A stretch of 63,236 nucleotides of DNA, the filler included, from Octopus bimaculoides (taxonomy: Eukaryota): NCBI RefSeq assembly GCF_001194135.2. It is 3 parts of 3 records of this genome, joined end to end, with 100 filler letters (N's around TTAATTAATTAA, not from the genome) between each part and the next. Parts side by side here need not be neighbours in the genome. Positions count along the whole stretch, not along the records: positions 1 to 31,586 come from NC_068998.1; 2 more parts are not named here. One strand, 5' to 3'. This document shows, piece after piece, positions 1 to 63,236 of this stretch; position 1 is the first letter of the stretch; the number at the start of each line of letters is the position of its first letter. A model generated the notes under the pieces. That model saw only the letters and a program-made list of their open reading frames with translations. It searched no databases and was not told where the DNA came from. Both the position numbers and the translations under genes were made by a program.

Positions 1-1135
1 AGTTCCATTATCCAAGGAAACTGGTGTGTAGAAGTGGTAGAAATGCTTCCTGTCCGTGGTATGTAAATTCCAATAGGTGTTCATATTTTGTTATCACAAA
101 TGAAAAGTGGGGAGACGTAGATTCCATGTGCTGTTCATTCAAAGGGATCTTGTGGGGTGAATGAAACTTTAAGAATGTAGAGGTAGTATTAAGTGGATAG
201 CGAGGGGAGAAGAGATGTGTATGTTAAAATGAAGAGAGAGGTCAAAGAAGGAAAAGGTGAGAATAGAGGGAGAGAAAGAGGGAGAGAAAATGAAAACAAG
301 AGAAAATGAAAACAAGAGAAAATGAAAACAAGAGAAAATGAAAAAGTGTAAGGAAGTTAAAAATGAAAGAAGTGATAAAGGTAAAAAAAGGAGTGTAATG
401 TCTTTAGTTTTGGTGAGTAGGAGTAAGAGCAAAGTTTTTTGTGAATGGATGGATATGTCCTTAAGAGAGATGCCAAGGAAATGTTTATCCATTATATAAG
501 CGTTAGCTGTTATAAGTGCTTGTATTAGCAAGGAAGCAAAGGTATGAGAGGTATTGGTAGTATTCTTCCCTTCTGTTTTGTGGTTTACTACTCACTTTCG
601 ATAAACCCCCTATCATACCTTTTTTTGTACCCGTCCTTTAATGCCATTCTAACATATCATCTCACCTCACCTCACACATATTCATTACTTACATTCTTAT
701 CTCTTCCCTACTTCTCACCCATCCCCCTCATAATATCTTGTTCACCAACTCACACACCTTTTTTCTTACATTTTCTTCTTTTCTTTTTCACACTTCCTTA
801 CACTTTTTCATTTTCTCTTCCTCCTTCTTTCCTTCTATTCTCACTTTTACACACCAGTTTCCTTGGACAATGGAACTGCAACTATAATATGTTTATACGC
901 TTATAATTTTATTTCTACATTCATCCTCTTATTTCCCTATATACTCCTCATTTGCTTCCTTTGCCAACATAAATCCTTGTATTGAACTCTAATATTTCCC
1001 TCTATTTAACCAACTCACATCGTCTCTGATGAAGGGATATCCCTAATATCCCAGAAACAGCTGTAAGACTAACTTTCTCTTTATAAATGTCCTGAAAATA
1101 CCACGCAGCCTTGGCTTCGCTCTCATTTTATTTAA
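1..1135. mobile_element. Inverted (head-to-head) pair of Penelope-like non-coding fragments; the + arm ends in a hammerhead and a short tail before (CA)n(TA)n
   Basis: 1-36 is the reverse complement of 842-877 (CACTT[C/T]TACACACCAGTTTCCTTGGA[T/C]AATGGAACT). About 250-360 matches the reverse complement of about 790-850. The left half is purine-rich and the right half pyrimidine-rich. Hammerhead at 1022-1069. PLE assignment is inferred from the hammerhead-tail-microsatellite layout. Confidence 0.6.
1022..1069 (+). ncRNA. Minimal type I hammerhead ribozyme (PLE-type)
   Basis: Stem I GTCT/AGAC; core CTGATGA; A; stem II GGGATA-TCCCTAA-TATCCC; A; GAAA; palindromic stem III ACAGCTGT; cleavage triplet GUA. 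Confidence 0.8.
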
Positions 1136-1334
1136 CACACACACACACATATATATACATCTATATATATNNNNNNNNNNNNNNNNNNNNNNNNNNNNNN
1201 NNNNNNNNTATATATATATATATATTAGGTTATATCTTCATATTTTTTGTGTGTTCAGATTATTTACACTGTAAATTTGATATTCTATGTGCGAATTTAT
1301 TGGCCGCCTTCATGAACTGCTTAAAATGTTTATA

Positions 1335-2615
1335 GTTCTCCCGGCGACAACAGAGGGATTCAAGACAGGCCGCCCTGAGAGCTCCTCTATCCTGATTATC
1401 TTGCTCTTATAGCTGAACCACTACCAGAACTAGAGCAGAAGTTCCAGGTGTGGAAGCAAGGTCTAGAATCGAAAGGCCTTTGAGTTAACCTGGCAAAAGC
1501 CAAAATCTTAGTGAGTAGGAAGGCGGACAAATCCCTTCAGATAGATGGTCCTGCTCGATCTGTAGAAAAGGCATAGGTAGAAACTCCATAAGATGTACCC
1601 AGTGTAAGCTATGGACACATAAGAGGTGCAGCAATATCAAAGGAAGATAGTTTGTGTGTGGAAGGTACAATAAACACCAAAACTGTACAGAAATTAGATT
1701 CCATTACATACCAGGGAAGAAAACTAGAAGTAGTCGATAGCTTCCGTTACCTAGGTGACCAAGCCAGTAGCGGGAGTGGATGCGCTGAGAGCACAGCTGC
1801 TAGAATAAGAATAGGCTGAGCAAAGTTCAAAGAGCTCCCACTTCTGCTGGTAATAAAGGGCCTCTCGCTCAGATTGAAAGGCAGACTGTATGATGCCTGT
1901 GTGCGAACGGCCATTCTTCACAGCAGTGAAAATTGGTCCGTGACTGCTGAGGACATGCGTAGGCTTGTAAGAAATGAAGCTAGTATGCTCCGCTGCATGT
2001 GTAATGTCATTGTGCATGCACTGTGTAAGCGTCCTGGGAGAAAAGTTGGACATAAGAAGCATCAGCTGTGGTGTGCAAGAGATACGATTGCCCTGGTATG
2101 GTCATCTGTTACGTATGGATGAGGACAGTTGTGTGAAGAAATGTCGCACTCTAACGGTGGAGGGAACCTGTGGAAGAGGCAGACCCAGGAAGACATGAGT
2201 TGAGGTGGTGAAGCACGGTCTTCGAATATTGGGCCTCACAGAGACAATGACAAGCAACCGAGACCTTTCGAGATATGCTGTGCTTGAGAAGACCAGTGCG
2301 ATCGTAGTTGTGGCCGATCTGACTGGCACCCGTGCTGGTGTCAGGTAAAAAAAACACCGTTCGGGCGTTGGGTTTCATGAAAGCAGTGACAGGTAACCAA
2401 AACCCTTGGAGACATACCGTGCTTGTGAGACCGTAGTCGTGGCCGATGCTGGTATCAGATCAATGGCACCCGTGCCGGTGGCACGTAAAAAAACACCCAC
2501 TACACCCGGAGTGTATAGCGTTTGGAAGGGCATCCAGACGTAGAAATCTTGCCAAATCAGGTTGGTGCTTGGTGCAGCCTCCCCCGTCCAACCTATGCTA
2601 ACATGGAAAGTGGAA
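1335..2615 (+). mobile_element. 5'-truncated, decayed RTE-clade (RTE-X-like) LINE: RT C-terminus plus 3' UTR
   Basis: Broken frames read ...ELLYPDYLALIAE (YADD region)...WKQGLESKG...VNLAKAK, then a Cys/His insert (CSICRKG...CTQCKLWTHKRCS), then VVDSFRYLG, KGRLYDACVRTAILHSSENW, WYGHLLRM and GRGRPRKT. The 3' tail is homologous to 36918-37355. Confidence 0.9.
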
Positions 2616-2616
2616 A

Positions 2617-2646
2617 CACACACACACATACACACACACACACACG

Positions 2647-2710
<64 letters not shown>
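2617..2710. repeat. (CA)n microsatellite at the RTE 3' end
   Basis: Direct reading of the sequence. Confidence 0.95.
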
Positions 2711-2712
<2 letters not shown>

Positions 2713-3109
2713 GTAAATTTAATGCATATGTATATGAAATATAAAATAGTTTTATTTTCAGTGGGGGGTTGCTTTCCACATATTAAAATGAAAAATGTTT
2801 CGAACACAAGATCTGCAAAAGATAGCAACTTTAAAATCCACCTCTGTGAAGAAATAATGACATAGTTTATATTTTAGATGGGTTACGCCCGAGGGAAAAT
2901 GGTGGAATTGTCACAACTGAAATGCTTTTGATCATAGGTCCGCTTGATCAGGGATGACCTGAAGCTAAACAAAAATACTAACTGTTATATGAATATGATC
3001 AATCACTCGTAGTACAATTTAGCTGAAAGTTGCTAAGCAACATTAAAGAGAATCGACAGAAGATGTTTTCTCTGAGATAATTTCCAGAAATAAATGCTTT
3101 CATACATAG

Positions 3110-3325
3110 GTATAAGACCAAAATTTTGATTGGAATGACCGCAGTATATGACTGATGCAAAGGCGATTATAAGTGGCTGCTTTTACTTATTAGTATTGCA
3201 GACACGGAAGGAATGAAAGGCGAATTTGACCGCGGTGAGATTTGAACTCAGAATATTAAGAGCCTGGACAAATACCGAAATGTATTTTGCTCGACGCTCT
3301 AATGATTCTACACGTCTATCGCTTT
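3110..3325 (-). mobile_element. Old, diverged SINE family A copy
   Basis: Contains ATTTGAACTCAGAA (B-box reverse complement) and a GAATGAAAGGC core match to the younger copies. Confidence 0.6.
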
Positions 3326-4711
3326 AAAGAGAAATAAATAATGTAAAAGTAAATAATGATAATTTTTGTTTTGTTTTGCTTTTGTTCTGATTTTTGCATC
3401 AACAACCAAAAGTTTTTAAAAAATATTCTTCGTAAAGTATATGAGGACACTTGTCTAGTTCTGAGATATAATCCAATATAGAAAATAGATTAGACGTCGT
3501 AATTTTCGGTTAAAGTCTAATTGAAATTCTTTTGTTATTGTTGCGCCTGAATTAGTATTTTTTGTTATTCATTTATTTTCATTTTATTTTTCAGAATATT
3601 TTAAATGAAAACTATTTTCTGTTCGATGGGAATTTTTTTATATGACACAAATTCTACTTCGTAAACAAATAATAGTAATCTTTGAGAAACCATCACATGA
3701 CAATCTAAAGTCCTTTCCTGTTTTTGTGTATGTATTTATCGTTAATGTAAATTATTTCTTTAAAACCATAATTCTTTTTCTTCATAACTGTTTTTAATAA
3801 TTGCATCCTATTAATACTATTGTTTCTAAAAACATAAAGTATCAGCATTTACATGGTGAAAGACACTATACTAATAATTTTTAACATTACTATCAGATGA
3901 TCACAAATTATGGAGGAGGACACAGACGATTTAATTATCCCGACTAATTGAATACTGTTTATGTTATCCGACCCCGGATGGGTAATTGACAATGTTAACT
4001 ACAACGAAATTTCAAAATCTAGTCATCTTTAACAGAGGCACAAGTCCTGAAAGCTGAACGAGGGCTATAGTCGAATATGTCTACCCGAGTGGTTGACTGG
4101 CGCATTATTTTATCACTGGGATTTCATCATAGAATGAAAGGCTTTTCAGTTTGAAACCCTGCACAATTGTCATCATCAGGATTTGAACTCAGAACATAGA
4201 ATGTCGTAATTAAATAGTTTCTGAGTTACGTACATGTATGTATGTATGTATGTATGTATGTATACGTGTTCTTTGGGATTTAGTTTAATTTTTCCCTTTG
4301 CAGAATTCGAGCTGGTCACAAACAAAGTGGCAAATCTCTTTTGCTTAAATCATGTCGGCTCTTGGGTCTCTGATTATCAGGATTGGTTGATGTATGCATA
4401 TGTGTGTGCATTATGCATGTGTATACATGTGAATAAACTTGCAATAATGAAGCATACTAGTGTATGTATCATTACTATTTAAATATGTACATTCAAATAA
4501 ATTCCATATGCAAATGTGATTGTGAGCATATATCCGCTCAGGGACCTCAATGTTATTATGTCTTATAACTTTGAGTGTTTAAGTTAAGAGAGTTTAAGCT
4601 GGTCACTAACAAAACGATAGGACATTTTGAGTTAAAAAACGCCCAATGTTTGTAAATATGTGGTTGAGTTCGTGTGTTGATTGAACTGGTGATGCCCTCG
4701 CAGAAGTTTAT

Positions 4712-5290
4712 TCATCTGTTCATGTAAAGAATCTCAGATGGAAAATTTGGGAATGTCTTACAAATCTTCACTGTGCCACGAATAAATTGGAGCTGAAGAA
4801 TCTGCATCTTCTTATTTTGATCTTTCTCTGTGAAACCGAGTATTTCTAGATTTTTGTGTAAATTTGTAGGTACATAGCCTAATGCACCTATGATAATAGG
4901 TACAAATGAGAATTTATAGTCAGGTACAAGAGTTATAAGTTCCATAAATGTTGTCCTTTTCAATGAACTTTTGATGGTACGTCCACATCCGCTGGTCTGC
5001 TGATCTTTACAAAATTGCATGACTTCCGTTCCCTGTCCTACAGAACAATATCAGACCTATTATTTTTGCACCGAGTTGACACTTTTATTGGAGTGTTCCA
5101 CCAGTATTCCTTAATTTTAAAGGAGTGGGTAACTGTTGCTTCTTTTGATGTAGACACGAAGGCAATCGTTCCTGCTGATAGCATTATAAATAATCTTTGC
5201 AACTATATTATATCACATGACAGGTAGAACCTCATTTTGGGGCAGTTACTAATAATATGGATGATATCTTCCACACTGTGTTAGCAAAGC
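4712..5290 (-). mobile_element. 3' fragment of an RLE-type non-LTR retrotransposon (R4/Dong/NeSL-like): zinc knuckle plus restriction-like endonuclease
   Basis: The minus strand reads LC*HSVEDIIHIISNCPKM (CCHC knuckle), WNTPIKVSTRCKNNRSDIVL (NRPDIV-like) and LVPDYKFSFVPIIIGALG, all typical of the RLE C-terminus. Confidence 0.8.
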
Positions 5291-5299
5291 AAAAGATAC

Positions 5300-5330
<31 letters not shown>

Positions 5331-5714
5331 TGTATGTATGTATGCATGCATGTATGTGTGTGTATGTGTATGCACGTAAGCGGAAAGAGAAGCATGGGGA
5401 GGAATGATTTGGAGCGGCGTAAAAAATTTTGAGTTTGAAAGAGTTAAGAATGCTGAAATGAAAAGAAAATTTCGTAAAAATGAGATTAAAAGTAATAACG
5501 TTGCGAGGGATTCTCATTCTTTCTTTAAATGTTGTTCATGCCAAAAAGTATGTATTGTGCACACTGGTACGAGATCGCACCAGCGTATTCATATGGATGA
5601 GGCATACATAAGAACATGTGCATTTTCTTCGTTTTCTTTTTACTTTTTCCTTATTTATACCACGTGTAGTCTTTTTTCTTTGAAACCTATTTCTATTCTA
5701 TATATATATACATT

Positions 5715-5880
5715 GGCGCACGAGTGGCTGTATGGTAAGAAGCTTGCTTCCCAACGACATGATTCCGGGTTCAGTCTCACTGCATGCCACCTTGGGCAAG
5801 TGTCTTCTACTATATCCCCGGGTGAACCAAAGCCTTCTGAGTGGATTTAGTAGATGGAAACTGAAAGAAGCCCGTCGTAT

Positions 5881-5946
<66 letters not shown>

Positions 5947-6170
5947 GTGTGCATGTATTTATGCATGTGTTTGTGTGTCTGTGTTTGTTCCCCAGCATCG
6001 CTTTGACGACCGATGTTGATGTGATCACGTTCCCGTAACTTAGCGGTTCGGCAAAAAGACCGATAGATTAAGTACTAGGCTTACAAATGATAAGTCCTGG
6101 GGTTAATTTGTTCGACTAAAGGTGATTCTCTAGCATGGCTGCAGTCAAGTGACTGAAACAAGTAAAAGAA
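5715..6170 (+). mobile_element. Full SINE family B copy (tRNA head, internal microsatellite, 3' half)
   Basis: A-box TGGCTGTATGGTAAG, B-box GGTTCAGTCTC, internal (CA)/(TA)/(TATG) tract, tail GACTGAAACAAGTAAAAG. Confidence 0.85.
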
Positions 6171-6171
6171 T

Positions 6172-6211
<40 letters not shown>

Positions 6212-7442
6212 TACATATACACTCACACACATATATCGCTTCAAACTATGACAATAATAACAGAACTCACAGGCGACATTGTAACTATACTAATATAACC
6301 CAGTGACCCTCCAACCCAAGACATGACTTTACTCGGCACCGTAGACCCACCCTACATATGATTCGTTCCAAAACCGTACATCCCAACCTACACAAAGGAA
6401 TCCGTTCCAAAACCGTAGATCTCAAACCACACAAAGGAACAAAATTTACAACCATTACCAACAACAATCCAGACTTGAAAATGTTCAAAACTACTATAGA
6501 AGTCCAGACAATGGCAGGGAAAATGCCACTAGACATCGAGGTATCGGGGACAGAAGAATCTCTAGAAATCATTTTTTAGACCAAGGCAACAGATATCCAC
6601 GACACCAGAAGGTAAAAACCAACTTTGAAAAACCAAAAATAATTCACCTTTCAACCTTAAACCTTTCAACCCAACAAGTTAAAATCCTCTCAAAAGGACT
6701 GAAATTCACGCCAACACCACAGCACTCTAACTTCAACGAGATACATGACAATATTTCACACTTCTGTAGAATATTACGTCTACCAGAAGAATTATTTGAC
6801 AAAGAGAATAGCGATGAATCAACGGTACGGAATAAAAACAGCTACAACCCTACAAAGGGCAGGAGCAAAACTCTAGACAAAATTTAGTGATTACATATCA
6901 ACTTTCCCTTACAATGAACTACCACAACCTAAACTGAAATCCAATGCCAGTCGAAGGGATGGGAGATCATCCACAAGTTAAAAAGCAACAATTACATCGT
7001 AATTAAGGAAGCGGATAAGGGGAGTACTATTGTAATTATGGATACCAAAGCACTACAAAAATTCTGTATCTCACCTCTTACCAGATACAACCTACTATGA
7101 AAGAGTAGACAACTATCAACAGTCAAAAACGATGACCAAATTTAACACACTCATTTGTCAACATAAAAAAAACTTAAAGAGAAAGGAATGCGACTATTTA
7201 ACACATTTTGAAAGCAAAACCAGTAACCTCTACGATCTTCCGAAAATCCCCAAGAGCAAAATAATTAACGAAGCCTGTAAAAAGTCCATTTCAACTTGTG
7301 TCAATGTACCACTCGTTACTGACCTCAAACTGAGACCAACAACTGTGGCAAGCCCAAATTGTGACGCATACAGACTAAACAATCTATAGACATATAACTA
7401 AAACCAATTCTCAAACACATACCAAGTATTGTAAGAGATGGC

Positions 7443-7640
7443 GTTTATAGAAAACAAAAGACGAAGACAGGTGTATGAACAACAAGTAGGTGTATTAGTT
7501 TGACGCTCGCAAAAATGAAAAATGAAAAATGAAAAATGAAAAAGTCCTTTACGTTTCGAGCCTACGCTCTTCAACAGAAAGAAATAAGAGAAAAACAAAC
7601 AGAGAGTATATAAAAAAAACTGTAGATTTAGCGGTGAAGC
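7443..7640 (-). mobile_element. 198-bp hammerhead-containing mini-element inserted in the PLE RT with a 5-bp TSD
   Basis: ATGGC at 7438-7442 and at 7641-7645. Removing the insert restores AGA GAT GGC CTG GAT CTC (R-D-G-L-D-L). Homologous to 16442-16620 and 32469-32566. Confidence 0.8.
7545..7582 (-). ncRNA. Minimal type I hammerhead, one core substitution
   Basis: Minus strand: TCTTT-CTGTTGA-A-GAGC GTAG GCTC-GAAA-CG-TA-AAGGA. 5-bp stem I, palindromic ACGT stem III, A6>U. Confidence 0.65.
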
Positions 7641-8972
7641 ATGGCCTGGATCTCCTATACTACCTCCACAAACACGCCAACAGGACATTTTCATCGCCTC
7701 CTTTGATGTGATAAACCTCTACACTACGATTCCACCAATACGGACTGGAAGCAATAAGATTTTGGCTGGAAAAATGCCCCAGTGAGATCCCGGAAAGAAT
7801 AGAAAAAGATTTTATCATCGAGGGACTTTAGTTCATTTTTCAAGACAACGTTTTTAACTTTAATGATAACACTTGTAAACAGATATTGGGACTGTGATGG
7901 GTACAAAATTTGCCCCAACTTACGATAATGTATTTATGGCCAGCCTGGAAGTCTACATATATGAACAATCCAAATTAAAATATGGCCTAGATTTCTACAA
8001 GCACCTGTCAGAGAATTCCAAGCGCTACTTGGAGGATTGTCTCTAACTCAATAAATTCAAAAACCTAATCAACAGCATCGACAATCATACCTAACTCACA
8101 ATGGAATATAGTCAAGACAAACTCCCATTTCTAGGCATCTTGATCATAAAAAAGACACAAATATTGAAACTGATGTCCACTAAAAACCGACTGACTCTAA
8201 GAACTAAAGGAAATTCTACTCCAAAAACAGGACCCATCGTCATTAATTGATAATGGAATAGAACGGGCTAAGGCAACCGACATCCAAGATTTACGAAAAC
8301 CGAAAAACACTCAAAGTATGCTAAACAGTCTTCCATATCTATCATCACACAAACTAAGAAATACAGAGGCTTACACCATTATACACAAGAACTTCCCACT
8401 ACTGAGTCAAGACGCACGATTAAAAAACACTCGAAATCCACTACCAGAATCTGCAAGAGTACAGAGATAAAATGTATGGTGAAGAGAATAGGGCATGTTC
8501 AGACGGTCATACAGCACCACATAGATTTCTTCATTGCATTCGGGTGTGTATAGTTTGGCTCTCTGTTAAATGAACTATTGATATAACTGGATCAATAGAT
8601 CTACCAGTTAATCAATTAGTGACAATTCGTTCAATCGATGGCTTTTGTGCTATAGATCTGCTTTATCAGAGATGACTTGAAGTTGCACATTAGCACCAAT
8701 AATACTATGGAATAATTATAAATAATCTCTAATTTGATGTTACAAGAGACAACGCCCAGCATGAGAACCTATGAAAATCTGTACCAGAATTCGGATAATT
8801 TGACTGACATTTGACAAATGCACTAAAACTACTTTAAGAAGAGTGGATTGAATTAAACGAGAAACAGGGTTAAATCCGGCAAAGAATGAGAACCACCCAT
8901 ATTAGCAGTAACAAGTAGAAATGAAGGGTAAAATTGATAAAGATTTTTACAGAAAAGTTACACTAAAAAGAA

Positions 8973-9180
8973 ATATTGACTTCAAATTTTGGCACAAGGT
9001 CAGCAATTTCGAGGAAAGAAGCTAGTGGATTACATCGAACCCAGTGGATAACTAGTACTTATTTTATCGATCTCAAAAGGACGAAAGGCGAAGTTGACTG
9101 CTGTGGAATTTGAACTCAGAACGAAATTTTCATAAGTTTTTCGCCAGGCGTGCTAATGATTCTGCCAGCAGTCTGCCTTC
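8973..9180 (-). mobile_element. SINE family A copy
   Basis: Ends AATATTGACTTCAAATTTTGGCACAAGG (tail) and ATGATTCTGCCAGC...GCC (head reverse complement). Confidence 0.85.
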
Positions 9181-9197
9181 CTAAAAAGTAATGTTAG

Positions 9198-9388
9198 TTT
9201 CACATTTCGGGGGAGGGTAAATCGATTACATCGACCCCAGTGTTCAACTGGTACTTACTTTATCGACCCCGAAGAGATGAAAGGCATAGTTGACCACGAC
9301 GGAATTTGAACTCAGAACTTAGAGACGGACGAAATGCCGCTAAGCAATTTGTCCGGTGTGCCAACTATTCTGCCAGCACGCCGCCTTA
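9198..9388 (-). mobile_element. SINE family A copy with imperfect TSD
   Basis: Full head/core match. Flanked by CTAAAAAGTAATGTTA (9181) and CTAAAAAGTAACATTA (9389). Confidence 0.85.
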
Positions 9389-9497
9389 CTAAAAAGTAAC
9401 ATTAAAAACTAAACTCAAGACCATAAATAAAATAAGAGCTATAAATACCATATCTATTCCAGTTATAAACTACTGCTTCAATATAATTAAATTAGAA

Positions 9498-9557
9498 GAG
9501 CAGTGAGCTGGCAGAATCGTTAGGACGCCGGGCGAAATGCTTAGTGGTACTTCGTCT
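9498..9557 (+). mobile_element. SINE family A 5' head, truncated by the following element
   Basis: GCAGTGAGCTGGCAGAATCGTTAGGACGCCGGGCGAAATGCTTAG...TCGTCT. Confidence 0.85.
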
Positions 9558-9677
9558 CTGTGGAGTTATTGCGTCAGTTTATGTTGAAATATTTATCGAA
9601 TTGTTGCTATTGTTATTTGATTTGTATTGTTGTTAGAATTGTTGTTGTTGCTTTTTTTTTTGCCCCATTGTGGGAAA

Positions 9678-11139
9678 ATGGAGAAGATGCAAGAGGGAGG
9701 CCCAAGTTATGCGGCCGAAACGAGCAGAGGAGCAGACGTGCAAGAGTTGGAGGTCCACGAGATAAAAGTGGAGCCAAGAAGGATGAAGGAGAGTGAAAAA
9801 TTAATCACCAAGGAAAGTAATATTCTGAAGGTAACGCCACCTGAAGAATTATCGGCCAACGTGTTAAAAAGAACGGTAACATTTAAAACTATGAAGACAG
9901 CTACAAGAAAAATAGAGATTGCGTAGATAGAAGCCATAGAGGTGTGTATCAAGGAGTTGAAAAGAGTTACAACATACGTTACGAGAGGGAGGAGATACGC
10001 TACTGTGGAGGTACGCTTCACAACGAAGGAGGAAGCANNNNNNNNNNAAAAGAGTTACAACATACGTTACGAGAGGGAGGAGATACGCTACTGTGGAGGT
10101 ACGCTTCACAACGAAGGAGGAAGCAATAAAGCACTCCACAGAGGCAATAAGGTCAGAAGAATGGGTGCTCTTGCCTTCGTACTGCGGAAAACGTGTGGCC
10201 AAAGTGCGAGTGGGTAGGATGCCACCCGAATTAAAGGAAGAATGGCTGATGACAGCAGTAACATATAATATGAAGGATGGGAAGATTTTGAAGGCCACCA
10301 GGACCCAGAAAGTAAACTAATGGGGATACGGTATTGAATTGACAATACAAGAAACTACGGAGGATTTGAACAGTGTAGTGGATGAGATTGTGCTGCCAGA
10401 AGATGTAAGATTGAGAGTCAGTGTAGAGGGAAGGCCGCCGATATGTTTCACATGTGGAGAGAGGGGCCACATGAAGACGTGGTCCACCCAAAGAGAACAA
10501 CAAGCAGAATAGGTGGAGAGAAAGGAGAGTGTGGACCAGGTCATGGTAACAGAAAAAGAAAAAGAAACAGAGAATGGATTTACTATGGTTAAAAAGAAAA
10601 GAAGGAGGAGCAGAGAAATGAGTTCTCCACCAGAGAAGCAGAAAAAGAAGAGAGAAGAGGTGAGAAAAGAAACTGTGATGGAGATCAGTAAGAAGGAAGG
10701 ATAAAGGGAAAGTAAAAAGAAAGTGGAGTTACCAGTAACGATACCGGTTGTTCTAGTGGAGAAAGATTCGGAAATACAACTGCAGGAAGAAGAGTTGGGG
10801 AGATTGTTTAAGATAGAGGAAGGAAAAAGAGAACAAAAAGTACAAGATAAAGGCAAGAAGATACGAGGAAGAGATGTAGTGTGGCATTATGTGACATACC
10901 TAAAGAATGTTGAAACAGAAAAAAAGATAAATAAGTTTCATTCAATAGTAAGAGTGAAGATGCCTCCATACGTCTACGCAGAGGATATGAAGGCAATACT
11001 GATTGAAGAAGAGAACTACAGAAAGTTGAAAGAGATGTGTGGAGATAGCGTTGACCCACCAAGAGTGGAGGTAGAATTCAAAGAGTTGCCACCAGAAGTG
11101 AATCTGAGAGATATTGAACCACTGATAAAGTTCTACTGA
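9678..11139 (+). pseudogene. L1/Tx1-type ORF1 (gag-like, RRM-like region plus zinc knuckle), about 457 codons, with no ORF2 following
   Basis: After collapsing the 78-bp gap duplication, ORF-track pieces 9627, 9942, 10093, 10513 and 10723 share one frame with 4 nonsense codons and no frameshifts. EGRPPICFTCGERGHMKTWS is a CX2CX4HX4C knuckle with the last C changed to S (TCC). Confidence 0.7.
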
Positions 11140-11325
11140 AAGAGGAAAAAATGATGTATGTTAAATGATGTTATTTTTAGGAAAATAATGGTGATAAAGT
11201 AGGAAAAAAAAGAACAATTGTAGATAGTACATATAAGGGTTCAAATGGTACCGCATGGGAGTGAGGTCTGTGTGGCCATTTTCATTTTTTTCATTATTAT
11301 ATAATTTCAACCCATTTACATTCGT

Positions 11326-11590
11326 TTTATGTTTTTTGTCCCCACTGTGGTCTTGTCTGTCCTTGTGGTGTCCGCATCTGTGTTTAGGGCTTTATGCCTA
11401 ATAAAAAAATCGGTATTTCGTCTGCCGTTACGGTCTGAGTTCAAGTTCCGCCGAGGTCGACTTTGCTTTTCATCCTTTCGGGGTCGATTAAATAAGTACC
11501 AGTTATGCACTGGTGTCGATGTAATCCCTTTGTCTGTCCTTGTTTATCCCCTCTATGTTTATTCCCCTGTGGGCAATAAAGAAATAAATA
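11326..11590 (+). mobile_element. SINE family A, A2-tail subfamily (tail fragment followed by a head-less unit)
   Basis: CGGTATTTCGTCTGCCGTTACG...GAGTTCAAGTTCCGCCGAGGTCGACTTTGC...GGGCAATAAAGAAATA. Confidence 0.85.
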
Positions 11591-11599
11591 TAATTAAAT

Positions 11600-12400
11600 T
11601 AGAAGTTAAGGTAATTGAAGAACTCATAAGAAAAAAACTAAAACTACTCACCATCATACAGTTGTTACAAATAGACTATATTTACCCCAGTATACAAGGA
11701 GGGTTAGACTTCATATAAACAGAGAACCATTGACTAAAACGAAATTACTTAGTTCAATAAGACGACATTAAGAAAACGATAGAAAAACCCTCCTGCTGTA
11801 AATAAGAAAATTATAAAGAACAGAGTAAAAGCTAATGAAAATCTAATCACAATGAAGAAAGGGTTTTGTCTTTTATCGATGTAGACAAAACAACACAAAG
11901 AATAAATCGAAACTGAATATGTATTTTAAACGAAACTAAGAAAAAAGTAAGAAATGGAAGAAAATCAACATGAAAATTGATATGAAAACTGAGAGAATGA
12001 AAGCTAAAGCAATAGATTGTCTAATCATGCACATCTTGTGGGTAAAAATTAGGTGGCTACAATAATATAGGACATACCTATCCTAATTTATCGTGACCAA
12101 CTGAGAGCATAAACTGCATAAACATGCACCAAACCTGATGTAAGACAAATATCCGGCTACGACAATCTAGATCACACTTCTACAGTTTGCATGGAGATCA
12201 AATTGAACCACTCAGATATTATAACAAAAGAGAGAAATATAAATCGGTGCACTTTGAAAGTTATATCGTTTGCAAGTTATTTCGAAAAAAAGTCGAGAGA
12301 CTATCAAAGTAAGGGTATCTTGAATTGTTATTTACTAGAGAAAAAAGCCGAAACCTATTAATAATCGGTCAACCGGATACGAAAACGAACCTGAAAAGGA
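11600..12400 (+). mobile_element. Heavily decayed PLE 3' region (GIY-YIG remnant)
   Basis: Frameshifted SCTSCG...NNIGHT...EHK resembles C-x-x-C...YIGxT...EH. A CCGAAAC remnant lies near 12348. Confidence 0.4.
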
Positions 12401-12929
12401 AAAGGAAAAGACACATTAATTCATATCATCATATCAGAACTTACTATTTTCTCACGGTTCAAGTAACTCTACTAATCACAGCTAAAATTTAACACTTTCA
12501 ATTCAATAGTATAACTCACTCATTCTCTTTCAATATTCAAATGATATCTTGTGTCATTTACCTCGCATCAGATTTAATGTTTCGATCTCTCCTTCCTAAG
12601 CAATACTGTGCACTTATTCACCCCAAAATGCATGCCACTATCTTGTTATTGACTACCCGAGGATTTAGTCGTGATTTTCATCGGTCCAAGATATGACTTC
12701 ACTTCAAAGATTACTAAACGAACATTTCTTTTTTTTGTTTTCTGGCTTACCTACCCATACAAGTTTTAGTTACCTGTTGTTGACGACTGCCCCTGATACC
12801 CGCAAGAATACAAGAAAAAACTGTTTGCCGTTACACATTTCATATTTTATTTGCTTACACTTGTTGACGATATTTCCTGCTCAAACTGTCTACATGATAT
12901 ACCCCCAACGAAGAATATATAACAAAGCC

Positions 12930-13085
12930 AACGATTTGGCAGGTATAGAATTAGTGGATTACATCGATCCAGTACCTTGACTAATGTTTGCATTTGTCAA
13001 TTCTGAAAGGATGGAAGCAGAGTTGACTTCGCAATGATTCGAACTCAGGAAATAAGGAGCCGGAAGAAATACTGCAAAGCATGTT
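12930..13085 (-). mobile_element. Diverged SINE family A copy
   Basis: GTGGATTACATCGATCCAGT...GTTGACTTCG...ATTCGAACTCAG. Confidence 0.7.
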
Positions 13086-13120
13086 GTCCGATCTTTAACG
13101 ATACTACCAGTTTACTGGGG

Positions 13121-13284
13121 AAAGAAGAAGAAGAAGAAGAAGAAGAAGAAGAAGAAGAAGAAGAAGAAGAAGAAGAAGAAGAAGAAGAAAAGGAGAAGAA
13201 GAAGAAGAAGAAGAAGAAGAAGAAGAAGAAGAAGAAGAAGAAGAAGAAGAAGAAGAAGAAGAAGAAGAAGAAGAAGAAGAAGAA
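13121..13284. repeat. (AAG)n microsatellite
   Basis: Direct reading. It generates the poly-E/K/F/S/L ORF-track artefacts. Confidence 0.95.
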
Positions 13285-14162
13285 AGTGAAGAAAAACAAG
13301 AAACGAAGAAAAAGAAAGCACGTATTGTTTGAAAACATGGCACTTCAGTATAATTTCTGTTTAGATGAAAAATGTTCTTTCTGAGTTCAGTAGCCACCAG
13401 TGGAATGGAAGGAGTTAATAGGACGACGATGACATCCGGATATTTCCATGGTATTTTATTAGCTCAGACTCCCATTAGAGAATTAATTAAAAGATTACAT
13501 GAAATACTATAAATATTATATGAACTTTTATTACACAATGGAAAATCTAATGAGATTAATTTCATAAATATTCCTTTCATCTTATATTCTCAAAGATCAT
13601 TGTTCAGAGAGAAAGACTTTTATTCTACTCATCAAATAATTAGATCCTATCTCAATGTGTGCCTTTTGGCACTAACCGAAGTTTCGAGAAATCAGTGAAA
13701 CATTTGAGCAGTAGAGCACGAAGTATCGGTTTCGACTGAGAACTTGTTTCTATATACATATCCAGCTTGAATGACAGCAGTTCCAAATGTTTTTTTCCAT
13801 GGTGGTTCCTTTTAACAAACCAATTTTTTTCTGCGACTCCTCTTTTAAATATATCCCAGTACAACCTATAACATTTAATACTACTCATTGAAAAACATTC
13901 TTTAAGTTTTGTTTGCTGTAAATATTAAATGTAGCATTTATGCTTATGGCTTATTCTACAACATATTTCATATTTACATTTTATCAAATATTTCAAAATA
14001 ATAAACAAATGTTTTCGCAGTCCTTTTAGAATTTGAAGATTAGTCTTAAAGGTTCAAGATAATACATGGATATATCCGTTAAGTCAGCTGCCTGAACAAT
14101 TCAATATAATTGATTGCCATTTAATTGATTTTCCTATGTGAGATAAATTTTCTCAAAATATT

Positions 14163-14359
14163 GGTTTCAAATTTTGGTACAGGGCCAGAAATTTCGGCGG
14201 AGGGAGCAAGTAGATTACATCAATCAGCCGGTACTTATTTTATCAACCCTAAAATGAGGAAAGTCGACCTCGACAGAATTTGAACGCAGTACGTAAAGAC
14301 GGATAAAATACTGCTAAGCTTTTTCCCTGCGTACTCGCAATTCTGCCAGCTCGTCACTT
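14163..14359 (-). mobile_element. SINE family A copy with perfect 19-bp TSD
   Basis: TAAATTTTCTCAAAATATT at 14144-14162 and at 14360-14378. Confidence 0.9.
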
Positions 14360-14639
14360 TAAATTTTCTCAAAATATTAAATTGAAAATCTTAAGCTGTT
14401 TGGATTTCTTACATTAGCAAAAACTCAAATATTTGTAATGAGAAGAGGCTGAATCGACTCCAGTATGTGTCTACTACTTATTTACTTATTTATGAAGCCG
14501 GAGGTGGCATGAAAAAATACAAAGTCGACCCTGGAAGAAGTTAGAGACAAAAGCACAGCCAGCAGAAAATATATACTGTAAAGCATTTAGTTCAGTGCTT
14601 AAATATTTCAGCCGTTTTATAAAATCAAAAATTGAGAAA

Positions 14640-14835
14640 AAGGCAAGGGCAGCAAGTTCTGGGGAAGTGGTAAGTTGATTACATCGAACCCTGTGCTAAA
14701 CGAGTATATATTTAATCGGCCCCGAAAAGATGAAAGGCAAAATCGACCTCCGTGGAATTTGAACTCAGAACGTAAAGACGGACAAAATGCTACATTTTGC
14801 CTGGTGTGCTAACGATTCTGCCAGCTCGCCGCCCG
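14640..14835 (-). mobile_element. SINE family A copy
   Basis: ...CGACCTCCGTGGAATTTGAACTCAGAACGTAAAGACGG...GATTCTGCCAGCTCGCCGCC. Confidence 0.85.
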
Positions 14836-15522
14836 AAGATTGGGGAATATTGAAGAGCTATATGTACTACCATTAATGTATATTAGGATTAAGTTCACAG
14901 AACTACAGTTTCCGGTAGGAAGACAGTATTAGAATCAACAGAGATCATGTGTTGTGTAGTAGAAAGGAAGTTAACGGCAAGATAGTTCCGCATAACAGTT
15001 GAATTGCACTATCCAAAGAAGATAGCAGAAAGCTGCTATGATTCCGGCTCTCAGAGATTGTGAAACAACGAGTTATATACGGGAACATATAATGATTTGA
15101 GAGAGATAGAGATAGAGAGATAAAGAGAAAAGAAGAAAAGTGAGAAAGACAGAAATGAGGGCAAAGAGCAGAATCAGAACAGTTTTCATGTTTGTTTGAT
15201 AGAAAGCCCTAGAAAGCTATCAATATAATCCCTAAATATAATCTTTTAATCCGATTAGAATTAGCATTATAACACTTAAACAATGATATTTCTCAAGGCT
15301 TTCATCACTTTAAATATACAAAAGAGTTCATAATGAAAAAGCTAATAACTGAATCAGACTTATAACTACAATGTACGGCAGAAAATCTCCCATATTTTAC
15401 ACTGCCCAAAAGTGAATTTGAGCGGTTGTTTTTGCCGCACTCTGCACAATCAGATTTCTCTTCAAGCAACGACTATGAGGACTAAACTTGCTCGTTGGAC
15501 CATACATGCGCTTTCATACATC

Positions 15523-15579
<57 letters not shown>

Positions 15580-16014
15580 ATTTACATCTGTAAAAGAGTA
15601 AGTACCCAATACATGTAATAGATTACTGTTGCCCTGTATATTCGGGATACTGTAAATGTAAAGTAATGTACACTACGCAGCAGTGCAAGCTACTTTAGCC
15701 ATCAATGCGTTGAGAAACCGGATATACTAGATAAATAAATGTAAACAAATATATTTTTTCTAATTTCTTCGTAAAGGGAAAAAAAGTTACACTGTTTAGC
15801 CAAAGCGGTTTAAAAGCTAGCAGGATTTCATTAAACGCTATATTTCTCAGTTGGTAGAAAAAGGTGAATGCATAACCTTTGAAGAGAAACCTAACTAAAA
15901 TTGAAATCGATCAGGACAATTCCACTTTTTCCATCCAAGAATAAACTAGAAAAAATACATTCCTTTATATTTATATTACATATAACATTTGTTTATATTC
16001 ATACACTTCTTAGG

Positions 16015-16196
16015 GGCGGCGACCTGGCAGAATCGATAGCATGTCGGGTATTTCGTCTGTGTTCAAATTCCACTGAGGTCGACGTCGCAGTTTATCCTTT
16101 CGGGGCTGATAAAATAAGTTCCAGTTGAGCACTGAGGTCGGTGTAATAGGCTTAACGCCTCACCCGAAATTGCTGGCCTTGTGCCAAAATTTGAAA
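16015..16196 (+). mobile_element. SINE family A copy with internal deletion
   Basis: GGCGGCGACCTGGCAGAATCG...GTTCAAATTCC...GGCCTTGTGCCAAAATTTGAAAC. Confidence 0.85.
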
Positions 16197-16284
16197 CATT
16201 TATACACTACTTGATTTATTTATATTTATCCCTTACACTGCACAGCAACGGCTAAAATATCTTGTACTACTCGATTGTGTATAA

Positions 16285-16356
16285 CAGTGGTTCTCAACAC
16301 TCTTATTTAAATGAGTTTTCCTACAGACCCTTTTAATATGCTTATTCTTGTGTGTG

Positions 16357-16395
<39 letters not shown>

Positions 16396-16695
16396 NNNNN
16401 NNNNNNNNNNNNNNNNNNNNNNNNNNNNNNNNNNNNNNNNNAAAAGACAAAAAAACAACAACAATAAACAACATGAGGACGTGATACAGCTTGTGTTACT
16501 GGACGCTCGGGAAAGGAAAGAAAGAGAATTTGACGTTTCGAGCGGAGCTCTTCATCGGAAACAAAGAAAGTCCAAAAATGGAAAGACGGAGGAAGAAAAA
16601 GTAACCAACGATATCCATCGAATTTAGTTCACGGACCCCCAGTACTACCTTTGCGGACCGCCAGGAGTCTGCGGACCCCAGGCTGGGAACCACTG
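16285..16695. mobile_element. hAT (Charlie-like) MITE carrying an internal (TA)n tract and a PLE hammerhead fragment
   Basis: TIRs CAGTGGTTCTCAAC and (reverse complement) CAGTGGTTCCCAGC. 8-bp flanks GTGTATAA and ATGTATAC. Confidence 0.7.
16528..16562 (-). ncRNA. Minimal type I hammerhead, one core substitution
   Basis: Minus strand: GTTT-CCGATGA-A-GAGC TCC GCTC-GAAA-CG-TC-AAAT. GUC triplet, U4>C. Confidence 0.65.
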
Positions 16696-17102
16696 ATGTA
16701 TACTGTCAAGTGCATCTTTATGTTTCAGGAGAAATAACTGTCAGCTGATTTCGCAGTGTAGATAAGTACGCAGCTGAGATATTAGAATCCAGTATAAAGT
16801 AACCTATAAAATACGAAGCTGTAAGGAAAATTCTCCCTGGTGGCTGGATTTTCTGCAATTGACAAGTAAATCTTATTCAAATAGCCAGTAGATAATGTAA
16901 ACCCAGATATGCTGCGTCTTAAGAAAAAACTGGACTGTCATGGGTGGAATGCTTTCGATTATAACTCTGCTCGATTAAAGCTAACCTTGATTTACACAAC
17001 CACAGAAACATGAAAAGAAAGCATCAAATACATGTCAAGTGACTTAGCATAAGGTTTATTTTTATATATAGGAAGGCAATCATATTTGTATATGATTGAG
17101 GT

Positions 17103-17323
17103 AACATTGATTTCAAATTTTGGCACAAGGCCTGCAAGTTCGAGGGTAGGGTGTAGGTTGATTACATCAACACCAGTGCTTAACTATTACTTATTTCATC
17201 AATCCCTAAAGGGATGAAAGGCAAAGTCGACCTCAGCAGAATTTGAACTCACAGCGTTAAGACGGTCGAAATGCCGCTAAGCATTTTTTCCCGGCGTGCT
17301 AACGATTCTGTCAGCTCACCGCC
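17103..17323 (-). mobile_element. SINE family A copy, full length
   Basis: Tail AACATTGATTTCAAATTTTGGCACAAGG through head GATTCTGTCAGCTCACCGCC. Confidence 0.9.
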
Positions 17324-17684
17324 TTTGACTGATGCATGATATCGATATCAGGACGATAGATAACAGGCAAGTGAGTGCCGTCATATGATGGCCCTAGTGT
17401 GAATGGTTATATGTGTGTGAGTACATGGATATAAGGACATAAGCGTGCAATCATGTACGTGTGTGTATTGCTTTGTACCATAGTTTATCAATGTAAGTGA
17501 ATTATGTGCGCGTGCGCGCGAGTATGTATGCAGGACGTTAAGTGGAGCGACATTTGGATTCAATTAATGAAATCCTATAACTAAAGAATTTGAATATGAT
17601 TTTATTAAAGTATAATTATCTCTTGAACTGTTAGGAATTAGGCACATGTTTCACGACAGACAGGTAGACAGACAGGCAACAGAC

Positions 17685-17739
<55 letters not shown>

Positions 17740-19139
17740 NNNNNNNNNNNNNNNNNNNNNNNNNNNNNNNNNNNNNNNNNNNNNNNNNNNNNNNNNNNNN
17801 NNNNNNNNNNNNNNNNNNNNNNNNNNNNNNNNNNNNNNNNNNNNNNNNNNNNNNNNNNNNNNNNNNNNNNNNNNNNNNNNNNNNNNNNNNNNNNNNNNNN
17901 NNNNNNNNNNNNNNNNNNNNNNNNNNNNNNNNNNNNNNNNNNNNNNNNNNNNNNNNNNNNNNNNNNNNNNNNNNNNNNNNNNNNNNNNNNNNNNNNNNNN
18001 NNNNNNNNNNNNNNNNNNNNNNNNNNNNNNNNNNNNNNNNNNNNNNNNNNNNNNNNNNNNNNNNNNNNNNNNNNNNNNNNNNNNNNNNNNNNNNNNNNNN
18101 NNNNNNNNNNNNNNNNNNNNNNNNNNNNNNNNNNNNNNNNNNNNNNNNNNNNNNNNNNNNNNNNNNNNNNNNNNNNNNNNNNNNNNNNNNNNNNNNNNNN
18201 NNNNNNNNNNNNNNNNNNNNNNNNNNNNNNNNNNNTATATATATATATATATATGTATATATCGAGAGAAATAAATTAGTAATGAAGTGTATCTTTGTAC
18301 GTTTGTCTACAATTTTCAGTTAGGCAGCTCTGTAATAATGAGAGTTTGATAAAGGCGCGCGAAGACGCATAAAATCTTGTTACAAATCTCCTTATGCGGT
18401 CTTATAAACTTAAATATAATTATCATAGAGATATACAATTTTCATGTCATTCTATCTTTTGTTTATGTATATGGTGGTGGAATTGTATGCTAATGCATCT
18501 ATCTATCTTACATGGAAGTTACTAAATGTAATTGTATGTGGATGTAAGATATTTATATCTTACCCCTATATTCCTTATAATAGTTCAAACCAATTCAATT
18601 TTGCATTTTTCATATGATTAATCATACTTGCGAAGCATTCATATCAGTTTCATGAACCTGCCTTGAGGCCATTTAAAGTCCATGTTAAGATTTACCTCTA
18701 ATTAGCTATCGACTCAAATAAGCTTACAACACCGTTCTGCGTGCACGAAATAGATAAGTTTCTTTATCGAAGATGAAATTTACGAAGTTAGGAGCAGAAA
18801 CTAAGAATTCTGAAGTTGCCAAATAGAAAAGAAAGAACAGGAAAACAAACTTGTACAATGAATAAAGATAAATGCAAGAAAATTCAAGAAGCGTAGCAAA
18901 AAAATAATTTATTTGCAATATTATTTCATGAATAATGTCCATACCACAAAAAATAATTGTGTTAGAATTTTATGCACTTTCCTTAGTTTTCATAGCTGAG
19001 AATTTTTATTTCTTTCAGTCGCCCAGGGTGCCATTATATTGAATCCATCCTTGGTGAGGTGTGGATTAAATGAGAAACGGTAGGAACGAAGACAGCGTAC
19101 AATACACTGCTGTTGTTATGTATGTTACTATTGCTATCG

Positions 19140-19690
19140 GTATTGCTACTACTACTGCTACTACTACTACTACTGCTGTTGCTGCTACTACTACTGCTGT
19201 TGCTGCTACTACTGCTGCTGTTGCTGCTACTACTGCTGCTGTTGCTGCTACTACTGCTGCTGTTGCTGCTACTACTGCTGCTGTTGCTGCTACTACTGCT
19301 GCTGTNNNNNNNNNNNNNNNNNNNNNNNNNNNNNNNNNNNNNNNNNNNNNNNNNNNNNNNNNNNNNNNNNNNNNNNNNNNNNNNNNNNNNNNNNNNNNNN
19401 NNNNNNNNNNNNNNNNNNNNNNNNNNNNNNNNNNNNNNNNNNNNNNNNNNNNNNNNNNNNNNNNNNNNNNNNNNNNNNNNNNNNNNNNNNCTGCTGTTGC
19501 TGCTACTACTGCTGCTGTTGCTGCTACTACTGCTGCTGTTGCTGCTACTACTGCTGCTGTTGCTGCTACTACTGCTGCTGTTGCTACTACTGCTGCTGCT
19601 GTTGCTGCTACTACTGCTGCTGTTGCTGCTACTATTACTGCTGCTGTTGCTGCTACAACTATTGCTGCTGTTGTTGCTGCTAGTGCTACT
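19140..19690. repeat. 21-bp trinucleotide-derived minisatellite (ACTACTGCTGCTGTTGCTGCT)n, gapped
   Basis: Direct reading; contains a 185-N gap. Confidence 0.9.
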
Positions 19691-19715
19691 GTTGCTGACG
19701 TTTAGTTCCTTATTT

Positions 19716-19940
19716 CTTTATTGCCCACAAGGGGCTAAACATAGAGGGGACAAACTAGGACAGACAAAGGAATTAAGACGATTACATCGACCCCAGTGCG
19801 TAACTGGTACTTAATTTATCGACCCCGAAAGGATAAAAGGCAAAGTCGACCTCAGCGGAATTTGAACTCAGAACGTAAAGACAGACGAAATACCGCTAAG
19901 CATTTCGCCCGGCGTGCTAATGTTTCTACCAGCTCGCCTG
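19716..19940 (-). mobile_element. SINE family A, A2-tail subfamily
   Basis: TTATTTCTTTATTGCCCACAAGGGGCTAAAC...GAATTTGAACTCAGAACG...CCAGCTCGCC. Confidence 0.9.
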
Positions 19941-19944
19941 GTCA

Positions 19945-20500
19945 ACCTTGATCGATTATAACTAAATATATTCCAGCCGTGACCATCCATGTTTACATTA
20001 TCTAATGTATCCTTTCTTTTTAAGACGTTGGTGGAAGATTTGGCTGCTATTTCTAGTTGATCAAATGACCACAAAATGGTTCCGTGGCTAGTTCGTGTTG
20101 CATCTCTTGATGATGCTGACACAAACCTGATGATGACCTTTCAACAAGTTGATCACTTTGTATTCCATTACTGTTAAACTGTATCCCAAGACACATAACT
20201 CATACTTGAGATAGAACCTGCTAGAAGAAGCAGCTTTATGTGATTCATATCAAACACTACCGTCTTAAAGATGGAAAAGTACATAGAATAATATAGCTCA
20301 AGATATGTCAACCAGTAAGAGACAAAACATGATAGCCACGGTTGGAACACCTTTGAGCATTAGTCTGCAAGTTACAGTAAAATCAGTGGACTTTGTTTGC
20401 ACTGCACATTAGAAATTTACAGGATGGTCACAGCTAAAGCGTCTTTAATTATTGGTTTTCTCGAACAGAGCTGAGTCAGAGTTAACAAGAGAAACGACAG
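19945..20500. repeat. Third dispersed repeat family (C): inverted pair plus an extra copy; related fragments near 2900, 16930, 22510, 28330, 28620, 29060 and 40500
   Basis: ATTCCAGCCGTGACCATCC...TTTAAGACG...GCTGCTATTTCTAG at 19970-20060 aligns with the reverse complement of 20220-20350. Confidence 0.55.
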
Positions 20501-20683
20501 CAACAATTTAATATTAAACGCTCAGCACTAATGGTTAGAATTTTATTGGTTGACTTGAGCAGCCCAGGAAATCGCACTCACAAGTTATATTGGAAAAATA
20601 CACATACAAAACGTAAAAACAACCAGACCACATCCACACACACACAGAGACACACACACAGAGACACACACACTCACACACAC

Positions 20684-20744
<61 letters not shown>

Positions 20745-21479
20745 AACGCATACAAACACAGAGAAACAAATATGTGCTACTTCCGGCATCACCCTAATAT
20801 GAGTAAAACATTTTTTTCCCCTGCACAAAGAGCAAACAGTGATATCGAAGAGACAAGATAATGGCAAACTTGTACTTTTACGTACATAACCTAGCAACAG
20901 TGCATTCATTACATTGTAATATTACACACATAACCTAGCAACACTGCATACATTACAGTATAATGTTGCGCACATCACCTAATAAAATTGCATATATTAC
21001 CATCTGGAGTCTAGCAAAACTGCTTACATCATCTTGTAATGTTGTATACATAATCTAGCAACACAAACATATAAACTTCAAATATGGTATACATAATCTA
21101 GGAATGCCTTATATTATCTTGAGATGTGGCACATAATATAGCAACACTATAATTCATTCTCTTGTAATGTAATGCTCACTTAATTTAGAGACATTGCATA
21201 CATTATCGTGAAATGTCACATACATAATTATAAAACACCTCATACATTATCACGTGGTGTCACATAAATAATCTAGAAGCGTTTAACATTGCATAACTTA
21301 CAATGTAATGTTGCATACACAGCTTAGAAACCTTATAATGTCGAACACATATTTTTATTTTATTGTTGGTTTCAGCTGTTAATGTTCTTATTGAATAGTT
21401 TGGAAGTTAACAACCTTAGCGAAACCATTAGTAAAGAGAGTACTTCAGATGGGGCAAGATCTGGGAAGGAAGACCTGGG

Positions 21480-21765
21480 AATAAAAGTTCTCTGTGGAGG
21501 ATGGGGGGGCATGGTGGCATGGGGTGGCTAAATACAAGTGATGAGAGGACAAGAAATGATTGAGTCATAAGGGCCTGAGTCGTAGAGACATTACATTAGC
21601 CAACTCTGAATAACAGGTGCCATACCAGTAGCAGTAGAAAAGGCAGAGAGAAAAGACGAAGAGACATCAGTCTATAGCAGAGAGGGTATTGTGCACTGAA
21701 GAGCAGCTTTATGCCAATCAATCAGATGGCCATTGTTTTATGCTTACCTTCTATAGTTCTATGCA
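21480..21765 (-). mobile_element. Decayed CR1/L2-superfamily LINE ORF2 C-terminal fragment
   Basis: The frameshifted minus strand reads DVSS...FYCYWYGTCYSELANVM, resembling the 'RRxVxSLSLFYRYxxGxCSxEL' motif. Confidence 0.45.
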
Positions 21766-21789
21766 TAATTTTGAAACAATGTATATAAT

Positions 21790-22003
21790 GGTTTAAAATG
21801 TTGGCACAAGGCTAAGAAGTTTAGGAGAAGAGGTGAGTCGATTACATCGACCCTAGTGCCCAACTGCCATGTATTTTATTGACCGCGAAAAGATGAAAGT
21901 CAAAGTCGACCTTGGCCGAATTTGAATTCAGAACATAAAGACGGATGAAGTATCGCTAAGCATTTTGACCCGCGTAGTAACGACTCTGCTAGCTCACCGC
22001 CTT
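21790..22003 (-). mobile_element. SINE family A copy
   Basis: Full head, core and tail match. Confidence 0.85.
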
Positions 22004-22033
22004 AGACACTGCATATATTGCCTACTAATATTG

Positions 22034-22234
22034 GTTTCAAATTTTGGAACAAAGCCAGAAAGTTCGAGGGAGAAGATAAGTGGATAACATCATTCCTAGT
22101 GTTCAACTGGTACTTATTTTATCGACTCCGAAATGATGCAAGTCAAAGTCGACCTCGGCGGAATTTGAACTCAGAATGTAAAAACAGACAAGCGTTTTGC
22201 CCGGCGTGCTAACAATTTTGCCAGTTCGCCGCCT
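22034..22234 (-). mobile_element. SINE family A copy with perfect 18-bp TSD
   Basis: TATTGCCTACTAATATTG at 22016-22033 and at 22235-22252. Confidence 0.9.
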
Positions 22235-23220
22235 TATTGCCTACTAATATTGCATTCATGATTTAGAATGGGTACATGCAGTATCTTATACAATTACATA
22301 TATAGCTTAGAATCAGTGCCTACATTATTTTCTAATGTCACATAAATATTTGAGTGACAATGCATACATTATATATTAAGAGTGTCTACAATATCTTCTA
22401 ATGCTACATGTATAGTCTGGAATCAGTCCATACATTATCTTTGAATGTACAGCAAATTTAGTTATATAGACTATATAAGTTTAGCAATACAACATACTTG
22501 ATTCAACTGTTGTTTAATTCAAGTCAACCCTGATCAAGCAAATCTATAATCAAGGATATTCAAGCCATCACACTCTTGTCTTTTAATTTATAAAGGACTT
22601 AATCCATCAATATATCCTTCATTGTTTAAGCTGATCATGTATATTGAAAGAGATCTGTCAAATATTTCTAGCATGGCAGGCAGCGACATGAGCTCATACT
22701 TAATATAATAATAATGTATACATAATATTATAATATATTCTTAATATTGGATTGTTGCATACATGACCTGATATTTTTGTGCTTGCATGCCCCATAGAAA
22801 TTCCACATTTTATAAATGAGACTGTATTTTGATATATAAATTAATGAGTCTTCAGAACATTGTTTTCATTATCTTAAGTATCTTAATGATGTCTGATTTT
22901 GTTTCATAGTCATAGTGGTTAATAAGTAACAATCAAATTTGCTTTATTACATGAAGTAACAATCAAATTTGCTTTATTACGTGAAGTAACAATCAAACTT
23001 GCTTCATTATATGAAATGTTTTATTCCCTTGTTCATATGCATCAATCAAACATATTCTAACAAATAGAATAGTATTATAGATTACTAATATCTCAACCGT
23101 CATACACAATCACGTATGACTTAATAGTAGCATGCACCATGCCTTCACTATTTACACATATTTAATCTAGCAATATAAGAGTTAATTTACCAATATTACA
23201 TACTTAGTCCAGTAATATTG

Positions 23221-23435
23221 GTCTCAAAGTTTGGCTCAAGGCCAACAAGTTCGGTGGGGATGGGCTAAGTCGACTACGTCAACTCCAGTGCTCGGCTAGT
23301 ACTTATTTTATCGAACCCGAAAGGATGACAGTCAAAGACGACCTCGGCGGAATTTGAACTCAGAAGGTAAAGACGGACGAAATACCACTAAGTATTTTGT
23401 CCGGTGTGTTAACGATTCTTCCAGCTCGCTGCCTT
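23221..23435 (-). mobile_element. SINE family A copy with imperfect TSD
   Basis: Flanks TTAGTCCAGTAATATTG and TTAATCCAGTAACATTG. Confidence 0.9.
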
Positions 23436-24107
23436 AATTAATCCAGTAACATTGATAGCTTAATCTATTGAAAATAGAAGCTTAATCTCAAAATATTACA
23501 TACTTGCATTGCAATAATATCATATACTTAATATACATAATGTTACATAATAATCTAGTAATATTCCATACATATTCCAATAATTCTATTTACTTCATCC
23601 AGCAATACTATACACTGTCTAGCAATGTTCTATATTTGGTCTATTATTATTACATATATAATCTAGTAATATTATAATTTTAATCCATTAATATTCCATT
23701 CTTAATCTAGTAATATTACATGCTTATTCTAGTAATATCAATATTTGATTTAGTAATATGCATATTTTATCTATTAATTCTTAAATCTCGTTAAGTTGCA
23801 TACTTAACCTTATCTAATATTTAAGTAACATTACATAATATTGTATATTAAATTTAGTAACGTTACATACATAATTTCATAATTTTACATGCTTAATGTT
23901 ATACACATTATCATACGCTTAATCCAGTAATATATATACTTGATACAATAATGTTACGAAATTAATCTAGCAATATAACATACATAAATTTTAATAATAC
24001 TTTATTAATCCTTTAAAATTTTATGTGTAATATAATAGTATTACATACTAAAAATAGTAATATTAAGCAGTATTCAATACCGTGTGCATTGTATGCTTAA
24101 CGTAGTA

Positions 24108-24312
24108 ATATTGGTTTCGAATTTTGGCACAAGGCCAGCAAGTTCGGAGGATGGAGTGAGTCAATTACATCGACCACAGTACTCAGCTGGTTAGTATTTA
24201 TTATATTGGCCCCGAAAGGATGAAAGGCAAAATCGACCACGGCGGAATTTGAACTCAGAACGTAAAGACGGACGAAATGCCGCTAAGCATCCTGCCCGTT
24301 GTGCTAACGATT
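24108..24312 (-). mobile_element. SINE family A copy whose head is interrupted by an A2 copy
   Basis: Runs from tail AATATTGGTTTCGAATTTTGGCAC to GCTAACGATTCT. A head remnant GATTCTGGCAG reappears near 24581. Confidence 0.85.
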
Positions 24313-24535
24313 CTTATTTCTTTATTGGCCACAAGGGGCTAAACATAGAGGAGACAAACAAGGACAGACAATGGAGTTAAGTCGATTACATCGGCCCCAG
24401 TGCGTAACTGGTACTTAATTTATCGACCCCGAAAGGATGAAAGGCAAAGTCGACCTCGGCGGAATTTGAACTCAGAATGTAAAGACAGACGAAATACCTC
24501 TAAGCATTTCACCCGGTGTGCTAACGTTTCTGCCT
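24313..24535 (-). mobile_element. SINE family A, A2-tail subfamily
   Basis: TATTTCTTTATTGGCCACAAGGGGCTAAAC...GTGCTAACGTTTCTGCC. Confidence 0.9.
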
Positions 24536-24656
24536 TCTGCCGCTGTGCAAACTCCGCTGTGCAAACGCCGCTGTGCAAATGATTCTGGCAGTTTATTGCT
24601 TTACTTGCTGCAGTTATATTACATAGTAAATATTGGAGCATACTTAAACTAGTATG

Positions 24657-24822
24657 CAGGGCCGTCCTGACGGCATTGTTGGCCCCCGTGTCAAACAATG
24701 CACTGGGCCCTATAGTGTTTATTTATTGACAAGGCAAAATATACTTAGATCAGAATTGGGCCACTAGACCTGTGGAGCCCCTGGGCGACTGCTCAATGTG
24801 CTCACGCCTCAAGACGGTACTG
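24657..24822. mobile_element. 166-bp hAT-type MITE
   Basis: TIRs CAGGGCCGTCCTGA and (reverse complement) CAGTACCGTCTTGA. 8-bp flanks CTAGTATG and CTGATATG. Confidence 0.65.
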
Positions 24823-25693
24823 CTGATATGGTCATGTCATATTGTGCCAGCAAACTGTGTTAGCCATTACATCCTCTCTAACATATGGGTGATCGGTGAC
24901 TAAACTGGATGTCATCCCAGGATTTTTAGGATCAATCTACATGAAAAGTAGAACACATCAAAGGATGAAAGAGCCACTTTCAGAGCAGCCAGAAACCAAC
25001 CATAATTAAATGGTACGCATCAAAAGTTTACCTGCCAACTGAAAAGCAGCATGGTGACGCTGCGAAAATTAAACAGATTGGTCAGACTGTTAGCTGATAA
25101 TCAGGAAAACGATATCAGTATTATATAATGATCATTTATTTTATCAATTCCTTTTGAATAAAATACAAAAATCGACCCTGCCACAATTTGAACACCTCTG
25201 TACATTCACTTGATCATTCGGTAGTTTTTATCATTTTCATCAACATTTATTGGCGTATATTTGCCAATAGAAGAAAAGAATCCAAGTTATTAGCCTGAAG
25301 AGAGAAGGGAAAAGAGAGAAAGAGAGGGAGAGACAGAAACAGAGAGAGAGAGAGAGCGACACTGGCGGACAGACAAACAGAAGAAGAAATTGCAATGATT
25401 TGCAGCTGGCATTACAGCTAGTGAAAGAGAAAGCATTGCTACAGTAAAAACATCGATTTATTTTGAAATGAATGACAGAAAACAAGAGAGTAACGGGGGG
25501 TGGATGGTTTATGTCAACTTTAAGGGCACCAATGAGATTCATTTCTATACTCACTTAGAAAATCGTTTCTGCCATTGTCATGTGTTGAAAATTATGGTAA
25601 CTCTTGTATAATTTATGTGTGCGCGTTTGTGTTTTAATGTCTTTCTGTGTGTGAGAAAGAGGGAGGGAGAGAGAGGGGGAGGGGAAAGAGAGA

Positions 25694-25790
25694 GAGAAAG
25701 AGTAAGAGAGAATGAGAGAAAGAGTAAGAGAGAATGAGAGAAAGAGTAAGAGAGAATGAGAGAAACAGTAAGAGAGAATGAGAGAAAGAG
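25694..25790. repeat. 22-bp tandem repeat, about 4.4 copies (GAGAAAGAGTAAGAGAGAATGA)
   Basis: Direct reading. Confidence 0.9.
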
Positions 25791-26727
25791 CTAGAGTGTC
25801 TATGCACACACGGTCAAATGTGTAAATGCTTTTATATATGTATGATGATGTTAAAGCATTGTATTGCTACTTGTTGTGAGAGGCACTTTAGATATCTTGA
25901 AAAACGGCATTGAAATTATAAATAATCCTCACTTAAATATCTCTGTTCCGGAAAATCTTCTAAACGAAATAGCGTCCAGCGTCCATTTTCAAGAGAGTTG
26001 CCATGGGAATTTTCCAGCTTAATGTCAACATCTTTTATCGACAAACATGCAGGCATAATGTGTGTGCTGAGAACATGATATTGATTTCTGCATGGGTTCC
26101 AAATGAGTGCTAGATGAATTACAACGAATTAAATAAGTCAATCATTCCAGAAAAGTGAATCGTGCATTCTAGCTTGAAAATCAACGACAAGTTTCCGTCG
26201 AACATCTTATTTGGATACTTTACCCTGTCTTGTCGATTTTAATCTGTTTACATGCAACTTCACATACTATTTCGATTTACCATAATACCTCATCCCCCAC
26301 CCATCCCCTTCATCTTCAATTCTTACAAACAGTGTCACCTTCTTCTGGACAGATTTCATTATCCTTCACTCATTGTTACTGATTTTCAATAAAAGTGGTC
26401 GGCCACTATCAACAATTGTCAATGAAATATCAACAGCTTTGATCTGAATTGATGGCATAACAAATATCAACGAAAGGCCTCTTGATAAACATCAAGTCGA
26501 ACACGTATCTATGATAACGACATCTAATTTGAAAACTAATACACGATTCCCTACTTCATAAACCGTTTGTCGTTTTGCTTAGTTTTATATTATAATGATT
26601 TTACGATTATGAGCTTCCGTAAATATTTGTTCACATTATTATCTTAAATTATGAAGCCAGAAGTAGACAAAACAGACACCACCTTCGTTGTCTCCCTCCA
26701 TTCTCAATAGTGTTCTAATTTATATTA

Positions 26728-27437
26728 CAGCAATCCCTCGACTATCGCGGGTTTTACGTTCTAACCCCCACCCCCACCCCGCGATACGTGAAAATCCTCG
26801 AAGTAGAAACTGTACTGTACTGTATATATTTTTTTAATTATTTTTTATAATTTGTATATATTTATTTTATTATAAATGCAAAACAATACCACACACGCAC
26901 CTCCCGAGTTTCGTTTTCCATACAGTATGTGCGATTCTTTGTTTACTCATCTACGGCACACTACGTATTTTCTTTTAATATACTTTAATTAACAAGGCGG
27001 TGAGCTGGCTGAAATGCTTAGCGGTAATTCGTCTGTCTTTACGTTCTGAGTTCAAATTCCGCCGAGGTCGACTTTGCCTTTCGTCCTTTCAGGGTCGATA
27101 AATTAAGTACCAGTTGCGTAGTGGGTCGATATAATCGACTGGTCCCCTCCTTCAAAGTTTCGGGGTTTGTGCCTAGAGGAGAAAAGAATATACTTTAATT
27201 AATGTGTTATACAGTGCAGTACTGTACTCTATTTTTATTTATCAATTTGTAGGCGTGAAAATGCGTAGTTTACCACAGAAAAATAATTTAAATCTAAACG
27301 TACATAAATATCCATTGGCTGCAGAAACCCGCGATATACTGAAAAGTCCGCGATATAAATTTACATATATTAGCCAGAAAAATCCGCGATGTACAAAGGG
27401 TGCGATAGGTGAACCGCGATATAGCGAGTGATTACTG
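26728..27437. mobile_element. Tigger/pogo-like MITE with a nested SINE
   Basis: TA|CAGCAATCCCTCGACTATCGCGG at the left end and (reverse complement) CAGTAATCACTCGCTATATCGCGG at the right end. Repeated CCGCGATA subterminal motifs. Confidence 0.75.
26993..27186 (+). mobile_element. SINE family A copy with perfect 16-bp TSD
   Basis: AATATACTTTAATTAA at 26977-26992 and at 27187-27202. Confidence 0.9.
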
Positions 27438-27734
27438 TGCTCAAATTTCCTCGACTACTACCACTATGCTTATTAGAATTTAAAGATCTCTGAGCTTTTA
27501 CTTGCCTTCATCGCCATTTCAATAAATTATTGATGTTTCGCGCAAAACTAAAGGCATGCACGCTCCATAAAAGCTAATTGAAGTTCACCATATGTGAATA
27601 GTGTTTCCATTGCGCACTGTAAATGTTTTATGTGCACTGAGGATACTGGACAAATGTCATGAAATTTGATGTGGCTATCTGCACTGTGCCTCTCCTCCTC
27701 ACTTTCTCACTCTTTCTCACGTACTCTCTCTTTC

Positions 27735-27775
<41 letters not shown>

Positions 27776-27822
27776 ATATATATAGAGAGTGGGAATGGGA
27801 AGGAGAGAGAAAAAGAGAGAGA

Positions 27823-27823
<1 letters not shown>

Positions 27824-27880
<57 letters not shown>
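27824..27880. repeat. Compound (AGC)n(AGT)n microsatellite
   Basis: Direct reading. Confidence 0.95.
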
Positions 27881-27881
<1 letters not shown>

Positions 27882-28864
27882 AGTTTGTTGTGGTGTTTAA
27901 CATTATGAACGTTGAGACCATTTAACGGGTTGCACTCTTTTGCAATCATTATGACAAGGTCTCTAAGAATACCCTCACCTGTGCAGTCACAGAGGAGGCC
28001 CGAAACAGTTGTTTGGGGTACGTTCTTTCTTCCTTTATCCCTCTCATTAAATATTAAGATAAAAAGTTGCAAGTCCACGGTCGTTTTACAGAATTAAATA
28101 TTAGGTCGTCTTCGCCGGTAAGAATCGGTGATGTAAGTTTAAAATATCGATAATGTCAGTTGATTTGATAAAAATTCTAAAAATTACAGTCTAAAAATTC
28201 ACGACTGGTTCAGTTTGTTCCTGACCAAAAATCAATGGAACATATCCTTCCATCGCTATCGCTGCTGTACTCTGCCCATGGCTACACTTGGCTTTTTGCT
28301 TTTTCTACTTGTAATTTAGTTATTGATATTGTTTAACCTCAGGTCACTTCTATTCCAGCAGAACTATGATCAAAGACTTTACAACCATAACTATTACGTT
28401 TTTTCTTTGTTTGTTTTTGTTTTGTTTGTTTTTTTTTGTTGTCTATTTTCCTAGTTCTTTTTTTTTTTTTTTTTTTTTTGTCTTTACCGACGTTGTATAT
28501 CTAGCACGACAGGGTGTGATTTAATATAGATTTGTCTGTTATTTTGAATGACTGCGTTGAAGCTGCTCTATTGGTTCATGTGCAATTATGTTGCTTGTTG
28601 TTGCTGCTACTGCTGCTTTTTTAGCCTTAGGTCATCGAGGAAACATATGATCAAAGGTAGTCCAGCAATGACCTTCCATTCTTTTAGAGTTATGAAAGAC
28701 TGCATTGTTTCCTTTCTCTATATAAGACGGCATGCAGTGGTCTGCCGGGGATTTGACTGCCATTTCTTGCACGTTGATCGGCCCCTGTAGGTAGACAGAC
28801 ACGATTGCAGTATTGAGTAAAATACGCACACACAAACACACACACACACACACACACAAACATT

Positions 28865-29045
28865 TAAGTTTATCTTTTATCCTTTATTTGTTTCAATCAT
28901 TTGACTGCGGCAATTCTAGGGCATCGCCTTGAAGGGTTTTAGTCGAACAAATCGAGCCCTGGCACCAAAGCCTGATACATTGGAGCAAGTATGACTGTGT
29001 GGTAAGAAGCTTGCTTCTCAACTACATGGTTCCCGGGTTCAGATC
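28865..29045. mobile_element. SINE family B fragments: 3' end on minus, head on plus
   Basis: TTTGTTTCAATCATTTGACTGCGG...TAGTCGAACAAATCGA, then GACTGTGTGGTAAGAAGCTTGCTTC...GGGTTCAG. Confidence 0.75.
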
Positions 29046-29235
29046 AACCATAAAGCGGTAATATGATCAAAGATGTTCTAGCCATGATTATTCCGTCATC
29101 TTTCAATTATAATGTATCTACGTTCTGGCAGATTCGAATGTGAGTATACTAATCGTTGCTAGATTTCGTCTTCGAAGAACATCTCCTTTTTGATAGTGTG
29201 TGTTTACAATACACTTGATTCATTGAAGCAAGAAG

Positions 29236-29284
29236 ATTTAAAACACTGCTGTGTTTTGACCTGATTGTGTCTTTTTTGTCAAAG
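29236..29284 (-). ncRNA. Decayed type I hammerhead, paralogue of 29568-29616
   Basis: CTTTGA-CAAAAAA-GAC ACAATCAG GTC-AAA-ACAC AGCA GTGT-T-TTAAAT. Stems retained, core degenerate. Confidence 0.5.
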
Positions 29285-29567
29285 CCCTCATCGGATTAAC
29301 GAACTTAAAGAAGAATGGCAGCTCTTGTTTATGAAATTCTATAAATTATTTGCTGATGCGTGATAATGTCTGCAAAACTGATAATAAGTTGTCATGCGCA
29401 CGGAGAACAGCAAGAATTAAAAGAATGACGTGCATATTTATTGTTGATACTTTCGACAGCTTCTAACATGAATATACTAATCGCTGTTTTATTCCTTCTT
29501 TGAAGAACACTTTCTCCTTTCAGATGATGAGTTTTCACCACACACTCGATTCAATGACGTAATGACA

Positions 29568-29616
29568 CTTTAAGACATCACAGTGTCTCGACCTAGTTGT
29601 GTCTCTTCAGTCAAAG
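29568..29616 (-). ncRNA. Type I hammerhead, single core mismatch (A14>G)
   Basis: CTTTGA-CTGAAGA-GAC ACAACTAG GTC-GAG-ACA CTGTGA TGT-C-TTAAAG. 6-bp stem I, G10.1-C11.1 pair, GUC triplet. Confidence 0.7.
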
Positions 29617-30492
29617 ATACCTCTAGATTAAAACCACCCCGTGTTTAACCAAACACCCGCTAAGAGTCAATTGAAGTCAAGAAAAGGCTTCCTTAGAATT
29701 TATTATTTTCCTTGAAAGTCTCAATAGGAAAAAGGAGTAGCATACTACTCTCAACAACAATGATGTGGCGTTCTACTTGAGTGGTAAACTTAATACGTTG
29801 CCAGTTTAAGATTATTGCAAGGTTTTGGGGTGTCTTCAACTGGGTCCTCTATACTAACACATCCTAGCCGGGTCTTCAGTTTGACGATACTTTCCTGCCT
29901 CCTAACAGTCCTGGATGGGCCATGGGCACTGCTCTTTTACTGATTTCACGAGAAAATAATGTGTATTAAACATATGGCTATAACTATACAAATGTTGTAA
30001 ATGACCTCGACAGAGAAATATTTGTGTTCAGTTCATCCTAATGGAAGCACTGACTCTGCGGATTTATTTTAAAAAATCTCCATCTACCTCACCACCAAAG
30101 TGAACTCGATATGAACGAATGAATAACTGCAGTTTCAGGAAGAGGGAAGTGGTGGAGAAGGTAGAGAGGAAGCGATGTCAGAAGGTCGTAATGCCTCAGG
30201 TTTCACGTGTATGAGAGACAGTTTATTTTTGTTGTGTCTGAACAAAGAACGTAACAAATTAGTTGACCGTGTTGTCACCGGAAGTTGATCGACAACTCAG
30301 CTCTCGCCACGTTCATTAACACTATTGTTAAAAATTACTATAGAGAAAGAGTTAGGATTGAATATTTGTGTTTTTACAACCATGCTTTCTTTCTTTCTCT
30401 TTTTCTCTCTCTCCGTATACACACACACGTATGTGTATGTCTGTGTGTAAGTGTGCGCGCATGTATGCGTATACACACGCGCGCGCACACAC

Positions 30493-30534
<42 letters not shown>

Positions 30535-31087
30535 TCATATATGTATGTCTAAAAATATATACATATAATTGTATATACAAATATCCATGTATACATTTAA
30601 GTTTGTGATTGTATATATATATATATATATATGAAGGCACGTGATACATAGATTTGGTTGTCGTACTTGTGATCTGTAGGTCGTATGTTCGATTTTGGGA
30701 TTAGACGGCGCATTGTGTCCTTAAAATAAGAGATTTTATTTCATGCTACTTTGTTTTTAATTCAGCCAAAATAAGTACCAACAACAGCTAAGTGAAACAG
30801 ATTAGCGTACCGTTCTGGGAGAGTTTTGTACTCGCAACTGCTCAAACCCCACATAAATTGTGATAGGTTCAGGCCCAGTGGTCCTGTACACTCGAGACAG
30901 AATTAAATTTACTAAGCGTGTGGAAATATATCGAAATATATACAATATACGTAAATCAATGCATATGTTTAAATACATGTATATATATAAGTGTTCGTTG
31001 AATGTTCGTTGGTCGGTTGGTTTTCCCCATTCACGCTTAACACTGTATAGAGAGAAAGAGAGGAAGAGAGAGTAAAAGTGAGAAACA

Positions 31088-31245
31088 GGCGCAGGCGTGA
31101 CTATGTGGTAAGAAGCTTGTTTCCTAACCACATGGTTCAAGGTTCAGTCCCACTGCGTGACACCTTGAACTTCTACTATAGCCTCAAGTGGACAAAGACT
31201 TGTGAGTGGATTTGGTAGATGGAAACTGAAAGAAGCTCGTCGTAT
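31088..31245 (+). mobile_element. SINE family B 5' half
   Basis: GGCGCAGGCGTGACTATGTGGTAAGAAGCTTG...GGTTCAGTCCCACTGCGTG...GAAAGAAGCTCGTCGTA. Confidence 0.85.
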
Positions 31246-31586
31246 ATATATATATATATATGTAAGGGACGACCGTGCGAACTCAAAAAGGAGCAATGGT
31301 GACGAATGGAAAAACAGAGGACTCCTTTTATTTAAACGTGTCACACGGTCGAACACACAATTATATATCGATGATGATATAGATGATATGTTATGCGACG
31401 ATAACATAGATGACCAGTAATGAAAGACCACAACCGTATTAGATGAATAACAGAGATATTTATTATGGCGTTAAAGTGTATGTCTGTGTGAGAGTGTGAA
31501 TGCGACATATAATAACATAATCAAAGACAGGCCGTCATACAAAGAAAAGTGTGTATGTGAGTGATACATGTGTGAGTTATTACAGC

Positions 31587-31686
31587 NNNNNNNNNNNNNN
31601 NNNNNNNNNNNNNNNNNNNNNNNNNNNNNNTTAATTAATTAANNNNNNNNNNNNNNNNNNNNNNNNNNNNNNNNNNNNNNNNNNNN
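31587..31686. other. Artificial 100-bp scaffold linker (N44-TTAATTAATTAA-N44)
   Basis: Identical structure at 58252-58351. The 12-mer has stop codons in all six frames. Confidence 0.9.
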
Positions 31687-31747
<61 letters not shown>

Positions 31748-32468
31748 CCTACATACAAATATTTGTGTATGTGTGTGCATGCGTGTGTGTGTTAGTGTGT
31801 TTGTGTATGTCTGTGTGTGTATGTACACGTCTGTGTAAGTGCATATCTGTATTAATATTAAAACCCTGCCTTATGATTTTTTTTTCCATTTGTGAAAACA
31901 TGTATAGGCTTACATAAAGGAAATATTTCACTGCAAGCATAATATTGTTGAAATATCACACCTGTGCAAATACATTCAGGATTCAAAGAATTTCTAGTAT
32001 CAGATAAAACAGATTGTAACACAAATGGTTTCTTCTCTGTAATAATTAACACATATGTCTGTTAATATAATCTGATATGTTAAAAGTGATATGACATTGT
32101 GTAAAATCATGATCTTGAACCTCTGAACTTAAATTTACGTCCATCATTTTTATCACTTATCTATTTCAACTTCAGACTGTAAATTCTTTGAAACCTGTTG
32201 CTTGTTATAATACTGTCATCTCATTCACTTGTCATATTCACATATAGCTGATTTAGAGTTTCAATAAATTTGGAGAGCTAATTAAATACTTAATATATAC
32301 TTCTCTCTCTAAGTGAATTTGTATAAATGCTTCTATCCATATTTGTCTTTATGGAACTTTGTCTATATTTGCATATTTATCTAAACATGTGAGGGTGTTT
32401 GTGCATTAACATATACCTGTCTACATTATAGATAGGAGCATATATATATATATATATANNNNNNNNNN

Positions 32469-32566
32469 CGAGGACAGGTGGTGTAAATAACAAAAGGATG
32501 TATTAGTATGACGCTCGGGAATACGGAAAGTCTTTGACGTTTCGAGCTACGCTCTTCAATATAGAT
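32469..32566 (-). mobile_element. PLE terminal fragment with a decayed hammerhead (same family as 7443-7640)
   Basis: Minus strand: (ATA)TTGA-A-GAGC GTA GCTC-GAAA-CG-TC-AAAG, followed by the shared CGAGCGTCA..CTAATACA tail. Abuts gap/(TA)n. Confidence 0.7.
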
Positions 32567-33455
32567 GGATGGGTGGATGAATAGATGGCTAGTTAAACAG
32601 AAAGACAGATAAATAAAGAGATATGTAGACAAGATTTTAGTGGGTGAAAATGAGCATAGATGAGTTATTTTGTCAGTCAGGTTTTCACACTAGATTTTTA
32701 TATGTTCACAGTTTAACAAGTACTTTTTTGCTTTTTAATATTCTTCATGAAAAAATAATGTAAAGACATTAACAAACAGCAACTGTGTTCCACAACTGAC
32801 AACTGTTGAGAAAGTTTATTTTCGTTGAATACCTTATGATAAGGTTCAGCTTACTGAACTTTACAAAATCTATTTTAGCCAATGAACATGCAGCTTAGAC
32901 ACCACAGTTTGAGAAATGTAGTAACAGTTTGTGTCATTAGTGCATATTCATAGTAATATTTTAACCAATCAGACAGGGGTTTGGCTTCACTCTGTTGTTG
33001 AGAAACATCTGATAGTAGTAACAGTTCTGCCTTAAATAATTTTCTATGAAATGAAATTCAAATCAATATTGATATTATTATTCATGTTATTGTTCATTTG
33101 GAATAAATTTCTCAAACAAACTCCCTTCACTCTCTCTCCTTCTACTGCAAGTTTCAAATGATTGATTAATGTGATCTGATGGATATTAGGGTTCCTTCTT
33201 GGTTACTAGTATGTTACTCGTGTATTCACATGTGTTCTAATAATGAGTTTCTCATCTGGCCAATAATTATTTCGACACAATTCAGGCATTTGATGCATTA
33301 CATCATATTTTTGCTTTTGCGATGCATATTTGCATTTAAAATTATTCTTTTCTTAGTTTTTGTGTTGTGTGTGTGTGTGTGTGCATGCGTGTTTGTTTGT
33401 ACATGAATGTGCATGTCTGTGTCTGTATGACTGAATGCATGTGGGATGTGTCGCG

Positions 33456-33640
33456 GTGCAAGCATGACTAAATATTTGAGAAGTGTGGTTCCTGACAACA
33501 TGGTTTGTGGTTCAGTCTGACTGTAGGCTAATATCACCAAGAAACCAAAGACTTCCAAATGGATTTGGTAGATGAGAACTGAAAGAAACATGTCATTTAT
33601 ATATATATGTGTGTATGTGTGTATATGTGTATATATGTAT
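33456..33640 (+). mobile_element. Old SINE family B head, CpG-depleted
   Basis: GGTGCAAGCATGACT...GGTTCAGTCTG...GGATTTGGTAGATGAGAACTGAAAGAAAC. Confidence 0.6.
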
Positions 33641-34077
33641 ATGTATATTTATGAAAAAGAAGAACGTAAATGCTATTTTTTAAAAATTAGGTACATTTAA
33701 ATTTCTTTATATAATACATAAAAAAATGTTTCTGTTCTACATGTTTTGGTTGTTTGTAAACCTTATCAAAAATATGTACTTAAATGAAATATGTGGAGAA
33801 AAAATTATTAATAAAATAAACGTTTGTAGTGTACATTTCTTTTTCCTGTAAGAGAAAGTGGTAATTCTATTAATTTTCGTGGCATAGCTAGTAGCAACTT
33901 GAGCTGCTGTCTGTGATGGTCAATTAAGTAGTGTGGTCAAAACTGTTTCCAAAAGGAGTGGCCACAGTAGTCAAATAAGCAGCAGCAGCAATGGTTGTCG
34001 TAAAGTTATCTCCCTGAAGTCTTCCCATAAATGGATTTATTCAATCTTTATTTCTTATGAATAATATACATATAGTT

Positions 34078-34255
34078 TCAGTGTTCTGAGCGTAAAGAAT
34101 TTAGACTCGGTCGATGCTTTCTCATGAAATGTATTTCCTTGCTAATGCGTTCATTTTGGCTAGCGTTGTCTTTGAATTTGTATAATGTAAAAGTTGTGAA
34201 TTTGGGATATTTATTGGATGCAAATTTGTCTATGTGTTCGCTGACAGATATTTTC
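34078..34255 (-). mobile_element. PLE GIY-YIG endonuclease C-terminal fragment
   Basis: ISVSEHIDKFASNKYPKFTTFTLYKFK...ERISKEIHFMRKHRPSLN matches the PLE 'R..E..FI....P.LN' end. Confidence 0.7.
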
Positions 34256-34284
34256 GCACACACACACGTTCATACACACACCTA

Positions 34285-35173
34285 CAAGTTATATTTAAAA
34301 ATATCCAACTTTATTTTTTCTCATAAAAAAGATGCCATGTAGACAAAATCCTTTGGGTAGAAGGTGACGACACTTTTCCTGTGTGAGTAAAAAAAATGTT
34401 ACGATGGTAAACAGCACCAGTTCACAGCTGTTAGGACTAGAATACAGACGTGTAATGTGCACTCGTCGGATTCTTGTTTTCAACGAATACAGTGAGCAGC
34501 AATATTGCATCGAGTTTTGCAAAAAGCTTGGTGATACACAATCTCAAACTATTCAGAAGATTCAGTTGGCCCTTGGCAATGATGAAGGAGTGGTACAATA
34601 GCTTCTAACCTGACCTCACCGAAGTGGAGAGTGAGGCATGCTCAGACGGGCCATCCACAAACTGAAACGAGATGCTGATTGCAAAAGCTGCATGAATAGT
34701 CATGGAAAACCATCTAGTAACAACCCAGGAAATTGCCCATGAAGTGCGAACAATGATAGGATTGGTGCATTTCGTTTTAACAAAGGATTTATGCATGTGG
34801 GGATGGTCAGCAAAATTTGCCTCTAAGGTGCTGGGCGAGTAGCAGAAGCAACTCAGTATGGAAATCGCTCAGGACATGCTGGACTGTGCAAACCACGATC
34901 CAGAAGTAGTGAAGTCCTTCATCATAGGTGATGAGACATGGGTTTATGGTCTCTGCTTGATGCGGTTTGTCAACTTTTGTGACAACGAAAATCTGATGGG
35001 CACACAGTTCATATCTGTACTCTAGGCATAACAACTGGGAGCTGACAAAGTCTACTAGTGCGAAAATTTTCATGCATGCACAAGCAGCAGAAGGGTGGCA
35101 TCCCTTCTCAACCAAAACGTGGCATTAGTTTTCAGAGGTAAAATAAAGTTGGATACCCTTTGAATGCAACTTG
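34285..35173 (+). mobile_element. Mariner deletion derivative with ~200-bp long TIRs and the N-terminal half of the transposase
   Basis: TA|CAAGTT..TATCCAACTTTATTTT at both ends. EQQYCIEFCKKLG...IIGDETWVYG. 34355-34480 matches the reverse complement of 34985-35113. Confidence 0.85.
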
Positions 35174-35188
35174 TATATGTGTGTGTGC

Positions 35189-35254
<66 letters not shown>

Positions 35255-35685
35255 GCATTTACGAATACATGAGACTTTGAATCTCCTTTTCTTAACATCC
35301 CATTATAGTGATGGGTATTACTGTCATAGAAGCAGTTTCATTCCTATCCAATATTCTATGAGAACATGTCTGATAATGAGAAAATATTACTTTCCTTCGA
35401 AAGAGATAAGTTGTTGGTGACAATAAAGGGATCTCGCTGTAGAAAATTTCTCTCAGTAAACTCCACTCAGCATGTGCAATCATAAAGAAAAGTTGTCGTA
35501 TACACATGCACATGTGCACACACACTTGCACACACGGTTTTGGTCAGTTTGGCACTGTTAGAAAAGGCATTTGCTCTCAAACTGCTATACAGTAAGATTG
35601 AATGCAAGGCCCTTTACCATGCAGTCTTGCCTATGTTTTTATAAACAATTATGTATATCCATATCTGTATATATATCTATATATA

Positions 35686-35724
<39 letters not shown>

Positions 35725-35766
35725 TCAGTGAATGGAGTAAAACGCATATGTTAGCTGCATACTTTT

Positions 35767-35856
35767 ATTTCCAACATATGTTTCGAAGATTACAAATTAT
35801 ACCTTCCATAGGAATCGGTGATGTTGTTGAGAATGTAATCTTCTCTTCAGGGAAAT
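35767..35856 (-). ncRNA. Fully canonical type I hammerhead ribozyme
   Basis: ATTTCC-CTGAAGA-GAAGATTACA [39 nt] TGTAATCTTC-GAA-ACATATGT-T-GGAAAT. 6-bp stem I, 10-bp stem II (G10.1-C11.1), palindromic stem III, GUU triplet. About 45 nt of tail follow, then (TA)n. Confidence 0.85.
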
Positions 35857-61419: not shown

Positions 61420-61765
61420 CCTTTTATCCTTTTGCTTATTTCAGGCATTTGACGGCGGCCATGCTAAGGCACCACACGTCGTCGAACAAATCGACCCCAG
61501 GACTTATTCTTTGTAAGTCTAGTACTTATTTTATCGGCCTGTTGTGCCGAAACGCTAGGTTACAGGGACGTAACCACAGTAACACCGGTTGTCAAACAAT
61601 GGTGGGGGGACAGACACAGATACACAGGCACAAATACACTAACAAGGCTTTGGTCGGCTCGAGGCTATAGTAGAAGACACTTGAGCAAGGTGCCACGCCG
61701 TAGGACTTAACCCGGAACCATGTAGTTGGAAAGCAATCTTCTTACGACACAGCCATACCTGCGCC
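61420..61765 (-). mobile_element. SINE family B copy with a deletion across the internal microsatellite
   Basis: Tail TTTATCCTTTTGCTTATTTCAGGCATTTGACGGCGG through head ...CAGCCATACCTGCGCC. Confidence 0.85.
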
Positions 61766-61769
61766 TATG

Positions 61770-61834
<65 letters not shown>

Positions 61835-63236
61835 AATGAATATGTATATGATGTATCCAATTATGCACCCACTCACGCAGACATTTCCATACACTAAAAT
61901 GATTTCAAATTTGCCTCTACACCATAGCCACCTGTTCTAGCGTTAACACCAACACATAGATGAAGGTATTATTAATTTGGGAATATATTATGGGGCAGTT
62001 TGTATATGCGACATTCGGAACTAAAAGGAGATATGTAAGTGTAAAAAGTAAGGGTAAGTGATTGAACAGAAAAGTTACACTTTGCAATGTATTACTTAAA
62101 ACAAAGATTTAAATCTGCTAATTTGCGTGAGAAACTATTCTAAAAAAAAGTGTATTTGTGTTTGTGTGGTGAATGAATGGGTGTTATGTATATACCACAT
62201 ATTATATATATGAATGTGTATATTATATATGTGTGTGTATGTATGCGTATAAATTTATATATATTTATATAAGTTTATATATGTATATATGTGTGTGTGG
62301 GAGAAAACGAGGGAGAGCGTGTGTATGAATAAGCATATATACACACACACTTAGTCACTTATACACATAGACACACACACACGCACACACAAACAAACAC
62401 AAGTATGCATAACAAATAAACACAATTGTCTCTCTCTATATTTAAAAATTCCTAGGCGCTGAATGGTAAACAATATTTGTATTTAATTAGCGTTTTTGTA
62501 AAGACATCCACCAGCCAGTAATCATATGAAATAGTACATAAATGCATATATATTTCGATACAAAAATGGATAAAGAGACATTACCTACTCTCAAGATCAT
62601 AAATGTTACAGTAAGATTAACAGACTAAATTCCTTCCCTTAACATATTCTACGCCATTACTATAATTCCAAACTATTAACATTAACCGATATAGCGTTTC
62701 TATAGCAAAGTTGACACCTATGTATAATCAAGTAAGGTCCGTATGTAAGCAAATACCAAAAGTAAATATTCCATTTCAAATAAAGCATCTATTATAACGG
62801 TAAACTTGATCGCACTTTCAGTGAAATATTTTAGTATATTTTAGAAATATTTTAGAATTTGGAAAATTATATTAGATTATCTATTCAAACTCTAGTAAAT
62901 TTCTAATTGCCAAACCATTATTACAACTCGATAGAAACACGTCTATTAAATTTTTGAATATTTCTAACAAAATTAAATTTCGATGCCATTCTACGACATT
63001 CGTAATTGATAAGATTTCATTCAGTGTCTAGTTGGAAATTCATCAGTGACCACCACACAAAGGTGCGACAAAACATTTCAATATATATATATATACATAC
63101 ATACATACATACATACATACACAAACACATATATATATGTATATACATATATATATATAAATATGTATATGTATAGGCATATATACTTAGATATACACAC
63201 ACACACACATATATATATACATTTGTATATATATAT

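What the first reader, a model, noticed from the sequence alone, without database searches (positions are those of the whole stretch)
29236..29616. Retrozyme-like unit: two type I hammerheads 332 nt apart in a diverged direct repeat
Seen: a ~175-bp direct repeat occurs twice, and each copy holds a minus-strand hammerhead fold at the same position. The 29568 copy has a 6-bp stem I, CUGAAGA, a G-C-closed stem II, a looped stem III and GUC, with only A14>G. The 29236 copy keeps all three stems but has a decayed core. Established (from recalled literature): non-LTR retrozymes are tandem ~170-400-nt units each bounded by a type I hammerhead, and they yield abundant small circRNAs (reported in cnidarians, mussel and axolotl). 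Inference: this is a fossil copy of an octopus retrozyme family whose hammerheads, unlike the PLE-type ones here, can fold as monomers. I do not know of a cephalopod description but cannot check.
Basis: partly seen in the sequence, partly recalled or inferred. Interest (0 to 1): 0.85.

Follow-up and report, generated by a model that had tools for sequence, protein, structure and literature searches.

The report
Decayed hammerhead-bearing retroelement relic (retrozyme-like)
A short non-coding repeat carrying a worn-out self-cutting RNA motif (hammerhead ribozyme) sits here as one-and-a-half copies. It looks like the dead remains of a known kind of small mobile element, so it is real but fairly ordinary.

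Summary
A ~195-bp direct repeat occurs twice (R_A 29106-29299, R_B 29436-29631; 71-75% identical, period ~331). A unique 136-bp spacer lies between the copies. R_B holds a type I hammerhead on the minus strand (29568-29616). Rfam scores it 28.3 bits, below the 34-bit gathering score, with E=0.004 for the whole piece. My own descriptor found nothing in 6.4 Mb of composition-matched random sequence. Its only core defect is A14>G. R_A keeps the three stems at the same position but has lost U4, G5, G8 and G12.

The best reading is an old, dead, more-than-unit-length (R-S-R, about 1.6 units) insertion of a short non-coding hammerhead retroelement. That means a metazoan non-LTR retrozyme, or equivalently a non-autonomous derivative of a Penelope-like element.

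Family membership could not be tested. There is no other copy in the 31.6-kb piece. None of the available databases holds this genome. No target-site duplication, third unit or neighbouring reverse-transcriptase remnant was found. The hammerhead segment has diverged as much as the rest of the repeat.

I found no paper describing retrozymes or hammerheads in cephalopods. The organism itself could not be verified. Verdict: a likely new member of a known kind, of modest interest.

The parts
29436..29631 (-). Repeat copy R_B (196 bp). It is the upstream copy in the hammerhead-sense orientation.
   Evidence: Local alignment with R_A scores 148.5 against a shuffle maximum of 36.5. nhmmer with the repeat profile gives E=1e-59.
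29568..29616 (-). Type I hammerhead with a single core defect (A14>G). Its H17 is C at 29574, so the ancestral cleavage site would lie between 29574 and 29573.
   Evidence: Rfam RF00163 scores 28.3 bits (gathering score 34), E=1.3e-4 for 1 kb and 0.004 for the piece. It is the only descriptor hit in the piece, with none in 6.4 Mb of random sequence.
29300..29435 (-). Unique spacer S (136 bp) between the two repeat copies. It has no ORF, no PBS and no purine tract.
   Evidence: It shows no significant similarity to either flank or to R and no other copy in the piece. There is no tRNA-Met PBS match inside it. The ORFs here are <=52 aa and have no homologues.
29106..29299 (-). Repeat copy R_A (194 bp), the downstream copy.
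   Evidence: nhmmer E=3e-57.
29236..29284 (-). Decayed hammerhead relic homologous to 29568-29616. The stems are kept. The core reads CAAAAAA...AAAA, and H17 is U at 29242.
   Evidence: It aligns column for column with copy B. Rfam does not detect it. Its stem III is a 4-bp ACAC/GUGU helix with an AGCA loop.
29242..29573 (-). Notional 332-nt monomer RNA that two intact hammerheads would have released.
   Evidence: Derived from the two H17 positions. Its predicted fold is no more stable than shuffles: z=-0.34 linear and -0.42 circular. That test is not discriminating, because an authentic mussel retrozyme gives z=-0.9.

Best explanation
This is the fossil of one insertion of a short (~332-nt unit), non-coding, hammerhead-bearing retroelement. 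It belongs to the kind called metazoan non-LTR retrozymes, which recent work treats as non-autonomous derivatives of Penelope-like elements.

Inferred mechanism:
1. A master copy was transcribed.
2. Its type I hammerheads cut the multimeric transcript into ~332-nt monomers, which a host ligase could circularise.
3. A reverse transcriptase supplied in trans, probably from a PLE, copied the circular or multimeric RNA for more than one turn.
4. The cDNA integrated as a more-than-unit-length copy. That is why about 195 bp (R) is present twice around a single 136-bp spacer (R-S-R, about 1.6 units), with one hammerhead near the 5' end of each R.

Since insertion the copy has decayed neutrally. The two R copies now differ by 25-29%. 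One hammerhead carries A14>G and the other has lost four core bases, so neither should cleave today.

Shown here: the repeat, its limits, the hammerhead motif and its defects, and the absence of coding capacity. Inferred: transcription, cleavage, circularisation, trans-mobilisation, and that the two R copies were identical at insertion.
For: - The hammerhead is not a chance match. Rfam gives E=0.004 for the piece against all families. That is about 1e-6 for this family alone, or about 0.08 expected in a 2.8-Gb genome (my scaling). The descriptor found 0 hits in 6.4 Mb of random sequence.
- The architecture is canonical type I rather than the minimal PLE type. Helix I has 6 bp. Helix II has 3 bp plus a mismatch, with loop CAACUA against the Rfam consensus CAAAUA. 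Helix III has 3-4 bp with a 4-6-nt loop. The definitions of canonical and minimal types come from PMC4209133.
- A homologous relic lies at the same offset in the second repeat, 332 nt away. That falls within the 150-450-bp unit range of non-LTR retrozymes (PMC7229834).
- Only R is duplicated. S has no second copy in either flank. A simple tandem DNA duplication would give R-S-R-S. A more-than-unit cDNA or a PLE-style partial tandem gives R-S-R (PMC4209133 discussion; PMC8557442 Fig. 2 legend).
- GC is 35%. There is no ORF over 52 aa, no PBS and no Pfam domain in the sense frames within 26.6-31.6 kb.
- The hammerhead segment has diverged as much as the rest (26.5% against 29.9%), as expected for a dead copy.
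- The JC distance between copies is 0.31-0.36, or 0.15-0.18 per copy. If the organism is an octopus, this falls near the PLE expansion reported for Octopus vulgaris at JC 0.2, about 56 My (PMC13282606).
Against: - No other family member could be found. There is none in the piece. The protein and DNA collections available do not appear to hold this genome. A multi-copy family is therefore assumed, not shown.
- No target-site duplication was found. The longest shared flank word is 7 nt, which is chance level.
- Only about 1.6 units are present, not an array. TRF does not call it.
- Neither hammerhead has an intact core. The ancestral state at position 14 cannot be resolved from two copies.
- Stems I and II are weak. 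The hammerhead fold scores -0.9 kcal/mol against an alternative hairpin at -8.4.
- The monomer is not predicted to be unusually self-paired.
- No PLE or PLE-type hammerhead lies in this piece.
Confidence: 0.6

Rival explanations
1. A single hammerhead-bearing relic (a solo retrozyme monomer, a dispersed hammerhead or a pLTR fragment) was later partly duplicated at the DNA level by slippage, unequal exchange or repair. On this reading the two hammerheads were never the two ends of one transposition unit.
For: No target-site duplication bounds the R-S-R block. There are only two copies and no array. The 25-29% divergence between copies gives no information on how they arose.
Against: A simple tandem duplication predicts two full units (R-S-R-S). 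No second S is detectable in either flank. The R-S-R shape is what PLE-type and rolling-circle insertions produce.
Confidence: 0.2
2. An internally deleted autonomous Penelope-like element. The two repeats are its pseudo-LTRs, and the RT-endonuclease ORF between them has been lost.
For: PLEs carry hammerheads in direct terminal repeats (PMC4209133). PLEs are an established repeat class in Octopus (PMC13282606). Animal retrozymes appear to be related to pLTRs (10.64898/2026.07.22.740005).
Against: Only 136 bp lie between the repeats, and they show no RT or GIY-YIG trace. No such domain appears in the sense frames within 26.6-31.6 kb. The hammerhead has a true helix III and a short helix II. It lacks the long helix II and the absent or 1-2-bp helix III of metazoan PLE min-hammerheads.
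Confidence: 0.12
3. A chance hammerhead-like fold inside an unrelated local duplication.
For: The Rfam score is below the gathering threshold (28.3 against 34). The core is imperfect in both copies. The hammerhead fold is not the MFE.
Against: Rfam gives E=0.004 for the piece over all families. The matching descriptor found 0 hits in 6.4 Mb of composition-matched random sequence. Loop 2 and helix lengths also resemble the canonical metazoan motif.
Confidence: 0.04
4. An LTR-type retrozyme like those of plants, with LTRs that carry hammerheads and flank a PBS and a PPT.
For: It has superficially the same shape: two ~195-bp direct repeats, each with a hammerhead, around a short non-coding core.
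Against: The hammerhead is type I, not type III. There is no tRNA-Met PBS match in 29300-29435. There is no purine tract before the downstream repeat and no 4-bp TSD. GC is 35% against >55% in plant retrozymes.
Confidence: 0.02

Closest known systems
Metazoan non-LTR retrozymes (Cervera & de la Pena 2020, PMC7229834), for example the coral Amil224, mussel Mg353 and axolotl Rtz331/353 repeats
   Same: It has a type I hammerhead of canonical architecture and a unit length of 332 nt, within the 150-450-nt range. GC is low. There is no ORF, LTR, PBS or PPT. The hammerheads lie head to tail on one strand. Helix III has 3-4 bp, like the invertebrate hammerheads that can act as monomers.
   Different: Only about 1.6 units are present instead of a dimer-to-multimer array. 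Both cores are mutated. There is no evidence of other copies, transcription or circRNA. The predicted monomer fold is not unusually stable, although the mussel control is not either. There is no sequence similarity to the published coral, mussel or axolotl units beyond the hammerhead core (by eye).
Penelope-like element pseudo-LTRs with minimal hammerheads (Cervera & de la Pena 2014, PMC4209133; Craig et al. 2021, PMC8557442)
   Same: The direct repeats were generated as a partial tandem, each with a sense-strand type I hammerhead. The probable mobilising machinery is shared. A 2026 preprint derives retrozymes from pLTRs.
   Different: No RT/GIY-YIG ORF lies between or beside the repeats. The hammerhead is not the minimal variant: helix II is short and helix III is present.
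Hammerhead satellites and SINE-like repeats: newt satellite 2 (~330 bp) and Schistosoma Sm-alpha
   Same: It has a ~330-nt unit with one type I hammerhead. Loop 2 (CAACUA) is close to the CAAAUA of the Schistosoma/Rfam consensus.
   Different: Those are high-copy arrays or SINEs with intact, active ribozymes. Here there is a single decayed 1.6-mer. ARAGORN finds no tRNA-like part.

Membership tests
Hammerhead ribozyme type I (Rfam RF00163) | Covariance-model score at or above the curated gathering score (34 bits) | tested here: not met
   Copy B scores 28.3 bits. Copy A gives no hit at E<=10.
Hammerhead ribozyme type I (Rfam RF00163) | Three helices around the junction, with helix I open (type I topology) | tested here: met
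   Full-length model alignment 1-45. The descriptor gives stems of 6/3/3 bp in B and 5/3/4 bp in A.
Hammerhead ribozyme type I (Rfam RF00163) | Intact catalytic core: CUGANGA, GAAA, and U16.1-H17 at the cleavage site | tested here: not met
   B reads CUGAAGA / GAGA / GUC, so A14>G. A reads CAAAAAA / AAAA / GUU. From established mutagenesis knowledge (Ruffner, Stormo & Uhlenbeck 1990, recalled), changes at A14, G5, G8 or G12 abolish or greatly reduce cleavage.
Hammerhead ribozyme type I (Rfam RF00163) | Self-cleavage of the RNA | not testable with these tools
   This needs in vitro transcription of the locus and of a family consensus.
Metazoan non-LTR retrozyme | Canonical (not minimal) type I hammerhead | tested here: inconclusive
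   The architecture is canonical (helix I 6 bp, short helix II, CAAAUA-like loop 2, real helix III), but the core is mutated. Loop 1-loop 2 contacts cannot be judged.
Metazoan non-LTR retrozyme | Head-to-tail tandem repeats of a 150-450-bp unit, at least a dimer, with one hammerhead per unit | tested here: inconclusive
   There are two hammerhead positions 332 nt apart. Only 195 of the 332 nt are duplicated (about 1.6 units), and there is no third unit.
Metazoan non-LTR retrozyme | Non-coding, low GC, no LTR/PBS/PPT | tested here: met
   GC is 35%, against 37% for the whole piece, so this is not distinctive. ORFs are <=52 aa with no homologues. No PBS is present.
Metazoan non-LTR retrozyme | Multi-copy family dispersed in the genome | not testable with these tools
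   There is no second locus in the 31.6-kb piece. The genome is not in the searchable collections.
Metazoan non-LTR retrozyme | Expression as monomeric linear and circular RNA joined at the hammerhead site | not testable with these tools
   No RNA data are available. The fold z-score of the monomer is -0.3 to -0.4, but this test does not discriminate.
Metazoan non-LTR retrozyme | Co-occurrence with autonomous PLEs in the same genome | not tested
   There is no PLE ORF or PLE-type hammerhead in this piece. The literature reports PLEs in Octopus (PMC13282606), but the organism of the window is unverified.
Autonomous Penelope-like element | RT plus GIY-YIG endonuclease ORF flanked by the pLTRs | tested here: not met
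   Only 136 bp lie between the repeats. No Pfam RT or GIY-YIG hit appears in the three sense frames of 26600-31586.
Autonomous Penelope-like element | Minimal hammerhead (long helix II of 6-8 bp, helix III absent or 1-2 bp) in the pLTR | tested here: not met
   Helix II has 3 bp plus a mismatch. Helix III has 3-4 bp with a 4-6-nt loop. The definition is from PMC4209133.
Plant-type LTR retrozyme | Type III hammerheads in LTRs, tRNA-Met PBS, PPT, 4-bp TSD | tested here: not met
   The topology is type I. There is no PBS and no TSD.

The most novel reading that the evidence does not exclude
This locus is a dead copy of a retrozyme family that is still alive in cephalopods. Elsewhere in the genome there would be tandem ~330-nt units with intact, monomer-competent type I hammerheads, transcribed and circularised into abundant small circRNAs and mobilised by the resident Penelope-like elements. 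No paper in the searched library describes retrozymes or hammerhead ribozymes in cephalopods.
Probability: 0.25. Interest if true: 0.5.

Novelty: new member of a known kind. Interest (0 to 1): 0.3.

Why it matters
If the family proves to be multi-copy with intact members, it would extend hammerhead retrozymes to cephalopods. These genomes are rich in SINEs, LINEs and PLEs and edit their RNA unusually heavily. It would also supply a hammerhead with a real helix III for studying monomeric against dimeric cleavage, and a natural scaffold for circRNA expression in these animals. It would give another test of the proposal that animal retrozymes derive from PLE pseudo-LTRs. As it stands, this single locus is a decayed relic with no predicted activity. 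It adds only one data point to a phenomenon already documented in many invertebrate phyla, molluscs included.

Tried and rejected
1. Rfam at gathering thresholds gave no hit in the piece. The hammerhead appears only with E-value thresholds. The many miRNA-family hits are microsatellite and low-complexity artefacts.
2. Searches for further copies inside the piece found only the two known copies. I used blastn with word size 7, a pattern with 3 mismatches, and nhmmer with the R profile, the whole unit and S.
3. Searches for copies elsewhere all failed.
   - Exact look-up of four window ORFs in the assembly collection found none on record.
   - phmmer with a concatenation of all open segments of the unit in six frames found nothing at E<=1.
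   - DNA pattern scans of JGI metagenomes (twice), IMG/VR and GTDB genomes gave 0 matches.
   - I conclude that these collections do not cover this genome. I do not conclude that the family is single-copy.
4. The target-site duplication search gave a longest shared flank word of 7 nt, which is chance level.
5. I tested whether the monomer is a highly self-paired RNA. It gives z=-0.3 to -0.4. A genuine mussel retrozyme gives only -0.9, so I dropped this as a criterion.
6. I looked for PLE remnants. There is no RT or GIY-YIG in the sense frames of 26.6-31.6 kb, nothing in the ten longest non-repetitive ORFs, and no intact canonical or minimal hammerhead anywhere in the piece. The antisense frames near the locus and most of the rest of the piece were not scanned against Pfam.
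7. I considered G-to-A hypermutation or A-to-I editing as the cause of the core changes. Sites with A in copy A and G in copy B outnumber the reverse 15 to 7, which is not significant.
8. I considered a tRNA-like or pol III origin. ARAGORN finds nothing. The TTCGAATC word in copy A (29131-29138, minus) has no T-arm pairing around it.
9. Organism identification failed. The best homologue of a TE-like ORF lies on an unnamed ENA metagenome contig.
10. One script timed out, and one control energy calculation was mis-specified and discarded.

Full report
**What is there.**
The sequence at 29106-29631 consists of three parts: a ~195-bp segment (R_A, 29106-29299), a unique 136-bp segment (S, 29300-29435), and a second copy of the first segment (R_B, 29436-29631).
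- The local alignment of the two copies scores 148.5. The best of 300 shuffles scores 36.5.
- Identity is 71% over all columns and 75% without gaps. In a MAFFT alignment, 55 of 192 ungapped columns differ.
- The start-to-start distance is 331-332 nt.
- The repeat is therefore real.

**The hammerhead.**
With curated thresholds Rfam reports nothing in the piece. With E-value thresholds, the type I hammerhead model RF00163 matches 29568-29616 on the minus strand over its whole length.
- The score is 28.3 bits against a gathering score of 34.
- E is 1.3e-4 for the 1-kb search and 0.004 for the whole 31.6-kb piece against all 4227 families.
- Because the E-value is multiplied by the number of families, this is about 1e-6 for this family alone. 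By my scaling, that gives about 0.08 chance hits of this score in a 2.8-Gb genome.

Read directly, the motif is CUUUGA-CUGAAGA-GACA(CAACUA)GGUC-GAGA-CA(CUGUGA)UGUC-UUAAAG.
- Helix I has 6 bp.
- Helix II is closed by G-C but has only three pairs plus an A.G mismatch.
- Helix III has 3 bp and a 6-nt loop.
- The cleavage triplet is GUC.
- There is one core defect, A14>G.

A descriptor I wrote for this architecture finds only this site in the piece at <=1 core mismatch, and none at zero mismatches. It finds nothing in 6.4 Mb of random sequence with the same dinucleotide composition. I conclude that copy B derives from a true hammerhead.

Copy A (29236-29284) is not recognised by Rfam. It is a hammerhead only by homology. 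It aligns column for column with copy B, keeps the three stems and has a better helix III (ACAC/GUGU with an AGCA loop). Its core reads CAAAAAA...AAAA.

**Activity.**
Neither copy should cleave. A14, G5, G8 and G12 are invariant core positions (established knowledge of the hammerhead; G12 and G8 act as general base and acid, PMC6155905).
- The helices are also weak. The hammerhead secondary structure of copy B evaluates to -0.9 kcal/mol. An alternative in which G12-A13-G14 pair with C17-U1.1-U1.2 reaches -8.4.
- The hammerhead segment has diverged between the copies as much as the rest of the repeat (26.5% against 29.9%). Nothing suggests constraint since the copies separated.
- With only two copies the ancestral base at position 14 cannot be resolved. 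A GAAA ancestor and a GAGA ancestor each need two changes.

**Architecture and origin.**
Only R is duplicated. S has no detectable second copy in the 300 bp on either side, on either strand. TRF reports no array. The structure is therefore R-S-R, about 1.6 units of a 332-nt unit, with a hammerhead ~15 nt from the 5' end of each R in the sense orientation.
- A plain tandem DNA duplication would give R-S-R-S.
- A more-than-unit-length copy is what reverse transcription of a circular or multimeric RNA yields. It is also what Penelope-like elements (PLEs) produce as partial tandems, the pseudo-LTRs (PMC4209133; PMC8557442).
- No target-site duplication is visible. For a copy this old, that is uninformative.
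- S has no tRNA-Met primer-binding site and no purine tract.
- ORFs in the unit are <=52 aa.
- No reverse-transcriptase or GIY-YIG domain is detectable in the three sense frames from 26.6 to 31.6 kb.
- No intact canonical or minimal hammerhead exists elsewhere in the piece.

**Comparison with known kinds.**
Metazoan non-LTR retrozymes are defined as short (150-450 bp), low-GC, non-coding tandem repeats. Each carries a canonical type I hammerhead, and they are expressed as small circRNAs. They are reported from cnidarians, a mussel, an axolotl and, bioinformatically, many invertebrate phyla (PMC7229834).

PLE hammerheads are instead minimal, with a long helix II and helix III absent or 1-2 bp (PMC4209133). 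The motif here is of the canonical kind. Its loop 2 (CAACUA) is close to the consensus CAAAUA.

The locus thus works like, and most probably was, a retrozyme-type element. [quoted passage not shown] On that view, 'retrozyme' and 'PLE-derived' are not exclusive.

Membership is not established. The defining family-level features are multiple copies, arrays, circRNA and an active consensus ribozyme, and none could be tested.

The predicted fold of the 332-nt monomer is no more stable than shuffles (z=-0.34 linear, -0.42 circular). A cloned active mussel retrozyme gives only z=-0.9 and a coral one -2.9 (sequences from the supplement). This criterion therefore does not discriminate.

**Search for relatives.**
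- No other copy lies in the piece.
- Four ORFs of the window are not on record in the assembly collection.
- A six-frame concatenation of the unit finds no protein at E<=1.
- Pattern scans of JGI metagenomes, IMG/VR and GTDB genomes find nothing.
- A TE-like ORF elsewhere in the window has only unnamed ENA metagenome homologues at <=73% identity.

I read this as the source genome being absent from these collections. It says nothing about copy number. The organism could not be verified. The tRNA-derived SINE-like repeat next to the locus matches my recollection of the abundant Octopus SINE, but that is memory, not a test.

**Age (inference).**
Assume the two R copies were identical at insertion. 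Their JC distance of 0.31-0.36 then gives 0.15-0.18 per copy. On the Octopus vulgaris repeat clock (JC 0.2 at about 56 My, the PLE/LINE expansion; PMC13282606), this is roughly 40-50 My.

**Literature.**
In the searched library, no paper combines retrozymes or hammerhead ribozymes with cephalopods in a way that describes such elements. The only overlaps are the PLE paper of Craig et al., which discusses cephalopod Naiads without hammerheads, and unrelated papers.

**Verdict.**
The best explanation is a dead, ~1.6-unit insertion of a hammerhead-bearing short retroelement, a non-LTR retrozyme or PLE-derived element (confidence about 0.6).

The rivals are:
- a later DNA-level partial duplication of a solo relic (0.2);
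- an internally deleted PLE (0.12);
- chance (0.04);
- an LTR-type retrozyme (0.02).

It is a likely new member of a known kind, in a clade where none seems to have been described. This copy is a decayed fossil, so interest is modest (0.3).

Noticed in passing
28975-29042 (+); also 5708-5774 and 31098-31147: A short interspersed repeat (85% and 84% identity between copies), with the look of a tRNA-derived SINE (…GTGGTAAGAAGCTTGCTTC…GGTTCCCGGGTTCAG…), lies 64 bp from the end of R_A. ARAGORN calls no tRNA there. It resembles my recollection of the abundant Octopus SINE, which I did not verify.
   Followed up: partly
28827-28862; 30493-30632; 5296-5985; 27724-27827; 30415-30653: The piece holds (CA)18, long (AT)n/(TATG)n and other microsatellites. 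They produce dozens of sub-threshold Rfam 'miRNA' hits (mir-3149, mir-297, mir-1277 and others) on both strands. These are low-complexity artefacts.
   Followed up: partly
4715-5050 (-): A 102-112-aa ORF (…VPIIIGALGYVPTNLHKNLEILGF…) has 20 homologues, all on unnamed ENA metagenome or eukaryotic contigs (best 73% identity, E=1e-21). It has no Pfam domain. It is probably the C-terminal part of a retrotransposon protein.
   Followed up: partly
29106-29299 vs 29436-29631: On the hammerhead-sense strand, sites with A in copy A and G in copy B outnumber the reverse 15 to 7. Four of the five core differences are of this kind. The trend is not significant. It would fit G-to-A hypermutation of copy A or A-to-G (editing-like) change in copy B.
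   Followed up: partly
29384-29534: The unit matches its own reverse complement weakly over ~150 nt (nhmmer E=0.003, 11 bits). This imperfect palindrome spans the end of S and the tail of R_B. The fold z-score does not support a stable rod.
   Followed up: no
29131-29138 (-): TTCGAATC, the core of a pol III B-box or T-loop consensus, occurs in the tail of copy A. Copy B has GTTAGAAGC at the same place. There is no flanking T-arm pairing and no tRNA call.
   Followed up: partly
19070-19814; about 10000; about 16390: Runs of N (775 in the piece) interrupt a minisatellite that reads as (AVAATTA)n/(L)n in translation, and two other places. These are assembly gaps in repetitive DNA.
   Followed up: no
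9545-11140, both strands: This region has an unusual density of 80-190-aa open frames on both strands, in purine-rich, Glu/Lys-rich sequence. No Pfam domain was found in the five tested. It could be an exon or TE remnant, or simply a composition effect.
   Followed up: partly
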